Positions 1 to 64,000 of a DNA stretch of 64,000 nucleotides are shown piece by piece. The notes below the pieces were generated by a model that saw nothing but the letters and a program-made list of their open reading frames with translations, made no database searches and was not told the DNA's origin. Both the position numbers and the translations under genes were made by a program. This stretch comes from Candidatus Spongiisociaceae bacterium (GTDB lineage Bacteria; Actinomycetota; Acidimicrobiia; Spongiisociales; Spongiisociaceae). The stretch is taken from assembly GCA_965262915.1 (NCBI GenBank), contig OZ253564.1, positions 1 to 64,000 of the forward strand. Direction: 5' to 3'. Each line of letters begins with the position of its first letter. Position 1 is the first letter of the stretch.

Positions 1-546
1 CCGGCCGGGGAGTACGCTATCGATATAGCTCGAGTGGAAGCCGGGCTGCTCATCATCGGTGCCGACTACATGGGGGCCGGTCCTGACCCGACTCCCCCCG
101 TCGACGATGTATCTCAGATGCGAGAGTGCTCCCCCTTCGAGCTTCGACTGGGTCGCTTCGTCGACTTCGACAAACCGGACTTCATAGGAAGGCAGTCGCT
201 GCTGGATGAACAGGCAGCCGGTGGCCCACCCCGACGGATGGTCGGGCTCAGCATCGATTGGCGGGCGATGCTGGAGCATCAGATCGAGCGAGGAGAACTC
301 GCGGAGATGTTTCCTCGGGTGCACCACACGCCCTTGCCCGTGCTCGACTCGGGTAGCCGAGTGGGATACGCCACGAGCGTGACCTGGGGGCCGACGGTCG
401 GGATGCTCATCGGTCTCGGTCACCTCGACAAGGAGTCCGCAAGTTCGGAGGCAAAGCTGTCCGTGCTGTGGTCAGCAAACGGTCAAACCGTCGAGGTCGG
501 CGCCACGGTCGTCGACCTACCGTTCAACCGGCACCGGCGCGCCTGA
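1..546 (+). CDS. Aminomethyltransferase (GcvT/folate-binding) family protein, C-terminal part, 5' truncated by window edge
   Basis: Frame open from base 1: PAGEYAIDIARVEAGL, SPFELRLGRFVDFDKPDFIGR, VGYATSVTWGPT, VVDLPF match the GcvT C-terminal region. Confidence 0.85.
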   Translation, partial: PAGEYAIDIARVEAGLLIIGADYMGAGPDPTPPVDDVSQMRECSPFELRLGRFVDFDKPDFIGRQSLLDEQAAGGPPRRMVGLSIDWRAMLEHQIERGELAEMFPRVHHTPLPVLDSGSRVGYATSVTWGPTVGMLIGLGHLDKESASSEAKLSVLWSANGQTVEVGATVVDLPFNRHRRA

Positions 547-706
547 ACCCGGGGCGCATGACACGCCCGGCGTTCGGCTGCTGTCGATCACGCACCCCTG
601 TATGGACAGCCGGACAGACGGTGCCGGACAGGGGAACCTGTTGGGCCCCGGCCAAGTCTGCATCGTCACGGAGCGGACGAAAGGCCGGCGGCGGTACCCT
701 GTCCAG

Positions 707-1855
707 ATGACTTCGACCGCCCGCTCAGCGTCCCTCGTTCCGGCTCTGGCCGCGTACGGAGCGCTAACCCTGACCTTCGACGTCGTTCCCCTGCTGGTGC
801 CTGCGACCGCCGAGTGGTACGGCGTGGCCCTCTCCTCGGGCGCCTGGCTCTACGTGATGACCGACTTCGGATTCGGGATCGCGGCCTTCTGGTACGGGAT
901 CCGGAGCATACGCCGGAGACAGTTGCTTCTGGCCGGTCTCGCCGCGGTAGCGATCGCCAACGTCGCCGCCGCCGGAGCCCCCGGATTCCTCTCCCATCTG
1001 GCCGCCAGGACCTTCGCCGGCTTCGCCATGGGGGCAATGGTGGCCGGCGCGATGGGTCTGGTGGTCGACGGCGCCAACGTCCCGAGGCGGGTAGGAACCC
1101 TCACGGCCGTGATGCCGGCCGCCTCCGTGCTCATGCCGGTCGCCGGTTGGATCACCGAAGCGCACGGCTGGCGAGCGACCCTGCTGGCTCTGGCGGGTGT
1201 AGCCCTGGTGGCGTTGGCCATCGCTTATCCGATGCCGGAGCAAGTGACCCGGGAGAAGAGAGTACACCCGACCCGCCTGTTCAACCGTGCAGCAGCAATC
1301 GGTATCGCATCCGGTGTGTTCTGGGCTACCGGGTCCATGGTCCCGTGGGTGTTCGTGGGCGCCTACGCCGAGGGGCCGATCGGGGGGGACGCGACCCTAA
1401 GCGGTATCGCCATCGGGGTCAGCGGCTTGGCAGGTTTCGGGGCGGCCGTCGCAGCAGGCAGACTCACCTTCGCCAGCCGCCCTCTGGGCCTCCAGTTGGG
1501 TCTCGTAGCTTGCGGTCTGTCAGTCCTGTGGCTGGTCGCGACCCGTGATGTGGCGAGTTTCCTGCTGTCCATAGCCGCGTGGGCGTTCGCCCACTGGTTC
1601 GTGTTCGTCGTGTTCCAGGGTCTGTTCTCCGAGTCGGTCGAGGTCGAGAGCCAGCGCGGGATACTGACGTTCGCGGCGCTACCGCTGCAGGTCGGCTACG
1701 GCTTGGGTGCGGTGGTCGCCTCCTTCGTGTTCGGAGCCTGGAGCTTCACCGGGTTGGGGTGGGTCTCCGCGATCCTGATGGTGGTTTCGATGATCGCTGC
1801 CTGGTTGGCATGGCAAGGGAGAACATCGGCCCCCATGGAAGGTTGCGTGCAGTGA
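707..1855 (+). CDS. MFS transporter
   Basis: About 12 hydrophobic segments; RRRQLLLAGL and ARTFAGFAMG resemble MFS motifs A/B; ATG 707 chosen over 602. Confidence 0.8.
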   Translation: MTSTARSASLVPALAAYGALTLTFDVVPLLVPATAEWYGVALSSGAWLYVMTDFGFGIAAFWYGIRSIRRRQLLLAGLAAVAIANVAAAGAPGFLSHLAARTFAGFAMGAMVAGAMGLVVDGANVPRRVGTLTAVMPAASVLMPVAGWITEAHGWRATLLALAGVALVALAIAYPMPEQVTREKRVHPTRLFNRAAAIGIASGVFWATGSMVPWVFVGAYAEGPIGGDATLSGIAIGVSGLAGFGAAVAAGRLTFASRPLGLQLGLVACGLSVLWLVATRDVASFLLSIAAWAFAHWFVFVVFQGLFSESVEVESQRGILTFAALPLQVGYGLGAVVASFVFGAWSFTGLGWVSAILMVVSMIAAWLAWQGRTSAPMEGCVQ

Positions 1856-2073
1856 CCGGGCTTCCGGGGCAACAAGTCCCGCAAGTACCGACGGAAATCC
1901 GGCCAAGTGCTCCCCGACGCGTGCCGGACGAGTTGGACACGAATCTCGAGTGTCCGTTAACCGGGCCGGGCCCGTAGGCGCTTCCTCCGGTCAGCAGCGC
2001 GGAGCACGGTACTGCTACCCTTCGACGATCATCCCGCGGGTCTACCCGCAGAGCCGGAGACCGGCGGGGGGCT

Positions 2074-3528
2074 TTGCAGAGCAGAGGAGGAGGCAAAGTG
2101 TCCGGCCGAAGGCAGAACAGGGTTCCGGAAGGCTCGCCGAGAGCATCGCAGATATACCGGCGGCTGTACAGCCGCCGCCAGATTCTCAAGGCGGGTGCGC
2201 TGGGCACTGCCGGATTGATGATCGGGGCTTGTGGCGGCGAGGAAACGCCTGCCACGACCGCCGCACCCGCCACCACCACCGCACCCGCCACCACCGCGGC
2301 CCGTCGCACCGTTCCCGTGCTGTTCGACTATGGCTACGCGGGGATTCCGGGAAGCATGGGTCAGTTCTGGGACGAGGTCACGACCCGGGCAGCCGCCGAG
2401 GGAATCGACGTGGAGGGAACCGAGGTCGCCCTCGAAGACCTAGCCATCCGGATCGAGGCCGCCCATGCCGCCCAGGCGGGCCCGTCCATCGAGACCTTCT
2501 ACCCCAACTACAGCACCTTCGAGTTCCTGGAGCAGGGCGCTATCCAGCCGCTGGATCCGCTGGTGGGCGGGGACGCCGAGATCGACCACTGGCTCTTCGA
2601 GAGCCAGCCGTTCGGCGGGCTGCATTACAACGCTCCGCTGCTGGCCGAGATCTCGATGCTGGTCGTGAACCGGGACATCTTCAACAACGCCGGGGTGGAT
2701 CTGCCCGATCGCTTCGCTTCGTGGGAGGACATGATCGCCGCCTTGCAGAAGATCAAGAGCGCGGGTGACGTTCCGGTGATTATCGGCTCGGCGGACGGGT
2801 TCAACTCGGAGAAGTGGGTGATGGCCTCGGAGATGGGGTTCCTCGACCGCACCACCGATCTGACCGAATGGAACCTCGGCATCCGCAACATCGACGAGCC
2901 GCTGGCCTCCGGCTGGATCGACAACATCGCCCAGTTGAGGACCGACAAGCTCATCAACGACGACGCCGACAAGATCACCGAACATCAGGCCTTGGAGCGG
3001 TTCACGGCCGGTGAGGCCGGCATGATGATGCTCTATCCCGGGGCGGTGTTCGCCCTCGAGGAGGACAGGTTCGACGTGGTGGGCTACTGGAAGGGTCCGG
3101 GCGCTGCCTCCGCACCGCTGGCGGTGGGCGGGAGCGGCATGGTCGTGACCTCCTTCTCGGAGGACCCCCAGGCCGCCGGGGACCTGATCGCCTTCCTGCA
3201 CCGTCCCGAGCAGTCGAAGCTGTTCAACGAGATAACGTCGGAGCTTCCCTGCGACGATCGGTTCGACTCCAGTGGGCTCGGTAAGCTGGCATCGCGCACC
3301 TGGGGACTGATCACCGACCCCGACACGCCCCCACCCTTCTGGGTCCACGACTTCATGCATTACGACGTGATCTTCTCGATCATCTACCCGCTCGGGCAGG
3401 AGGCCGTGGCAGGTACGCCGCCCGGCGAACTCCGCCAGAAGTTCAACGAGCAGATGGAGGCATGGCGCGAAGGCAACGAGGAAGCTATGGGCCGCGTGCA
3501 GGGGTTCTACGACGCGGCAACCGCGTAG
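2074..3528 (+). CDS. Carbohydrate-type ABC transporter substrate-binding lipoprotein (Tat signal)
   Basis: SRRQILK twin-arginine motif, lipobox IGAC, Thr/Ala linker, SBP_bac_1-like motifs (LVVNRDIFNNAG, FTAGEAGMM); exact start uncertain. Confidence 0.85.
   Translation: MQSRGGGKVSGRRQNRVPEGSPRASQIYRRLYSRRQILKAGALGTAGLMIGACGGEETPATTAAPATTTAPATTAARRTVPVLFDYGYAGIPGSMGQFWDEVTTRAAAEGIDVEGTEVALEDLAIRIEAAHAAQAGPSIETFYPNYSTFEFLEQGAIQPLDPLVGGDAEIDHWLFESQPFGGLHYNAPLLAEISMLVVNRDIFNNAGVDLPDRFASWEDMIAALQKIKSAGDVPVIIGSADGFNSEKWVMASEMGFLDRTTDLTEWNLGIRNIDEPLASGWIDNIAQLRTDKLINDDADKITEHQALERFTAGEAGMMMLYPGAVFALEEDRFDVVGYWKGPGAASAPLAVGGSGMVVTSFSEDPQAAGDLIAFLHRPEQSKLFNEITSELPCDDRFDSSGLGKLASRTWGLITDPDTPPPFWVHDFMHYDVIFSIIYPLGQEAVAGTPPGELRQKFNEQMEAWREGNEEAMGRVQGFYDAATA
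2251..2298 (+). repeat. 18-bp tandem repeat encoding the ATTAAP/ATTTAP linker
   Basis: gccacgaccgccgcaccc gccaccaccaccgcaccc gccaccaccgcg. Confidence 0.7.
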
Positions 3529-3548
3529 AGATCCCGGCGAAGCTCGGA

Positions 3549-3584
3549 AACCGGCGGGGAGGTCGTACCGGTCCTCCGCCGGTT
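3549..3584 (+). terminator. Intergenic stem-loop after the SBP gene (mRNA stabiliser or partial terminator)
   Basis: AACCGGCGG...CCGCCGGTT inverted repeat between SBP and first permease. Confidence 0.55.
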
Positions 3585-3677
3585 CCTGGCAACCGAAGGT
3601 AACTACACGATGACTGTGGAAGCCGCTGCTATGCCTGACGCCTGCCCGGTGCCGGTGGAAACCGAAAGACCGGCGCG

Positions 3678-4607
3678 ATGAGCATCGGCACCAGCGCGCC
3701 TGCCCGTCCACACCGTCGATGGAGCCCCGCGGGTCTGCGCCGGGCACTCCCGGTGGTGGGATGGCTCCTGCCGGCATTGGTGGTGATCGGGTTCGTGATC
3801 GGCTACCCGGTGATCCAGGTCATCATCGACAGCTTCAGCAGCAAATCCAGGTTCAGCCCCGGCGAGTTCGTCGGTCTGGACAACTTCCGGGAACTGATGG
3901 CCGGAGGCGACCAGGATCTCTTCTGGTTGTCTTTCCGCAACAACCTGGTGCTGCTGGTCAGCATCCCCGTGACCATCCTGGTCGGTCTGGTGGTGTCTTC
4001 CGTCCTCTACCGGGGGATCAGGGGATCCCGGCTGTACGAGGTGTTCATCTTCCTGCCATTCCTCCCGGCGGTGGCGGCCATCTCGGTCATCTTCATCTAC
4101 CTCCTGGGGTGGCAGGGACCGCTGAACGAGACCGTCCGGGCGCTCAGCCTCGAGCCGTTGGCGCAAGCCTGGCTGACCGATCCGGGGCTGGCCATCTGGT
4201 CGGTTCTCGGCGTGGTCACATGGAAGCGCCTCGGTTTCGTGGTGCTGCTCTTCATGGCCCGGATGCTCAGTATCGACCCCGACCTCCTCGACGCCGCGGC
4301 CGTGGACGGGGCAACCTGGTCACAGACCGTTCGCCATGTGGTGGTGCCGGAGATGAGGGCGATCATCCGGTTCGTCGGCATCCTCGGCTTCATCGAGGTT
4401 TTCTCCTTCACCTTCGCCTACGTATTCGTGATGACCCGCGGCGGCCCGTTCAAGAACACCTATACGCTGGAGTACCTCCTCTTCAGCATCATGTTCCGGC
4501 GGAAGCTGGTAGGTCTGGCTTCCGCGGTAGCGGTGCTGCTGCTGGTGCTGGCCGTAGCCGTGGCCCTCTACCAGATGCGACGGACCCGGGCGAGGGCAGC
4601 GACATGA
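3678..4607 (+). CDS. Carbohydrate ABC transporter permease (MalF-like)
   Basis: FVGLDNF, DAAAVDGA (EAA loop), MTRGGP. Confidence 0.9.
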   Translation: MSIGTSAPARPHRRWSPAGLRRALPVVGWLLPALVVIGFVIGYPVIQVIIDSFSSKSRFSPGEFVGLDNFRELMAGGDQDLFWLSFRNNLVLLVSIPVTILVGLVVSSVLYRGIRGSRLYEVFIFLPFLPAVAAISVIFIYLLGWQGPLNETVRALSLEPLAQAWLTDPGLAIWSVLGVVTWKRLGFVVLLFMARMLSIDPDLLDAAAVDGATWSQTVRHVVVPEMRAIIRFVGILGFIEVFSFTFAYVFVMTRGGPFKNTYTLEYLLFSIMFRRKLVGLASAVAVLLLVLAVAVALYQMRRTRARAAT

Positions 4608-5509
4608 TGTCGGGGTTCCGAGCCAGGCGGAGGGCGAGAAGAGGCGGGGATCGCGCCCATGCCACCCGGCGTCAAGTATGGGGAGAGAGCGGGCTGGTCA
4701 GGGCAGTCCAGCAGGTGTTCATCCTGCTGATCGTCTTCGTTTCTCTTGCCCCGCTCTACACGGCGGTCACCACCTCCTTCACACCGGCGGGGGAGTTGAG
4801 CGGAGGCGGCATCCTCCCACCCCCCAACCCGACATTCGACAACTACCGACTGGCCTGGGGCGACCTCGGCTTCCAGGGCATGTTCTCCAATAGCGCGATC
4901 CTGGCGGTCACCGCCGCGATAGGTACCACCCTCCTCGGCGCGGCCGCCGCCTTCGCGCTGGTCAGGTTCCGGTTCAAGGGCCGGAGGGTGCTGCTGGTGG
5001 CGATCATCGGCGCCATCGCCGTGCCGCCCATCGTGATCATCATCCCCCTGTTCCTCACAATGAGCGGCCTCGGCTGGGTCAACACCTATCACTCCGCCAT
5101 CATCGCCGAGATCGGTCTGCTGCTCCCGTTCGCCATATTCCTGCTGTACAGCTTCATGAAGGACCTGCCCGAGGACCTCTTCGACGCGGCTGCGCTGGAC
5201 GGAGCCGGTTCGGTCGGCCAGTTCTGGCATGTGGCCCTACCGCTATCGCGTTCCGCCCTCGTTACGACCGGCATCGTCTCGGGCATATTCGCCTGGAACG
5301 AACTGCTGGTACCGCTGATCCTGTGGCAGCAGGACAAGTTCCAGACCCTGATGCTGGGTCTCGCCACCCTCGGTCCGGGACGGACCGGAGTCCGCTATGT
5401 CCCGCTTCTAATGGCAGGCGTGACGATAACGATCGTCCCGCTGGTGATCCTGTTCGTGATCGGGCGGCGGGCCCTGCTCAGGGGCCTCACGGAGGGAGCG
5501 TTGAAATGA
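4604..5509 (+). CDS. Carbohydrate ABC transporter permease (MalG-like)
   Basis: PTFDNY, DAAALDGA, AWNELLVPL; ATGA overlap with upstream permease. Confidence 0.9.
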   Translation: MMSGFRARRRARRGGDRAHATRRQVWGESGLVRAVQQVFILLIVFVSLAPLYTAVTTSFTPAGELSGGGILPPPNPTFDNYRLAWGDLGFQGMFSNSAILAVTAAIGTTLLGAAAAFALVRFRFKGRRVLLVAIIGAIAVPPIVIIIPLFLTMSGLGWVNTYHSAIIAEIGLLLPFAIFLLYSFMKDLPEDLFDAAALDGAGSVGQFWHVALPLSRSALVTTGIVSGIFAWNELLVPLILWQQDKFQTLMLGLATLGPGRTGVRYVPLLMAGVTITIVPLVILFVIGRRALLRGLTEGALK

Positions 5510-6273
5510 CCCGAGGAGTGATCGTCACGGGCGGGAGCACCGGCATCGGTTTCGAGGTGGCCCGCCGGTTCGCGGCCTCCGGGGACCACGTGATGATCAC
5601 CGCCCGGTCCGCCGACGCCCTCGACCGGGCCCGGTCTCTCCTGGCAGGCGAGGGTCTCGATGTGGTGACGGCTTCAGGAAGCGTCTCGGACCTCGGAGAG
5701 GTGCTCCGGACACTTGCCACCGCAGTCGAGCGCTTGGGTTCGGTCGACGTGTTGGTCAACAACGCCGGCATCTGCCACGAAGCTTCCGTCATAGATACCG
5801 ACGACGAGACCTGGGCAGCCCTGATGGCTACCAACGTGGCCGGGGTGTTCCTGATGAGCCGGGAGGCCGCCAGGATCATGATCGAGCAAGGCACCGGCGG
5901 TGTCATCATCAACACCTCGTCGGTCAACTCGACCATGGTCGAGCCTCTCTACGTTCCCTACAGCGCCACCAAAGCCGCGGTCGACGCGCTAACGAAAGGC
6001 ATGGCTCTGGAGTTGGCGCCTTTCGGGATCCGGGTGGTGGGTGTGCGCCCCGGCTACATCGAGACGCCGATGATCAGCAAGGTGCTCCAGGACCCGGCGG
6101 GTGCGGACGAGTGGAGGGAAGCCGTCGCGGGAGTGGTACCGCTGGGCCGGATGGCGTATCCGGAAGAGCTGGCGGGGACGTACTTCTTCCTGGCATCCGA
6201 GGATGCTTCGTACATAACCGGCACCAACGTCGTGGTCGACGGCGGCAGGGTGGCCTCGCCGGGCGCCCAGTGA
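5506..6273 (+). CDS. SDR family oxidoreductase
   Basis: TGGSTGIG, NNAG, YSATK, VDGG; ATGA overlap. Confidence 0.9.
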   Translation: MTRGVIVTGGSTGIGFEVARRFAASGDHVMITARSADALDRARSLLAGEGLDVVTASGSVSDLGEVLRTLATAVERLGSVDVLVNNAGICHEASVIDTDDETWAALMATNVAGVFLMSREAARIMIEQGTGGVIINTSSVNSTMVEPLYVPYSATKAAVDALTKGMALELAPFGIRVVGVRPGYIETPMISKVLQDPAGADEWREAVAGVVPLGRMAYPEELAGTYFFLASEDASYITGTNVVVDGGRVASPGAQ

Positions 6274-6283
6274 CGGCCCGGCC

Positions 6284-7072
6284 ATGACATCTTCAAGCGA
6301 GGGACTCGAAGGCCGGACCGCTCTCGTAACCGGAGGAGGCTCCGGCATCGGCCGGGGCATCTGCGAAGAACTTGCCCGCGTCGGCGCGAGCGTCCTTGTG
6401 GTGGATATCTCGCCCGGAAGCGCCTCCTACACCGCAGCCATGCTGACCGGTAGAGGCCACGAAGCGCGAGCCGTCGGCTTGGACGTCACCAACTCCCAAG
6501 CCATCGGTGAGGTGCGCTCGACACTCGAAGACGAAGGCTCGATGCCCGACATCCTGGTGAACAACGCAGCGATCTTCCAGATGGCCGCGTTGGAGGACAT
6601 CGACCCTCGCTCGTGGGACCGGATGATCGAGGTCAACCTGAAGGGTCCGTTCCTGATGATGCAGGCTTTCATTCCCCACATGGTCGATCAAGGTTGGGGA
6701 CGGGTCATATCCATCTCATCCACTGCCGGCAAGACGGGCGAGGCATTCGCATCGCACTACTGCGCGGCCAAACGGGGTCTGATCGCCCTCAGCCAGTCCG
6801 CCGCCCCCGAGGTAGCACCCGTCACGGTGAACTGCGTGTGCCCCGGCTTCGTGGAGACGCCGATGACCCGCACCGAGACCAGGTTCTGGCATTCCCGCGA
6901 CCCGGGAATGAGCGAGGAGCAGGTTGTGGCCGGGATGCGCGACCAGATCCCGCTCGGACGCATGGGACGGCCCGAGGATATCGCCAAGGCAGTCAGATGG
7001 CTCAGCCTCCCGAGCAACGACTACATCACCGGCCAAGCCATCAACGTCGACGGCGGTCTCGACTTCCACTGA
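6284..7072 (+). CDS. SDR family oxidoreductase
   Basis: TGGGSGIG, NNAA, YCAAK, CPGFVET, INVDGG. Confidence 0.9.
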   Translation: MTSSSEGLEGRTALVTGGGSGIGRGICEELARVGASVLVVDISPGSASYTAAMLTGRGHEARAVGLDVTNSQAIGEVRSTLEDEGSMPDILVNNAAIFQMAALEDIDPRSWDRMIEVNLKGPFLMMQAFIPHMVDQGWGRVISISSTAGKTGEAFASHYCAAKRGLIALSQSAAPEVAPVTVNCVCPGFVETPMTRTETRFWHSRDPGMSEEQVVAGMRDQIPLGRMGRPEDIAKAVRWLSLPSNDYITGQAINVDGGLDFH

Positions 7073-7191
7073 CGATTGGCCATCCCAAGCTCCCTTGGAT
7101 CCGTCGACGACCCTGCCCGATTCTTGATATCCATAGGCACGACCCGGTCGTGGAACCGGCTAGCTTTCTGATGAGACCCACAGGAGTGGCC

Positions 7192-8364
7192 ATGACCGAT
7201 ATCGCCGACGTACCCGCCTACGACATACCCTTCGACCAGTCCGAATACGATGACCGGCTCGATCGGCTGCGCCGGGCCATGGAGGAACAGCGCCTCGATG
7301 GTCTCATCCTCACCGAACCGTCGGACATCTATTACATGAGCGGCTACGACACCCAGGGCTTCTGGGCGTACCAGGCGATGATCATCCCGGCCGACGGTCC
7401 ACTCACGCTGGTGTGCTTCGTCGAGGAGGTACTTCATGCCGAGGCACGGGGGCTCCAGCATGCCGGGTACGCGTTCGGGGGCGACCATATCCGTATGACG
7501 GTCGAGACGGTTGAGAAGTGTGGCTTGGGCAACGGGCGCATCGGCGTCGACATCTGGGGCCGTTACCTGCCGGTGGGTGTCTTCCAGGAACTGGAGCGGT
7601 CCCTCTCCGCCGAACTGGTCGACATCGCCGGCATGGCCGAGAGGCAGCGCCTGGTCAAGTCCCCTGCGGAGGTCGCGTACATCCGCGAGGCGGCTGCCAT
7701 ATCCAACGAGGTGATGGGCAGGGTCTACGACACGCTGCGGATCGGGATCAACGACCGGGAGGTGGCCTCGATCCTCGGTTGTGACTCCATCCGTCTCGGG
7801 TCCGACTACTTCGCCATGGGACCATACGTGCGGTTCGGCCCGACGATGGTGCAAGGCCATCTCACCTGGCAGGGAAGGACTTTCGATCCCGGTCATGTGG
7901 CGGAGCTCGAGGTGGCGGCAGTCCGGAGGAGGTACAACGCTCCCATCCTCCGCTACGCAGTTGCGGGGTCCGTCGAAGGGGATCTGGCCGTCTGTGCCGA
8001 AGCGGTCCAACTGGGCATGGAAGCCGTCCGGCAGGCCACCAAACCGGGGGCGGTAGGTAGCGAAGTTCGGCAGGCGGCCTACGAGGTAGGAACCGATCAC
8101 CTGCGCAGCAACGGCGTGGAGGCAACGTACCTGCCGGGCGGCTACTCGGTCGGGATCGGCTACCCACCGGACTGGACCGAGGCCGACATCATCACCGCCT
8201 CGAGCGACTACGTACTCCAGCCGAACGTCCTGTTCCACTTCGTCTCGTTCTTCCAACTTCCCGAGTCGCGCATCGGGACCAGCGATGTGGTGCTCGTGAC
8301 CGAGGACGGATGCGAGTTCCTGAACACCCTCCAAGCAGGGCCCATCGCGCTCGAAGGGAGGTGA
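7192..8364 (+). CDS. M24 (creatinase/Xaa-Pro peptidase fold) hydrolase, EutD/DoeA-like
   Basis: RLVKSPAEVAYIREAA, RRRYNAPILR, GYSVGIGYPPDW, LQPNVLFH; RBS AGGAG before ATG 7192. Confidence 0.85.
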   Translation: MTDIADVPAYDIPFDQSEYDDRLDRLRRAMEEQRLDGLILTEPSDIYYMSGYDTQGFWAYQAMIIPADGPLTLVCFVEEVLHAEARGLQHAGYAFGGDHIRMTVETVEKCGLGNGRIGVDIWGRYLPVGVFQELERSLSAELVDIAGMAERQRLVKSPAEVAYIREAAAISNEVMGRVYDTLRIGINDREVASILGCDSIRLGSDYFAMGPYVRFGPTMVQGHLTWQGRTFDPGHVAELEVAAVRRRYNAPILRYAVAGSVEGDLAVCAEAVQLGMEAVRQATKPGAVGSEVRQAAYEVGTDHLRSNGVEATYLPGGYSVGIGYPPDWTEADIITASSDYVLQPNVLFHFVSFFQLPESRIGTSDVVLVTEDGCEFLNTLQAGPIALEGR

Positions 8365-8555
8365 CAGCCCGCGACCACAACCAGCGGGCTGGTTACCCGC
8401 GGGCATCTCGACGAAAAGGGGCGGGCCCTCGACAAGCGGAAGGACGATCCCGGAGCGTTCGGCGCCATGGCGCTCGGCGATGCCACAGCCCAAGCCGCGG
8501 TGCTGATCTCGACCGCTCGGAGTCGAGATCGCCATCCGCCGGAAGTCCCGAGGGC

Positions 8556-10562
8556 CTATCCCGGAGGTGGGAGATCTCTGGCGGGGATGCCGAACCACTC
8601 GTAGAAGGACGCCGTGAGGTGGAAGGCCTCGGATCGCGGGTCATCGACCAGTGGAATCCCCTTGTGGGGAGGATCGTCGACCACCGCCTTGATGGCCTGT
8701 GGCTCCCCTCCGGAAATGAGGCCGATGTTGCCTGAGAACCGGGGATATCCGCTCCTGAAACGGCGACCGGCCGACCAGTAGGTCCACGAGACCGAGTGAG
8801 GGGACAGAACCTGGTGGGCGAACCGCACCAGATCACCCACCCACTCGGTGACGAGCCTCCACTCGCTGAGTTGATAGGGCAGGATTTTGCTTGCGGGAAT
8901 TATGAACGCCATCGAACCGAGCGGATGGACCAGGGCGCCGAAACCGCCGACATCATGGCCCATCAGTGAGCGTCGCTGTCTATGTATTACCGATACACAC
9001 TGGCTGATCGGCTCGGTCTCCCCACCGGACCATGCATCGAAGCCATGCAATTCCCCGGCTACGCCGGATCTCGAGTAGAAATCACCGAACTGGACAATCC
9101 CCGCCGGGACGACGGCAACTTCCCAGAATGCTGCCTCGCCTATGTCCAAGCGGTCGATCATCGCCCGGGTAGCAGAGCGAAGTGTTTCGGGGAAGGGATC
9201 GCCGTCCGCGGTGAGCAGCCCCTCGCTCCCTCCGCTACCGCTCCCGATTGCATGCGCCACCGGAAACCGCTTGCCATCTGCTCGTTCTTTTTTTGTCGCC
9301 TCAGGCTTACCGCCCCACAGTTTGTCGATTGGCATGGCGTAGATACGCTCGTCCAGGCGGTAGGGCATCTCGCCCGTGTACATGACCAGCCCGACCTGAA
9401 AGCGCGGCCCGAGTCGGTCCCGCAGGAGACGCAGGCCTTTCCAATCATCGGGTCTCACCCTGGAGGCGGCCTTGACCTCCAAGCCGATCACCGCTTCGTC
9501 CTCCGAGCGCTCCACCACGAGATCGACCTCATCCCCCTCACGGTCCCGCCAATACCCTATGCCGTAGGGACTGTCCATCCACGAGATCATCTTGCGGACC
9601 TCCCCCACGACGAAGGTCTCCAGCAGGTGCCCGTACTGCCCGCGGAACAGAGGCACGCCGCTCCCGATCCGTTCCGCGGTGAGCCGCAGGAGCCGACCTC
9701 CTACCCCCGAGTCGACCATGTGCAGCTTCGGTCGGGAAACCGGGCCCTGATCGGTGGCTTTCCAGGCCGGAAGCCGATAGATCAGGAAGAGGAGCTCCAG
9801 CAACCGGGTGTAGTTCTCGGCGGTTCCTCTCTTGAGTTCCACGTCACCCGCCGCCCCACGAATGTTGAGAAGCTGTCCGGTCTGGGCTGCGTACCGGTAC
9901 AGAAGCCGCTCCAAGTGCTCACGCTCGCGAATCTGGTACAGATTTGTCAGCCCGTAGTTGATGGACTGGTCGACATAGTGCTTGAACTGCTGGTGGCGAT
10001 CGGCCACGTCCAGGCTCCTCAACATGAGCGGGAATCCGCCGGTGAGTACCTTCCAGATGTACGACTCGCGGGCGGTACCCGAAGGACCCGACGAGCGGAT
10101 AGCCTCGATATCACCGAACGCCTCCTCCACGAAGTTCCCGCCGCGGCCTTCGATCTCGCTCTGCGCGAGAGGGAGAATCGGTACGTCCACGTGGCGTCCT
10201 ACCAGCGCGTTGAGACCGGGCCGGTTCGCTTCGCGCGACGCCGAGCCGGTCAACACGAACTGGCCGGGCGATCCGTCCTTGTTCAGTTGAGCCTTGATGT
10301 GTTGGAGCAGATCGGGGATCTTCGGGTATTCGTCTATGAGAACGGGCCGACGACGGGCGACGTATCCCTGGGGGTCGGATTCGACCCTGTGCTTGATGTC
10401 GATCTCGTCGAGGTCGATGATGTCGACCTTCGATCCGGCCGCTATCTCTTGGAGGAGGGTGGACTTGCCCACGGCGCGGGGGCCCTCGAGGATCACGACC
10501 GGGACGGTGCGGATCCGCCGATGTATCACATCGAGAATCCGGCGCGGGTAGATGGTCGCCAT
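8556..10562 (-). CDS. AAA_14 ATPase with DUF4143 (PD-(D/E)xK-like) domain and a ~250-aa C-terminal extension
   Basis: GPRAVGKST, LIDE, VLTGS, GGFP, PKLHMVDSG, YWRD..EVDLV..GLEVK. Confidence 0.85.
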   Translation of the reverse strand: MATIYPRRILDVIHRRIRTVPVVILEGPRAVGKSTLLQEIAAGSKVDIIDLDEIDIKHRVESDPQGYVARRRPVLIDEYPKIPDLLQHIKAQLNKDGSPGQFVLTGSASREANRPGLNALVGRHVDVPILPLAQSEIEGRGGNFVEEAFGDIEAIRSSGPSGTARESYIWKVLTGGFPLMLRSLDVADRHQQFKHYVDQSINYGLTNLYQIREREHLERLLYRYAAQTGQLLNIRGAAGDVELKRGTAENYTRLLELLFLIYRLPAWKATDQGPVSRPKLHMVDSGVGGRLLRLTAERIGSGVPLFRGQYGHLLETFVVGEVRKMISWMDSPYGIGYWRDREGDEVDLVVERSEDEAVIGLEVKAASRVRPDDWKGLRLLRDRLGPRFQVGLVMYTGEMPYRLDERIYAMPIDKLWGGKPEATKKERADGKRFPVAHAIGSGSGGSEGLLTADGDPFPETLRSATRAMIDRLDIGEAAFWEVAVVPAGIVQFGDFYSRSGVAGELHGFDAWSGGETEPISQCVSVIHRQRRSLMGHDVGGFGALVHPLGSMAFIIPASKILPYQLSEWRLVTEWVGDLVRFAHQVLSPHSVSWTYWSAGRRFRSGYPRFSGNIGLISGGEPQAIKAVVDDPPHKGIPLVDDPRSEAFHLTASFYEWFGIPARDLPPPG

Positions 10563-10610
10563 CTGGGTTACCCCTACCTCTCTTCTCCAGACACCCAACA
10601 CTCGGAGTGG

Positions 10611-10633
10611 AATTTAGGTAATATACCTAAATT
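10611..10633. promoter_or_regulatory. Perfect 10-bp inverted repeat, candidate operator upstream of the AAA/DUF4143 gene
   Basis: AATTTAGGTA-ATA-TACCTAAATT in an AT-rich intergenic patch. Confidence 0.55.
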
Positions 10634-10723
10634 TAGCCCATAAAAGGGCATAACCGGGTTTACACCCAATAGTTCAGCACTTAATAGGCACTATGCCCAA
10701 ATATCGCCATCCCAGATGGCCAT

Positions 10724-11785
10724 TCAGCTGATCGTGTGACCGGAGAGCACCCGGGCGGGATTGAGGCTCAGCATCTGGTCGATCTCGTCGTCCGAAACGC
10801 CGCTTAGCCGCAACCGGGGGACGATCTGGCGGATGAAGTGGTCGAAGCCGTGGCCTCCGTAGGCACCCAGCTCGTGCTTGAAGCAGATGTCCTGGGCAGG
10901 AAGGATGTGGTCTACCAGTCCCGCCTCGATCAACGAGATAATGGCGGACACCCTGATATCGTCCGGGGGGAGCTGGTACCGGCGGCCCCGGTAGTAGAGC
11001 TCCCTCCCGAAGGTGTCGAGGCCCAGGTTGGCACCCAGGTCGGCCACCCTCCGGTACTTGTCGATGTCGGTGCGGAACCGGTCGTCGAGATGGCTCTGCA
11101 CCACCCTGGTGAGGTCGGCGCCGGCTTCGGCGAGCACCCCCAGCACCTCGAAAGGGGACTCGTCGCCGGGGGCCGAGTGGGCGACGATAGCGCACCCGGT
11201 TTCCTGCTGGGCGATCGCCGCGGCTCGCAACACCTTTCGTTCGACAGGATCCATCGGGAAGGTCCCCATCCCGATCTCCCCGATCACCCCGGCCTTGAGG
11301 TCGGTTCCGTCCATGCCCACGGTGATGTCGTGGATCATCTCGGCCGCGAGGTCATCGACCGTCCGGGATTCCAGACCCGGAGGGTGGGTCTCCTTGATGT
11401 AGTACCCGCATCCGGCGATCACATTCACGCCGGTCTGCTCTACCAGCCACTCCAGGGCCCGGACATCGCGGCCCAGCCCGGGAGGCGTAACGTCGACGAT
11501 GGTGGCGCCACCCGCCTCGCGGTAGCGGCGCAGTTCGCCCGCCACGACCTGCGGTTCGTCGATCAGCAGGTTGTCACGGACCGCGAAAGGATTGGCCCGG
11601 ACCCGCCCCAGCCTTTCGGTTGTGAGAGGAAGGAAGGCAACCTCCGGATCGTCGGTCGGAGTCCAGTAACAGCGCACGTTGACCATCAGGTGCTCGTGGA
11701 TGAGGGTGGTCCCGAGTCGGGTGGCCGGTACCGGTCCGGCGATGGTCTGTACTTCCGGTCCGGCTACCGCCCCGTCATTGTTCAT
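10724..11785 (-). CDS. Phosphotriesterase-homology protein (PHP/PTE family)
   Basis: TLIHEHL, GRDV, GVIGEIG, AHS, SHLD, AQD metal-site motifs. Confidence 0.9.
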   Translation of the reverse strand: MNNDGAVAGPEVQTIAGPVPATRLGTTLIHEHLMVNVRCYWTPTDDPEVAFLPLTTERLGRVRANPFAVRDNLLIDEPQVVAGELRRYREAGGATIVDVTPPGLGRDVRALEWLVEQTGVNVIAGCGYYIKETHPPGLESRTVDDLAAEMIHDITVGMDGTDLKAGVIGEIGMGTFPMDPVERKVLRAAAIAQQETGCAIVAHSAPGDESPFEVLGVLAEAGADLTRVVQSHLDDRFRTDIDKYRRVADLGANLGLDTFGRELYYRGRRYQLPPDDIRVSAIISLIEAGLVDHILPAQDICFKHELGAYGGHGFDHFIRQIVPRLRLSGVSDDEIDQMLSLNPARVLSGHTIS

Positions 11786-13113
11786 AGCGCCGAACGGAAG
11801 TCACGGAGCGCCGCTGCGAACCGCTCCACCGTCTCGTCGATCACCGCCTCGCTGTGGGCATCCGACGGGAAGAAGTTGCCGAAACCGGAGATGCGCACCC
11901 CGGCTGCCATGAGATGGGGGAGGAATGCCACCCGTCGAGGCCGGTCCGTCATGAGGACCTCACGGTGGTTCCTCACCGCGGCGAGATCGGTGAACATCAG
12001 GTTGAAGATCGTCGGCAGCCCCTGGACACGGCACGGTATGTCCTGTCCCGCTATCGCTTCGCCCAGTCCCTCCATGAGACGCCGACCGCGGGCCTCCAGA
12101 TCCCCGTAGAACTCATCACCCCCCGCGTACAGGTGTTCGAGGGTCGCGCGGGCGGCGGCCATGGTTATCGGGGTGGCATTGAAGGTGCCGGCATGGGTAA
12201 TGGCGCCCGTTCCGATCCCCTCCATCAGATCCCGCCGACCGGCCACGCAGCCCACTGGGAAGCCGGAGGCCAGGGCCTTACCCATGGTCGTGAGGTCCGG
12301 GGTCACCCCGTAGCGACCCTGGGCGCCCCCCAGAGCGGCCCGGAACCCGGTGATCACCTCGTCGAAGATGAGCACGATGCGGTGCTCGTCGCACATCCGG
12401 CGGACCGCCTCCAGGTAACCCGGTAGCGGCTCCACCACGCCGCTGTTGGCCATCACCGGCTCCATGATCACCGCGGCGATCTCGTGGCCATGCGCGGAAA
12501 GAAGCTCGGCCAGCGCCTCGGGATCGTTCCAGGGCGCCACGATCAGGGAACCGCCGATGTCGGTGTCCACACCGGCCGACTCGGGCACCGGCTCGGTACC
12601 ACGCCCGTCGCACCTTGCCTGGGAACCGCTGCCCACGTTGAAGAGAACGCTGTCTGCCCATCCGTGGTAGTGGCCTTCGAACTTGAGGACGGTGTTGCGG
12701 CCCGTGGCGGCGCGGGCGACCCTCAGCGCGGCCTGGACGGCCTCGGTCCCGGTCATGTTGAAGCGAACCACCTCGGCCGACGGCACCGTACGGGTTATGA
12801 GGTGGGCAACCTCCACCTCGAGTTCGTGCTGGGCGCCGTAGAGGATCCCCTTGCCGAGCTGTTCCTCGACCGCAGCAGTGACGAAGGCCGGCCGGTGTCC
12901 GAGCAGCATCGGCCCCTGTCCCATGACGTAGTCGATCAAGCGGTTCCCGTCGACGTCGTACAGGTACGGCCCCTCGCCCGCCTCGAAGAAGATCGGGTGG
13001 GGCTTCTCCCCCATCCGCACGTTGCTGTTGACCCCGCCCGGGATCACCTTCTTCGAGTCCTCGTGGAGTAGGCGCGACTTCCGGAAGGTCAACTTCGCGT
13101 CACCGGCCTGCAC
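11782..13113 (-). CDS. Class III aminotransferase (glutamate-1-semialdehyde aminomutase-like)
   Basis: PGGVNSNVR, GTEA, FEGHYHG, LIFDEVITGFR, MGKAL, GTFN. Confidence 0.9.
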   Translation of the reverse strand: MQAGDAKLTFRKSRLLHEDSKKVIPGGVNSNVRMGEKPHPIFFEAGEGPYLYDVDGNRLIDYVMGQGPMLLGHRPAFVTAAVEEQLGKGILYGAQHELEVEVAHLITRTVPSAEVVRFNMTGTEAVQAALRVARAATGRNTVLKFEGHYHGWADSVLFNVGSGSQARCDGRGTEPVPESAGVDTDIGGSLIVAPWNDPEALAELLSAHGHEIAAVIMEPVMANSGVVEPLPGYLEAVRRMCDEHRIVLIFDEVITGFRAALGGAQGRYGVTPDLTTMGKALASGFPVGCVAGRRDLMEGIGTGAITHAGTFNATPITMAAARATLEHLYAGGDEFYGDLEARGRRLMEGLGEAIAGQDIPCRVQGLPTIFNLMFTDLAAVRNHREVLMTDRPRRVAFLPHLMAAGVRISGFGNFFPSDAHSEAVIDETVERFAAALRDFRSAL

Positions 13114-13440
13114 GTTTCACTCCTTCCGTCACCCGCCCGGAATGGTAACCCGTGCAGGGGGCGCCACCGGCAGAGCTACTCGGATGGGCTTGACGTCGGG
13201 TAGGTACCACCCATGCAAACTGGCTCAAAGACGCTTTTTCAGACGCCACAACTACGATGACCACATGAGAGCCACTCTTCCCGACGTGCCGATCCTCGAC
13301 CGTCCACATCGCTACGCGAACCAGTATCGGCATTCGTTCAGATTGGATAACCCGGTTCGGATTACTGCCGGAAGCGCAGGTCGGCCACCATCATCACTTC
13401 GACTGGACCCGGTCGGCGAATCCCGCCGACAATCGGATAC

Positions 13441-15192
13441 GTGACAATGGAATGGAACAGAGAACTGTTGTTGGAGCGGCTCGAGCTCGGTGAGGACAGC
13501 CGCGTGGAGTTCAAGGAAGCTCGCTTCAAGGGTGGACGGGTCGCAGCACCACGACGAGACCGCATAGCCGACAGGCTGGCCGCCTTCGGAAACACCCTTG
13601 GCGGAACGTTGATCTTCAGCGTGGCGGATCCCGGGGAGGTCCAGCCGTTGAACCGCCGTCAACTGGACTTGCTGGAAGCCTTCGTCACCGAAGTGTGTTC
13701 GGACAGTATCCGTCCCCCGCTGGCATTTGTCACGCAGCGAGTGGCTCTGCCCTCGGGTCCCGTGCTCACAGTAGTGATAGAGCAGAGCGAATTGGTGCAC
13801 AGGAGCCCTGGCGGATACCTACGGCGATACGGTAGCTCGACGCGAGAACTCTCACCGGAAGCCCTTCAGCGTCTGTTCCAGCAACGTGGCCGTTCCGGCC
13901 TGCTGGGGCCGGACGAGGCGATCGTCACCGGAACCGGGCGCAATACCTTTGATCCGGCTCTCCTGGATCGATTCCTCAGCTCCCGCACGAGCGAACCGGT
14001 TGAGGCCGATCTGGTGAAGCTAGGGCTCCTGCGGAGAGACGAAAGTGGAGTAATGCGGGCGACGGTGGCCGGGATCCTGCTCGCCACTGAACGTCCGGAG
14101 GAGCGCATTCGCGGGGCTCTGATCGAGGCCGTCAGCTATCGCGGCACGGTGCTCGGCCGGGCAACCCAGTACGACGCTGCCTCGATCACCGGCCCTTTAG
14201 ACAGGCAGGTAAGCGAGGCTGTTCACTTCGCCAGGCGCAACACGCGTGTATCGGCTCGGAAGGTGCCGGGACGTATCGACATGCCCCAGTTCAGTCCCCG
14301 GGCCGTGTTCGAGGCCATCGTCAACGCGGTGGTGCACCGGGACTACACCATGGAAACCGCCAAGATCAGGTTTTTCATTTTCGACGACCGACTCGAGCTG
14401 TACTCCCCGGGCGCCCTTCCCAACACTCTACCGATAGAAGCCATGAGAAGCCGCCAGGCGACCCGGAACGAGACGATCGCATCCGTACTTCGCAAGCTCC
14501 CGGTAGGGGACATCGAAGGGGCCGGTGACCACCGGTACTTCCTGGAGCTACGCGGCGAAGGAGTCCCGATCATCTACGAGCAGACCAACGGGCTGACGGG
14601 TCGGGACCCGATTTACCAGCTACTGGGCGGCTCCGAGCTCCGCTTGACGATACCTTCTGCTCCTCCTCCGATCGAGGGCATCGCCGGCGAGATTTCGGTG
14701 TCCGCAGCCGGACAGCCACTCGCCGGAGCGAAGGTTGTTGCTCTGTACCCGAACAAGACATGGATGGCCGGCGACACCGATACCTTCGGGCGCGTCGGCT
14801 TTGACTTTCACTCGGAACTTCCCATAACGGTCCTGTGTGCCGCGCCCGGGCACACCGGGCGTGTCGAGCGGGAATGGCACCCGCCGGACCGGCTTTCCAT
14901 AGAGCTTGAGAGACTAAGTGGGGGAGGTTCGATCATCTTCACCGACCAGACAGGTGAGGTGCCGGGTCTGGCCGGACGCCTCAATCCCATTCTCGACACC
15001 CTCGACCGTACTTATCTATACGCTATCAACATCGCCATCGATGAGGGCATGCCCCAACCTGTTCATTTCAAGCTGAACCGTCCCATGATTCTGACCGATG
15101 TCCATGGGGTCGAACGGATCGTGCGGTTCATCGAGATGATCGGACGCGCCGGGCTGCTGGAATACGAGGTTGTCGGGCAGAGGAAGCGGTGA
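13441..15192 (+). CDS. Schlafen/AlbA_2 domain + RecG-C/HATPase_c_4 protein with atypical C-terminal domain
   Basis: GEDSRVEFKE, AAFGNTLGGTLIF, EAIVNAVVHRDY, ELYSPG, RNETI, ELRGEG; start may be ATG 13447. Confidence 0.85.
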   Translation: MTMEWNRELLLERLELGEDSRVEFKEARFKGGRVAAPRRDRIADRLAAFGNTLGGTLIFSVADPGEVQPLNRRQLDLLEAFVTEVCSDSIRPPLAFVTQRVALPSGPVLTVVIEQSELVHRSPGGYLRRYGSSTRELSPEALQRLFQQRGRSGLLGPDEAIVTGTGRNTFDPALLDRFLSSRTSEPVEADLVKLGLLRRDESGVMRATVAGILLATERPEERIRGALIEAVSYRGTVLGRATQYDAASITGPLDRQVSEAVHFARRNTRVSARKVPGRIDMPQFSPRAVFEAIVNAVVHRDYTMETAKIRFFIFDDRLELYSPGALPNTLPIEAMRSRQATRNETIASVLRKLPVGDIEGAGDHRYFLELRGEGVPIIYEQTNGLTGRDPIYQLLGGSELRLTIPSAPPPIEGIAGEISVSAAGQPLAGAKVVALYPNKTWMAGDTDTFGRVGFDFHSELPITVLCAAPGHTGRVEREWHPPDRLSIELERLSGGGSIIFTDQTGEVPGLAGRLNPILDTLDRTYLYAINIAIDEGMPQPVHFKLNRPMILTDVHGVERIVRFIEMIGRAGLLEYEVVGQRKR

Positions 15193-15232
15193 TCCGCAAC
15201 TCGATGGCACTCCCGTAAAGAGGGGATCGAAA

Positions 15233-16381
15233 ATGACAATTCCGCGACAACCCGCATTCGGCTTGGCCGAGTTCCAGAGGCGCTGGGATGCCGTGCGCGC
15301 TGCTATGGAGGTCGCCAGGGTCGATGTACTGGTGACCTTCAGCCCCCACAACGTCTTCTATCTGACAGGCATGGACTCTGAGAATCTCTTCGACTACCAA
15401 TGCGCCGTACTGGCACCGGACATGGAGGCGCCGGTGCTGGTGATCTTCGAGTTCGAGCTGGCCCGGGCCGAGAACTCGGTGGTGGTGGACGACATCCGCT
15501 CCTATGGGACTTTCGACGATCCGATCGCTTTCACGCTGGAGCAACTGGCCGCACTTCCCGGAAGGAGGATCGCCCTGGACAGGAGCACTCTTCCCGTGGC
15601 CCGCTATGGGACCCTCGTGGCGGGGCTCGACGGTTACGAGCTCACCGACGCTTTCGGCTTGGTGGAGGAGGTACGGCTGATCAAGTCGGAAGCCGAACTG
15701 CAGCTCATGGAACAGGCGGCTGCCCTTACGGACACCGGCGTGGAGGCGGCCACGGCCGCCATAGCCGAAGGGGTCGAGGACCGGCTGGTGGCGGCCGCCA
15801 TCGTGGACGCCATGTACCGGGCCGGGAGCGACACCCTCTGCTGGGGTCCCATCGTTGCGGCCGGTTACCGGGCCGGCGCGGCCCACAGCACCTTCAACGG
15901 CCACCGGATAGGCCGGGGCGAGACGGTGTTCCTGGAACTCACCGGGGAGGTTTCCCGGTACGTTTCCCCTCTCATGCGGACCGTGGTGGCAGGAGAGCCG
16001 TCGAACGACATGCTGCGGGTGGAGGCGGCGGTGACTGCCGCTCTGGAGGCCATCGGGACGAACGCCCGGTCGGGCGCCTCGGCTCGCGACGTGGCCGCTC
16101 GTGGCCTCGCCGCCCTCGAGAGCGTCCTGGAAGGCCACATATTCCACCATTACTTCGGCTATCCGGTGGGGATCGGCTATCCCCCGACCTGGATCGAGTC
16201 CCTCGGGTTCTTCATCCGCGCCGACAACGACCGCCCGCTGGAGACGGGAATGGCCTTCCATCTGCCGATGTCGATCCGCAAGTACGGCAAGTACGGGGTG
16301 AACCTCAGCCACACCCTCGTGGTAGAAGACGGCGGTGCCCGGGTCCTGGGATCGTCGCCCGCCCGGCTGGCCGTAGTATGA
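15233..16381 (+). CDS. M24 family hydrolase, EutD/DoeA-like
   Basis: RLIKSEAE, SRYVSPLMRT, GYPVGIGYPPTW, LETGMAFH. Confidence 0.85.
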   Translation: MTIPRQPAFGLAEFQRRWDAVRAAMEVARVDVLVTFSPHNVFYLTGMDSENLFDYQCAVLAPDMEAPVLVIFEFELARAENSVVVDDIRSYGTFDDPIAFTLEQLAALPGRRIALDRSTLPVARYGTLVAGLDGYELTDAFGLVEEVRLIKSEAELQLMEQAAALTDTGVEAATAAIAEGVEDRLVAAAIVDAMYRAGSDTLCWGPIVAAGYRAGAAHSTFNGHRIGRGETVFLELTGEVSRYVSPLMRTVVAGEPSNDMLRVEAAVTAALEAIGTNARSGASARDVAARGLAALESVLEGHIFHHYFGYPVGIGYPPTWIESLGFFIRADNDRPLETGMAFHLPMSIRKYGKYGVNLSHTLVVEDGGARVLGSSPARLAVV

Positions 16382-16454
16382 AAACGCCACGGAAGAGCAA
16401 ACACGGAGTCGGGAAGCCTGCGGCGCGACCACCCGGGTAAGGAGGGCGGCGGAA

Positions 16455-17174
16455 GTGAAGCGGTTCGGATACCTGTATCCCGGCTACGCCGGCGAGGACG
16501 ACTATCCCTTGATGGCCGCCTCCGTCGATCCCCCGGTCCGGAACCGCGTGTTCCACACCGAGGTACCCGTGGACGCCCACCGTCCCGACGCTCTGCGACG
16601 GGTGGGCGCCATCGAACTCCTGCTGGAACCGATGGAAGATGTCCTGGCATTCGGACCCGACGCACTTTCGTGGGCCTGTACCAGCGGGAGCTTCATCTTC
16701 GGACCGGAGGGCGCCAAGCGCCAGGTCGAACGGATCGAAGAGGAGTACGGCATCCCCAGTTCCAGCACGTCCCTATCGTTTCTGGCCGCCCTCCGGCACT
16801 TGGGGATCGAGCGTGTGGCTGTCAGGGCCACCTACCCCGAAGACGTGGCCCGGCTGTTCGGCGATTTCGTGGAAGCGGCCGGAGTATCCGTCGAGTCCGT
16901 CGAATGTCTCGACATCATCACCGGAGTGGAGGTCGGAACCCTGCAGCCGGATCGGATCGTCGACTTCGTAGGGACCTCGACGCCTCCGGACGTGGATGCC
17001 GTGTTGGTACCGGACACGGCGATGGCCACTGCGGCCTTCCTCGATGATCTGGAGGAGGCCGCCGGAACCGTGGTCCTGACCGCCAACCAGGTCACCATGT
17101 GGGACATGCTGCAGATCGCCGGATGGGAAGGCACCTACCCGACCGGGGGCAGGCTGTTCGCCGGACGGCGGTAG
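16455..17174 (+). CDS. Asp/Glu racemase / maleate isomerase / arylmalonate decarboxylase family protein
   Basis: WACTSGSF, ATYP, VPDTAM, VLTANQVT. Confidence 0.85.
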   Translation: MKRFGYLYPGYAGEDDYPLMAASVDPPVRNRVFHTEVPVDAHRPDALRRVGAIELLLEPMEDVLAFGPDALSWACTSGSFIFGPEGAKRQVERIEEEYGIPSSSTSLSFLAALRHLGIERVAVRATYPEDVARLFGDFVEAAGVSVESVECLDIITGVEVGTLQPDRIVDFVGTSTPPDVDAVLVPDTAMATAAFLDDLEEAAGTVVLTANQVTMWDMLQIAGWEGTYPTGGRLFAGRR

Positions 17175-17239
17175 ACCGAACCCGGAACTCACCCGCGCGG
17201 CCGTTATCCTCCGGTTCCGACGCGAGCGAAGTAGGCAAC

Positions 17240-17998
17240 GTGGGAAAACTTATGGGCAAGGCCGCCATCGTGACCGGCGGCGCACGGGGCATAGGCCGGG
17301 CCATCGCCACCCGGTTCCTCGAGGAGGGGGCCCAGGTCCTCATCTGCGACATACTGGAGGATCGACTCAGGGAGACGGTCCGCGAGTTGAGCGAACTCGG
17401 CGAGGTTCACGGCCACCCGGGCGACCTGAGCCGCAAGGACGTATGCGCGGCGGCGGTCCATCGGGCCGTCGACCTGTTCGGCGGAGTCCACATCGTGGTC
17501 AACAACGCCGGTATCGCCCGCTGGGCACCCTTCCTGGACCACTCGGAGGAGGATTGGGACCGCACCTTCGATGTCAACCTCAAGGCCGTCTTCCTCCTGA
17601 GCCAGCAGGCGGCGCGGGTGATGGTGGAACAGGGCGAAGGCGGAGTGATCCTCAGCATGGCCTCCAACAACGGACATGTGCCCGAACCGGAAGTGGTGGC
17701 CTACAACGCCTCGAAGGGCGGGGTGGTGCTGCTCACCAAGACGATGGCGATCGAACTGGCAAAGCACAACATCCGGGCCAACAGCATCGCCCCCGGCCAT
17801 ATCGGGCCGACCGACCTGTCCCTGGAGGGTGGGGCCGACGAGACCTTCTTCCAGACCCTGGCCGACGGCATCCCCCTGGGCCGGCTCGGCAAACTGGAAG
17901 AGGTGGCCGCCCTCTACGCCTTCCTGGCCTCCGACGAGGCCCAGTTCATCAACGGCCACAGCATCATCATCGACGGAGGGCAGACGGCCGGCCAGTGA
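17240..17998 (+). CDS. SDR family oxidoreductase
   Basis: TGGARGIG, NNAG, YNASK, IIDGG; start GTG 17240 or ATG 17252. Confidence 0.9.
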   Translation: MGKLMGKAAIVTGGARGIGRAIATRFLEEGAQVLICDILEDRLRETVRELSELGEVHGHPGDLSRKDVCAAAVHRAVDLFGGVHIVVNNAGIARWAPFLDHSEEDWDRTFDVNLKAVFLLSQQAARVMVEQGEGGVILSMASNNGHVPEPEVVAYNASKGGVVLLTKTMAIELAKHNIRANSIAPGHIGPTDLSLEGGADETFFQTLADGIPLGRLGKLEEVAALYAFLASDEAQFINGHSIIIDGGQTAGQ

Positions 17999-18052
17999 TC
18001 CCCAATTCGGTGGCTCAAGAGTCCCCATAGAATTACCGAACCCATCATTATC

Positions 18053-18061
18053 TGATATAAT
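18053..18061 (+). promoter_or_regulatory. Extended -10 promoter element
   Basis: TGaTATAAT about 45 bp upstream of the aspartic protease ATG. Confidence 0.5.
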
Positions 18062-18106
18062 TAGTATGTCTCGATAGCCAACGTTGCAGAGGGGAGAGGC
18101 TTCTCG

Positions 18107-18463
18107 ATGGGAGTATTCGACTGGCCGCTGCGAGTGTCAAGCCTGAACGGTGAACACTCGCTGGACATCGAAGCGACAGTGGACACCGGCGCCAGCTATA
18201 CCGTGTTGCCCACCGGAATGCTCGAGCAGTTGGGAGTCGTGCCGACGCGCAAGCTCACATTCGAATTGGCCGACGGGCGGCGCCGGGTGATGGACGTGGG
18301 AAGCGCTCAGGTCACTATCGACGGCGCCACCGAGGTAACCCCGGTCGTTTTCGGTGCAGACCGCACCGGCGCGCTGCTTGGCGCGGTCACTCTGCAGACA
18401 CTGGCATTAGTCGTCGACTCCTCGAGGGAAAGGCTTGTACCCGCGGAAACCCTTCGCTACTAG
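18107..18463 (+). CDS. Single-domain retropepsin-like (clan AA) aspartic protease
   Basis: VDTGAS catalytic motif, ADG flap, ALLGAVTL. Confidence 0.85.
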   Translation: MGVFDWPLRVSSLNGEHSLDIEATVDTGASYTVLPTGMLEQLGVVPTRKLTFELADGRRRVMDVGSAQVTIDGATEVTPVVFGADRTGALLGAVTLQTLALVVDSSRERLVPAETLRY

Positions 18464-18629
18464 CTTGCTCGGTGCATGACACCGACCCGTCCGGCGGGTT
18501 CCCGCAATGAGCAGGACTCCCACGACGCACCGACCATGCCTGGGGCATCCCGGAGCATTCCCAGTTGAGCGGACGGCGGGGCAATCGCTACCCCCGTCTT
18601 CGGTATTCTCCAAGCAAGGAGGTCTACCA

Positions 18630-20045
18630 ATGATCCTGTTCGACAATTGCCGGTTCCTTATCACGACGCCGAACCCGGACGGTGTGATCGAGGGCGGTTG
18701 GGTACTCGTGGACGGACCCACCATCCACTCCGTCGGCAGGCCAGAGGCTTCGCCGAAGGCCGACCTGTCGGCACAAGGTGCAGAGGTTGTGGACTGCAGC
18801 GGCAAGCTGGTGATGCCCGGGATGATCGATAGCCACAACCATCTGGCCAACTATCCCTACAACCTGCTTCCCGGAATCGATCCTTCGTCGATGGACTTCA
18901 GGGGCATATCGGAGTGTTTGGAGAAGCTCATATGGCCTGCCTACACGTGGGCCACCGACGAGAGCACCTACGACCTGACGGTGCTCGCGATGTGCAATGC
19001 CATCAAACACGGAACGACCACCATCACCAGCGCGTTCCCATGGCCCGACGCCACCTATCGGGCCGGTATGACATCGGGAATTCGGACGATCATCCATCCC
19101 CAGGCGGTCAGCAACGTGGCGCTCGGGGACGGTCTGGACGACGAGGGCTACCTAGCCCAGACCGAAGAGGTGATCCGGAACTACCACAACGCCGAGGACG
19201 GCAGAATCCAGGTGGCGGCCCACCCCCACACCACCTACTCGTGCTCGGAGCGGCTGCTGCTCGGCTGCATGGAACTGGCCGAGCGCTACGACGTGGGATT
19301 CGCCATCCACATGCTCGAGAGTGTCGAGGATCGCCACCTGTCAGACGCTCAGTTCGCCGAATGGGGAGGAATAATCGGTTACTTCCAGGCAAAGGGACTG
19401 CTTCGGGAAAGAACGTTGTTCTTTCACTGCGACCAGGTGAACGGGCGCGAGGCGGAGATACTCGCCGAAGCCGGGGTTGCCATCTCCCACAACCCGCAAT
19501 CCAACGCCACCTACCACGGCTCGGTCGCCGATGTACCTACGCTGCGGGCCGCCGGCGTCACGCTCGGCCTCGGTACCGACATGCCCGCCGGGAACCTTTT
19601 CGACAACATGTACACCGCGTTCATTGTCAATGCGACCGTCCCCCCCGACCAGGAAGCGCAGTACGAACCCTGGGTTCCGCTCGAGCTGGCAACCATCGGG
19701 GGTGCCAGGGCGCAACGGCTCGGCGACAAGATCGGCACGCTCGAAGCCGGCAAGCGGGCGGACATGATTACCGTCGACCTGAGCCGCAACACGACCTTGC
19801 ACCCGCTCAACGCCGGGAACCTCCTCTTCTGGATCGTCAGCCAGGGCGCGGGCACTGTCGTGGAGGATTCGATGGTCGACGGGACGTTCCTGATGCGGGA
19901 CCGGGAGTTCACCCGGATGGACGAAGTAGCGATCATCGCCCGCTCCGAGCGATGGATGGCCGACTTCGAGGCCTGGTACCGGCACCGCAAAGCCACCGGA
20001 CAACCCGTAACCGTCAGGAAGTACCCCGACTACGAAAGGCGCTAG
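18630..20045 (+). CDS. Amidohydrolase (AtzA/MTA-SAH deaminase family)
   Basis: MPGMIDSHNH, HMLE, FFHC, HNPQSN, LGTD, LEAGKRAD; RBS AGGAGG. Confidence 0.9.
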   Translation: MILFDNCRFLITTPNPDGVIEGGWVLVDGPTIHSVGRPEASPKADLSAQGAEVVDCSGKLVMPGMIDSHNHLANYPYNLLPGIDPSSMDFRGISECLEKLIWPAYTWATDESTYDLTVLAMCNAIKHGTTTITSAFPWPDATYRAGMTSGIRTIIHPQAVSNVALGDGLDDEGYLAQTEEVIRNYHNAEDGRIQVAAHPHTTYSCSERLLLGCMELAERYDVGFAIHMLESVEDRHLSDAQFAEWGGIIGYFQAKGLLRERTLFFHCDQVNGREAEILAEAGVAISHNPQSNATYHGSVADVPTLRAAGVTLGLGTDMPAGNLFDNMYTAFIVNATVPPDQEAQYEPWVPLELATIGGARAQRLGDKIGTLEAGKRADMITVDLSRNTTLHPLNAGNLLFWIVSQGAGTVVEDSMVDGTFLMRDREFTRMDEVAIIARSERWMADFEAWYRHRKATGQPVTVRKYPDYERR

Positions 20046-20086
20046 ACCTGTCCCGGCAGGCCTGGGATGGAGGGTGAAGTCGGTTC

Positions 20087-20944
20087 ATGACGCATTCCGC
20101 CACGAACGAGCGGATCCTTCCGGCTCTTCACGCGCTTCGATCCGGCGACGCCGCTCGGCTGCGGACGGCTCTCGACGCCGACCCGGAGGTGGTGAACCTC
20201 ACGGTGGGTGACAGCACGATCCTGGAACTTGCGACGCAACCCGGAGCCGCGCCGCGTTCACCCGAGATCGTCGATGTGCTCGTCGAGGCCGGCGCAGCAT
20301 TGGATCGGGCCCTGAATCTGGCCGGTTGCTGGAACCTGGCCGATCTCTGCTTACAGCTCCTGGCGGCGGGCGCCGACCCGACCGCCCGAGCCGACGCAGG
20401 CATCACACCCCTGGAGTCCGCCGCCATGCACAGCTCCACCGAGGCCGCCGACGTGCTGGTCGGGCACGGTCTCCACCGGCGCACCCTGTGGCTGGCTGCG
20501 GCTACCGGTCTGCTGCCGATGGTTCAGGACTGGGTGGCGACAGACGGGTCGCTCCTGGCGGATCCCGGCCCGTACCGGCCGGATTGGGCCGACGTGGGGC
20601 GGCCGGCCGGCTGTCCGGCAACCGACGACCCGACCGAGATCGTGAGCGAGGCCTTCGTGTTCGCCGCGGCCAACAATCGCCGGAATGTCGTCGACTACCT
20701 CCTGGACGCCGGCGCGGATGTCGACGCCCGTCCGTACCGGAACACCACCGCGTTGCATTTCGCCATCCAGTTCCGGCGGCCCCGGATGGTCCGGATTCTC
20801 CTGGACCGGGGGGCGTCCGTCACCACGGAGGACGGCAACTACCGGTCGGACGCGATGGGTTGGGCAAATGCGTGCGAGGACGGCAGTGAGGAGGCCACCG
20901 AGATCCGCCGACTGGTCAGCGCGGCCCGTTCAAGCCTTCCGTGA
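20087..20944 (+). CDS. Ankyrin repeat protein
   Basis: AGADPTA..GITPLESAA, LLDAGADVDA..TALHFA..LLDRGA. Confidence 0.8.
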   Translation: MTHSATNERILPALHALRSGDAARLRTALDADPEVVNLTVGDSTILELATQPGAAPRSPEIVDVLVEAGAALDRALNLAGCWNLADLCLQLLAAGADPTARADAGITPLESAAMHSSTEAADVLVGHGLHRRTLWLAAATGLLPMVQDWVATDGSLLADPGPYRPDWADVGRPAGCPATDDPTEIVSEAFVFAAANNRRNVVDYLLDAGADVDARPYRNTTALHFAIQFRRPRMVRILLDRGASVTTEDGNYRSDAMGWANACEDGSEEATEIRRLVSAARSSLP

Positions 20945-22250
20945 CCACCAGCGCCTTCCTGATGGCTTCGATCACCCGGGTGATGTCCTCGTCGCTGTGG
21001 GCGGTCGAGGTAAGTGCCAGATGGTCCCCCGGGATGAGCACCCCTTCCAGCATCAGGCGTATGTAGAACTCGCGCTCAGCCTGCGCCAGCGAGCGGTCGA
21101 CATCGCGGGCTGTCACGATCGGGCCCGTCTGGAAACGCAGATGGATCAACGAATGAGCAGCCAGAACCTGCACCGGCATTGAACGCCTCCGGCAGAAGCC
21201 TCCGATGTCCTCGACGAACCTCCTCCCATGTCCGGCTAACCGTTCGTACAGCTCGGGGTTGGATCGCAGATGTCCGATGGCGGCTGTGCCCGCAACCATC
21301 GTGAGGGGGTTGCCGCCGAAGGTTCCGCCGGCGAATACCTTGTCGTGCTCCTCCTGGTGCTTCTGCCACTCGAACCTGCGCATGATGTCGGCGCGGCCCG
21401 CGACGGCCCCTATCGGCAGTCCCCCTCCCAGAGCCTTCCCGTACGCGGCGAGATCGGGTACGACACCGAACTCCTCCTGGGCCCCGCCATATGCCAGGCG
21501 GAACCCGGTGACCACCTCGTCGAAGAGCAACAGGACACCCGCGTCCCTGCAGACAGCGGCCAAGTCGCGGATGAACTCGCCGCAGTCGAGGGTGGGATTG
21601 GCGCCCTGCACCGGTTCGACGAGCACCACGGCCAGCCGATCCCGGTTCTGCCGGATGAGGTCGAAGGCGGCCTCGTGCCGGTAGGGCAGCATCAGCACGT
21701 CCTCGACCGTGGAGTCGGGTATACCCAGTCCCATGGGAACCGGAGCGGGCCGATCCCGCGGGCTTCCGTCTTCCGTCTGGACCAGCACGGCATCATGAGC
21801 CCCGTGATAGGAACCCTCGAACACCGCTATCCCCGACTTGGCAGTGTGGGCCCTCGCAACCCGGATGCCGTACATCGTGGCCTCGGTGCCGGTGTTGCAG
21901 AACATGACCAGGCCGGCGCAAGGGACCGCCTCACGGAACAACTCGGCCAAGGGTTCCTGGTAGGGGGTGTGGATCCCGAACTGGGTCCCTCGGGATACTG
22001 CTTCCTGCACAGCGGTGACGATCTCGGGATGGGCATGGCCGAGCACGTGGCTGCCGAACCCCATCGTCAGGTCTATGTACTCGTTGCCATCGACATCAAC
22101 GACCCTGGAACCCGAACCTTCGGCAATGTAGACGGGATAGGGCATGTCGACGGTGCCGACCACCTCAAGGGCGATCGACTTTCGTGACCGCTCGTAGAGT
22201 TCTCGCGATCTCGGAGTGCGGCGGACGAACTCTTGGTAGGGGTCGGACAT
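20916..22250 (-). CDS. Class III aminotransferase (GSA aminomutase-like)
   Basis: NTGTEA, FEGSYHG, LLFDEVVTGFR, YGKALGGGLP, GTFGGNP. Confidence 0.9.
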   Translation of the reverse strand: MSDPYQEFVRRTPRSRELYERSRKSIALEVVGTVDMPYPVYIAEGSGSRVVDVDGNEYIDLTMGFGSHVLGHAHPEIVTAVQEAVSRGTQFGIHTPYQEPLAELFREAVPCAGLVMFCNTGTEATMYGIRVARAHTAKSGIAVFEGSYHGAHDAVLVQTEDGSPRDRPAPVPMGLGIPDSTVEDVLMLPYRHEAAFDLIRQNRDRLAVVLVEPVQGANPTLDCGEFIRDLAAVCRDAGVLLLFDEVVTGFRLAYGGAQEEFGVVPDLAAYGKALGGGLPIGAVAGRADIMRRFEWQKHQEEHDKVFAGGTFGGNPLTMVAGTAAIGHLRSNPELYERLAGHGRRFVEDIGGFCRRRSMPVQVLAAHSLIHLRFQTGPIVTARDVDRSLAQAEREFYIRLMLEGVLIPGDHLALTSTAHSDEDITRVIEAIRKALVVTEGLNGPR

Positions 22251-22298
22251 CCACAGGTCCCTCCGTAGACGACTATTCCACCGGCTTGTCTGTCCGGA

Positions 22299-23318
22299 TC
22301 AGGGGATCAGCACGGCCCTCCCCCGGACCAGGCCTTCCTCCAAGCGGGCGAACACCTCGTTGATGCTATCAAGCGGATGACGCTCGACTACTGGCGAGAC
22401 CCTTCCCTCCCTGGCGAGGGTCATCACTTGGGTGAGCTCGCTTCGGCTGCCCCAATTTGCCGTGCAAAGATCCACCTCGGCCGGGAAGTCGAGGAACGAG
22501 TACGGGAGGGTTCCCAGGCCCAGCCCGACGATGACGATAAGGGAACGACGCTTCACCACCCGTTTCGCCAGGGCCAATGTCGCGTCGTTCCCGACGAAGT
22601 CGATAATCACGTCGGCACCCTCACCCTCCCCCAGATCCTTGACCGCTGCAACCACATCCCCGTCGCGGGGGTCAAGCGCCACATCCGCTCCGAGTCTCGT
22701 CGCGAGTGCTCGAGCACTCGTCGACGTATCGACGGCTACCACCCGCGCCGTCGAGAGGGTCTTGAGGTATTGCAGACCCATATGTCCGAGGCCTCCTATC
22801 CCGATCGCGACCGCCAGAGACCCCGGCACCAGACGTGGCGACGCCCGTCGCACCGCGCGATAAGGGGTAAGCCCCGCGTCAGTCAGGCAGGCGGCCGCTA
22901 CCGGATCGAGGTCACCGATCGGCTCCAGGTGACGCTGTGCGGGAACCAGGAGGTACTCGGCGTAACCGCCCGGAGGGCCGTGGCCGACCCAGCGGGACTC
23001 GTCGCACATGTGCTCGAGACCGGAGGTGCAGTAGTAGCAGACCCCGCAGCCCCAAGCCCCGAATACCGCCACCGGCTCTCCCTCATCGAGACCTTCCACC
23101 CCCGGCCCGAGGGCCGCCACCCGGCCGGCGTTCTCGTGTCCGAGGATCATGGGGAACTCGTCGATTATCGGGAACTTGCCCATCATCACCGAGAGATCCG
23201 AATGGCAGGCCCCCGCCCCAGCCACCTCGACCAGCACCTCACCCGGTCCGGGCTCAGGCGTGCGAACCTCCCGAACCTCCCAAGGCGTGTTGTAGGAGTC
23301 CAGCAGCGCGGCCTTCAT
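22299..23318 (-). CDS. Zinc-dependent NAD(P) alcohol dehydrogenase
   Basis: CHSD, GHE, CGVCYYC..C structural zinc, GIGGLG. Confidence 0.92.
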   Translation of the reverse strand: MKAALLDSYNTPWEVREVRTPEPGPGEVLVEVAGAGACHSDLSVMMGKFPIIDEFPMILGHENAGRVAALGPGVEGLDEGEPVAVFGAWGCGVCYYCTSGLEHMCDESRWVGHGPPGGYAEYLLVPAQRHLEPIGDLDPVAAACLTDAGLTPYRAVRRASPRLVPGSLAVAIGIGGLGHMGLQYLKTLSTARVVAVDTSTSARALATRLGADVALDPRDGDVVAAVKDLGEGEGADVIIDFVGNDATLALAKRVVKRRSLIVIVGLGLGTLPYSFLDFPAEVDLCTANWGSRSELTQVMTLAREGRVSPVVERHPLDSINEVFARLEEGLVRGRAVLIP

Positions 23319-23328
23319 CTGCGGAAGA

Positions 23329-23700
23329 CTACGCGTCGGAAGACACCCGAGGCTGTTGTAAAGCCTGCAGCAAACGCTCCGTTTGACCTATCCATCGTTG
23401 CAGTTCGGCCGCGGTGGGACCGAGTTCGTAGTGGTGGTGATGGCAAGCTCGGCTGAGCGAAGACCAAGCGCTGCGTACGCTCGCAACCAAGAACCCATCA
23501 GTAAGGATCTGGCCGAGACAGGCCAATTGGGTGAACCTGCTGGCCCGTTCCATCCCTGGAAGCGTGTCAGCCCACAGGCAGTCCAACGCACCTTCGAGAG
23601 CTTGGCGGGCCAACAGCGCAGAAGCCCGCGGCCAGACACCTTCCGGCCCCTCCGGTTCTTCGATCAGCCTACGGGCCGCATGGAGCAGTTCTTCGCTCAT
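23329..23700 (-). CDS. Small helical protein, HEPN-like, translationally coupled to the upstream ATPase
   Basis: ATG overlaps ATPase TGA (ATGA); WPRASALLARQALE ... LSRACHHHHYEL pattern resembles HEPN helix 1 and terminal R...H region. Confidence 0.65.
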   Translation of the reverse strand: MSEELLHAARRLIEEPEGPEGVWPRASALLARQALEGALDCLWADTLPGMERASRFTQLACLGQILTDGFLVASVRSAWSSLSRACHHHHYELGPTAAELQRWIGQTERLLQALQQPRVSSDA

Positions 23701-26102
23701 GCCTTGACACGGATCCGCTCTGCCAGTCCTTGGCAGTCGTTGATGAGGCTCGTCAGGTCTCCCCTGTATCTGTGGTGGACGCCCCGGTTTGCTCCCCAGA
23801 AAGCGTTGGTGAACGTGGAGCCCCATTCTCTCGTGATACGGGTGGAGACTTCACCGCTGCGGCCCATGTCGTCGAACAGGGCCAAGGCTGCTTTCTGGAT
23901 GAGCGTTCTGGCCCCCTCCAACAAACATTCCACTGCGGCGTGGGACTCGCCGCGACCCAGCCGCCGGCGGCGCACCACGTCGACACATGCCGCTTCAAGC
24001 CCTTCGCGGCAGATTCCCGGAATCACGTTCCACGCCACCTGAGCCAGGAGGCCATCATCCCTGGCCACGGCTCGAGCATCCCAGAAGTACTGTCTCATGG
24101 GGTCGAGCGTCTCCCGTACCTCGACCACCGACCCCAAGTGGCGTGTCACCTGCCTGCAGGTGTGGGGTATCTGCAGGCGCCGGAGCGATTCGGGTAGGCG
24201 GTCGTCGTGGGTGAACACGATCAATTGGCGTTCCTTGGCGATCTTGGAGAAGACGCGGGCCAGCCCGTCCACCCGGGCAGGATCCATCGACTGTATCGGG
24301 TCGTCGATCACCAGGAATCGGAACGGGTTTGTCGGCAGTGTGGCCCGTGGGAAGAAGAGGGAGAGAGCCAGGTAACTGATCTCACCCTGGCTGGCCACAG
24401 CGAGCGCCTGTGCTTCCGTCCCGTCGACTTCCACCGTGAGGTCGACATGGCGTCTGGTGCGGGTGCCCGCAAGTTCCACGGATCGCAGATCGACATTGCT
24501 TCCCAGCCGCAACTTCTCCCATAGCTGTAGGGCCTTGGCTTCGATGGGCTGCCACCGAGCGGCCCGCACTGACACTGCGACGTTCTTGAGTGCCTGCTCG
24601 GCCTTCTTGACCTGCCTCACGGCTTCTCGGGATGCCACCGCGGTGCGGGCGTTCTGCTCCCATGCCATCAAGCGGGGGAAGATGGCTCCCCACTGCTCCT
24701 CCTGCCGGGAATACATCTCCTCGGCCCGTTCAGAGATCCGAGTAGCTTCCTTCGCCAACTCTCCGTGGAGCCCCAGCAAATGGTCGGCCATATCGCCGGG
24801 ATGGTCGGGTAGCCCTGCCCAGCGCTTCCAGAGGTCGCGTACGGTTGTTGTGTCAACAGCGGGAACAGCAGGTATGGAGGGCATCACCACCAGGCCCCGC
24901 GCCGCGTCCACAGCCTGCCGGAGGCTTCGCCTCGCCGATCTGTATCGATCTGTCGTCTCGCGCAACCGGTCGACTTGTTCCTGGGTCGAAGCACGCCAAT
25001 CGGCATCCAGCGTTCCCACTCCACAAACCGGGCAGGACTCCCCTTCGTGGGCCTCATGGTGTTCCAAGGCCATCATGAGGAGCCGCACCAGCCGCTCGGA
25101 CTGCTCGACGTCAGTGCCTGCAAGCTCCGAGAACTCAGCGTGAGCGGCCTCAATCTGCGTGGCGGTCTGCAACACCCGCTCCTCATCGGGCACCCGCAGC
25201 GAGACCAGCTCCGAGAGTGCATCCCGACTCGGATCAGGCGCTCCAGCAAGCCGGACCAGAGTATCGAGGTCCCAGACCCTCTTGCTCAGCAGGGAACGGG
25301 CGCGCTCGGCTCGAGGGTCCTCGAGGTCCGCAAGGGCGGGGATGATCTCACCGCGCAACTCCTTCTTCACCTGCTTGTCGACTCTCTCCCTCCCGCGACG
25401 AGCGCCGGTTAGCACCTCCAGGGCCACGTCCACGGGTTTCAGACCGAGAACCTTGGTGAGTGTGTCGAAGAGATCCGAAGGTCTGGCACCGATCATCCCG
25501 AGTTCGTTGTAGGACAGGAGGGGCCGGTACAGGTCGAGGGCACGGTCCCAACCGATCCCGGGGAGGTCGGTGCGCTTCTCTCCGTGGTGCTGGGCAGTCC
25601 CGGATCCACCTGCAAGTTCGGAGTTCTCCGCCCAGGATTTCCCTACCGTCGTGGGTCCCGGTTTGCCTTCGACTTGGAAGCGGGCCGAGATCTTGGGCGA
25701 CAGACCGTCATGGAGGTTTCTCCATCCGTCCTTCCACGGTCCGCTGCGGTCCTCCCAACGTAGAGCGTTACCGGTGAGCAACACCTCGAGAGCCTCGGCG
25801 AAACTGGACTTGCCGGAACCGTTCCGTCCCACCACGACCGTAAGGCTGGGACCCGGAGGAAACTCCAGCGTCACCTCGGGACCGATCCCACGGAATCCCG
25901 ACACGGTGAGGTCCTGGAGGTAGACGGAGGAGGTGTCTGCGTCTGCGCCGTCCTCTTCGCCCGTCGCGTACTCGACGGATCCCCCAGCGAGCACCTGCTC
26001 CACCGCCTCTCCGCCTTCGAGAGAGGCCATCACCAAGTCGAGCGTGCGGTCGTCCACGTCCAACTCGGCCAGTTCCGCGAGGATCTCTCGGTGCAACGCC
26101 AT
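23697..26102 (-). CDS. Rad50/SbcC/SMC-like ABC ATPase with coiled coil, zinc hook and extra C-terminal helical domain
   Basis: GFRGI, Walker A GRNGSGKSS, CPVC hook, signature ASQGE, Walker B VIDDP, H-loop VFTHD. Confidence 0.88.
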   Translation of the reverse strand: MALHREILAELAELDVDDRTLDLVMASLEGGEAVEQVLAGGSVEYATGEEDGADADTSSVYLQDLTVSGFRGIGPEVTLEFPPGPSLTVVVGRNGSGKSSFAEALEVLLTGNALRWEDRSGPWKDGWRNLHDGLSPKISARFQVEGKPGPTTVGKSWAENSELAGGSGTAQHHGEKRTDLPGIGWDRALDLYRPLLSYNELGMIGARPSDLFDTLTKVLGLKPVDVALEVLTGARRGRERVDKQVKKELRGEIIPALADLEDPRAERARSLLSKRVWDLDTLVRLAGAPDPSRDALSELVSLRVPDEERVLQTATQIEAAHAEFSELAGTDVEQSERLVRLLMMALEHHEAHEGESCPVCGVGTLDADWRASTQEQVDRLRETTDRYRSARRSLRQAVDAARGLVVMPSIPAVPAVDTTTVRDLWKRWAGLPDHPGDMADHLLGLHGELAKEATRISERAEEMYSRQEEQWGAIFPRLMAWEQNARTAVASREAVRQVKKAEQALKNVAVSVRAARWQPIEAKALQLWEKLRLGSNVDLRSVELAGTRTRRHVDLTVEVDGTEAQALAVASQGEISYLALSLFFPRATLPTNPFRFLVIDDPIQSMDPARVDGLARVFSKIAKERQLIVFTHDDRLPESLRRLQIPHTCRQVTRHLGSVVEVRETLDPMRQYFWDARAVARDDGLLAQVAWNVIPGICREGLEAACVDVVRRRRLGRGESHAAVECLLEGARTLIQKAALALFDDMGRSGEVSTRITREWGSTFTNAFWGANRGVHHRYRGDLTSLINDCQGLAERIRVKA

Positions 26103-26217
26103 CCGGTCCTCCCTATCGTGCCGCCGTTGCCGTCCAACATAGAGACCCGGTGTGACACGCGCCCTTGCACAAGCTGAGCAGACGGGGTCAATACCCGGTC
26201 GGTAGGATTCCGGGCTA

Positions 26218-27312
26218 ATGACGGCATCGTATCGGGATCAGTATGTGGATCTTCTGCGCTCGGTCTCGCTGGTGGTGGTGGTGATATGGCACTGGGTGTT
26301 CACCATCTTGGTGGTCTCGCCCGAGACGGTCTCCCCTTCCAACCCGATCGGGTCCACCCGCGGACTGTGGGTGGCGACGTGGGTACTGCAGGTGATGCCG
26401 GTTTTCTTCTTCGTGGGCGGGTACACCCACCATCGCTCCTTCCGCAACTACACCCGAGGAACATCCCGCCGGTTCCTCAAGCGACGGATGGGAAGGCTGC
26501 TCGCACCGGCTATCGGACTGGTGGCGGTCTGGCTCGTGATCGGCTGGGTGCTGGAACTGACCCTCAACCCGGCCTGGACCTGGTCAGCGGTCATCCTGGT
26601 GCTTTCTCCGCTGTGGTTTCTGCTGGTGTATGTGACGATGGTCCTCATCGCCCCGATCGCCATCCGTGCCCACTGGCGTTGGGGGGAGATCGCGCCGGTG
26701 TGGCTGCTGGGTCTGGCCGGAGTGCTGGACGTGCTCCGTTTCACCCAAGGTCAGGGCTGGGCGGCATGGGCAAACTTCCTGGTGATCTGGGGACTTGCCC
26801 ACCAACTCGGTTTCTTCTACGACCGGCTCGTGGCCGCTCCGCCCCGAACCGGCTGGATGATGTTCTGGGCCGGCCTCTTCGCCCTCATCGCCCTCACCAA
26901 CATGGGTTTCTACCCGCGGTCCCTGGTGGGCGTACCCGGCGAGCGCTTCTCCAATATGGGACCACCCACCCTGGCGATCGTGGCGTTGACCTTCCTCCAA
27001 GTGGGGCTGGTCCTGGTGATACGCCCCAAAGTGCTGGCGTGGCTGGAACGAGGAGATCTGGCGCAGCGGGTGGTCGGTTGGATCAACGAGCACGCCATGC
27101 CCCTCTACCTGTTCCACTCCACCGGTATGGCCGTAGTAGTAGCCATCCTGTTCGGCTTCGGCTACATACCGCCAGCCGAGCCGACCCTCGAATGGTGGCT
27201 CACCAGACCCCTCTGGCTCATCGGCCCCGCCATAGCCACCTGGCCCCTCCTCGCGCTTTACCGCGTAAGCAGGCGCCCGACTGCCGCACCCGTCCCGAAG
27301 CTCACCGATTAG
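26218..27312 (+). CDS. Acyltransferase 3 family membrane protein
   Basis: DLLR...VVIWH, MPVFFFVGG, RMGRLL, PLWFL, LYLFH. Confidence 0.88.
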   Translation: MTASYRDQYVDLLRSVSLVVVVIWHWVFTILVVSPETVSPSNPIGSTRGLWVATWVLQVMPVFFFVGGYTHHRSFRNYTRGTSRRFLKRRMGRLLAPAIGLVAVWLVIGWVLELTLNPAWTWSAVILVLSPLWFLLVYVTMVLIAPIAIRAHWRWGEIAPVWLLGLAGVLDVLRFTQGQGWAAWANFLVIWGLAHQLGFFYDRLVAAPPRTGWMMFWAGLFALIALTNMGFYPRSLVGVPGERFSNMGPPTLAIVALTFLQVGLVLVIRPKVLAWLERGDLAQRVVGWINEHAMPLYLFHSTGMAVVVAILFGFGYIPPAEPTLEWWLTRPLWLIGPAIATWPLLALYRVSRRPTAAPVPKLTD

Positions 27313-27462
27313 ACACCTGCAGTAGCGTCGACCGGTCTCCCCGCAAGCTGTGTTGTAGCGCCCGAACAAATGTCACGCGTGTAGGTTATCCTCACACCAT
27401 GGTCAGTCGAGTTCCCCCAGCACCCCCCGATGACAGCGGCCGGGCTCTGCAGATGCTCTTGG

Positions 27463-28317
27463 ATGAGGGGGATCGTGTGGGGAGATGCATCCGAGTGGTT
27501 GCCCCGGCTTCCGGCGAACTCCGTGGACTTGTTCTTCATGTCACCCCCCTACGCGGACGCTCGCGCTTACTCCCGCATTTCGCCAGATCGATATGTGGAA
27601 TGGTTCGTACCCTTCGCCGAGGCCATGCTGAACGCGGTCTGCGACACCGGCTCGTTCGTGTTGAACATCAAGAATCGGGTTGCCAAGTCGGGGCCACTGA
27701 AAGGTCAGCGCCACCCGTATGTATATGAACTGGTTCTGGCGTTGCAGAACATGGGCTGGCGATGGACGGAGACATACATCTGGAGGAAACCAAACGCTAT
27801 CCCCGGCCGATTCGGGCCTCGCACAAAGGATGCGTTCGAGTACGTGTACCACTTCACGAAGGGTTCTCGCCCGTACTTCGACCTAGACGCCGTACGGATA
27901 CCGTACAAGACGGATCCGGGGGAGATCGCCCGGCGCAGCCTGGACACCAACGGCCGCCGCAACACAGAGGCTGGGTTCGGACGAGATCGCGCCCGGACCT
28001 ACGGCCACGAAGGTGCTGATCCGGGAAATGTGATCACCGTGGGTCAGACCTACAACCAGCACAAAGGCCCGGCAGGGCTGCATACCGCGGTGATGCCGGA
28101 GGGTCTAGCCGAGTTCTTCGTCAAAGCAGCCTGCCCACCGGGCGGACTGGTTATCGACCCGTTCGCCGGGTCGGGCACCACCGTGGTAGTCGCCCGTCGC
28201 CACGGCCGCAGAGCCGGTGGGATCGAGCTACACGACCAGTACGTAGCCGTCGCTCGAGACCGCTTGGCCAACGACCACACGCAGGAGGAACTGGGGATGC
28301 TCATTGCCGCTCACTGA
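27463..28317 (+). CDS. Site-specific DNA methyltransferase, beta class, probably N4-cytosine
   Basis: SPPY catalytic motif N-terminal, HTAVMP, DPFAGSGTT SAM motif C-terminal; start 27430 or 27463. Confidence 0.9.
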   Translation: MRGIVWGDASEWLPRLPANSVDLFFMSPPYADARAYSRISPDRYVEWFVPFAEAMLNAVCDTGSFVLNIKNRVAKSGPLKGQRHPYVYELVLALQNMGWRWTETYIWRKPNAIPGRFGPRTKDAFEYVYHFTKGSRPYFDLDAVRIPYKTDPGEIARRSLDTNGRRNTEAGFGRDRARTYGHEGADPGNVITVGQTYNQHKGPAGLHTAVMPEGLAEFFVKAACPPGGLVIDPFAGSGTTVVVARRHGRRAGGIELHDQYVAVARDRLANDHTQEELGMLIAAH

Positions 28318-29430
28318 CTCAGAACGCGATCTTCTGTCGAGGGCGGGCACCACACCAAGCCCAACGGTGCGGCGCCAAGCGGTCGCCATCGCCTTGGCGA
28401 AGTCCGGCGTGGCCAGAGAAGAAGCCGGTGACTTACTGGGTAAGGGATTCGTCGCGGCTACGCAGCCGTCGTTCCACTACATCCCGAGGGGCGACACGAT
28501 GGCCGACGAGAGCGATTTCGACATCGCCTACGGGTGTCTGGCCGAACACACCGACGACTTCGCCGCCGTCTCCGAGGACACGTTGATCAGGGCCTTGACC
28601 GAGAAGCCAGCAGTGCTCGCACCGCTCCGGATGATCCTGGGTTTCACCTACAACGAGCTGTCTTGGGCGATGAAGCTCACCCGAGCCGGGACCACAACTT
28701 CGGGAACAACGCTCCGAAACTTTGAACGCGGCCCGGAACCCGAACGGATGACAGCAAGAAGATCCGAGATGATCGAGACGATCGCCGCGACTGCGTGCGC
28801 GGTAATGGATCGGAGCATCCTCCAGATACCGGAGTCAGCCCGCAGGTTCTTCCATTCCAAGTTGGACAAGCAGGACACCGTGAAGGGCTGGCAAGCGGTC
28901 GCGGTCGCGGTCGCTGCCGGTGGCGTACCGTATTCGGCCCTGCTCTACCAGCGATACGTGGGCGGGGTATGGCGACAGATTCAAGACGCCTACTCGGAAG
29001 TCAAGGGTGACAACCTCTTGGAGCAACCGATAGCGGACCTGTTCGACTCCAATGGTATCTCTTACTACCGGTCTGGAACAGGAGCGTCCGGAGCAACCGC
29101 CACCGACCGGAGGTTCGGGCTCGCTCCGGGACCCGACTTCGTGCTGCCTGAGGAATCGCCCACCGTGATCATCGAGTCGAAGGTCGCTGAGGACGGTGGG
29201 ACCGCTCGTGATAAGGCGGCCCGAATCAAGAACGCGTCCGAAGCAGCCAAGGCTCGCGGCTTGTTGCCTTGTGCCGTCATCGACGGTAAGGGCTGGTCCG
29301 AACGTCTAAGGCGCTTCTGGATATCGTCATCGCCACCGACGGCCGCGCCTACTCCCTCGCCACCCTTACCCACCTGCTCGACATTCCCGAAATCGCCGAC
29401 CAGCACTCCACTGTGACAGGCTCCACGTAG
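28304..29430 (+). pseudogene. Type II restriction endonuclease-like PD-(D/E)xK nuclease with apparent 1-nt frameshift near 29308
   Basis: PDFVLP..IIESK, EDGGTARDK, VIDGKGW; overlaps MTase stop; a more protein-like tail (ALLDIVIATDGRAYSLATL) continues in another frame to TAG 29430. Confidence 0.7.
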
Positions 29431-29512
29431 GGAACCCCCGGCACGCCTAGGTTCTGGTGGCCAGCGTCCGCGGCACCACTCGCCGAAGCGAGCAATAGCT
29501 CTAGGTCTCCGG

Positions 29513-30370
29513 TCAGAACTGGTCGAAGAACCCGGGATCGATCTCGACGTCTTCGATCACCCGCTTTCTGACGGTCACGCCCAAGCCGTAGTCCTTCAAT
29601 AGGTCACATAGTTCTTCGCCGCTCACAAGATCGACTGGTGGAGCGCCGTCCCGGGTTGCCTCCTCACGGGCACTCCGGGTGAACGACCCGGTGGTTATGA
29701 GGAGTCCTTTGTCGCCGCGACCGGACATTGCTCCCCGGAAGTCGCGGACCGCGCCCGACGATACGGAACTTCGATATCGCTTACACTGGAAAAAGGTAGG
29801 GAACGAGACCAACGACAAACGGTAAACACCCATCCCGTCTATCCCTCCGTCGCCGGACCTGCCAAGTACTTCCACATTGCGAAATCCCGCCTCTCTCAGT
29901 AAACGCTGCGCCAGTCGCTCGAAGGCATCCGGTGGCATTCGAAGGAGATGCTCGAGCAGATCAGTCCTCCACTTATCGGGATCTCCATCGGGGTCATCGG
30001 CGTCTGCGGGGTCGGTCGGTAGAGAATTCGCGTCGTCCGGATCGGGTGGTGGCATAGGCTGCTTATCCGGGTTTTCTACCTGCTCTCTGGTCAGATTGCG
30101 GCCTAGTTCGGTCAGGGCCCACACACCTCTTGAGGAATTAACTAGGGCACCAATGTTCTTTAGGTGGGTGCGCGCCCACGCAAGTCGATAGTCAATCTCG
30201 GTCTGCGGAGAACCAGGTTTGTGCATAACACCCAGTAACTCCTCAGCGAAACCCTCCTGTTTTGCGACCTGTACGGAAATCTCGAATATATGCGATGACC
30301 CACCCAGCGCGCGTACCGCTTCCAGGACAGGCCACATCATCTGATTCGGAGTAGGCATTCTGAGGCTCAT
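29513..30370 (-). CDS. mrr: Mrr-family type IV restriction endonuclease
   Basis: Mrr_N (RLAWARTHLK..G..SSRGVW), FERL, SGDGGIDG, QCKRY, RDFRGAM, GLLITT. Confidence 0.92.
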   Translation of the reverse strand: MSLRMPTPNQMMWPVLEAVRALGGSSHIFEISVQVAKQEGFAEELLGVMHKPGSPQTEIDYRLAWARTHLKNIGALVNSSRGVWALTELGRNLTREQVENPDKQPMPPPDPDDANSLPTDPADADDPDGDPDKWRTDLLEHLLRMPPDAFERLAQRLLREAGFRNVEVLGRSGDGGIDGMGVYRLSLVSFPTFFQCKRYRSSVSSGAVRDFRGAMSGRGDKGLLITTGSFTRSAREEATRDGAPPVDLVSGEELCDLLKDYGLGVTVRKRVIEDVEIDPGFFDQF

Positions 30371-30595
30371 CCCACCAACCTAACAGCAGCCCGCACTGCG
30401 GGATTCGACGAAACCCCGGGGGAACTGGCCCACGGAGCGCAGCGTGATTCGGCCTCAAAGGTGTTCGGTACTTAGCCTGAATCCACCGATGGGGAGGGCA
30501 CAGCGGACAGCCAAAGCGGGGGCAGGCTATCGGTAACAGATCCAATGTACCGACACCTTGACCCCGCAGCCCGTTGGATACCACCGACCATGGGC

Positions 30596-30832
30596 TCAGT
30601 CCTCGGGTTCGTGGCCCACCAGGCGTTGGATCCGCACGATATCGCCGGCCCAGCCGCAGGCGTTGCACTAGGTGTGGTAGACGCGGCGGTCGGCTTCCCA
30701 GTACTCGACGGAGATGCCTTCCGAACCCGTCACCTGGCCGGCGCAGCTCGGGCAGAAGCGGGGCAGGTCGGCTAGGTGGGCGACCCGGTCGGGATCCCAC
30801 CAGTGGGTACCTGAGAGGCGCTGCTCGGTCAT
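30596..30832 (-). pseudogene. Small zinc-ribbon-like protein with internal TAG
   Basis: MTEQ...FCPSC...VEYWEADRRVYHT*CNACGW...GHEPED; stop at 30668-30670; not in the ORF track. Confidence 0.6.
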
Positions 30833-30836
30833 CAGG

Positions 30837-32132
30837 TCACATTGTCCTAGGGGCGTCGAGATCGTACGGCTGCCTCACCGAGTACTCATCCGAACGCGGC
30901 ACCTCACCCCGGGCTCTCGCGGCTTCGAGATGTATCTTGCGCAGGGTGTCGAGGGCCGGTGACTACCTCATCGAACCCATGTCCAGCCAGGCCAGGGCGA
31001 AGTCGATGCCGGCGCCAAACTTCTTCTTCTCGCACGGGAGCTTGATCCGCTCCTGGGACGCGCAGGTGAACGCCGCCGTCGGGTCGTCGCCGGCTTCCAC
31101 CCGGGCCATCTGGGGCCCGGAACATACGCCAGCTCACGATGACCCCGATGTCGGACTTGCCGATGTGCTCGGAGGTCCGATCGGCGATCCTGCCCTGGCT
31201 CACGCAAGCCTTCACGTCCTGACCTTCGATGTAGTCGACGATGTGGCGGCCCTTATCGTCGAGCCACTGGTACTCGTAGTCAACCGGATAGATCTGTTCG
31301 GGGTAGGTGTCGAGACCCTCCGGGTGGTGGTTCGAGTAGAACATCGCCCACGTGGTGGTGTCGTCGATCGAAACCCGGATCTGCATCTGGTCGATGCCAG
31401 CGCCCCCCACCCGCATCGAGTGCGGGAATACCAACGGGTGGCCCACCGCCCAGTCGTCGTCCTCCTCGGTGTGGCCCTCGAGGACCGTCGCTTGAGGATG
31501 CCCCACTCCATCGCGTCGAACCCGACCTTCAGGTGCTTCTTCTGGAAGGACTTGGGCGCCACGAAACCCTGCTGCGCGCCCAGGAAATCGAAGTAGCGAC
31601 CGTGCAGCCATTCGACGTGGTGGGGATCGACCGAGTTCTCCATGATCTGGAGCCAGTTGCAGGGCAGCATCGAATGGCCCACGTCGACGAACACATCGAA
31701 GCGGGGCAGTTCGGGAGCCGGATCAGGACCGATGTATGCCCACACCATCCCGCCCAGCGCCTGTGCCTTGCCGGCGAAGGCCTTCACATGGCGCATGAAG
31801 GTGGACTTGCCCGGCTCCGCGGGCTACTCGATGCAGTTGCCGGAAAGTCGAACTTCCGTCCGTGGTAGCCGCAGCGGAGACCGCCCTCCTCGACCACGCC
31901 ATAGGTCAGCGAAGCAGCCCCGTGCGGACATTGCTCCTGCATGATGCCGTAACCACCCTGGGGGGTCGTCCACAATGCGAAGTCCTCGCCCAGCAGCCTC
32001 ATCTTACGGATGGGCCACTCGTCAAGCTCGCGCATGAAGGCGACCGGATACCAGTACCGGCGTAGTAGCTCGCCCATCGGCGTACCCGGACCGACCCGGG
32101 TCAGCCGTTCGTTCTGCTCCTTGGAAAGGATT
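30837..32132 (-). pseudogene. Rieske non-heme iron oxygenase alpha subunit (phthalate 4,5-dioxygenase/LigXa-like), disrupted
   Basis: LSKEQNERLTRVGPGTPMGELLRRYW, CPH/CGYHG, CNWLQIMENSVDPHH..LH, QD..QG spread over several frames; ATC in place of start after AGGAGAGG; in-frame TAG near 30963. Confidence 0.88.
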
Positions 32133-32193
32133 GCCCCTCTCCTTCCCGTGTCCCCTCGGGGTAAACCTCGTTCCTTCTGCCGCCGCTCGTGGA

Positions 32194-32715
32194 TCAGCCG
32201 ATGACCGTCACCGTGCCGGAGCTTCCGTCCACCCGCAGCATCGTTCCGGTCTCGATGTCCGTCGTGCCGAAGGCAGTTCCGGTGGCGGCCGGCAGGCCGT
32301 ACTCCCGGCACACGATGGCGGCGTGGGACATCATCCCGCCGATATCGGTCACCGCGGCGCCGATGGTGCCGAAGGCCGGCGCCCAGCTCGGCGCGGTGAT
32401 CGGCGCCACCAGGATCTCCCCGTCCTGCAACCGGCCGATGTCGTCGGCCGACATGATCACCCGGGCCGGGCCTTCCGCCACCCCGGGCGAGGCAGCAAAG
32501 CCGCGCAGGCCGCCGTCGGCATTGTCACCGGCGCCCAACCACATACCGATGCTCTCGGATGTGATGCCCCACAGCATGATGGTGAACGGCTCGGTGACAA
32601 CCTCCGGGGGCTCACCGAGGGCGGGCGGCGGACTCCAGTGCCGGAGGGCTTCCACGATACCCTTCCGCCTCGCAACCTCCCTGGGCCAGTACACCGGGCC
32701 ACGTGAGGCGGCGCG
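32194..32715 (-). pseudogene. PEP-utilising enzyme mobile (phospho-His) domain, 5' truncated
   Basis: ASPGVAEGPAR, GEILVAPIT.PSW, GGMMSHAAIVCREYGLP, VDGSSG; N-terminal region missing. Confidence 0.78.
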
Positions 32716-32926
32716 ATTTGGGTGTTGGTAGGAGTCAAGCCTCGTGATATCCTTGTCGGTACCACCCCTATCGCTTCGGCGGTAGGGCCGAGACCGCCTT
32801 CCCCCGGCGGTCTCTGTCTTTCTCGGGAAGTCGCGATCGTTCAGCAATCCTGCCGTGTCGGTGGCATTCGCAGCAGTTGACCGTTACCGAGCTGCTCAAC
32901 GACGTGAGTAGTCATTCCATACCACA

Positions 32927-33230
32927 AGACCGGGTGGAAACCGGCATCGACCCTATCTCCCTGATCGAGGTGGCCGACGATGCGGTGCGTCCCATCCAGC
33001 CCGAACAGGGCGTCATCGACGGTGACGGGCTGCTCCTCGGATACGCCGGCGTATACAGTTCTTTCCTCCTCCACGCCAGGCGGGCAGCCGAGCGCTACGG
33101 AGTACCGACCAGGGACATCCTGCTCGAACTAGGGGAACGCAAGGTGGTGGGGGGCCAGGAGGACATGATCATCGACGTGGCGATGGACCTCCAGCGCTGG
33201 GCGGCGGCCGCCCAGCCGGTAATCGCCTGA
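32927..33230 (+). pseudogene. dmpG: 4-hydroxy-2-oxovalerate aldolase, C-terminal communication domain only
   Basis: [26 protein letters not shown]; catalytic barrel absent. Confidence 0.85.
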
Positions 33231-33242
33231 GAGGGGCTGCCG

Positions 33243-34031
33243 ATGGATCACCAACCCCCCGCCCGCGGCCTGATTGAGCGGTTCGCAGCCCGGCTCACGG
33301 AAGCCGTCGCTAGCCGGTCGGCTATCAGCCCCCTGACCGGAGAGTACCTCTTCACGGTCGAGGAGGCCTACGACATACAGGAGGCGGTACTGGCTCGGGC
33401 AACCGGCGCCGGCGAGAGCATCGTCGCCGCCAAGCTCCGGGTTGACCAGCCGGGCGAAGCAGGAGCAGATGGGGGTGTCGGAGGCCCTCTACGGTTGGCT
33501 CACCGACCGCCACCGGCTGAAGCCCGGAGAACCCCTCGACAGCGGTCGGCTCATCCAGCCGCGAGCCGAACCGGAGATCGCCTTCATCACGTCACGGCAT
33601 CTTGAGGGACCGGTGGGACTTGACGATGTTCTATCCGCTACCGCGGCTGTAGCGCCGGCACTCGACATCCTCGATTCCCGCTTCGCGGGCTACGCGTTCA
33701 CGTTGGCCGACGTGGTAGCAGACAACTGCAGCGCCGGCGCGTTCGTGCTAGGTAATCCCGTGCCTCTGGATAGCTTTGATCTGGGGCTGGTGGGTTGCGT
33801 ATTCGAGAAGAACGGCGAGGTGGTGGGAACAGCTGCGGAGCCGCAGTGTCGGGACACCCGGCGACGGCACTGGCCTGGTTCGTGCGGAAGCTGGCCGAAC
33901 GTGGCAAGGGCCTCCCCGCCGGATCTCTGGTGTTGCCCGGGGCACTGACCGGCTCGGTGCCGATCGGGCCGGGGGACTCGGTGGTCGCCTCTTTCGACCG
34001 TATCGGATCGGTCGGGCTGTCCGCAGCATGA
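33243..34031 (+). pseudogene. 2-keto-4-pentenoate hydratase / 4-oxalocrotonate decarboxylase family, two frameshifts
   Basis: EAYDIQ, KL/GLTSRAKQ, PRAEPEIAF, DSRF, VADN, GHP..A.AW, GALT in three frames; shifts near 33438 and 33837. Confidence 0.85.
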
Positions 34032-34172
34032 GCGGACCCGACGTGGACGCCATCACCTTCACCGGGGAGTCGGCCACCGGCAAGGCCATCATGACCACCG
34101 CCGCCCCCAACCTCAAGAAACTCTCGTTCGAGGTGGGCGGCAACTCTCCGAACATCGTCTGCGCCGACGCGG
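34028..34172 (+). pseudogene. Internal fragment of an aldehyde dehydrogenase (2-hydroxymuconic semialdehyde dehydrogenase-like)
   Basis: PDVDAITFTGESATGKAIM..AA.NLKKLSFEVGGNSPNIV.ADAD. Confidence 0.8.
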
Positions 34173-34607
34173 ATCCACGAACGGATCGAACTTGTCGAGC
34201 ACGTCCATGCGTTCGATCCAGGAGGGGTCGTGGAAGCGGCTGAGGTCGTTGGTCAGCGCGGCTACCCGCAGTCCGCTTTCGATCAATGTCCGGCGCAACT
34301 GCCAGGTGTCCGGGCGTAGGACCTCGTCCCTCGGTGCGTCGAAGAGCGAATCCATCAGGCTGCGCAACCGGTCTTCGCCGGCCCCGATCATCTCCGCGTA
34401 CCGGTCGGCTTGGCGGTGCCAGTATCCGAGTCCGGTGAACTCCCCGGCCCGGAACCTCCGCCAGAGTGAATCGCTGGCCGGGTCGAACGGACCGGCCAGG
34501 TCGATGCCGCCCGGCGGCAGACCGAGGCGCCGTTCACCGGGCGCCATCTCGAAGGGCGTGCGGATCACCACCCCTCCGAAATCGAACACGACTGCCTGGA
34601 TCGCCAT
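34172..34607 (-). pseudogene. HAD-family hydrolase, 3' truncated
   Basis: VVFDFGGV, LTND, FDPFVD then abrupt junction with the ALDH fragment; KP and DD motifs missing. Confidence 0.75.
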
Positions 34608-34621
34608 AACCGACGACCGCG

Positions 34622-34954
34622 TTACCCCGATGCCGGACCGCGACGAACTCCGGCGTTGGTTCCTTCACTGGAGGCCCTCTGCGAGAGCACCACGGTGAGT
34701 TCGGGAGGCATGGCGAATCCGACGCCCTCGAGCACCCGGAGCGTGCTCAGAAGCGCCGTAGCAACTCCCGACACCAGGTCGGCTGCCTCGGGGCTCACAA
34801 AGAATCCCTGGTGCGCCCGATTCAGGTGGCGGTAGATCTCCCGTCTCACCTGTCGCTGGGATCCGCTCTCCTGCAGCACCGCACCGGGTAGCTGCTCCGC
34901 GAGGCGAGCATCCGGGAAATCCGGAATCATGATCTGTATCTGCCATTGACTCAT
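34622..34954 (-). CDS. Hypothetical protein, paralog of 37155-37457
   Basis: Shares WQ..PD, EIYRH..R...GFFV, P.ELTV with the 37.2-kb ORF. Confidence 0.72.
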   Translation of the reverse strand: MSQWQIQIMIPDFPDARLAEQLPGAVLQESGSQRQVRREIYRHLNRAHQGFFVSPEAADLVSGVATALLSTLRVLEGVGFAMPPELTVVLSQRASSEGTNAGVRRGPASG

Positions 34955-35063
34955 AACAATATCTATAAAACATTACATGCGTCTGAACAAGGCTTTCGTC
35001 GCCGTAAATCCAAGAGGTCCCCACCCAGGTCGAGCGACTCCCCTCCCCGCCGGTGAACTCCGA

Positions 35064-36143
35064 TCAGGCTCTGGGACGGTCGAGCAGCCGGGCGGGATTC
35101 TCGACCAGCATCTGGTCCAGGTCCCCGGAATCAACTCCGAACTCGTCCTTCAGGGCGGGGACGATCCTGCCCATCACATGGGCGTAGCCCATGCCTCCGT
35201 AGGCGGTGAGCATCATCTTGAGGTGGACATCGCCCGCCAGCACCAGCCGGTCGGAGTACCCCTCGGACACGAGCAGCGCTATCGCCTCCATGCGCTCGTA
35301 GTCGGTGGCGTAGTTGCCCCGTCCGGGGTAGTAGAACTCGGTGCCGAACAGGTCGTACTCGACGGTGGCGCCCCCGTCCATCAGGCTGCGGTGGTTGCAG
35401 AGGTCGAGGATCTCGTCCGAGTGGCCGAAGACGATCCGGGTCGGGTCGGCGCCGTGCCCTACCAACCACTCAAGGATACGCGGAGCCTGGTACTGGCCCT
35501 GCGGGTCGAGGTGGACGCTGATGGCGGCACCCGTCCGCTGAGCGGCGAGGGCCGATCCCTGGAGGACCTTCCACTCGTTGTCGGTGACAGGATCGGTGGT
35601 GCCGATCTCCCCGATGATGGTCGGCCTGATACCGGTGCCGTCCACGCCGTTCTCCAGCTCGTCGATGAGGTAGGCGGCCACATCCTCCGCCGATTTGTTG
35701 TCGATCCAGGAGGGATGGCTCGGTCCCCGGTAGAAGCCGCAGCCGACCATGATGTGGACCCCGCTCCGCTCCGAGATGGCGGGCAACTCCGCCACCCGGC
35801 GGCCGATCCCAAGGGGGGTGACGTCGACGATCCCCCGGCCTCCCGCGCGGCGGAAGCGGCGCAGTTCGGAGACCGTGATGTCAGGATCGTCGAGCGACAG
35901 GTTGAACTTGTTCGACACGGCATTCCATCGAAGGTCGCCGATCTGGTCGATGGTGATGGGACGGTCGATCATCTCGGTGTCCGGATCGTCCAGGGCCTCC
36001 ACCGCGTCGATCAGCAGGTGTTCGTGCATGGTGGTGGGCCCCAGATCCCGGGGATCGATCGGTCCGAGAACGGTGCTTACCGGCAATGGGTCTCCAATGG
36101 TCGGTGGTCGGTTGTCCGTGCTCTGCAATACTGCGTCCTCCAT
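35064..36143 (-). CDS. Phosphotriesterase-homology protein (PHP/PTE family)
   Basis: TMHEHL, IIGEIG, SVH, GHSD, AGD. Confidence 0.9.
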   Translation of the reverse strand: MEDAVLQSTDNRPPTIGDPLPVSTVLGPIDPRDLGPTTMHEHLLIDAVEALDDPDTEMIDRPITIDQIGDLRWNAVSNKFNLSLDDPDITVSELRRFRRAGGRGIVDVTPLGIGRRVAELPAISERSGVHIMVGCGFYRGPSHPSWIDNKSAEDVAAYLIDELENGVDGTGIRPTIIGEIGTTDPVTDNEWKVLQGSALAAQRTGAAISVHLDPQGQYQAPRILEWLVGHGADPTRIVFGHSDEILDLCNHRSLMDGGATVEYDLFGTEFYYPGRGNYATDYERMEAIALLVSEGYSDRLVLAGDVHLKMMLTAYGGMGYAHVMGRIVPALKDEFGVDSGDLDQMLVENPARLLDRPRA

Positions 36144-36179
36144 CGCCGGTCGTCAACCTAGAAGTGATGGACCCCCATC

Positions 36180-36280
36180 AGGAGGGTGCTGAAGAACCCC
36201 CGTTGGCCCGACGGTCGATGACGAATGCCTCGTAAGCGGACGGCGGGCCAACCGCTACCGCTGTTCTTGAGCACCCTCCT
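36180..36280. mobile_element. MITE-like 101-bp element with 18-bp terminal inverted repeats
   Basis: AGGAGGGTGCTGAAGAAC ... GTTCTTGAGCACCCTCCT (17/18 match), inner GTTGGCCCG/CGGGCCAAC repeat. Confidence 0.65.
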
Positions 36281-36289
36281 AAGCTGGGG

Positions 36290-37105
36290 GTGATGGGTCC
36301 GGATGTTGCATACGACGAGCTGATCCCCGACCTTCGCCTCGATGGCAGGGTGGCCGCCGTGACGGGGGCCGGACGCGGGATCGGCCGGGAGACGGCCCGG
36401 ACGCTGGCCGCGGCCGGGGCTCATGTCCTGGTGACCGACATCGATGAGGCCGCCGCCCGGTACGCCGCCCGGGGTATCCGCCGGGAGGGCGGCTCGGCCG
36501 GCCACTACACCCTCGACGTCACGGACGAGGAACAGGTGAGGGGGTTCGCAAGGGAGGCGGAGCGCGCGGCGGGGGTCGCCCAGATCCTTGTCAACAACGC
36601 CGGGATCGTCACTATGGCCCCCTTCCTCGAGTTGGCGGAGGACGAGTTCGACGCGGTGGTGGCCGTGAGCCTGAGAGGGACCTACCTCATGACCCGGGCG
36701 CTGCTCCCCGCCATGAGGAGATCGGGCTGGGGTCGTGTGGTCTCGCTGTCCTCGATGCTGGGCAAGACCCCCGCCCCGTATGCGGCTCACTACTCGGCGG
36801 CCAAAGCGGCGATCATCGGCTTCACCCAGGCAATCGCCAAGGAGGCGGCCCCCGGAGTGACCGTCAATTGCCTGTGCCCCACCAATGTGGAGACCGGGAT
36901 CATGGAGGAGGACTTCGAGTTCTTCGGGGAGAAGGAAGGGATCTCCCCCGAGGCGCTCATGCGGCGTTGGATCGCTGCGATTCCCATGGGTCGACTGGGC
37001 CAACCCCTCGACGTGGCCCGGGCCGTGCTGTTGCTGGTCGGAGAAGCGGGAGCATTCACCACCGGCCAGGCCCTGAACGTGAGCGGGGGCGAAGAGGTCC
37101 ACTGA
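36290..37105 (+). CDS. SDR family oxidoreductase
   Basis: TGAGRGIG, NNAG, YSAAK, LNVSGG. Confidence 0.9.
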   Translation: MMGPDVAYDELIPDLRLDGRVAAVTGAGRGIGRETARTLAAAGAHVLVTDIDEAAARYAARGIRREGGSAGHYTLDVTDEEQVRGFAREAERAAGVAQILVNNAGIVTMAPFLELAEDEFDAVVAVSLRGTYLMTRALLPAMRRSGWGRVVSLSSMLGKTPAPYAAHYSAAKAAIIGFTQAIAKEAAPGVTVNCLCPTNVETGIMEEDFEFFGEKEGISPEALMRRWIAAIPMGRLGQPLDVARAVLLLVGEAGAFTTGQALNVSGGEEVH

Positions 37106-37154
37106 CCGACCTCGGGCGGCCGGTAGCCGGTCCGAGCAGCGCGGGTCGTCCCCC

Positions 37155-37457
37155 TCAGAGCTCCTCGTCCGCATCCACGGCCGTCGTGCGCACGGTGAGT
37201 TCGACCGGAACCGGCAGACCCTCGACCTCGAAGGCCCGGGTGGTTGCCAGCACCGCGGAAGCCGCAGCCGTCCCCGGGTCGGGAGCATTGATCCTCACGA
37301 AGAAACCGTAACGCTTCCGGCCCCGGTGGCGGTAGATCTCAAGGCTCACCCGCTCCAAGGCTCGGGCTTCCTGCTGGAGGGCTCGGGCGATCCGCACACC
37401 GACCGGAAGGGTGGCCCACGGGTCCGGTACCCTCACATCTACCTGCCAGTTCTCCAC
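37155..37457 (-). CDS. Hypothetical protein, paralog of 34622-34954
   Basis: Colinear similarity to the 34.6-kb ORF places the start at GTG 37457. Confidence 0.72.
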   Translation of the reverse strand: MENWQVDVRVPDPWATLPVGVRIARALQQEARALERVSLEIYRHRGRKRYGFFVRINAPDPGTAAASAVLATTRAFEVEGLPVPVELTVRTTAVDADEEL

Positions 37458-37624
37458 CCGGCACAATGTACACAATTCGGAGATGCGGTATCCAAACATC
37501 CGGACCCTGGGGTGGCTGTTACCAGTAGGCCCGGCGAACAAATAACGTGCTGAGCAAGGGCAAGATGGAGCGAGGACACCTCGAAAGCTCGCTTCCACCC
37601 ATCCGATTGTTAGAGAGGAAGAAC

Positions 37625-38764
37625 ATGTCCCGTTTCATCACAGCGAGAGGGATACTGCTGGCAGCCTTGATGCTCGTCGCGATGGCCTGTTCCGATTCGT
37701 CCCCGGAGAAGACCACCACCGACGGTACCCGAGTCCCGACGACCGCGGCAGCCTCCGACGCGGTGAACGCCGAGGACGTCACGGTCCCCTCGGAGCCATC
37801 GACCTCTACCACGCAGCCCGATGAGACACCCGAGACATCGACACCCGGCACAGCGCCCGAAAGCGAACCCGAGACGACGACGCCCGACACGGTGCCGGAA
37901 AGCGAACCCGAGACGGCGACACCCGACACGGACTCCGATGCCGCGGCCCTGCTGACCGCCGCCGGCCGGGAAGCCACCGGACGTTCGGTACGCGGTGAGT
38001 TCAAGCTACAGATAGGCCCGGCTGATTCCGGTATGGCTCTCGAGACGACGACCTTCGAGACCGACGCGGATGGGAACACCGGTCTGATCGTCTCGTTTCC
38101 GGATCCTTCCTCGAGCAGCGAGCTCAGGTACGTCGACGGAACGCTGTATGTACGCCTGCCGCAGGAACTCCTCTCCTCGTACGGTGTCGATCCGGCCTCC
38201 GGAGCAACATGGCTGACCGTCGACGAGGAGACATCGGGGCAAATGGGATTCACGTGCGTGTCGCCGCTGTCCTCCATGGGGCCGGGCACCGCGTCCGCGG
38301 ACTGCGACCCGATGGGCGACACCGCCGCGCTCCTTCCCGAGTTCGCCGACAACGCCACGATCGTCGGCCGGGCGGTTGTGCGGGGGGTAGATACGTCGGT
38401 GGTGCGGCTCGCCGTCTCGATCGGAGACCTGCTCGCCGGCGTCGCAGGGTCCATGCCGGACGCGGAGGACGAGTCCGGCGAGGTGGACGCTCTGGCCGAG
38501 GCATTCTCGTTCATCAGCGGCGACATCCACATCGACGTGTGGATCGACGACGACAATCGCATACACCGCCTCGCTGTCGACGTGGCGTCGCTCATGGCGG
38601 GGATGGCCGGCGCCGCGGGCGAAGACCCCGACGAAATACCCCAACTCATGGTCGTGGTCGACTACTACGACCACGACGCGGATTTCACCATCGAGGCCCC
38701 TCCGGTCGAGGAGATACTGGGCGACTTCGCCGACTACGTGGGCCCCGGTCCCGACACGTTCTGA
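37625..38764 (+). CDS. Lipoprotein, LppX/LprAFG (LolA-fold)-like, with acidic Thr/Pro linker
   Basis: Lipobox VAMAC, ELRYVDGTLYV, VRGVDT, DVWIDDDNRIHR, YYD...IEAP; 39-bp repeat encoding PESEPETTTPDT. Confidence 0.75.
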   Translation: MSRFITARGILLAALMLVAMACSDSSPEKTTTDGTRVPTTAAASDAVNAEDVTVPSEPSTSTTQPDETPETSTPGTAPESEPETTTPDTVPESEPETATPDTDSDAAALLTAAGREATGRSVRGEFKLQIGPADSGMALETTTFETDADGNTGLIVSFPDPSSSSELRYVDGTLYVRLPQELLSSYGVDPASGATWLTVDEETSGQMGFTCVSPLSSMGPGTASADCDPMGDTAALLPEFADNATIVGRAVVRGVDTSVVRLAVSIGDLLAGVAGSMPDAEDESGEVDALAEAFSFISGDIHIDVWIDDDNRIHRLAVDVASLMAGMAGAAGEDPDEIPQLMVVVDYYDHDADFTIEAPPVEEILGDFADYVGPGPDTF

Positions 38765-39070
38765 GAGTTGCACGCTCCTGAGGGTCGACCGGTTGCCGGC
38801 CTCTGCCGTGCTGAACGGGGGAAGGGGCAGGAGCGACCACCAGCCTGTTGCACCCGCAGTTCCAGGAGGGTCGTCAAGAACCAACGGTTGGCCCGCCGGG
38901 TCGATGACGGGATACCGCGTCAGCCGACGAGGGGCCGCCCATCTCAACCGTTTCCCGGCCTGCAAGTCGGAGACCCCGACCTTGCAACGGAGAAACCCCA
39001 AGTCGCCGGCTGCATCGATGCAACCCCGGACCGCGATAGGTCCAATGATCAGGGCTGCTCTGTTCGTATC

Positions 39071-40462
39071 ATGTCCGTCATGGCAGACAATTCCCATCCG
39101 ACTGTCTCGGAGGTCCTTGCCGAGCGGGTAAGCCGTTCACGACCCTCGGATCTCCCTTCCCCGGCTATCGAAGCAGCCAAGATATTCATCCTCGACACCA
39201 TCGGAGTCGGCCTGGCCGGAGCCAGGACATCAGAGAGCTGTAGCCTCGTGGAAACACTGCGCACATGGGCCAGCACGGGAGCAGCGTCGGTGTGGGGAAG
39301 GAACGTGTCCCTTCCCCCGTGGGGAGCCGCGATGGCCAACAGCCATCAAGCCCACTGCTTGGAGTTCGACTGCGTGCACGAACCGGCGGTTATACATCCG
39401 CTGACCGTGGTTCTCCCCTGCGCCATTGCCGAAGTCCAATCCCGCGCCCGGCGCGGGGAGAAGACATCCGGAGCGGAACTGATCACCGGGGTCGCCCTGG
39501 GGGTGGAGATCGCTAGCGGGTTGGGAACCGCCACCACGACGGCCTTGCGGTTCTTCCGGCCCTGCACCAACGGACTATGGGGAGGGGTGGCCGCGGTGGC
39601 GTGGCTCCGGGGTTTGGATGCGTCGATGACCGCCCATGCCCTGGGGATAGCCTACGGGCAGCTCTCGGGAACCATGCAACCCCACTCGGAAGGATCAGCC
39701 CTTCTCCCACTGCAGATGGCGTTCAGCGCCAGAAATGCCCTGACCTCGGTCGACCTTGCCGAAGCAGGACACGCCGGGCCACGGGAGGTGATCGAGGGCG
39801 AGTTCGGGTTCTACGGGCTGATCGAAGGAGCAGGAGACACCGCCCGGCTCCTCGACGAATGGACCCGCCCCTGGCGGATCACCCAGGTCTCCCACAAGCC
39901 GTTCCCCAGCGGACGCGCCACCCACTCGGCCATCGACGGGACCCTCCGGCTCCGACGCCGGCACGGCTTACACGCCGACCAGGTGCAAAGCGTCCTCATC
40001 GAGGTTCCCTCGATGATCAACCATCTGTGTGCCCGTCCCCTCATTCCCGACCCCACTCCTAACTACACCAGGCTCTGCATCCCCTACCAGATCGCCGGCG
40101 CCCTGGTCGACGGGTTCGTCGACCTCACCACTGTGCGTCCGGAGCGTCTCGTCGATCCGTTGATCGGAGAGCACGCAGCCAAGGTCGGAATCGCGTTGAA
40201 CGACACCGCCGACCCCAACGCCTTCAGCCCCCAGACCGTCACCGTCTCGCTCGCAGACGGCGCCGTGCATACGGTCACCGTCACCGAACTGCCCGGCTCC
40301 CCGGCCGCTCCACTCAGCCGGGCCGAGTACCTGGGCAAATTCAGGTCGTGTGTCGAGTATGGGGCCGAGGGGTGGGACTCCGACCGGACCGAGCGGGTGA
40401 TCGACCTGGTTGCACGCCTCGAGGACTTGGACGACGTAGGTCCGTTGACCGATCTCCTATGA
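39071..40462 (+). CDS. MmgE/PrpD family protein
   Basis: LDTIGV..AG, HCLEFDCVH, IHP, KPFPSGRATH, PGSP. Confidence 0.9.
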   Translation: MSVMADNSHPTVSEVLAERVSRSRPSDLPSPAIEAAKIFILDTIGVGLAGARTSESCSLVETLRTWASTGAASVWGRNVSLPPWGAAMANSHQAHCLEFDCVHEPAVIHPLTVVLPCAIAEVQSRARRGEKTSGAELITGVALGVEIASGLGTATTTALRFFRPCTNGLWGGVAAVAWLRGLDASMTAHALGIAYGQLSGTMQPHSEGSALLPLQMAFSARNALTSVDLAEAGHAGPREVIEGEFGFYGLIEGAGDTARLLDEWTRPWRITQVSHKPFPSGRATHSAIDGTLRLRRRHGLHADQVQSVLIEVPSMINHLCARPLIPDPTPNYTRLCIPYQIAGALVDGFVDLTTVRPERLVDPLIGEHAAKVGIALNDTADPNAFSPQTVTVSLADGAVHTVTVTELPGSPAAPLSRAEYLGKFRSCVEYGAEGWDSDRTERVIDLVARLEDLDDVGPLTDLL

Positions 40463-41828
40463 GCCATCCCACCTTTTTCGAGACTCTCGATGTCTCTCGC
40501 CTGTTCCGGGAGTATCCGCTGGGCGAGGATTTCACCGACAGGTACGGGCGTATGAGCACCGACGAGCTGAGGGCCATCCAGAATCGGCGGTTTCGCAGAG
40601 TGATGCGGAGGGGCTGGGCGACTCCTTTCTATCGCCGACTCTGGAGTAGGGAGGGCATGGAACCCGGCGACATATCGGGGCTGGACGATCTCCATCTCCT
40701 GCCCACCTACGACAAGTCCGACATCATGGCCTCGGTCGAGTCCCACCCTCCGCTGGGAGACGCAACGGGGATGGAGTCCTATGCCGAAGGTGAGGCTCCT
40801 CCCATGATCCTGCACACCACGAGCGGCACGACCGGCGCTCCCCAGCCCCTGGTGTTCGGACCTTGGGGACGGGAGGTGGCCAATCTCTTGGTGGGCAGGA
40901 TGTATACGTGGCAGGGTGTCGGGTCCGACGATGTGGTGCATTCCGTATACGGCCATGGGATGGTCAACGGCGGGCACTACATACGGGAAGCCGTTACCCA
41001 TTTCACTCCGCCACCTTTCTCTCCGCAGGGACGGGGGCGGAGACCCCTTCCGTTCGCCAGGTCCAGATCATGAAACGGTTCGGCGCCACGGTGCTGGTGG
41101 GGTTCGTCGACTACCTGCGTCGCTTGGCCGAAGTTGCCACCGACGAGGGCCTTCACCCCCGAGCGGACATACCGGTGCGCATGATCGTCGGTCATCTCGG
41201 AACGGGCGGACGCCGGGAGGTGGAGAAGGCCTGGGGAGGGGTTCCGGCCTATGACTGGTACGGGGTGGCCGACACCGGCTCGGTGGCCGGTGAAGGACCC
41301 GAACGGGACGGGATGTACGTATGGGAGGATGCCCACTTCCTGGAAGTGCTCGATCCCGAGACTGGGAAGGCGGCGGCTAGAGGGGACATGGTGGTCACCT
41401 GTCTTTACAAGGAGGACTTGGGGCCGGTCATCAGGTTCAACACCCACGATGTCACCGAGTGGCTGGCCGGACGGGGCGCGTCCGGCCTGGTGTTCCGCCG
41501 CATCCGGGGCTTCATGGGGCGCTCGGACAACATGGTGAAGATCCGGGGAGTCAGCATCTACCCCGAGTCCCTGGCGGGGTGGGTCGCCGCCCAGCCAGGG
41601 TGCACGGGTGCCTACTACTGCCGGTCCACCCGCCGCTCTTCGGGCAGGGAGGAGTTGACGGTGGTGATCGAACGGTCCGGAGGTGACGCTGCTCACTTTG
41701 CGGAGGAGTTGCGCCGCATCCTGGGAGTCGCGGTGCAGGTGGACTTCCAACGCCCCGGAGCAACAGCCGCGGTGACCGGGGTCGACCGACGGCAGAAGCC
41801 CATCCGCCTGGTCGACGAACGCCGGTGA
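40459..41828 (+). pseudogene. Phenylacetate-CoA ligase family protein with a 1-nt frameshift near 41006
   Basis: PFYRRLW, TTSGTTG in one frame; WYG, RFNTHD, GRSDNMVKIRGVSIYP in another; both ends overlap neighbours; may be a sequencing error. Confidence 0.82.
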
Positions 41829-43099
41829 TCGCCCAGCTAGCCCGCCGCTTGGAAGCGGGAGATATCACAGCCACCGAACTCGTAAAGGCCTGTCTAGCCG
41901 AGATCGCCACCCGAGACGCCCATCTCCGCTGCTTTCTCGAAGTCGACGAAGCCGGGGCCTTGGCACAGGCCCGGGACTCGGACCGGCGAAGAAGGAACGG
42001 CCAGGCTCTGGGTGCCTTGGACGGGATACCGGTTGCGGTGAAAGCCAACCTGGCAGTGAGTGGATTCTCCTGGTCCGGGGGGATGGCGACCCGGACACAC
42101 GTCAGGCCGTCCGAGGACGCCGCGGCCGTGGCGGCTCTCCGGGCAAGCGGGGCGGTGATCGTGGGAACAACCAACCTCCCGGAGGCGGCGATGGGGGCGG
42201 TCACCGCCAACCCCGGGTTCGGGACATGCCGCAACCCCCGACTTCCCGACCGTCACGCAGGAGGGTCGAGCGGCGGCTCGGGGGCAGCCATAGCGGCCGG
42301 CATGTCGTGGCTGGCGCTCGGCTCCGACACCATGGGCTCGGTGCGGATTCCAGCCGCCTGGTGCGGCATAGCCGGATGGAAGCCTTCAGCAGGGATCGTC
42401 CCGACCCACGGACTCCTTCCGCTGTCGGCTCGCCTCGATACGGTCGGCTTGCTGGCCACCAACTCGGACGATGTCATGATCGCTGCGCAGGCTGCCGGAT
42501 ACCTCAACTCCTCGACACCCGACACCTGTCCACCTTATCTGCTCGTCCCACTGGATCTGGTGGAAGGCACTCCTACCGAGATACAGGAGACCTTCTGGGA
42601 AGCAGTGTCGGAGATCGGATGGACGCTGGAGAGGATCCGTTTGGGATTCGACCCGGCTCGGGTGCGCCGGGCGGGGCTCCTGGCTGTGGAGGCGGAGGCT
42701 TACCTGTTCTACCGGGAGGCTCTCAGAGAGAACCCGGGAGGATTCTCGGCGCAGGTTCGCTCCATGCTGGAGTACGCGGAGGTGGCGCCGGCGTGGAAGC
42801 TGGCTCGCTCCTATCAGATCCTGGATGAAGTGCGCCGCCGGATGGCTGGGCTGACCTCGGCGGACCATCACCTGCTTGCTCTTCCCACCACTCCTCAACC
42901 ACCTGTCTCGCTGACCGAGCCCGAGCCCGCCCATCTCGGAGACCTCACCGCCTTCGTCAACGCAGCGGGCGCCTGCGCCGTCTCCATACCGGTCCTGTCC
43001 GTTACCGACGGCCCGGTGGGACTGCAACTGGCCGGTCGTCCCCGAGCCGACCGGGTTCTGCTGCAGGCCGCTCAGGAAGCGGAGAACCGCCTCGGATAG
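41825..43099 (+). CDS. Amidase signature family protein
   Basis: LDGIPVAVKAN, GGSSGGS, LGSDTMGSVRIPAA, PVGLQL. Confidence 0.9.
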   Translation: MIAQLARRLEAGDITATELVKACLAEIATRDAHLRCFLEVDEAGALAQARDSDRRRRNGQALGALDGIPVAVKANLAVSGFSWSGGMATRTHVRPSEDAAAVAALRASGAVIVGTTNLPEAAMGAVTANPGFGTCRNPRLPDRHAGGSSGGSGAAIAAGMSWLALGSDTMGSVRIPAAWCGIAGWKPSAGIVPTHGLLPLSARLDTVGLLATNSDDVMIAAQAAGYLNSSTPDTCPPYLLVPLDLVEGTPTEIQETFWEAVSEIGWTLERIRLGFDPARVRRAGLLAVEAEAYLFYREALRENPGGFSAQVRSMLEYAEVAPAWKLARSYQILDEVRRRMAGLTSADHHLLALPTTPQPPVSLTEPEPAHLGDLTAFVNAAGACAVSIPVLSVTDGPVGLQLAGRPRADRVLLQAAQEAENRLG

Positions 43100-43147
43100 T
43101 GCTGAGGAGACCGCCGGCGGCCCACCCCCAATCCCAGCGTGCCGAGA

Positions 43148-43930
43148 TCAGCGGAAGCTGAACCGGGGCGGGCGGCGTTCGAGGAAGGCGGTCACTCCTT
43201 CCAGATGGTCTTCGCCCTCCAGGGCCTGGATGGCCAGCCGGGCGGCCTCTTCGTTCTCCTCGGTGAGGCCGTCTTCTATCAACCGGATGATCCGCTTGGT
43301 GGCTCGCACCGAGAACTGGGAGGCGGCGGTGATCTTGCGGCACAGGTCGGCAACTTCTCCGTCCAACCGCTCGGGTTGGGTGAGGCCGTCGAGCAGACCG
43401 ATTCGCTCCGCCTCTTCGGCATCGAACACATCGCCGGTGTAGAGAAGGCGTTTGGCAGCCCCCGCGCCGACGGCCCGAACCAGCTCCACCGTTCCGGGGA
43501 AGAGATAGACCATCCCCATTCGAGACGGGGAGATGGAGAAGAAGGAGGTGGTGTCGGCGATGCGGAAATCAGTGGCCAGCGCGATCGCCACCCCGCCCCC
43601 GAAACAAGCTCCCCTGATGGCGCTGATCGAGGGCTTGGCCATTTCCCGGAGAGCCACCAGTGCCTCGGAGACCCGCCGGCGACTGTCGCGGCTCCAGTCC
43701 GCATCACCCACCTGCGCCCGGTACTCGTTGAGGTCGGCGCCTGCGCAGAAAGCGTCCGGAGTGGAGCCCCGGATCACCAGCACCTTCACTTGGGGGTCGG
43801 CGTCGACCTCGGCCACCAGCTCGGGAAGCCGTCTCCACATGGCATCGGTGATGGAGTTCTTCTTCCGGGGTCGGTTGATCACCAGGGTGGCTACGCCATC
43901 GGCTTTGGATATGTAAAGAGGCTCGTCCAC
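43148..43930 (-). CDS. Enoyl-CoA hydratase/isomerase family protein
   Basis: NRP.KKNS, FCAGADL, KP.I.AI.G.CFGGG, EGVTAFLERRPP. Confidence 0.9.
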   Translation of the reverse strand: MDEPLYISKADGVATLVINRPRKKNSITDAMWRRLPELVAEVDADPQVKVLVIRGSTPDAFCAGADLNEYRAQVGDADWSRDSRRRVSEALVALREMAKPSISAIRGACFGGGVAIALATDFRIADTTSFFSISPSRMGMVYLFPGTVELVRAVGAGAAKRLLYTGDVFDAEEAERIGLLDGLTQPERLDGEVADLCRKITAASQFSVRATKRIIRLIEDGLTEENEEAARLAIQALEGEDHLEGVTAFLERRPPRFSFR

Positions 43931-43959
43931 ACCCCCAGGCTATATAACCTTCAGCTTGG

Positions 43960-44829
43960 ATGACTGCTGCCGCTGCCTACCGCTGGCCACAGGGTGCTCT
44001 CCTGGCGCTCTCGGTGGTGATCAACGTGGAAGAAGGCGCGGAGATGTCGGTGCTGGATGGGGACCGCGGCCCGGAACCGGTCGACGAGATGGGGATCGTG
44101 CTCAAGCGTCCCATCCGCAATCGTGCGAACGAGACGAACTACCGCTATGGGATCGAAGAAGGGTTCAGGCGGGTAGGGCAGGCGCTGGATGAGCACCGGA
44201 TTGCGGCTACCTGGACGGCCGCCGCTCTGGCACTGGAGCGGGCACCCGAAGTTGCCCGATTCATCGCCGGACGCGGTGACGAAACCGCCAGTCACGGATA
44301 TCGCTGGTCCCACCAGTTCCGCATGGACGAATCCGAAGAGCGAGAGTTCATCCGAAAGGCGGTACGCTCGATCGCCCGTACCACCGGCACCCGCCCGGTC
44401 GGGCATCTGTCCCGGTACCTGGTGAGCGACAACACCCGGCGGATTCTCGCCGAAGAGGGGTTCCTCTACCACATGGACGACTACTCGCGAGACGAGCCCT
44501 TCTGGGACGTCGTGGACGGGAGACCCCTGGTGATCATGCCTTATGCGCTGGACACCAACGACATGAAGATGTGGGCGGAACCCTCCTACACCCCGAGCCA
44601 ATGGTTGGAGTACGCGGTCCATACCTTCGACTGTCTCCATGCGGAAGGCGCCGACCGTCCCCGGATGATGTCACTGGGTTTGCACCTGCGGGTGATCGGC
44701 CGTCCGGGACGCATCGGGGCACTGCACCGCTTCTTGGAACACGTAGGTTCCCGTTCCGGGGTCTGGGTTGCCACCCGCCGCAACATCGCCGAGTGCTTCG
44801 CCTCCCAGGTTTCGCCACCCAAGCCGTGA
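43960..44829 (+). CDS. Polysaccharide deacetylase family protein (PuuE allantoinase-like)
   Basis: VINVEEG, SHGYRW, PYALDTND, SLGLHLRVIGRPGR. Confidence 0.88.
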   Translation: MTAAAAYRWPQGALLALSVVINVEEGAEMSVLDGDRGPEPVDEMGIVLKRPIRNRANETNYRYGIEEGFRRVGQALDEHRIAATWTAAALALERAPEVARFIAGRGDETASHGYRWSHQFRMDESEEREFIRKAVRSIARTTGTRPVGHLSRYLVSDNTRRILAEEGFLYHMDDYSRDEPFWDVVDGRPLVIMPYALDTNDMKMWAEPSYTPSQWLEYAVHTFDCLHAEGADRPRMMSLGLHLRVIGRPGRIGALHRFLEHVGSRSGVWVATRRNIAECFASQVSPPKP

Positions 44830-45884
44830 ACCGTCCTACCGTATCTGAATTGAGCCGGGCACCCAAGGTGCTCTTGCACGACCACCTCGACGGTGGGCTT
44901 CGTCCCTCCACGATCGCGGAGTTGGCGGACCGGTGCGGGTACCGGGGGCTTCCCACCCGCGACCCGGAAGCCCTGGCGCTCCATATCCAGCAGGGGGCAC
45001 AACGTCGCAGCCTCGAGCTCTATCTGGACATGTTCCGGTACACATTCGGCGTCATGCAGACGGATCGTGCTCTCTACCGGGTGGCGGCCGAGTGCGCCCA
45101 GGACCTCGCGGATGACGGCGTGGTGTATGCGGAGGTGCGGTTCGCCCCCGAACTCCATCTCGAAGGCGGACTCCGACCCGACGAGGTTGTACGGGCGGTC
45201 GTAGCTGGGTTCCGCGACGGTAGCGAGGGGCGCAACATCCGCATCGGCGTACTCGTTACAGCCATGAGAACGGCCTCGCGCAGCCGGGAGATCGCGGAGT
45301 TGGCTCTACGGCACCGGGACCGGGGGGTGGTCGGGTTCGACGTCGCCGGCGCCGAGGCCGGGTATCCACCTTCCCAGCACCTCGAAGCCTTCGACCTGTT
45401 GGGTCGCAACGGGCTTCCTTTCACCATCCACGCCGGAGAAGCAGACGGTCTGCCCTCCATCCGGGAAGCCGTCCACACGTGCGGCGCCCACCGGATCGGC
45501 CACGGGCTCCGCATCGCTGATGACATCGGATCCGGCGACGTTCTCGGCTCGCTCGCCGCCTACATCCGCAAGCGACAGGTCCCTCTCGAACTCTGCCCTA
45601 CTTCGAACACTCACATCGGAGCGGCGCCCTCGATCGCCGCACACCCGATCAGCCAACTGTTGGACCTCGGCTTCCGGGTCACCCTCAACACGGACAACCG
45701 TCTGATGGGCGGGATCTCCCTCACGGGAGAGTTCGACCGTTGCTGCAGTGCATTCGGATGGTCATGGGCCGACGTGCACCGGTTGACCATCAACGCCATG
45801 GACAGCGCCTTCCTCCCTGCCGACGAGCGCAACGACATCATCGCCAGAGAGATCGAGCCCTGGTACGCCGACCGTCCCGCCTGA
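44826..45884 (+). CDS. add: Adenosine deaminase
   Basis: PKVLLHDHLDGG, YAEVRFAPE, TIHAGE, RIGHG, LELCPTSN, NTDN; GTGA overlap. Confidence 0.92.
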   Translation: MNRPTVSELSRAPKVLLHDHLDGGLRPSTIAELADRCGYRGLPTRDPEALALHIQQGAQRRSLELYLDMFRYTFGVMQTDRALYRVAAECAQDLADDGVVYAEVRFAPELHLEGGLRPDEVVRAVVAGFRDGSEGRNIRIGVLVTAMRTASRSREIAELALRHRDRGVVGFDVAGAEAGYPPSQHLEAFDLLGRNGLPFTIHAGEADGLPSIREAVHTCGAHRIGHGLRIADDIGSGDVLGSLAAYIRKRQVPLELCPTSNTHIGAAPSIAAHPISQLLDLGFRVTLNTDNRLMGGISLTGEFDRCCSAFGWSWADVHRLTINAMDSAFLPADERNDIIAREIEPWYADRPA

Positions 45885-46019
45885 CCCGACCGTTCCCACC
45901 ATTGGACGGGGCCGGACTAGGAGGGTGGTGTAAAACCCCTTCACGGCCCGTCGACCGATAACATAACGCCTGTTCAGAGGAAGACGGGCCGTTGCTCACC
46001 ACCGTCTTGGACCACCCTC

Positions 46020-46940
46020 CTACGAGACCGCTTGGACCTCGGGCCTCTTGGTCTGCATCCGACGTTGCCGCTGTTCCGCAATTAGCTGCACGGCAGCCGC
46101 CTCGATCATGTGATAGGACTCCGCGTCGCTGGGAAACCCACCTGAGCGCACGTCGGTTACCCAGTTGCCGATGGCTCCGATGGCCTCGTCGGCCAGGCCC
46201 GCGTAACGTCTGACAAATTTCGGGTAACGACCGAAGTTGAACCCGAGCAGATCGTGGGTGACCAGCACTTGGCCATCGGTGTGCGGCCCGGCCCCGATCC
46301 CGATGGTGGGGACGGTCACCTGCTGGGTGATCACCTGTGCGAGGGTGACGGGAACACCCTCGAGTACCAGGGCGAATACACCGGCCTCGTCGAGCGCCCT
46401 TGCGTCGCCGATCAGCCGGCGGGCGTCCTCGATACCCCGACCCATGACCTTGTAGCCGCCCATGGAGTGCACCGACTGGGGAGTCAAGCCAATATGGCCC
46501 ATCACCGGGATCTCCGCCGAGAGGATCTTGCGGATCATCTCCACCCGTTCCGTGCCTCCCTCCAGCTTCACCGCCTCGGCGCCTCCCTCGCGAACCAGCC
46601 GGGCCGCGTTGCGGAGGGTCTCTTCGGGACTGACGTGGAAGCTCATCCAGGGCATGTCACCGATCAGCAAGGACTTCGGCCTGGAACGGGCTACCGCGGC
46701 AGTGTGGTGGATCATGTCTTCGAGCGTCACCTCGTTGGTGGTCTCGTATCCGAGGACCACGTTGGCCACGGAGTCGCCCACCAGGATCATGTCCACCCCG
46801 GCCTGATCGGCGATCTTGCCGCCCGGATAGTCGTAGGCGGTAACCATCGCTATCTTCTCGCCGCCCTTGCGGGCCTGCACCGCGGGTGCGGTCACCTTCT
46901 TGCGGACGGCTGGTCCACCGTTGGGAGTCGGTTGCGACAT
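46020..46940 (-). CDS. panB: 3-methyl-2-oxobutanoate hydroxymethyltransferase
   Basis: TAYD, ILVGDS, DMPW, VKLEGG, GHIGLTPQ, IGIGAG, DGQVLV. Confidence 0.96.
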   Translation of the reverse strand: MSQPTPNGGPAVRKKVTAPAVQARKGGEKIAMVTAYDYPGGKIADQAGVDMILVGDSVANVVLGYETTNEVTLEDMIHHTAAVARSRPKSLLIGDMPWMSFHVSPEETLRNAARLVREGGAEAVKLEGGTERVEMIRKILSAEIPVMGHIGLTPQSVHSMGGYKVMGRGIEDARRLIGDARALDEAGVFALVLEGVPVTLAQVITQQVTVPTIGIGAGPHTDGQVLVTHDLLGFNFGRYPKFVRRYAGLADEAIGAIGNWVTDVRSGGFPSDAESYHMIEAAAVQLIAEQRQRRMQTKRPEVQAVS

Positions 46941-47040
46941 GGCTGCTCCGTTTCTCCCCACCTTCGAGGTTGGGGGACACCTCCCGGCCCAGAGCCGGAG
47001 AGCAAATCGATCTGGTTGGTTCCGGTCCCCGGACTCGCCC
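46941..47040 (-). promoter_or_regulatory. Structured 5' leader of panB, candidate cis-regulatory RNA
   Basis: Two consecutive bulged hairpins (46981-47000, 46955-46977) just upstream of the RBS. Confidence 0.4.
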
Positions 47041-47097
47041 GCCTCGTTGTGGTCGCGCTGTCCGGCCGGAATACGCCAACTCTACCGGATCAGATCC

Positions 47098-47715
47098 TCA
47101 CCAGCCTCGGGCAATCCATTCGGGAAGTTCGGGGCGTTCCGTTCCGATGGTGGTAGCCGTCGGACCGTGCCCCGGATAGACCTCGGTCGAGTCGTCCAGA
47201 GCGAACAGGTGCTCCTTGATGCTCTTGATGATGGTGTCGAAGTCCCCGCCCTCGTACTGGGTGGCGCCGGGGCCTCCCGGGAAGAGCGTATCTCCCGAGA
47301 AGAGCACCCCGGGGCTCAGGAAGCACACCGACCCGGGAGTATGTCCGGGGGTATGCATGGTCAGCAGGCTGGTCTCGCCGAGCTGGACCACGTCGCCGTG
47401 GGCGAGGGGCGTGGGGGTGATCGGGGTGGTACGGGCCGCCAACTCGTAGTCGGCCGGGTGAAGCAGGAACGGTACCCTCAGAGCCTCGACCACCGGAGCC
47501 ACCGCCCTAAGATGGTCGTAGTGCCCGTGGGTGGTCAGGAGCGCTTCCACCTCCACGCCGTCAGCCAACTCGAGGACCCGATCGGGTTCTGCAGCCGCAT
47601 CGATGATCACGCCCTTGCCCGTGTGGGCGCATGCCACTACGAAGGCGTTGTTGTCGTACTCGCCCACCAAAGCTGCCTTGGTCAATATCGTGCCGTTGTC
47701 GAATGTCCAACTCAT
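47098..47715 (-). CDS. MBL-fold metallo-hydrolase (glyoxalase II-like)
   Basis: THGHYDH, HTPGHTPG, FSGD, YPGHG. Confidence 0.92.
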   Translation of the reverse strand: MSWTFDNGTILTKAALVGEYDNNAFVVACAHTGKGVIIDAAAEPDRVLELADGVEVEALLTTHGHYDHLRAVAPVVEALRVPFLLHPADYELAARTTPITPTPLAHGDVVQLGETSLLTMHTPGHTPGSVCFLSPGVLFSGDTLFPGGPGATQYEGGDFDTIIKSIKEHLFALDDSTEVYPGHGPTATTIGTERPELPEWIARGW

Positions 47716-47742
47716 AGTCGCCACTGTAGCCAGTGGCCGCCA

Positions 47743-47979
47743 TCAGGTGGCCGGGTGGTCCTGGCCGGCTGCCGGGGTCTCGCCGGCCGCGGGTCTGGTC
47801 GGTGCCAGACCGGCGGGTCGGGCGGACCGGACCGTCGAAGCCGGCAGCGGACCGGATCCAGCCGTCTCCCCGTCGCAGCACTCCGCCTGGTTCAGCCCGA
47901 ACATCGGGCACCGGCCGTCGAGGCACGCCGCGTGGCCGTGAATGTATCCGAGGGGTGTGCCACACCAAGCGCAGTTCAC
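47743..47979 (-). CDS. Small Cys/His-rich hypothetical protein
   Basis: CAWC..HGH..C...C....ECCDGE; co-oriented with MBL hydrolase and panB. Confidence 0.55.
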   Translation of the reverse strand: MNCAWCGTPLGYIHGHAACLDGRCPMFGLNQAECCDGETAGSGPLPASTVRSARPAGLAPTRPAAGETPAAGQDHPAT

Positions 47980-48075
47980 CGGGTTCTCTCTTCTGGGGTG
48001 GAGGATCGACCTTACCCTGACGTGGCGTTCGCACCACGGATCAAACTGTTTGCCTGCCAGGCATTCAGGCCAGAA

Positions 48076-48110
48076 CTTGATATGTACAGACTCAGATTTT
48101 ATGGTATAAT
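48076..48110 (+). promoter_or_regulatory. HspR-associated inverted repeat (HAIR)-like operator and extended -10 of clpB
   Basis: CTTGAta-N7-ACTCAga versus consensus CTTGAGT-N7-ACTCAAG; TGgTATAAT at 48102-48110. Confidence 0.65.
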
Positions 48111-48173
48111 CAAACGTAGTTCGGTGTTGGACCAGATGGCAACCCCCAGCACCCGGCAGGAGATAGGTAACTC

Positions 48174-50771
48174 ATGGACGCAGCCAGGTTCACCCAGAAG
48201 TCACAGCAAGCCTTGGTTTCGGCCAGGGATGCCGCGGTCGGCGCCAACCATCAGACTGTCGAGCCCGCCCACCTGCTGGTCGCGCTGCTGGGGCAGCCCG
48301 ATACCGTCGCCCTACCCCTGCTGGCCAGGCTCGACGTCAATCCCGCCATCCTTCGCCGGGAGGCCGGCCAGCTGGTCGATTCCCTGCCGAAGGTCTTCGG
48401 AGGGACCGAGATCGGCTACTCGCGAGACACGATCCGGGTGTTGGAGGACGCCCAATCGGAGATGGCCTCCGCCGGAGACAGCTACACGTCGGTGGAGCAC
48501 CTACTGCTGGCCATGGCCGCTTCCAAGACCGCCGCCGGCGAACTCCTGCGTTCCTCGGGTGTCACCCGTGAAGCCATCGCCACCGTGCTGGAAGAGGTCC
48601 GGGGAGCCCGGCGGGTCACCACGGACAACCCCGAAGCCACCCAGGGCACTCTGGAGCAGTACGGGCGCGATCTGGTGGCACTGGCAGCCGAGGGCAAGCT
48701 CGACCCGGTGATCGGACGGGACGGCGAGATCCGCCGGATGATCCAGATTCTCAGCCGGCGGACCAAGAACAACCCGGTCCTCATCGGGGAGCCGGGGGTA
48801 GGCAAGACCGCCATCGCCGAAGGGCTCGCACTCCGGATCCTCGACGGTGACGTGCCCGAAGGCCTGAAGAACAAGCGGATCGTGGCCCTCGACCTCGGCG
48901 CGATGGTGGCGGGCGCCAAGTACCGGGGGGAGTTCGAGGAGCGCCTGAAGGCCACCCTCGACGAGATCAAGGCCGCCGATGGCAGGATCATCACCTTCAT
49001 CGACGAGATGCACACGCTGGTGGGCGCGGGCGCCGCCGAAGGCGCGATGGACGCCTCCAACATGCTCAAGCCCCTGCTGGCCAGGGGCGAGCTCCGCATG
49101 ATCGGCGCCACCACCCTGGACGAGTATCGCAAGCATGTGGAGAAGGACGCCGCGCTCGAGCGCCGGTTCCAGCCTGTGATGGTCGAGCCGCCTACCGTCG
49201 ACGAGACGGTCGGCATCCTGCGCGGTCTGAAAGAGCGCTACGAGGTTCACCACGGGGTACGGATCACCGACGGCGCGCTGATCGCCGCGGCTGTGCTGTC
49301 GGACCGTTACATCACGTCACGCCACCTGCCCGACAAGGCCATCGACCTGATGGACGAGTCCGCTTCCCGGCTGCGGATCGAGATCGACTCGATGCCCGAG
49401 GAGATCGACACCCTGACCCGTCGCGTCCGCCAGCTCGAGATCGAGTCCAATGCCCTCGAGCGGGAACCCGATGAGGGATCCAAAGCCCGGCTGGCTGCCG
49501 TACGCCAGGAGATCGCCGAGCTGTCGGAGGAACTCGACCGTCTCATGACCCACTGGCAGCACGAGAAGGACCAGATCGAAGCGATCAGGACCACCAAGCA
49601 CCAGATTGAGGACGCACGGGTCGAATCGGACCGCGCCACCCGGGCGGGGGACCTCCAGCGAGCGGCCGAACTCCAGTACGGCATCCTGCCGGGCCTGGCT
49701 TCCGAGCTGGTCTCACGTGAGAAGGAACTCGCCGATCTCCAGGCGGTGATGAGCATGCTGGCTGAGGAGGTGACCGACGAGGACGTGGCCTCGGTCGTGA
49801 GCCAGTGGACCGGCATCCCAGTATCCCGCCTCATGGAGAGCGAGATGGCCAAGCTGGTGCACCTCGAGGACCACCTCCACGAACGGGTGATCGGCCAGGA
49901 CGCCGCAGTCGGGGCGGTGGCGGGCGCGATCCGTCGTAGCAGGGCCGGGCTGGCCGATCCGAACCGCCCGATCGGCTCCTTCCTGTTCCTAGGCCCCACT
50001 GGAGTCGGCAAGACCGAGCTGGCCAAGGCGCTGGCCGCGTTCATGTTCGACGACGAGCGGGCCATGGTGAGGATCGACATGTCCGAGTACATGGAGAGGC
50101 ACTCGGTGAGCCGGCTGCTCGGCGCTCCTCCCGGCTACGTGGGCTACGACGAAGGCGGCCAACTGACCGAGGCGATACGGCGGCGCCCCTACGCGGTGGT
50201 ACTGCTCGACGAGGTGGAGAAGGCTCACGCCGATGTGTTCGGCGCCCTCCTCCAGGTCCTCGACGACGGCCGCCTCACCGACGGCCACGGGCGCACGGTC
50301 GACTTCACCAACTCGGTGCTGATCATGACTTCCAACCTGGGCTCGGAACTGATCACCCCCGATCTGCCCTACGAGGCGGTCCGCAGCCGCGTCATGGGGG
50401 TGGTGCGGCGCCACTTCCGCCCGGAGTTCCTCAACCGGATCGACGACATACTCGTCTTCTCCCGGCTGACCGAAGAGGACCTGCGGCAGATCGTCGACCT
50501 CCAGTTGGCGAGGCTCGCCGAGCGGATCAAGACCCGTGACATCACCCTGGAGTTGACCGATGCCGCGGCGGCCTGGCTGGCGGCCGAAGGGTACGACCCG
50601 GCCTACGGCGCCCGGCCGCTCAAGCGCCTACTCCAGACCGCCCTCGTCGACCCCCTGGCCCTGGGTCTGCTCGAAGGACGTTTCGGGCCCGGCGACACGG
50701 TGACCGTGACCACCGACAACGGAGGACTGGTCCTCTCCACCTACCAGTGGCCGATGGCCGTCGGTCAGTAA
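48174..50771 (+). CDS. clpB: ATP-dependent chaperone ClpB
   Basis: Two AAA+ modules ([16 protein letters not shown]), [11 protein letters not shown], long middle coiled coil, 865 aa. Confidence 0.98.
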
Positions 50772-50861
50772 ATGGGCCCTCCGTAGCCCGCGCCCGCGGC
50801 CGGTCGTTCCGTGGCCGACTGCCGTGACCGGCCGCCGGCGGAGAGGGGACGGGTCGTTGCT

Positions 50862-51167
50862 ATGGGGGTTGTCCTGACCGTCGACCTCATCCCATCCCTA
50901 AGACCCAAAGTGCACCAGGCTGAGGTCCAAGCAGCCGTGAACGCCTTCTGCGAAACCTGCGAGACAGAACCTGTGGACGGCGAGACGTTCGCGCGGACAC
51001 ATAGACAAGTCGAAAAACTCGCCTTCTACCTAAACGCCGACCAGTGCCAACGCGTCAACCACGCCTACGAGGCCGAGATGCGCCGCCGACTCGAAGCCGG
51101 AGGAATCGCTGCCCATCGGCCGCCGCTCCGGCCTCACCCCGACATGGACAACTCCTACTTCCACTAA
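50862..51167 (+). pseudogene. Probable C-terminal remnant of a larger protein (resembles tails of DisA_N/diadenylate cyclase-domain proteins)
   Basis: VDLIP.LRP...FYL..DQC..VN...PHPDMDNSYF pattern recalled from such proteins; no DAC motifs upstream. Confidence 0.4.
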
Positions 51168-51393
51168 GCCCTACCCGACGTGGAGTTTCAAGCGGGCAGC
51201 GACCTAGTTCGGGTCCACCGGTGTCCAATATGTCGGGTCCCGTGTTACAGGTTCCTCGGAATATGTCCTCCCTCCAGAGCGTGCTTCCTCGGAGTCCCTA
51301 CGGTGTGTAGGGCTGCTCACCCGAAACGGGCATTGGCTGCGGCTGCGTACTGGGATACCCCGGCGGGCCACCCGGAGGGGCTTAGGAACCCGA

Positions 51394-51705
51394 CTACACA
51401 AAGAAGTTGTCTAACCACCAACCGGGCGGATTGTCGAGGTTGCCGAGCTCGCCGACCACCCAATCGGGTATCGGGCCTGCGAGCAGGTCACTAACAAGGT
51501 CAAAGTGCCCGACGAGAAGATGTACTGCAGCATGCACTGCGGCGGCGTGAACCGGCGGCCTCTTGATCCAGTCACCGAGCAAGTAGACGGGTAATAGGCC
51601 GAAGACACAGTCGGGTTTGTCCTCATAAAGCGTCCTGTAATCGCCGAGGTTGACTACCCCGCTCAACCAATCGGCGATCGGTCTGTCGGTGACCTGCGCC
51701 AGGTA
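51394..51705 (-). pseudogene. 3' fragment of an unknown gene abutting the ISL3 break point
   Basis: Open frame EYLAQVTDRPIADWLSGVVNLG...LDNFFV* begins at the ISL3 truncation. Confidence 0.4.
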
Positions 51706-52423
51706 TTCTGACGTGGAACGGGTCTGCTACTTGGAGGGCGTGGGGCAGCACCCTGTCATACGCCTTCCGATACGAACCGGACATGTCCAACACCGCCCAG
51801 CGGATACCCCCAAGCCAATCCGCCGGTTGTGACCGGAACCAGGCTGCGGCGCTTTCTGCTGTTTTACCAGGGACTATGTCGATCAGCTGGTGGCCCCCAA
51901 CGTCGACGACAGAGGTGCACCAGACTTTGGTGCGCCACCGGCCTTTCCGCCAGAACAACGTCTCGTCGATGCCCACAGCTTGGACCTCGCCTATCCGATC
52001 GGTGTCGGCTTCCAACAGGGCTTCGCCCCAGCGGACGACCTCGTTGTTCACCGTATGCCAATCACAACCCAACTCCGCGGCGACCTCGTCGACCGAACGG
52101 CCCCGCCCACCCACCTGGATGGTCACCCACCGCGCCGCTCGGGATGTCAACAACGCCCGTTGGGGACCAATCGTGGGGTCTTGTTCGATGAACGACCTGA
52201 GCGCACAGTCGGTGTTCGGACACGTCCAGCGCCGTTTCCGCCACCGCAGCCGCACAGGCCGACCGAACGCCGGTAAATCCACCAACACCACCCTCCGATA
52301 GCCCTTCGACCACACCGACCCGCCACATGCCACACACACCGGGCGGGCCTTGCGGGACCCGATCACCACCTTGAACCGCACCGGGTTTTCCGGAGACTCG
52401 ATTAGTTGGGAGATAATGGAGTC

Positions 52424-54815
<2,392 letters not shown>

Positions 54816-55647
54816 CAATATCTGTCCATTCGCTACACGAACCGGCTGGCGGAAGCCGGCATCGAGCCATCGGTCGGCTCGGTTGGGGATTCCTACGATA
54901 ACGCCCTCGCGGAGTCCGTCATTGGTCTGTACAAGACAGAACTCATCCACAAACGCGCTCCGTGGAAGGACCTCGACCAAGTCGAGTACGCCACCCTCGA
55001 ATACGTCGACTGGTTCAACCACCGGCGGCTTCTCGAACCCATCGGAGACATCCCACCAGCAGAAAAGGAGGCCAACTACCATCAACAACAGGAACGAGTC
55101 CAGCTAGCTGGACTCAAGTAAAACACTCTCCGGCAAACCCGGTACGGTTCACCTCAAGAGGTGCACCCTCGCCCGGGTCGTTGATCCCCACCAGATCAAC
55201 CTCACCTAGGCCTACCAACTTCTCGCACATGCGCGCAGGGATCAGCTTCCACAGGGGTCCTCCTGCCTCGGATGTCATTACCAACACCCGATTATGGAGG
55301 ACCCCTCCTCACTTCTGGTGGATTCCAACTCCCCCTGGCAGATCCCCTACTCCCCACTCATTTCCGAAGAGCCACATATCAAGCGTTGTGTAGCTCCCGC
55401 CCCCCTGTCGTCTAAGAACCGGAAACGACCACAAATATAGAACGCCCCTAGGAGTACCCCAGCGGAAGGGCTGTCCGCTGCCCACAGCGGGGAAGGGCAT
55501 GGGTTTGGCTCTTGCGGACACCCGGATGGGGGTGCTCTCCGCCGCTACCGGTCGGCCGGTAACGGCTGATCCTGCTCACCGGTTGTCGGAACCGTGTATC
55601 CGGGAACTGAAGTTATCGTGTCTTTGGGCAAGAGAAAAGGGGGCAGG

Positions 55648-55869
55648 ATGATCCTGCGACGATTCTTCCGCCTGCTGCTGAACAAGAACTGGCAGCCTTC
55701 CGCTTCAACCGTGGACGACTCGCTCGCCAAGACTGCCATGGACGCCCTGGACATACGGAGCGGACCGGGAGCGGGGGGCGCCGCCTTTCCAGGTACCAGC
55801 CAAGCGCACGAACGTATCGCCGAGGGCCACGAGAACTACACCAAGTCGTTCAAGAAGAAAGACAGCTAG
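55648..55869 (+). CDS. Small hypothetical protein
   Basis: Purine-rich RBS, GC3-biased codons, followed by GCAGGGCG/CGCCCTGC hairpin. Confidence 0.55.
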   Translation: MILRRFFRLLLNKNWQPSASTVDDSLAKTAMDALDIRSGPGAGGAAFPGTSQAHERIAEGHENYTKSFKKKDS

Positions 55870-56386
55870 CTAGCCCCGATTCTTCACCGGTTGGCGGTTC
55901 GGGAGTGTAGGCAGGCAGGGCGCCGCCCTGCTTCGCCCCTGCGACCCGTCGAGGGGGCCTCCGGGGTTGCCTGGCCGGTTCACAGGCGTGCTCACCTAGT
56001 CGGCAACAGGGCTCAACAGGGTCAAGGTCCTTCTTGGCTTATAAGGTCTCATGCAGTTCGGTCTGGCTCGACAAGGTGTTTCTCCCTTTCGAAATCGGGG
56101 CTTCTTTCATCGTGCCACTAACAACCCGACGACACCAACCCGAACGAAAGGGAACCCGCCAGTTGCCACCGGTGCCACAGCCACAGCGCCTGAGGCTCCA
56201 CAGCGGAAGGGTGCTCCGTTACCGGTCTTCCATGTCGGGAGGGCTAGCTGACACTGGCGCCGTCTCGTCAAGCCTGCTTACATCCGAACCTGCCCCTCCG
56301 AAGAATCAGGTCGTAGACTTGGGTGAACGGAAAGCACCCGGCCGTCCTGTACGGGGGACGCCGACGGTGGCACGACACGAGGAGTC

Positions 56387-56752
56387 ATGAACATGCTGCG
56401 CGTACCGATGATCATCCTGGCCGTTCTTTATCTTGCCTTCTCAGTATTCACCGCATTGGTGGGGGCCTTCGCCGACGGTGGCACGATTCCCGAGCGTATC
56501 CTCGTGAGCCTCATCCACCCGGCAGCAGCCATCCTGCTCCTCTTGGCGGTCGTCTCCTTTTCGAAGCCCATTTCAACGAGGCGTCGCGGGTTCACCCTGG
56601 TGTTGCTGCTGGTCGCCATCGCAGCAGACCTCGTGCTCGCCGTACTGATAGGCCTGGGTGTGGTAAAAGGTGATTGGTTCCTACCGCTGGTCTTCGCGGT
56701 CGTCCCCGTGATCGGAGTCGCCTACCTGACAGCGGGCGCCAAGACCACCTGA
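56387..56752 (+). CDS. Hypothetical four-helix membrane protein
   Basis: RBS GAGGAG, four hydrophobic segments. Confidence 0.78.
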   Translation: MNMLRVPMIILAVLYLAFSVFTALVGAFADGGTIPERILVSLIHPAAAILLLLAVVSFSKPISTRRRGFTLVLLLVAIAADLVLAVLIGLGVVKGDWFLPLVFAVVPVIGVAYLTAGAKTT

Positions 56753-56886
56753 GAAGCACACCGCCCCCAACTCTTCAAGAGGATGGGGTAGGTAGAGGCA
56801 CGCTTAGCCGAAGCCATGCCAAACTCCCCCCGGAGTCCCCCCAGCGGAAGGGTGCTCCGTTGCCGGTCTTCCTCGAGGCGCTGCCG

Positions 56887-57030
56887 CTACGGTCTCTTGC
56901 GCCATTTGTTAACCCAGCGCCAGGTCTTCACGACCCATCCGCGAAGCGTCGGCAACGCTAGGAGCGCGGTGGCCACCAGCACGCCCCCCGCTGCAGTGAG
57001 CACTCCCCAGATCAGATCAGAGCGTTCCAT
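56887..57030 (-). CDS. 47-aa single-TM peptide with basic, Trp-rich tail
   Basis: GGAG RBS before ATG; MERSDLIWGVLTAAGGVLVATALLALPTLRGWVVKTWRWVNKWRKRP. Confidence 0.55.
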   Translation of the reverse strand: MERSDLIWGVLTAAGGVLVATALLALPTLRGWVVKTWRWVNKWRKRP

Positions 57031-57726
57031 TTTCAACTCCGGTTTGTTTGCCAGACCCAGATCACCACCAACCGAAACGGTCAACTGAGATGAGCAAAGG
57101 ACACCAAGGGCCCCGGCCTCTTATGACACGGATGTGATTCTAGAGATGGCCGTACCGGGCCAGGTCCAGGGTGGGCGGGGCTGAGCCTCGTTAACGGAAG
57201 GGTCCCCCGCTGCCGCCGCCCGGGCGAACAGCGAGGTAACCGGATCCCCCAGCACGCTATGCATGATCACTGCAGGCATCATCGTGCACCTACGGGCAGC
57301 TTTGCCGCAACTGAGTATCCCTATAAGGAGCTCGCACCATCGTCGTAATGAAGTGAGGCCGTCACCGTCAACACCGACGGACAACTTCGCCGAATCCGGG
57401 ATCATCACTACGCCGGCGGCGACCCCGACGGGGACCGTGGCGCCGGCTGTCCTGAGACGCCCAGCCTGCCTAACTCCCCCCAGACGCCCTCCAGGCGGAA
57501 GGGGATGTCCGCTGCCACCAGCAGTGGAAACCCTGGTCAAGGCACGACTCAGGACCGATTCAGGTGCACAAGTCCCACAGGCTGTACCACTGTCCACCGG
57601 AATACCCGACGCAGCCACGGGGCTAGATCGTCTCGACCGTCGTCCATTTACCCATCTTGCATTCGCGGAGGCCGGCCGGGTTCGAAGGGTCAAACCCGGG
57701 CGCGTCACGACTCGAGATGACGCGAC

Positions 57727-57761
57727 ACGGCTTCCCCTGCCCGAGCGGCAGGGGAAGCCGT
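57727..57761 (-). terminator. Perfect 15-bp stem-loop terminator after the SBP gene
   Basis: ACGGCTTCCCCTGCC-cgagc-GGCAGGGGAAGCCGT, 20 bp past the stop. Confidence 0.75.
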
Positions 57762-57780
57762 CTGCGCCTTTCCTCAGGCT

Positions 57781-59079
57781 CTAGCTAGCGATGTCTCCGT
57801 TCGGGCCAACGCCGCTTCCGAGCGGCTGATTGATGAAGTCCACGAGGTCCTGTCTTGCCATGAGATCAGCGAAGACCTTGGCCTCGAGCTCGTAATCGTC
57901 CCAGGTCAGTTCCGGCATGGACGCGAACGCGGCCTGGCCGGGGATTCCGAACCACGTATCAGCGTTCTCGTCGTACAGGAGCGTGGCTGCCTCCTCGAGC
58001 GTGAAGAAGTGATTCAGCTCGGTGAGGATCTGGGTCGTGAGAAGCTCGCCCAGGCTTTCGCCTCCGGTCGCTGCCAGAGCGTCAGCCGTAACGAACTCCC
58101 CGACGATCTCCGGGTAAGCCTCGAGGTACCGGGCAGCCCGGTACCACGCGGCCACCGTCCTCAGCACGGTCTCGTAACAGCAGTCCAGGTAGTCCTGGCT
58201 CACTCCTTCGGTGCTGTACCACAGCGCCCGGCCGCCGAACAGCTCGAGCGGTCCGACCACGACGTACTGCCCGGCAAGCTCCTCTGAGTAGAGCATTCTT
58301 GCCTGCCGGTTCAAGGTCCCCAGGTAGAGATCGAACTCGCCGGCGAGGAACGCCTGCCCGAGGGCATCGCGGTTCGCGGGGCGCGAGATCACGACGTCAT
58401 CGAGGGTGAGGCCTATCTCCTCGAGGAAGATCCGGATGGGCGCCACCGATCCGCCCTCTTGGCGGGGAATGTCCTTGCCGCGGACGAACTCGGCTAGGTC
58501 CGCTTTCGCAGCCTCAACGTCGCCGTTGTTGTCGGCGAGAGCCTGTTCCCAGGTGAGATCTCCGGTGCGGCCGATGACCACGAAGCCCTTGTAGTGGTTG
58601 GTGATCAGGGGCGTGCGATACCCCGGGAACTCCTCCAGCACTGCCTGGTAGCAGAACTGGCACGAGAACAGCCAGTCGACCTCGCCGAGCGCGACCTGCT
58701 GGAACGGGATGTCCACGAACGGGATCAACTCGAACGTCAGGCCGAGCTGCTCCGGAATGCCGATGGCATCTGCGTATGCGAAGAGCCGATCGTCGTAACT
58801 CGGCGTGGTCCCGATGCGAACTACGCCGCCCCGACCGTCGTCGGGTGGCGTGGACAGGTCGTCCATCGGCTCCTCTGCCATCGTCGTGGCCGTCGCATCG
58901 CGCGCCACGGTCGGGATGGCCGCGGTCGTGGCTGGATCCGTGGTCGCTTGGGTTGGCTCGTCGTCCCCGCACGCCGCGGCAACGAGTGCCATGACCGTGA
59001 GGACGGCAACGAGTGGCAATCGGCGGTCCCAGACCCTTCTTCTCTTGGTTCTTCTCTCGGTCGTGGCTCGACGGTCCAT
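57781..59079 (-). CDS. ABC transporter substrate-binding lipoprotein (NitT/TauT/SsuA-like)
   Basis: Lipobox AAAC, Thr-rich linker, GEVD, AFLAGEFD, AWYRAARYL; follows a TauC-like permease. Confidence 0.78.
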   Translation of the reverse strand: MDRRATTERRTKRRRVWDRRLPLVAVLTVMALVAAACGDDEPTQATTDPATTAAIPTVARDATATTMAEEPMDDLSTPPDDGRGGVVRIGTTPSYDDRLFAYADAIGIPEQLGLTFELIPFVDIPFQQVALGEVDWLFSCQFCYQAVLEEFPGYRTPLITNHYKGFVVIGRTGDLTWEQALADNNGDVEAAKADLAEFVRGKDIPRQEGGSVAPIRIFLEEIGLTLDDVVISRPANRDALGQAFLAGEFDLYLGTLNRQARMLYSEELAGQYVVVGPLELFGGRALWYSTEGVSQDYLDCCYETVLRTVAAWYRAARYLEAYPEIVGEFVTADALAATGGESLGELLTTQILTELNHFFTLEEAATLLYDENADTWFGIPGQAAFASMPELTWDDYELEAKVFADLMARQDLVDFINQPLGSGVGPNGDIAS

Positions 59080-59167
59080 AACGTCCTCCCGTCTGTCGGT
59101 GCTGTTTTCTCAGATGCCCCTTGTTCCCGTTTTCTTCCGGCGCTGAAAGCAACTCGCTACACGAGCG

Positions 59168-60073
59168 TCACTGCCGTCCTATCAGTTCACCGGCGATGCC
59201 GGTTCCCTCGCCGCGAGGGCTCCATCTCGTTGCTCTGCGAGTGATCACCCTGATAATGTAGTCGGACACGACCGCCATGAAGGCGAAGATCAAGACGATC
59301 AGGACAACTCCTGCGGTGTCCAGATAGACGTTTCGCACGAGCATGATGTAGCCCAAGCCCTCGCGTGAGCCCATGAACTCGGCCGCGACATCGAGACCCC
59401 ACGCGGACATCACCGCAAATCGGATGGCAGCCAGCATGTGGGGCACGATCGCGGGAATGACGACCGTGCGATAGATGTGGAAGCGGGAAGCCCCGCTCAC
59501 GAGGGCGGCCTTGATGTATATCAGAGGCACGTTGCGGGCCGCCTCGGTGGTGTGGATGGTCAGGATGAGGAAGACTCCCGTCGCGATGAGGGCGATCTGT
59601 GGAGTCTTACCGATCCCGAACCAGAGAATGAACAGCGGAATCAGCGCAAAGAGAGGGATCGGCCTTACGGCATCGGTCGTAAACTCCAACAGGTTCCGAG
59701 CCCACCTGCTGTACCCGAAGGACAATCCGACCCCCAGCCCGAGCACTCCGCCGATCAGCAGGCCCAACCCGACCATCTCCATGGTCGTCAGCCACGCATC
59801 CGGGAGGATCGGCCAGAGCGCGACCAGGATCTTCCGGACCCGCTCCGGTTTCGGGATCACGATCTCGCGGAAGAGATCGAGAGCGCTCACAGCCCACCAC
59901 AGGAGCCCCAGCGACACCGGGAGGACGAACGGCGCGATTTTCCACAGGTTCCACTTCGGCTTGGATCCCGCGGTGGGGCCTTCTTGAGGCCGCGCTTTCC
60001 CGGTGGTCGCGTCGTATGCGCCGCTGTCTGTATCAGGAGACGGCCGGCCTTCGACTTTGACGCGTTCTGACAT
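59168..60073 (-). CDS. ABC transporter permease (SsuC/TauC-like)
   Basis: RPIPLFALIPLFILWFGIG, KAALVSGAS, VAAEFMGS..GLGY. Confidence 0.9.
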   Translation of the reverse strand: MSERVKVEGRPSPDTDSGAYDATTGKARPQEGPTAGSKPKWNLWKIAPFVLPVSLGLLWWAVSALDLFREIVIPKPERVRKILVALWPILPDAWLTTMEMVGLGLLIGGVLGLGVGLSFGYSRWARNLLEFTTDAVRPIPLFALIPLFILWFGIGKTPQIALIATGVFLILTIHTTEAARNVPLIYIKAALVSGASRFHIYRTVVIPAIVPHMLAAIRFAVMSAWGLDVAAEFMGSREGLGYIMLVRNVYLDTAGVVLIVLIFAFMAVVSDYIIRVITRRATRWSPRGEGTGIAGELIGRQ

Positions 60074-60136
60074 GGTGCGCTCTTTCAGCCACGAACGAGG
60101 ACCCGCGTTCTGCGCAGATGTTCGCACCGGCACTAC

Positions 60137-62747
60137 GGGGTGTCAACCCCCTTGACGTGTCGTCGCTCCCCCGAAATGCGGCAGCCGTCCCCCGAAGGGG
60201 TGGAAATCTGGGACGCGCCCTGCCTTAACCCGGTCAACACATCCTCAAGGCCCAACAGTTCCAGACGCTCCTCATCCATCCGGTCCATCAGCCGATCCAG
60301 GGTCTCATCGTCGATCACACGGCGTGAAGGGTGCCTCTATCCAGCAACGTTGTGGGAATTAGTCATTCTCGACGGTGCTGATGATTTGTTCACGCAGATC
60401 TTCGGGCTCGGGTTGGCTGAGGTCCTCGCAAACAACGCGTTGAATGTGTCCCGTGAACGGAAAGGGTGGTTGGTAATCGTCGCCCACTGGTGTCCCATAA
60501 TCCCGACCGACTAGCAACCTCCCTAGTCGAAACTGCACGCGAAGAAGGTCGTCCGAAAGGTCCATGGCGCCCACCTCTCGACCATTCAACGCCAAACTGA
60601 TGGTGTGGTCGTTCACATCCGAGCCCTCGGTGTGCAAGAGCCCAAGCTTGTGTGTGCCTGCTGGAATCCGTTCGCTGGCCACGAGCCGTTCTGGTGTGCC
60701 TTGTAAATTGAAGGTCACGACTAAGTGGCCGTCCAGAAAGTAAAGAGCCCACCCATAGTCGGTGAAATAGTCCATCAATCCAAGCCGCTGAGCGCATATG
60801 ATTCCGGCGGCATTCCGATCTCCCCCTATTTCAATATCGGCAACAAGGCGGAAGCTAGACACAAGAGCGGAAGTAAGGATGGGCCCCCCCCCGGGCAGAT
60901 AAACGTATCGACGCCGACCAACGTACGGAGGCGGCTCCATGGCCGTGGCTTGGTTCGAGTCCCAGAAACCATCCATAAGCGGTAGAACTTGATTTCGGCC
61001 TGCTTCGTACCACCAGAGCTCAACGAGGTGACTCAACCGCCCGGGGTACGTCTCCGCGACGTCATTCGCCTCCGAAAAATCCTCCTCCAGGTTGTATAGC
61101 GACCACCGATCGGACTCGAAGTCATCGCTACCCTCCATGAGTTCGCGCTCGGCTCCAAGCATGCTGCCGACATGATCGGTCGTTGCTTTCCAGCCCTCGT
61201 GGTAGATCGCGCGAGACCCCAACATCTCGAAATACTGGGGAGTCCGTTCTATTCGGGCGTCCACTTCACGGAACGTCGACAGGAGGCTCTCTCCGTCGAG
61301 GGGCTGCTGACCGACACCGTCGAGCACGGCGGGACTGTCGACTCCGGCCACTTCGAGAACCGTCGGCATCAGGTCGATGGCGTGACAGAACTGTTGGCAC
61401 ACATCGCCCTTGTTCTCGGCCGCGATGCCTACCGGCCACCTCACAATGAAGGGAGTTCGAACCCCGCCTAGCCAGCTATATCGCTTCCATAGCCGAAATG
61501 GGGTATTGCCGGCCCAGGCCCACCCCCAAGCGTATTGACTCGCTACGCCTATCCCCCCGAGGTCGTCGATATGACCCACCATGGAGTCGATGTCATCATT
61601 GCCTGGTCGCTGCCCGTAACGGCCAACCATGCCGTGCGGCCCTCCGTCGGCGCTGGCACCGTTGTCGGACAGAAACATCACAAGGGTGTTGTCCGTTACG
61701 CCCATTGCAGCAAGAAACTCCATGAGGCGCCCTATCTGGGCGTCGGCATGTGTGACAAACCCGGCGTACACCTCCATCATACGTGCATAGAGTTGACGTT
61801 CCTTGAAGGGCAGATCCTCCCATGGGGCCACCCAGGAGGGGCGCCCAGTGTCGGTCGTGTCGGGTGGTATAACGCCCAGCTTCTGCTGCCTCAGGAAGGT
61901 GCGAGAACGCGTAGCCTCCCACCCGTCGTCGAACTGTCCACGGTAGGGCTCAATCCAGGTGTCCGAGACTTGGTGAGGTGCGTGAGGAGCCGCAGTGGCA
62001 AAGTACAGGAAGAAAGGCTTGTCGGGTGCTCCTTGCTGTTGATCCTGCACCAGCCGGATTGCCTGAGACGCTAGGTCCTCGGTCAAGTGATAGCCCTCCT
62101 CGGGGGTCAGCGGCGGTTCGACGAACCTGTTGTCGCAGACGAGATGTGGAGTCCACTGATCGGTCAATGCGCCGAGAAAGCCGTAATAGCGCTCGAAGCC
62201 GAGACCGAGGGGCCAATGCTCGAACGGACCTGCTTGATTGCGCTCGAAGCGGGGTGTTAGGTGCCACTTGCCCACCGCAAGAGTGCTATAGCCAGCGTCA
62301 CGCAGCAGCCTAGGAAGGGTTCCTGCAGACCTCGGTATCCGCCCGGTATAGCCGGCGAATCCCATCGGGACCTCGGGACCGATCCCCATACCAACAGCGT
62401 GGTGGTTGCGACCTGTCAAGAGCGAGGCTCTTGTTGGTCCACATAGTGATGTAACGTGAAAACTGTTGTAGCGGAGGCCGTCGTCCGCGAGCAGGTCGAT
62501 GTTGGGAGTGGCGATCTCGGCGCCGTAACATCCGAGCTGTGCAAAACCTAAGTCGTCAAGAACGATCATGACGACGTTCGGAGCATCCATGGGTTGCTTA
62601 ATGATGGAGGTACCCCATGAGATTCTTACAGCGCGCCATGCAGCGACAACCGGATTTGGTCAAGCTCACCTCCAGGATGGTTCCACAAAGGGCGCCGCCG
62701 TGCGAACGACGACCGACGCTTCAGCGTAGCGGGGTTGTTGACACTCC
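60137..62747 (-). mobile_element. IS256-like remnant whose ends bracket the arylsulfatase gene
   Basis: Inward-facing ends GGGGTGTCAAC (60137) and GTTGACACTCC (62747); fragment IDDETLDRLMDRMDEERLELLG.EDVLT at 60318-60230; no target duplication found. Confidence 0.55.
60359..62590 (-). CDS. Arylsulfatase (Cys-type, formylglycine-dependent)
   Basis: PNVV...DDLG, CGPTRASLLTGR, GKWH, PHAPH, SDNG; C-terminal LamG-like extension. Confidence 0.94.
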   Translation of the reverse strand: MDAPNVVMIVLDDLGFAQLGCYGAEIATPNIDLLADDGLRYNSFHVTSLCGPTRASLLTGRNHHAVGMGIGPEVPMGFAGYTGRIPRSAGTLPRLLRDAGYSTLAVGKWHLTPRFERNQAGPFEHWPLGLGFERYYGFLGALTDQWTPHLVCDNRFVEPPLTPEEGYHLTEDLASQAIRLVQDQQQGAPDKPFFLYFATAAPHAPHQVSDTWIEPYRGQFDDGWEATRSRTFLRQQKLGVIPPDTTDTGRPSWVAPWEDLPFKERQLYARMMEVYAGFVTHADAQIGRLMEFLAAMGVTDNTLVMFLSDNGASADGGPHGMVGRYGQRPGNDDIDSMVGHIDDLGGIGVASQYAWGWAWAGNTPFRLWKRYSWLGGVRTPFIVRWPVGIAAENKGDVCQQFCHAIDLMPTVLEVAGVDSPAVLDGVGQQPLDGESLLSTFREVDARIERTPQYFEMLGSRAIYHEGWKATTDHVGSMLGAERELMEGSDDFESDRWSLYNLEEDFSEANDVAETYPGRLSHLVELWWYEAGRNQVLPLMDGFWDSNQATAMEPPPYVGRRRYVYLPGGGPILTSALVSSFRLVADIEIGGDRNAAGIICAQRLGLMDYFTDYGWALYFLDGHLVVTFNLQGTPERLVASERIPAGTHKLGLLHTEGSDVNDHTISLALNGREVGAMDLSDDLLRVQFRLGRLLVGRDYGTPVGDDYQPPFPFTGHIQRVVCEDLSQPEPEDLREQIISTVEND

Positions 62748-62931
62748 GAAGCTCGGGTCGAAGCCCTGTCTAAACGTGAGGCTGAGCCCTCGTTCGAATC
62801 ATGAAGTTCGCACCGGGGCTCAAGGGTGTCGACGGCCTCTTTCCACCGGCAGGTCGCTCACCGCGGCCGGGTGGGCTGAGCCTCTCCACCCGTCTCGACC
62901 AGCAGCGACCTCGGCCACGTACACTCATGAC

Positions 62932-64000
62932 ATGCGCCGGCGGGCACCAAGGCAAAGTGAGTTGAGGGCGATGTTCGATGTCCGGGTCCCGATGCGAGAC
63001 GGGACCCTGCTGTCGGCGGACGTCTACCTTCCTGCATCGGAGGGGCCCTTCCCGGCCCTTCTCTGCCGGACGATCTACAGCAAGGACAGCAACCCGGAGA
63101 CCGACGGTGCCAGACCCGCCGGTTACGTCGGTTGGGCTGCGACTTTCGCCGAGAACGGCTATGCCGTGGTGATCCAGGATTGCCGGGGGCGCTACGAGTC
63201 GGATGGGGTCTTCCAGGTGTATCTCGAGGCAGAGGACGGCTACGACACGATCGAATGGCTGGGGGGCCAGGACTGGTGCGACGGCAACGTCGGCGGATTC
63301 GGCATCTCCAATCCCGGCTCAACCCAGACCCAGGCGGCGCGCATGGCGAGCCCTTATCTGAAAGCCGTCATGCCCGTCGGTGCCTCGGTCGAGGCCTACG
63401 GCGCCGTGTGGGACGGGAGGGGCGTGCTTTCCCTTCAACTCGCCATGCACCACGGGTTGCAGACGGGCAGAAGGGCCATGCACCCTCGAGGAGTAGCCGT
63501 GCTGTCCGGTCTTCCACCGGGAAGCGTGGGCGTCGGGGGCCTCGACGCCCGTGGCCCGTCCGCCGACCTGTCCTACCTGTACAGGCGGCTGCCTCTGGCG
63601 GCGGCCCTCGACGAGTTTGGTGACGCTCACCGCTGGCGTGCCGAGTTCCTCGCGCATCCACGGTTCGACGACCACTGGCGAGCCCGGGGAATGAACGATC
63701 GCTATGAGTCATTGACCGCCCCGGCCTATTTCGTCACCGGCTGGTACGACTGCCTGGCGAGGGAAGTCATCGACAGCTTCGTGAAGTGGCGAGCGACGGC
63801 CAAAACCGAGGAGGCGCGTCGCCTCACCCGGATCATGGTCGGCCCGTGGACGCACACGAGGATCGGCGTGAGCGATTACGTGGAGGGTGTGGATTTCGGG
63901 AGCGAGGCGGCCATGGATCTCACCCACCTACACCTGCACTGGTACGACCAGAGATTGAAAGGGATCGACACCGGAGTCGATGCCGAGGCCCCGGTGCAGA
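62932..64000 (+). CDS. CocE/NonD family serine hydrolase, 3' truncated by window edge
   Basis: VPMRDGTLLSADVYLP, QDCRGRYESDG, WCDGNVG..GISNPG, GWYD, GPWTH; start 62932 or 62971; not in the ORF track. Confidence 0.9.
   Translation, partial: MRRRAPRQSELRAMFDVRVPMRDGTLLSADVYLPASEGPFPALLCRTIYSKDSNPETDGARPAGYVGWAATFAENGYAVVIQDCRGRYESDGVFQVYLEAEDGYDTIEWLGGQDWCDGNVGGFGISNPGSTQTQAARMASPYLKAVMPVGASVEAYGAVWDGRGVLSLQLAMHHGLQTGRRAMHPRGVAVLSGLPPGSVGVGGLDARGPSADLSYLYRRLPLAAALDEFGDAHRWRAEFLAHPRFDDHWRARGMNDRYESLTAPAYFVTGWYDCLAREVIDSFVKWRATAKTEEARRLTRIMVGPWTHTRIGVSDYVEGVDFGSEAAMDLTHLHLHWYDQRLKGIDTGVDAEAPVQ

Follow-up and report, generated by a model that had tools for sequence, protein, structure and literature searches.

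A widespread, unnamed gene pair of a zinc-hook ATPase and a small HEPN-like partner: a probable variant of RloC, the anti-phage tRNA nuclease

What does a Rad50-like ATPase do when the gene that follows it encodes a small helical protein and not an Mre11-type nuclease? Such a pair lies in a 64,000-nucleotide stretch of contig OZ253564.1 from a Candidatus Spongiisociaceae bacterium (the window). The original prediction described it as a candidate defense system in which the stop codon of an 801-aa ATPase ORF overlaps the start of a 123-aa ORF, and coordinates and translation confirm this layout.

23697..26102, (-) strand: ATPase gene, 801 aa, SMC/Rad50-type ABC ATPase (ORF and translation; TGA stop at 23697-23699)
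23329..23700, (-) strand: stand-alone partner gene, 123 aa, predicted HEPN fold (stop at 23329-23331)

The partner begins with the ATG at 23700, which shares bases with the ATPase TGA (ATGA); a further ATG upstream in the same frame, at 23826, would give 165 aa, and the homologs begin at the overlap. A promoter and terminator scan of positions 22200-26500 found no promoter-like site and a single terminator-like site, not above shuffles. Two sequencing runs guessed to be RNA contributed 3 and 1 short contigs to positions 22200-27400, too little to demonstrate transcription. A tRNA scan of the window found no tRNA, and there is therefore no tRNA-flanked island.

The ATPase had been credited with all ABC motifs, a CPVC hook and a variant ASQGE signature, and these are present and invariant in the 15-sequence ATPase alignment used to assess motif invariance (A1).

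25923..26102, (-) strand: N-terminal conserved region of ~60 aa (aa 1-60), ahead of the ATPase head; M1, A26 and G30 invariant in A1
25803..25829, (-) strand: Walker A GRNGSGKSS, aa 92-100; invariant in 15/15 A1 sequences
25023..25034, (-) strand: CPVC zinc-hook motif, aa 357-360; C357, P358 and C360 invariant in A1
24381..24395, (-) strand: ABC signature variant ASQGE, aa 570-574; S571, Q572, G573 and E574 invariant in A1
24282..24317, (-) strand: Walker B and D-loop FLVIDDPIQSMD, aa 596-607; family form FLVIDDPxQxMD, with F596, I599, D600, D601, P602, Q604, M606 and D607 invariant in A1
24207..24209, (-) strand: H-loop H632 in the motif FTHD; T631, H632 and D633 invariant in A1

The hook is located near the middle of a ~290-aa insert that separates the two halves of the ATPase head and that, judging from the family architecture, is presumably a coiled coil. 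No Pfam family matches aa 1-60. Elsewhere the protein matches SMC_N (1e-14), AAA_21 (2.6e-14) and AAA_23 (4.9e-10) in Pfam, as well as SMC and Rad50 heads among PDB sequences, the latter matches, like those to NCBIfam models, being limited to the head motifs. Scores against the NCBIfam Rad50, SbcC, RecF and RecN models all fall far below the cutoffs (17-20 bits for the Rad50 models, with cutoffs of 454-1000; the best, ASRP, reaches 40.2 bits, with a cutoff of 300), and the best PADLOC matches, mad3 (4e-23), LmuB (1.7e-20) and PDC-S06 (3e-14), each cover only parts of the ATPase. The search yielded 2361 ATPase homologs, the best 120 of which are mostly ~800 aa and full length. Homologs of 909-927 aa were considered as ATPase-partner fusions and rejected, their extra length being arm inserts.

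The ATPase and its partner are an obligate gene pair. A partner homolog lies directly downstream of the ATPase, on the same strand, in 79/80 related loci from many phyla (phmmer E 7e-48 to 1e-5), and at the sole exception (L015) the contig ends 98 nt past the ATPase. In 57/78 loci, the ATPase stop and a start codon of the partner overlap, the start nearest the stop being taken. No third gene is conserved across the loci; the other recurring clusters represent Nocardia synteny and span at most 18 loci. An apparent read-through of ATPase into partner in locus L037 was discarded as a natural fusion, given that the last tail helix is not preserved and a frameshift in the MAG is more likely; other long frames shared by the two genes are merely open frames in GC-rich DNA.

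The region following the H-loop and the small ORF were both predicted to be HEPN-like and to share a similar pattern, and comparison of structures and profiles agrees on each point.

23700..24122, (-) strand: C-terminal tail of the ATPase, aa 661-801, predicted HEPN fold (R699 24006-24008; E703 23994-23996; H776 23775-23777)
23605-23607, 23593-23595 and 23440-23442, (-) strand: partner triad codons R32, E36 and H87, respectively

In AlphaFold models of high confidence (pLDDT 95.5 for the tail and 94.1 for the partner), both domains are predicted to adopt the HEPN fold, a four-helix up-and-down arrangement. The structure 2hsb heads the VIA matches of the tail (Z 9.0, with 1wol at 8.5, 4nqf at 7.7 and the sacsin HEPN domain, 3o10, at 7.5) and of the partner (Z 13.2, 110 aligned residues, rmsd 2.8, with sacsin HEPN at 11.2, 4nqf at 10.6 and 1wol at 10.3), and HEPN-titled entries occupy ranks 1, 3, 5, 6 and 9 of the top 10 for the tail (Z 9.0-7.0) and ranks 1, 4, 6 and 7 for the partner (Z 13.2-10.3), values that carry the tool's own warning that helical bundles can score Z ~13 without kinship. 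HEPN entries are also among the Foldseek matches of each domain, and the partner reaches TM 0.60-0.63 to 3mfn, 1wwp, 2q00 and 1o3u. When the tail and partner profiles are aligned with each other, hhalign gives a probability of 86.5% (E 4.6e-6) and places the R-x3-E and His of both in register; this comparison shows the two domains, which are about equal in size, to be paralogs. No model in Pfam, PADLOC or NCBIfam covers the tail or the partner. The Pfam HEPN family (PF05168) matched 1/49 partners, at E 0.071, and no tail matched any HEPN family; in the Atlas, the partner falls into unnamed clusters only, and the nearest named ones, HEPN_RnaseLS and HEPN at 0.77-0.80, provide a lead only.

The stretches singled out in the original prediction, ARQALE and SRACHHHHY in the small ORF and CREGLEAAC and NRGVH in the tail, are all present as described. 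Across the partner family, R32, E36 and H87 are each retained in 48/49 sequences, with the spacing E36-X50-H87; in the tail, R699 and E703 are retained in 47/47 sequences and H776 in 46/47, with the spacing E703-X72-H776. A second tail histidine, H721 (X17 from E703), is kept in 29/47 only. The sole locus missing the tail His, L043, has lost the partner His as well. The prediction that neither motif is a canonical Rx4-6H stands for the families and fails for the window's own partner, in which SRACHHHHY formally fits Rx4HxY (R84, H89, Y91). Family-wide, R84 is found in 26/49 partners, H89 in 36/49 and Y91 in 43/49, the near-invariant His being H87, and the 47 tail sequences have no conserved Arg 4-6 residues ahead of H776; in these alignments, the canonical Rx4-6H is not conserved in either family. 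HEPN families with the His and without the Arg of this motif are on record (PMC3710099).

Which known nuclease does this arrangement resemble? The analogy with RloC that had been drawn at the outset is borne out by the zinc hook in the ATPase and the R-x3-E...H triad in both HEPN-like domains. RloC is an anticodon nuclease that excises the wobble nucleotide (Davidov & Kaufmann 2008). According to PMC2610378, the proven triad of the RloC and PrrC anticodon nucleases (ACNases) is Arg-X3-Glu-X36-52-His; R32-x3-E36-x50-H87 of the partner is within the RloC X36-52 range, and the X72 of the tail is outside it. RloC and the ATPase are alike in their length of ~800 aa and in an ABC head split by an insert, a coiled coil in RloC and presumably here, with a CxxC zinc hook (PMC2610378), in a C-terminal ~140-aa HEPN-superfamily domain with a downstream catalytic-type His, and in the position of the R-x3-E (R692/E696 in Geobacillus kaustophilus RloC versus R699/E703 here); both are occasionally linked to restriction-modification (RM) genes. 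They differ in that the ATPase is below the cutoff of AAA_13, the RloC-type family (21.7 versus 36 bits, over a match that spans residues 564-633 only), in that the tail His is 72 residues past the Glu versus 36-52 in RloC, and in that the pair always has a separate paralogous HEPN subunit, whereas RloC has none and acts as a single polypeptide without a partner (PMC2610378). The hook is CPVC in the pair's ATPase and CPFC, CLFC or CEFC in the AAA_13 proteins compared with it. Alignment of the tail and partner profiles with the C-domains of six AAA_13 proteins gave no match (hhalign probability 0.1-0.2%), although the R-x3-E was placed in register. AAA_13 matches at E <= 1e-20 are absent from the window's own genome and are found in 6/301 genomes of the phylum.

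PrrC and RloC are the classic ABC-ATPase-gated HEPN nucleases and serve as models of suicide immunity; PrrC is an anticodon nuclease that EcoprrI, a type Ic RM enzyme, keeps silent. The pair resembles PrrC in the succession of ABC ATPase and HEPN domain (PrrC triad R320-x3-E324...H356, as quoted in PMC2610378) and in the restriction genes close by (in the window and at loci L050 and L063). Conversely, PrrC has no coiled coil, zinc hook or paralogous small subunit and sits within a type I RM operon.

We regard the pair as a probable variant of RloC, the anti-phage tRNA nuclease. With a probability of about 0.5, it is a two-gene, two-subunit, RloC-like abortive-infection RNase module gated by a DNA-sensing ATPase. 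We infer a HEPN heterodimer, an RNase activity and its target, DNA sensing and a role in defense, which could be combined as follows. The tethered and the free HEPN domain would pair, and the R-x3-E and His of both would form one composite, metal-independent RNase site. The Rad50-like part would keep this site silent by binding DNA and by engaging its heads in an ATP-dependent manner, until DNA ends, damage to DNA or phage DNA freed it. The released RNase would then cleave tRNA or other RNA, and translation would stop in the infected cell. More tentatively, the family as a whole, with about 1000 clusters at 50% identity, may be a large unnamed group of two-gene immune modules with an asymmetric HEPN heterodimer as the effector. 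One HEPN subunit would be anchored to the zinc-hook DNA sensor, which is Rad50-like, and the other would be free; the RNase site would therefore exist only where the two meet, and the ATPase cycle would switch it. If true, the pair would be a distinct, heteromeric answer to the problem that RloC meets with one polypeptide, and a defense system not yet in PADLOC; furthermore, an obligate version in which the HEPN domain is duplicated, one tethered and one free, would be a tractable system in which HEPN dimer formation as a switch could be tested.

The similar size and paralogy of tail and partner would also suit a different division of labor, in which two tails would join as a HEPN homodimer upon engagement of two ATPase heads and so form the active nuclease, and the partner would be a decoy or antitoxin, a stoichiometric inhibitor on the tail dimer face that would be displaced or degraded for activation. 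Tight translational coupling suits such a 1:1 neutralizer, HEPN toxins restrained by a bound partner are known (HEPN-MNT and LsoA-Dmd, from titles in the structure list), and RloC works without a partner, as a single polypeptide (PMC2610378). A pure blocker, however, need not retain catalytic-type residues, and 48/49 partners keep each of R32, E36 and H87; moreover, L043 has lost both histidines together, that of the partner and that of the tail, and the partner diverges at the rate of the tail (mean distance 0.65 versus 0.65). We consider an inhibitory partner unlikely. The HEPN-MNT (HepT-MntA) toxin-antitoxin pairs also resemble the partner in having a small HEPN-fold protein of ~120-130 aa; the window partner even conforms formally to Rx4HxY, and 7ae8/7ae2, 8xdj and 5yep are among its structural matches. 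In contrast to HEPN-MNT, the pair has no nucleotidyltransferase, the Arg of Rx4H is found in 26/49 partners and the partner is coupled to an ABC ATPase.

The genomic setting bears on whether the two-subunit RNase reading extends to a role in defense. Restriction-modification and Mrr genes had been noted 1.4-4 kb away, and three genes were indeed found 1.3-4.3 kb from the pair.

27430-28317: N6_N4 methylase gene
28304-29416: unknown ORF overlapping the methylase
29513-30370: Mrr gene

The immediate neighbors of the pair in the window encode a Zn-dehydrogenase and an acyltransferase. The pair borders a variable slot that holds RM, Mrr and other defense-like genes: the methylase, the unknown ORF and Mrr in the window, Mrr alone in genome G004, and in G005 an extra deaminase-like gene and an AAA_15/DUF3696 ATPase cassette. 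In a raw count over 28 diverse loci, 17 carry genes of the defense, toxin-antitoxin or mobile-element type no more than 6 kb from the pair. The gene types represented include restriction (type I, GmrSD), PIN/HigB/Phd, SIR2_2, cas, BrxC/D, Schlafen-type helicase, STAND, patatin, caspase, integrase and IS; restriction genes are near the pair in L050 and L063. The other 11/28 loci have no defense or mobile gene nearby, and some are set among housekeeping genes, beside gyrase, NADH dehydrogenase or recBCD. The case for a defense role of the pair is circumstantial. Lamassu LmuB, mad3 and PDC-S06 are SMC-like ATPases, as is that of the pair, and belong to defense systems; unlike in Lamassu or the mad system, no LmuA, LmuC, mad or other partner genes accompany the pair, and the tail and partner match no PADLOC model. 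The sole LmuA match (9.5e-6) is the catalytic domain of Mrr, 3.4 kb from the pair.

The pair is found in 13/24 genomes of its family and in 0/16 genomes from the order's other families. The 7 further genomes of the genus all carry it at a syntenic site, where it looks vertically inherited, and two copies are present in G003 and possibly in G007. Within the genus, flanking genes are 85-94% identical, the ATPase 57-73% and the partner 63-69%; the pair diverges faster than its flanking genes. The conserved site would be consistent with a housekeeping function, that is, with an SbcC/Rad50-like ATPase of DNA repair or chromosome maintenance whose tail and partner would be adaptors that bind nucleic acids or proteins and have no catalytic role, comparable to MtlR-type and nucleotidyltransferase-associated HEPN domains. 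Likewise, the pair follows recC-recB-recD in L065, SbcCD-like Metallophos and AAA_23/27 genes come after it in L027 and L043, a RefSeq plasmid note reads "double-strand break repair" (automatic), and HEPN domains that, as here, do not conserve Rx4-6H can be non-catalytic (PMC3710099). However, a housekeeping gene is at odds with the pair not being found in 11/24 family genomes or in the 16 genomes from the order's other families, with its second copies, with divergence far above that of the flanks and with a location next to a slot that exchanges defense genes. A near-invariant R/E/H triad would be unusual for a mere adaptor, and no Mre11/SbcD-type nuclease is a conserved partner. With Rad50-Mre11/SbcCD, the ATPase shares the ABC head, long arm and CxxC zinc hook; the pair differs in lacking the Mre11/SbcD phosphoesterase, in place of which it has the HEPN tail and HEPN partner. 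The lack of an adjacent SbcD/Mre11 nuclease noted at the outset agrees with a Pfam scan of the neighbors, in which no Metallophos/SbcD gene adjoins the pair in the window and none is conserved across loci; Metallophos genes occur in 2/28 loci, L027 and L043, downstream of the pair and each with its own SbcC-like ATPase. A housekeeping role is somewhat less likely still than an inhibitory partner.

That the two are independent neighboring genes without a joint function is highly improbable, being contradicted by the linkage itself (partner downstream in 79/80 loci, across many phyla), by the stop/start overlap in 57/78 loci and by the covariation of tail and partner distances, to which shared descent contributes (Mantel r 0.69, with 0/999 permutations as high, 40 loci).

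The pair is widespread and unnamed. It is common in Actinomycetota (Nocardia, Streptomyces, Pseudonocardia, Micromonospora), Acidobacteriota, Chloroflexota, Dormibacterota and other soil lineages, and the partner alone has 1353 representatives at E <= 0.001. To our knowledge, few defense systems from these soil lineages have been tested. As had been predicted, the architecture has no named counterpart in PADLOC, Pfam or NCBIfam, and a literature search did not find a two-gene version of a zinc-hook ATPase with HEPN described; the ABC ATPase classification of Krishnan et al. (2020) may already include this ATPase clade. Database records label the pair only "AAA family ATPase" and "hypothetical protein," and defense catalogs therefore probably miss it. 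No match turned up among 50,697 phage records, and 72,556 plasmid records yielded just 3. The RefSeq note "double-strand break repair" on a plasmid copy is an automatic annotation. On the Streptomyces plasmid pM92, the pair adjoins NB-ARC/TPR genes.

The 801-aa zinc-hook SMC/Rad50-type ATPase (P0001) and its 123-aa partner (P0123) are encoded on one strand of the window, and the predicted overlap between the start of the small open reading frame (ORF) and the stop of the ATPase gene is borne out:

23697-26102, minus strand: P0001, 801-aa protein (ORF and translation)
23329-23700, minus strand: P0123, 123-aa ORF, its ATG at 23700 overlapping the TGA of P0001 as ATGA

P0001 matches the Pfam families SMC_N (1e-14), AAA_21 (2.6e-14), and AAA_23 (4.9e-10) as well as solved SMC and Rad50 head domains (5h68_A, 1.5e-11; 3qf7_A, 8e-7); no NCBIfam model reached its curated cut-off against this protein. 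In an alignment of 15 homologues (44-73% identity), the following ATPase features are invariant:

P0001 92-100: Walker A, GRNGSGKSS
P0001 357-360: hook, C357-P-x-C360
P0001 571-574: signature, SQGE
P0001 596-607: Walker B/D-loop
P0001 632: H632

Because these motifs are invariant, along with tail residues P695, C698, R699, E703, A705, C706, H721, L740, and H776 (the tail being aa 661-801), the original prediction described the ATPase sequence correctly. A word-indexed protein search yielded 2361 homologues at E <= 0.001 among 8000 scored, and the best 120 of these are mostly ~800 aa long with 95-100% query coverage, tail included.

The ATPase and partner genes are an obligate pair. A one-genome-per-species scan returned 268 relatives; 80 loci were retained that, according to the record titles, come from Actinomycetota (Nocardia, Streptomyces, Pseudonocardia, Micromonospora, Actinoplanes, and Lentzea), Acidobacteriota, Chloroflexota, Dormibacterota, Gemmatimonadales, and Myxococcota and from Spirochaetia and proteobacterial metagenome-assembled genomes (MAGs). 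In 79 of the 80, phmmer against all ORFs placed a P0123 homologue immediately after the ATPase gene and in the same orientation; in the sole exception (L015), the contig is 2509 bases long and stops 98 bases past the ATPase match. As in the window, a start codon overlaps the ATPase stop in 57/78 loci, a count favoured by the script, which took whichever start lay closest to that stop. No further gene common to the loci emerged when the flanking ORFs were clustered all against all: the next largest clusters, of at most 18 loci, reflect synteny among Nocardia species. When a profile of 49 partner sequences was searched against 1.84 billion representatives, 1353 proteins matched at E <= 0.001 and 980 at <= 1e-10; all but one of the 150 matches listed are 107-229 aa long, and the partner is therefore a stand-alone protein. 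Tail and partner distances co-vary across 40 loci (Mantel r 0.69, reached by 0/999 permutations), in part through shared descent. At one locus (L037, 5992-8865), both proteins lie in one 958-aa open frame; a natural fusion was considered, but a frameshift in this MAG is more likely, the last helix of the tail being lost at the junction. Nocardia partners (L047, L049, L060, L064, and L022) carry a 30- to 60-aa Arg/Gly/Pro-rich N-terminal extension that is absent elsewhere, and the intergenic region of the L022 pair contains a stretch of N bases as well as a low-complexity repeat.

Neither the tail nor the partner matches any Pfam, PADLOC, or NCBIfam model; the Pfam HEPN family was touched by 1/49 partners (E 0.071). 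Modelled with AlphaFold from the alignments, both were predicted with confidence: the partner with five helices (pLDDT 94.1), and the tail with seven helices preceded by the final beta-hairpin of the head (pLDDT 95.5). Foldseek matched the partner to 3mfn, 1wwp, 2q00, the HEPN toxin 7ae8, the HEPN protein 1o3u, and 4nqf, at E values of only 0.05-0.4 and with TM scores of 0.60-0.63 for small HEPN proteins and 0.53 for 7ae8; HEPN entries also appear, weakly, in the Foldseek list of the tail. VIA, which is independent of Foldseek, placed the HEPN protein AF0298 first for the partner (2hsb; Z 13.2, 110 residues aligned, rmsd 2.8), followed by 3mfn (12.7), 1wwp (11.2), sacsin HEPN (11.2), 1ufb (10.7), 4nqf (10.6), and 1wol (10.3) and, further down, by Csm6, HEPN toxins, AbiA, LsoA, and Las1. 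The tail retrieved the same entries at lower Z (2hsb, 9.0; 3mfn, 8.9; 1wol, 8.5; 1ufb, 8.4; 4nqf, 7.7; sacsin, 7.5). The arrangement of helical bundles alone can give such Z values, so the argument draws on three observations: one family heads both lists, the matches span most of each domain, and the tail and partner profiles match each other (86.5% probability, E 4.6e-6, 113 columns), with CRxALEAA paired with RQALExA and GAH with ACH. These models and profiles indicate that tail and partner are both HEPN-fold domains and paralogues of each other. The HEPN-like character proposed for both is supported by the suggested Foldseek search and by VIA.

The conserved residues of the two domains form an R-x3-E...H pattern. 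In the partner, R32, E36, and H87 are each kept in 48/49 sequences; in the tail, R699 and E703 are kept in 47/47 and H776 in 46/47, H721 in only 29/47. One locus, L043 (7888-8735), is both the only one to have lost the tail His (to D) and the only one to have lost the partner His (to R); it may mark a jointly inactivated copy. By these counts, the family does not conserve the canonical Rx4-6H, and the tail has no conserved Arg ahead of H776. The claim that neither motif is canonical stands for the partner family and for the tail; it fails formally for the window partner, where SRACHHHHY fits Rx4HxY (R84, H89, and Y91, kept in 26/49, 36/49, and 43/49). In form, the pattern resembles the anticodon-nuclease triad of PrrC and RloC (Arg-X3-Glu-X36-52-His), whose members in Geobacillus kaustophilus RloC, R692, E696, and H737, are each essential (PMC2610378). 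The partner spacing is X50; that of the tail, X72, is consistent with its extra helices. According to a survey of HEPN domains, some families retain only the His of Rx4-6H, without the Arg, and rely on different conserved basic residues (PMC3710099).

In architecture, the ATPase is very close to RloC (~800 aa, ABC head, hook, and HEPN tail), with R-x3-E at nearly the same residue numbers, so that the likeness originally drawn is apt. Judged by sequence, however, P0001 is not an RloC member: against AAA_13, the Pfam family fitting RloC-type proteins, it scores 21.7 bits (cut-off 36), over the C-terminal head only. AAA_13 at E <= 1e-20 is absent from the window's genome and present in 6/301 genomes of the phylum. 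The proteins behind seven AAA_13 matches all have CxxC (CPFC, CLFC, CPLC, or CEFC), and in six of them R-x3-E and then (S/H)H occur near the C-terminus; the seventh, L088, is cut off by the edge of its locus and lacks a C-terminal domain. Compared with the tail or partner profiles, the six C-terminal domains gave no significant match (probability 0.1-0.2%), a weak test because these are six divergent sequences only, and the short best alignments put the R-x3-E motifs in register. The best PADLOC matches of P0001 are partial (mad3, 4e-23; LmuB, 1.7e-20; candidate PDC-S06, 3e-14), and none of the partner genes of these systems lies beside the pair. In line with the original remark, the pair matches no named system in PADLOC, Pfam, or NCBIfam. 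No description of a two-gene RloC-like system was found in the literature, although the clade may be covered where Krishnan et al. 2020 classify ABC ATPases. We class the module as a candidate variant of the ABC-ATPase-gated HEPN nucleases.

HEPN nucleases are generally dimeric, with a composite site. The most economical reading, to which we assign a probability of about 0.5, is an RloC-like switch in which a Rad50-type head-and-hook machine would read the state of DNA and its ATP cycle would control a putative HEPN RNase formed by tail and partner, not by the tail alone. The heterodimer is argued for by the obligate supply of the second HEPN as a separate, co-translated subunit and by the partner's retention of the same R/E/H triad, lost jointly with that of the tail in L043. 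With its own triad kept, the partner is unlikely to serve instead as a decoy inhibitor of a tail-tail dimer, and it is somewhat less probable still that both HEPN folds, despite these residues, are non-catalytic adaptors of a DNA-maintenance ATPase.

The ATPase was found in 14/41 related genomes. It occurs in all 7 other genomes of the genus and in 13/24 genomes of the family but in 0/16 belonging to the order's other families; G003 carries two full copies. At this position in same-genus genomes, identity is 57-73% for the ATPase and 63-69% for the partner, against 85-94% for the proteins of the flanking genes (acyltransferase, 91-94%; Zn-dehydrogenase, 87-88%; aminotransferase, 85-87%; amidohydrolase, 90-93%). 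P0001 (window 23700-26102) and its homologue P0005 form a mosaic (N-terminus, 98%; tail, 96%; C-terminal head, 89%; two arms, only 46-47%), a pattern suggestive of recombination or of diversifying change in the coiled-coil arms. Plasmids seldom carry the module (3/72,556 records), and it is absent from the 50,697 phage records searched. On the Streptomyces plasmid pM92, it lies beside NB-ARC/TPR genes, annotated as "AAA family ATPase" and "hypothetical protein".

In the window, the pair is flanked by a Zn-dehydrogenase and an acyltransferase, beyond which lies a slot that varies between genomes and here holds the following:

27430-28317: N6_N4 DNA methylase (Pfam/PADLOC scan)
28304-29416: 370-aa ORF overlapping the methylase stop codon, unmatched in Pfam, NCBIfam, and PADLOC; may encode the cognate endonuclease
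29513-30370, strand opposite to the two preceding genes: Mrr-type type IV enzyme

The neighbours are as originally stated, with methylase and Mrr nearby and no SbcD-like gene among them. The block (27430-30370) recurs in the same-genus genome G005 at 78-88% identity, with an extra 4.5-kb insert between pair and acyltransferase (L094, 11292-15242) that has genes for a cytidine-deaminase-like protein and an AAA_15/AAA_21/DUF3696 ATPase of 416 aa, plus two ORFs that match no family. This insert resembles a further defence cassette occupying the slot. In G004, Mrr is directly beside the ATPase; in G002, none of these slot genes occurs within the 20 kb examined. The repeats of an ankyrin-repeat protein (window 20087-20944) account for its match to the PADLOC candidate PDC-M72A (4e-15); its gene is part of the genus-conserved metabolic flank and is therefore probably not a defence gene.

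The suggested neighbourhood survey of homologues was a Pfam scan of 261 flanking ORFs from 28 taxonomically spread loci (14 ORFs of L078 and L080, by size limit, and a few antisense ORFs were left out). Defence, toxin-antitoxin, or mobile-element families occur within 6 kb in 17/28 loci, a raw count without a background rate and hence not an enrichment test:

PIN: L007 and L010 (directly upstream), L018
GmrSD: L029, L045
SIR2_2, abutting the ATPase: L031
Type I RM: L050, L063
cas genes (GSU0053/GSU0054/Cas3): L025
BrxC/D and TerB: L027
Schlafen-type helicase: L017
HigB: L002
Phd antitoxin: L043
nSTAND1: L038
Patatin: L039
Integrase and caspase: L033
IS elements: L004, L007

The nSTAND1 gene of L038 is 4 kb off, in a locus otherwise amid NADH-dehydrogenase genes. 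The remaining 11 loci have no such Pfam families within 6 kb; their neighbours include gyrase (L013), recBCD (L065), and metabolic genes (L001 and L021). Two unrelated actinobacterial loci have an SbcCD-like pair (Metallophos plus an AAA_23/AAA_27 ATPase) downstream of the module and in its orientation: in L043 (8441-12210), the pair follows immediately, whereas in L027 (9726-14403), two ORFs that match no family intervene. In a Myxococcota MAG (L025, 4957-14361), a WYL-domain gene is upstream of the module and GSU0053, GSU0054, and Cas3-like genes are directly downstream, the position held in L011 by DUF6361 and a DEAD helicase.

Follow-up and report, generated by a model that had tools for sequence, protein, structure and literature searches.

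Organization of the array

The window, that is, the whole 64-kb stretch of DNA that was analyzed (positions 1–64000), contains near its end an array of five short palindromic sites (cores between 55460 and 57514) separating small genes. Coordinates of the sites, genes, and modules are given in Table 1. An earlier note on this DNA had described five same-strand copies of CAGCGGA-AGGGnnn(n)-TCCGYTG with spacings of 741, 641, 350, and 301 bp, and all five were recovered on the plus strand with the same positions and the same spacings. The pattern CGGAAGGGN{3,4}CCGYT matched four of the five sites (chance expectation 0.02; none of 100 shuffles gave four matches), the fifth falling outside the pattern with a spacer longer by one base. 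As the note had also claimed, no further full copy was found elsewhere in the 64 kb.

Table 1. Features of the array and its surroundings (window positions; genome positions are marked as such).
Feature	Position	Strand	Description
ISL3-family insertion sequence, outer end	55150..55374	-	On the left of site 1, 85 bp away; over 40 copies of this end in the genome
Site 1	55442..55484 (core 55460–55480)	+	CAGCGGA AGGGCTG TCCGCTG; 7-bp arms, 7-nt spacer; first site of the array; C-rich block before the core
Third CAGCGG arm and second GGAAGGG half-site	55485..55500	+	Directly behind site 1
Interval 1 gene (73 aa)	55648..55869	+	No Pfam family; GC3 0.74, coding-like
Interval 1 segment	56011..56190	+	89–91% homologous to the site-proximal end of the TM2-protein module (genome 1422086–1422308, 1238726–1238905)
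Site 2	56183..56226 (core 56201–56221)	+	CAGCGGA AGGGTGC TCCGTTA
Interval 2 gene (121 aa)	56387..56752	+	Membrane-like protein; no Pfam family; GC3 0.75, coding-like
Site 3	56824..56867 (core 56842–56862)	+	CAGCGGA AGGGTGC TCCGTTG
Interval 3 possible ORF (65 aa)	56887..57084	-	Strand opposite to the sites; weak coding signal, GC3 0.68; no Pfam family
Site 4	57174..57217 (core 57192–57212)	+	TAACGGA AGGGTCC CCCGCTG; left arm TAACGGA degenerate
D1 downstream module, start	57195..57257	+	Begins GCCGCCGCCCGGGCGAACAGCGAGGTAACCGG...; same start behind at least six other genome sites
U1 module	57357..57485	+	Decayed 3' end of a 57-aa gene, frames broken
Site 5	57475..57518 (core 57493–57514)	+	AGGCGGA AGGGGATG TCCGCTG; 8-nt spacer; last site of the array
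D2/D3 terminal non-coding module	57515..57662	+	79–80% homologous to stretches behind the last sites at genome 518370 and 1263746

Site anatomy was compared over 42 copies. The arm pairs were 88–100% complementary; the left arm and the following AGGG were nearly invariant, and the right arm had two alleles, C or T. The spacer was 7–8 nt long, asymmetric, and began with AGGG. Similarity upstream of the core, which the earlier note had put at about 15 bp, is real and extends further: it represents a C-rich block, CCCC(C)TGAG-CCCCTCC, and the conserved element, composed of this block and the 21-bp core, is about 42 bp long. The degenerate copy suggested at 55485 is better described as a third CAGCGG arm together with a second GGAAGGG half-site, an arrangement also found behind the sites at genome positions 1421004, 2868289, and 4436249. 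Core sites of tyrosine recombinases consist of inverted arms around an asymmetric spacer of 6–8 bp, and the sites have this simple layout. They are always located between ORFs.

Small ORFs are present in three of the four intervals, in line with the earlier note, and the fourth contains nothing but a 57-aa gene's decayed 3' end. Both coding-like genes, in intervals 1 and 2, have paralogues elsewhere in the genome with homology stopping near the ORF ends. The paralogue of the interval 1 gene (genome 1950134–1950468, 74% DNA identity) has no site within about 400 bp on either side. The distal part of interval 1 is shared with TM2-protein modules, and the intervals are therefore mosaic internally as well as at their borders. 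The U1 module had 21 genome matches at E ≤ 1, of which 16 at E ≤ 1e-10; among 14 translated copies, an open frame was retained only at genome 1225531–1225704. The 57-aa protein had no Pfam family, its seven clusters of relatives were all without a name, and its structure model was poor (pLDDT 56). In this genome, the array is bordered on its left by the ISL3-family end, which is not the case in other strains. A tRNA scan of the window found no tRNA, and no conserved gene that could be an insertion target was recognized in it.

Distribution and orientation of the sites

The genome has a GC content of 64% and belongs to the class Acidimicrobiia, as judged by its relatives. It contains 58 credible copies of the site, grouped in 21 clusters. 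All 21 clusters are in regions where insertion sequences and integrases abound, and the non-mobile bulk of the genome has no copies. Over the whole genome, 33 copies are on the plus strand and 25 on the minus strand. Adjacent copies up to 4 kb apart had the same strand in 27 of 30 pairs and opposite strands in three; at distances up to 1.5 kb, the numbers were 18 and 0. The earlier note had named REP-like scatter over the genome in both orientations as an outcome that would speak against its reading. Half of this was found: both strands are used, but the copies are confined to clusters in mobile regions and are locally co-oriented. No replication-strand bias of site orientation was apparent in a by-eye comparison with the GC-skew turning points.

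Co-orientation of the sites is independent of gene direction. Among 13 intervals with mechanically called ORFs, the longest ORF of at least 120 aa was on the site strand in five and on the opposite strand in eight. Most intervals are 0.3–3 kb long, with at most one small gene each (overall range 0.28–3.1 kb). Gene families recurring near the clusters were most often IS3, IS30, ISL3, and IS110 transposases and, at lower frequency, two integrase families and a family of large surface-type proteins. We found no dedicated partner gene, and no gene family was present at most of the site clusters.

The sites are confined to the mobile regions of one lineage; their pattern was present in one of the 40 relatives searched. 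When the array was compared by BLAST with plasmids and phages, there was no match. Scanning all species genomes with the 21-mer pattern returned more than 104 stretches; among the 80 matches listed, 75 were single and came from unrelated taxa, which by our estimate is about what the size of the collection leads one to expect and is uninformative. A metagenome scan returned 16 stretches. Three of them (L153, L154, and L160) contained further sites or homologous modules, all matching one locus of the type found in genome G001. Ten had a single pattern match only, and for two (L148 and L156) the sole similarity was to unrelated multi-copy sequence at other places in the genome studied here (G000); L161 and L162 fell outside the BLAST results considered.

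Re-use of modules and switches of neighbors

Intervals recur elsewhere as whole units, with sites on both sides and with different neighbors. The whole of interval 2 (56201–56864) recurs at genome 657525–657874 and 663459–663772 with 84–85% identity, bounded by sites there and split by an insertion. The module at genome 2850077–2848144 matches 1488947–1485860, and that at 304196–302592 matches 1483.5–1481.4 kb and also locus L126 of G001. One 500-bp module is present six times. Relative to the site, blocks of homology end at +14 to +23 or start at −3 to −9. A module with a 365-aa gene is bounded by sites in both G000 and G001, and the sequences diverge directly behind its downstream site.

In public contigs from three other studies (three of four runs), interval 1 was found with a different left flank, the switch occurring exactly at the site edge, at 55459. 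In run X12 this alternative flank is of the U1 type; in run X5, one contig has the window's own arrangement. Overall, 58–99% of the window was recovered in nine studies. The stretches that flank the sites also form recurring types. The U and D modules are 60–240 bp long with 70–90% identity. The D2/D3 module was present behind the last site of an array in 12 cases and never behind an internal site; for the other downstream types, the counts were 19 last and 27 internal sites. Of the 30 copies of the E block, only 17 are located behind a site.

Excision circles, empty sites, and precise deletions from one site to the next were not observed; the only joints in public contigs were not site-to-site or were short-sided. 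One such joint, 56863 to 57437 (runs X5, X15, and X19), was not site-to-site, had a shorter side of 26 letters, and was absent from this genome; we took it as another strain or a repeat. A depth gap at 55511–55784 in X19 was dropped as evidence, as no long-sided contig joins across it.

Recombinases and integrases

The tyrosine recombinase family PF00589 had 31 matches in the genome, all of them outside positions 1–64000. The earlier note had reported that the window lacks a recombinase, and this is indeed so; any recombinase for the window array would have to act in trans. Serine recombinases were not found in the genome. The Y1/RAYT transposase family (PF01797) had no genome match, compared with matches in six of 14 control genomes. 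Tyrosine recombinases are thus the only site-specific recombinase family present among the families searched.

The array that ends at 1429776 is followed after 0.9 kb by a gene for a 332-aa Xer-like recombinase (genome 1430691–1431686), and the one that ends at 2848144 is followed after 1.7 kb by a C-terminal fragment of the same protein, 86% identical. These two loci share no other sequence, which stands against reading the sites as recombinase core sites. Within about 10 kb of a truncated 332-aa recombinase in G005, no sites were found. The 391-aa integrase family had 13 matches in G000, 10 in G001, and 0–2 in each of the 24 other relatives searched; hence, the family is expanded in the two site-holding genomes. 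Sites were not found within 4 kb at six of the 10 loci of this family examined, nor within that distance of the 338-aa paralogue of the Xer-like recombinase.

No recombinase gene adjoins the window array or most of the clusters. Integrase genes or fragments occur 0.2–5 kb from array ends at about five loci, with fragments near the G000 array ends at 4925458, 2848144, 1468491, and 1429776. In G001, the last site of an array is 0.8 kb from a fragment of the 391-aa family. An ORF about 260 bp from the same last site was read, by translation only, as an excisionase-like HTH gene. At 1238967, a degenerate site precedes a 423-aa integrase gene by about 90 bp. The orientation of the integrase relative to the site varies among loci, and an intact element with an integrase between two sites was not found. 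Recombinases are linked to the sites only by proximity at a few loci, and since integrases and insertion sequences are generally enriched near the sites, such proximity is weak evidence.

Fold and RNA analysis

For four of the window sites, fold stability did not exceed that of shuffles (z-scores from −0.67 to +0.91). The fifth had a z-score of −3.2, with a predicted fold representing a different hairpin, formed by the right arm and downstream sequence. The arm pairs had no covariation beyond shuffles (116 of 500 shuffles were equal or better), and the same was true of three alternative hairpins on the 42 copies. The polymorphic arm pair, on the site strand, was GC in 20 copies, GU in 16, and AU in two. 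No terminator-like T-run was found at the five window sites, and no promoter-like sites were found beside them. With Rfam 15, the window at gathering scores yielded only the ALIL pseudoknot of an IS3 element, the region at E ≤ 5 nothing relevant, and 15 site loci at E ≤ 1 one weak chance match only. RNAalifold on the D2/D3 and U1 alignments predicted 8 and 16 pairs, respectively, with compensatory changes almost absent and no supported structure. The sites resemble neither RNA nor single-strand structures.

Comparison with known systems

The arrays resemble integrons and CALINs, clusters of attC sites without an integron integrase (Cury et al., 2016, PMC4889954). Co-oriented sites part small, mostly orphan genes, a recombinase is absent beside many arrays, modules are re-used in other arrays, and a conserved block stands at one array end. 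They differ in the lack of IntI: a genome search with TIGR02249 gave twelve weak matches, the best with 63 bits vs. a cut-off of 265. Integron attC sites are imperfect palindromes of 57–141 bp with R'' (RYYYAAC) and R' (GTTRRRY) boxes, whereas here a 21-bp core lies in a 42-bp element; between 55380 and 57780 there were no R''...R' pairs on either strand and no GTTRRRY on the plus strand. In integrons, co-oriented sites separate single, mostly co-oriented promoterless ORFs; the sites studied here are co-oriented (27 to 3), and the genes point in both directions. Furthermore, the host belongs to the Actinomycetota, and in the survey of Cury et al. complete integrons were not found in Actinobacteria/Actinomycetota (PMC4889954). 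With no integron integrase and no attC boxes, the non-integron nature proposed in the earlier note holds.

The pdif (dif) modules of Acinetobacter plasmids are moved by XerC/XerD; their 28-bp sites (11 + 6 + 11) resemble chromosomal dif and flank the modules in inverted orientation (PMC6449649). Both systems have discrete modules bounded by short sites of the tyrosine-recombinase type in varied contexts, no dedicated recombinase in the module, and one arm better conserved than the other (PMC6449649, PMC13141974). Unlike pdif, the sites studied here have 7-bp arms and a 7–8-bp spacer, are GC-rich, form direct repeats (27 to 3), and are chromosomal, in a member of the Acidimicrobiia. A search for the host dif with a dif consensus gave only two candidates, each with five mismatches.

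Accretion of integrative elements and cis-mobilizable elements (CIMEs) at one att site leaves direct att repeats between tandem elements, and units without an integrase are mobilized in trans by a related integrase. The intervals studied here are far smaller (0.28–3.1 kb), the sites occupy 21 loci rather than one att locus, the window has no tRNA target, and no intact integrase element was found between two sites. Accretion of this kind has been reviewed (PMC5704250).

Short palindromic or asymmetric intergenic repeats include BOX, REP/BIME, MITEs, and the stoperators of cluster A mycobacteriophages; pneumococcal BOX repeats are modular, and stoperators share one orientation. The present sites differ from these in that no RAYT gene was found, copies are confined to mobile regions, sites border re-used modules, and their orientation is independent of gene direction. 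REP and REPIN copies are extragenic and dispersed, often as inverted pairs; here 58 copies form 21 clusters, and three of 30 close pairs are inverted.

Proposed mechanism and alternative explanations

On the sequence evidence, we tentatively read the sites as core sites of the simple type on which a tyrosine recombinase acts in trans, in a lineage-specific non-integron system of gene modules, and give this reading somewhat less than an even chance. A recombinase encoded elsewhere would excise an interval with one site as a circle, and the circle would be re-inserted at another site in a single direction, the direction being set, as we propose, by the asymmetric spacer. Exchange would be specific to the sites. 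Repeated insertion into a small platform, consisting of the 3' end of the 57-aa gene, a site, and the D2/D3 module, could build co-oriented arrays, and the window array 55460–57514 would be one such array ending on that platform. Candidate enzymes are the 332-aa Xer-like recombinase and the 391-aa integrase family. The full version, an integron-independent cassette system of Actinomycetota with circular modules, the 21-bp core, the Xer-like recombinase in trans, and a multi-locus platform of 57-aa tail, core, and D2/D3, is possible but doubtful. In that version, at least the cassette genes at 55648..55869 and 56387..56752 would be copies derived from ordinary genes of the chromosome. The cassette array mobilized in trans that the earlier note had envisaged is supported in part, by sites as module borders, co-orientation, switches at the site edge, and the non-integron nature; a recombination event, circle, or precise excision was not seen. 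Further observations argue against reading the sites as core sites. The internal mosaicism at 56011–56190 implies that other processes also rearrange the intervals, the U and D flanks of 60–240 bp offer enough homology for RecA-driven shuffling, and arms of 7 bp are short for a recombinase site by themselves.

The serious rival, which explains most of the same facts although we consider it rather unlikely, treats the element as a non-autonomous intergenic repeat of modular build, akin to BOX, MITE, or REP repeats, composed of U, core, D, and E blocks and spread in this lineage's mobile DNA, with island genes shuffled by homologous recombination and segmental duplication and no dedicated recombinase. 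It would account for the occurrence of blocks apart from the core, as seen for 13 of the 30 E copies, for the many U1 copies, for the similarity of the flanks and the mosaic intervals, for the use of both strands, and for the lack of a recombinase linked to the sites. Strict local co-orientation is unexpected from independent insertions, however, and the same holds against a repeat that copies occur only in the 21 clusters, that Y1/RAYT transposases are absent, and that D2/D3 is always at array ends (12 to 0); terminal inverted repeats and target duplications of the whole element were not recognized by eye. An unlikely explanation is accretion at the att core of integrative elements with a 391-aa or P4-like integrase, in which successive integrations and decay of the older elements left direct att repeats, as in cis-mobilizable elements. 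The putative excisionase-like ORF and the integrase fragment beyond the G001 array fit such accretion, as do the fragments near G000 array ends, the degenerate site before the 423-aa integrase gene, and the expansion of the integrase family in both site-holding genomes. Most intervals are too small for decayed elements and have no traces of integrase genes, though; integrase orientation is inconsistent, most of the examined 391-aa loci have no nearby site, and neither a tRNA nor a conserved gene was recognized as a target in the window.

Two further explanations concern expression. A repeated operator or insulator, the palindrome being bound between modules by a regulator or by a stoperator-like repressor of mobile elements that controls or blocks transcription, would suit a short palindrome with an invariant half-site that is always between ORFs and occurs many times, in mobile DNA only, and it agrees with the lack of fold stability and of an RNA family. 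This explanation is quite unlikely: it leaves the recurrence of site-bordered modules, the neighbor switches at the site edge, and the co-orientation regardless of gene direction unexplained, and no promoter-like sites accompany the window copies. An element acting at the RNA level, namely a terminator, Rho-entry element, or processing hairpin in which the C-rich tract and the hairpin end or process transcripts of the upstream module, is very unlikely. A C-rich, G-poor tract does lie directly upstream of the hairpin, and the GC, GU, and AU variants of the polymorphic pair would be tolerable in an RNA stem; against this stand the lack of a T-run, the four folds no better than shuffles and the different hairpin of the fifth, the lack of covariation and of an Rfam match, and the position of the longest ORF on the opposite strand in eight of 13 intervals.

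Significance

To our knowledge, among systems that store and reshuffle single-gene cassettes, only integrons are well understood, and the dif modules of Acinetobacter indicate that a similar job is possible for other recombinases. If the sites represent only a modular repeat, they would still be a clear case of repeat-guided shuffling of modules in genomic islands. The chromosomal paralogues of two cassette genes, with homology ending near the ORF ends, bear on the origin of cassettes, and the system might show how cassettes are made. If the reading as core sites of a tyrosine recombinase is true, the arrays would provide a new recombination site of compact size and perhaps a new enzyme as well. 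They would represent a third such system, located at multiple chromosomal loci in the Acidimicrobiia and using a very simple site, and would add to the known routes by which bacteria exchange small accessory and defence-type genes.

Structure and genomic distribution of the sites

The array sequence was read over positions 55000-58200 and was additionally searched with a repeat finder. Both approaches, together with the pattern statistics, bore out the five same-strand palindromic copies described in an earlier note. Each site consists of a CAGCGGA arm, from which copies 4 and 5 deviate, a spacer starting with AGGG (7 nt in copies 1-4 and 8 nt in copy 5), and a TCCGYTG arm; successive copies lie 741, 641, 350, and 301 bp apart. 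Four of the five sites, and no other position in the 64 kb, match the pattern CGGAAGGGN{3,4}CCGYT, in line with the earlier note, which noticed no further full copy in the window. The chance expectation was 0.02, and four matches were reached in 0 of 100 shuffles. The upstream similarity, earlier put at about 15 bp, is present and spans about 20 bp of C-rich sequence (...CCCC(C)TGAG-CCCCTCC); since a few bases are conserved downstream too, the unit is about 42 bp long.

Coordinates of sites and associated features (genome coordinates where indicated)
Feature	Position	Strand	Remarks
Site 1 core	55460-55480	+	sequence reading and repeat finder
Site 2 core	56201-56221	+	sequence reading and repeat finder
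Site 3 core	56842-56862	+	sequence reading and repeat finder
Site 4 core	57192-57212	+	degenerate left arm; sequence reading and repeat finder
Site 5 core	57493-57514	+	degenerate left arm, 8-nt spacer; sequence reading and repeat finder
IS30-family transposase	53369-54769	-	element lies within the IS3-family element
IS3-family element	52406-55121		ALIL frameshift pseudoknot 52702-52818; within ISL3-family transposase gene
ISL3-family element transposase gene, split	51623-52501 and 55114-55287
E repeat, examples (genome)	541617-541830; 1387451-1387599; 2333293-2333442
Putative defence-like ORF loci (genome)	302592-304196; ~4434.5-4435.6 kb; ~1388.4-1389.1 kb; 518.6-520.9 kb		judged by eye

The 5.06-Mb genome (64% GC) is a single contig, and the window lies at its start; record titles of the closest relatives of a housekeeping gene place it in the class Acidimicrobiia. 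A nucleotide profile, iterated over the whole genome, gave 64 candidates. Of these, 58 sites were retained; the rows left out were those with E > 0.3, a palindromic copy read in reverse, and one uncertain row. They form 21 clusters (33 sites on the plus strand, 25 on the minus strand), surrounded by insertion sequences and tyrosine-recombinase genes. Adjacent sites no more than 1.5 kb apart were on the same strand in 18 cases and on opposite strands in none; up to 4 kb, the numbers were 27 and 3. The exact pattern CAGCGGARGGGNNNTCCGYTG had 27 matches in this genome and two in the same-genus genome G001, and was missing from the other 39 relatives searched (G028 counted among the negatives); its reversed control had 0 matches in every genome. 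With this distribution, the element is young, lineage-specific, and limited to mobile DNA.

A metagenome scan yielded 16 stretches with the site pattern. Among the BLAST matches listed, to which L161 and L162 do not belong, L153, L154, and L160 contain homologous modules or more sites, and the three match a single G001-type locus; ten stretches have a single pattern match only, and L148 and L156 match only unrelated multi-copy sequence elsewhere in the genome studied here.

At genome 1483530-1483575, the site is a long near-perfect palindrome with an upstream-type flank on each side, head to head. This fits the leftover of an inversion between two inverted sites; homologous recombination is equally possible. 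Three nested insertion sequences occupy window positions 51600-55374, and the same IS3-with-IS30 composite is found at genome 1417-1420 kb, ~0.9 kb away from a different array of sites. Just past the stop of a solute-binding-protein gene (57781-59079, minus strand), positions 57727-57761 form a perfect 15-bp inverted repeat (ACGGCTTCCCCTGCC / GGCAGGGGAAGCCGT), which is probably the terminator of that gene and lies outside the array.

Flanking blocks and intervals

Upstream flanks of the sites fall into few types, of which U1 is the most frequent (21 genome matches at E ≤ 1, including 16 at E ≤ 1e-10). It represents the 3' end of a 57-aa gene, the frame of which was open in one of 14 translated copies (genome 1225531-1225704) and broken in the window copy (57357-57485). 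In a set of 5.8 billion proteins, the 57-aa protein had seven relative clusters, all without a name; it matched no Pfam family. Downstream flanks likewise fall into types. The D1 block runs on into the non-coding 130-nt E block (...TTTCGAGCCGCC-GTTTCGGGCGGAAACACCCC...GTTAACCAA...GGGCCGGGAGAACCCGCC...), which has no Rfam match and is present in 30 genome copies, 17 behind a site and 13 not. D2/D3, a non-coding block of 130-170 nt, was found behind 12 sites, each of them the last of its array, while other downstream types stand behind 19 last and 27 internal sites. The window array ends with U1, site 5, and D2 (57357-57662). At two loci U1, a site, and D3 occur together, at genome 550217 without any cassette and at 1387971 with a single short interval, devoid of genes, upstream; the two loci resemble the unfilled and nearly unfilled states.

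Modules were compared by all-against-all BLAST of 1.2-kb site neighbourhoods and by BLAST of the window array against the genome. In these comparisons, one and the same upstream block was joined to differing downstream blocks and vice versa. Counted from the site, homology stopped at +14 to +23 or began at -3 to -9. Entire intervals are found again between two sites but in other neighbourhoods: window 56201-56864 at genome 657525-657874 and 663459-663772 (84-85%), 2850077-2848144 at 1488947-1485860, and 304196-302592 at 1483.5-1481.4 kb and at a G001 locus. A module with a 365-aa gene is common to this genome and G001 and is site-bounded in both, divergence starting directly behind the downstream site. 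Another module, of 500 bp, has six genome copies. Intervals are also mosaic inside, for example at 56011-56190. In a few cases in which sites share their upstream module, the C/T allele of the right arm and the variable bases of the spacer track the downstream module. Any exchange point would then fall toward the left of the spacer, a reading of individual cases rather than a statistical one.

The six-copy module (2293110-2292434, 1380206-1379928, and four more) carries a conserved 55-aa ORF with the Cys/His pattern …GRxCxxDSCxxRLSIYNxxDHCxLHSP…, which may be a small zinc-ribbon protein. ORFs judged by eye to be defence- or addiction-like lie in several intervals and just past last sites: a 385-aa protein with a DUF4062-like start, HNH-like, dCTP-deaminase-like, and large helicase-like proteins, and a pair of an Xre-type HTH-like protein and a RelE-like toxin.

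Variation in public sequencing runs

Part of the stretch was contained in 20 public runs from nine studies, and contigs were aligned from four runs, one per study. A 388-nt contig from run X12 matches the window from 55459, and its preceding 209 letters differ and end U1-like; a 703-nt contig from X15 matches 55459-56018 and is preceded by 35 differing letters. Run X5 has two contigs of low depth in which a U1-type stretch leads into 55459/55460, while a separate contig (55346-56074) has the window's own arrangement. Therefore, the left neighbour of interval 1 differs among natural genomes, the switch falling at the left edge of the core; the contigs are metagenomic and could represent paralogous loci or relatives. 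The right part of the array (56810-59200) was unbroken in X5 and X15. The contigs of the four runs showed neither a circle nor a site-to-site deletion.

Candidate recombinases

The genome had 31 tyrosine-recombinase hits. The array ending at 1429776 is followed after 0.9 kb, beyond an ISL3 fragment, by a gene for a 332-aa Xer-like protein, for which every NCBIfam match is under the cut-off. A C-terminal fragment with 86% identity to it stands 1.7 kb past the end of the array at 2848144. Gene and fragment are both on the other strand from the sites. These two loci have nothing else in common. Outside this genome the subfamily was represented only by a copy in G005, truncated and 75% identical, and by a G001 protein of 50% identity. 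A 391-aa integrase family had 13 matches here, 10 in G001, and 0-2 per genome in 24 other relatives searched. At several array ends, fragments of the family occur at a distance of 0.2-5 kb. Six of the ten family loci examined, and the 338-aa paralogue, had no site within 4 kb. Insertion sequences are likewise enriched near sites. These last two observations speak against a link between recombinase and site, as does the lack of shared sequence at the two 332-aa loci, and we regard the link as no more than a lead.

Possible nature of the array

Several known systems were rejected. The genome encodes no IntI and the array region has no attC boxes, so the array is non-integron, as had been proposed; the longest ORFs of at least 120 aa (mechanical ORFs) also run both ways, on the site strand in five intervals and on the opposite strand in eight. 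A REP/RAYT system is rejected (a local REP family was one alternative of the earlier note), as no Y1 transposase is present in the genome, and so is a serine-recombinase system, no such enzyme being encoded. The Rfam search suggested in that note found no relevant RNA family in the window, the array region, or the site loci, and none of the window sites was flagged as a classical terminator. Nor is the site of the dif type: dif-type sites are 28 bp long and bracket their modules as inverted repeats (PMC6449649).

We tentatively consider the sites to be simple tyrosine-recombinase cores bounding trans-mobilised modules, which would accumulate on a platform of U1, core, and D3. Such cores would explain the layout, the co-orientation of sites independent of gene direction, the restriction to mobile DNA, the re-use of modules, the terminal D2/D3, and the neighbour switch at the core. 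A modular repeat shuffled by homologous recombination accounts for the mosaic blocks and the missing enzyme but fails on co-orientation and the terminal block, and we hold it less likely. Accretion at an integrative-element att site would fit the proximity of integrases but not intervals this tiny, and is improbable. Still more doubtful is an operator or insulator. Least probable is an element acting as RNA: the 7-bp stem is kept as sequence, its single polymorphic pair being GC (n=20), GU (n=16), or AU (n=2), and no covariation above shuffles was found in it, and nothing points to selection for pairing. Of the five window sites, four folded no better than shuffles; the remaining one did (z -3.2), yet its predicted hairpin is a different one, formed by the right arm with downstream sequence.

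The nearest known systems are CALIN integron arrays and dif modules, but their defining features are missing here. Cury et al. (PMC4889954) detected no complete integron in Actinobacteria. As recombinase cores, the sites would place the system with a known kind, modules bounded by site-specific recombination sites. Our impression, from literature surveyed by system type rather than by motif or lineage, is that the motif is apparently undescribed.

Two window cassette genes, at 55648-55869 and 56387-56752, have chromosomal paralogues, at 353808-354146 (78% DNA identity) and at 1950134-1950468 (74%), the latter paralogue corresponding to the gene at 55648-55869. There is no site within ~400 bp on either side of these paralogues, and the homology stops near the ORF ends, with ~100 nt upstream added in one case. 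If the sites are indeed recombinase cores bounding mobilised modules, these paralogues would bear on the origin of cassettes.
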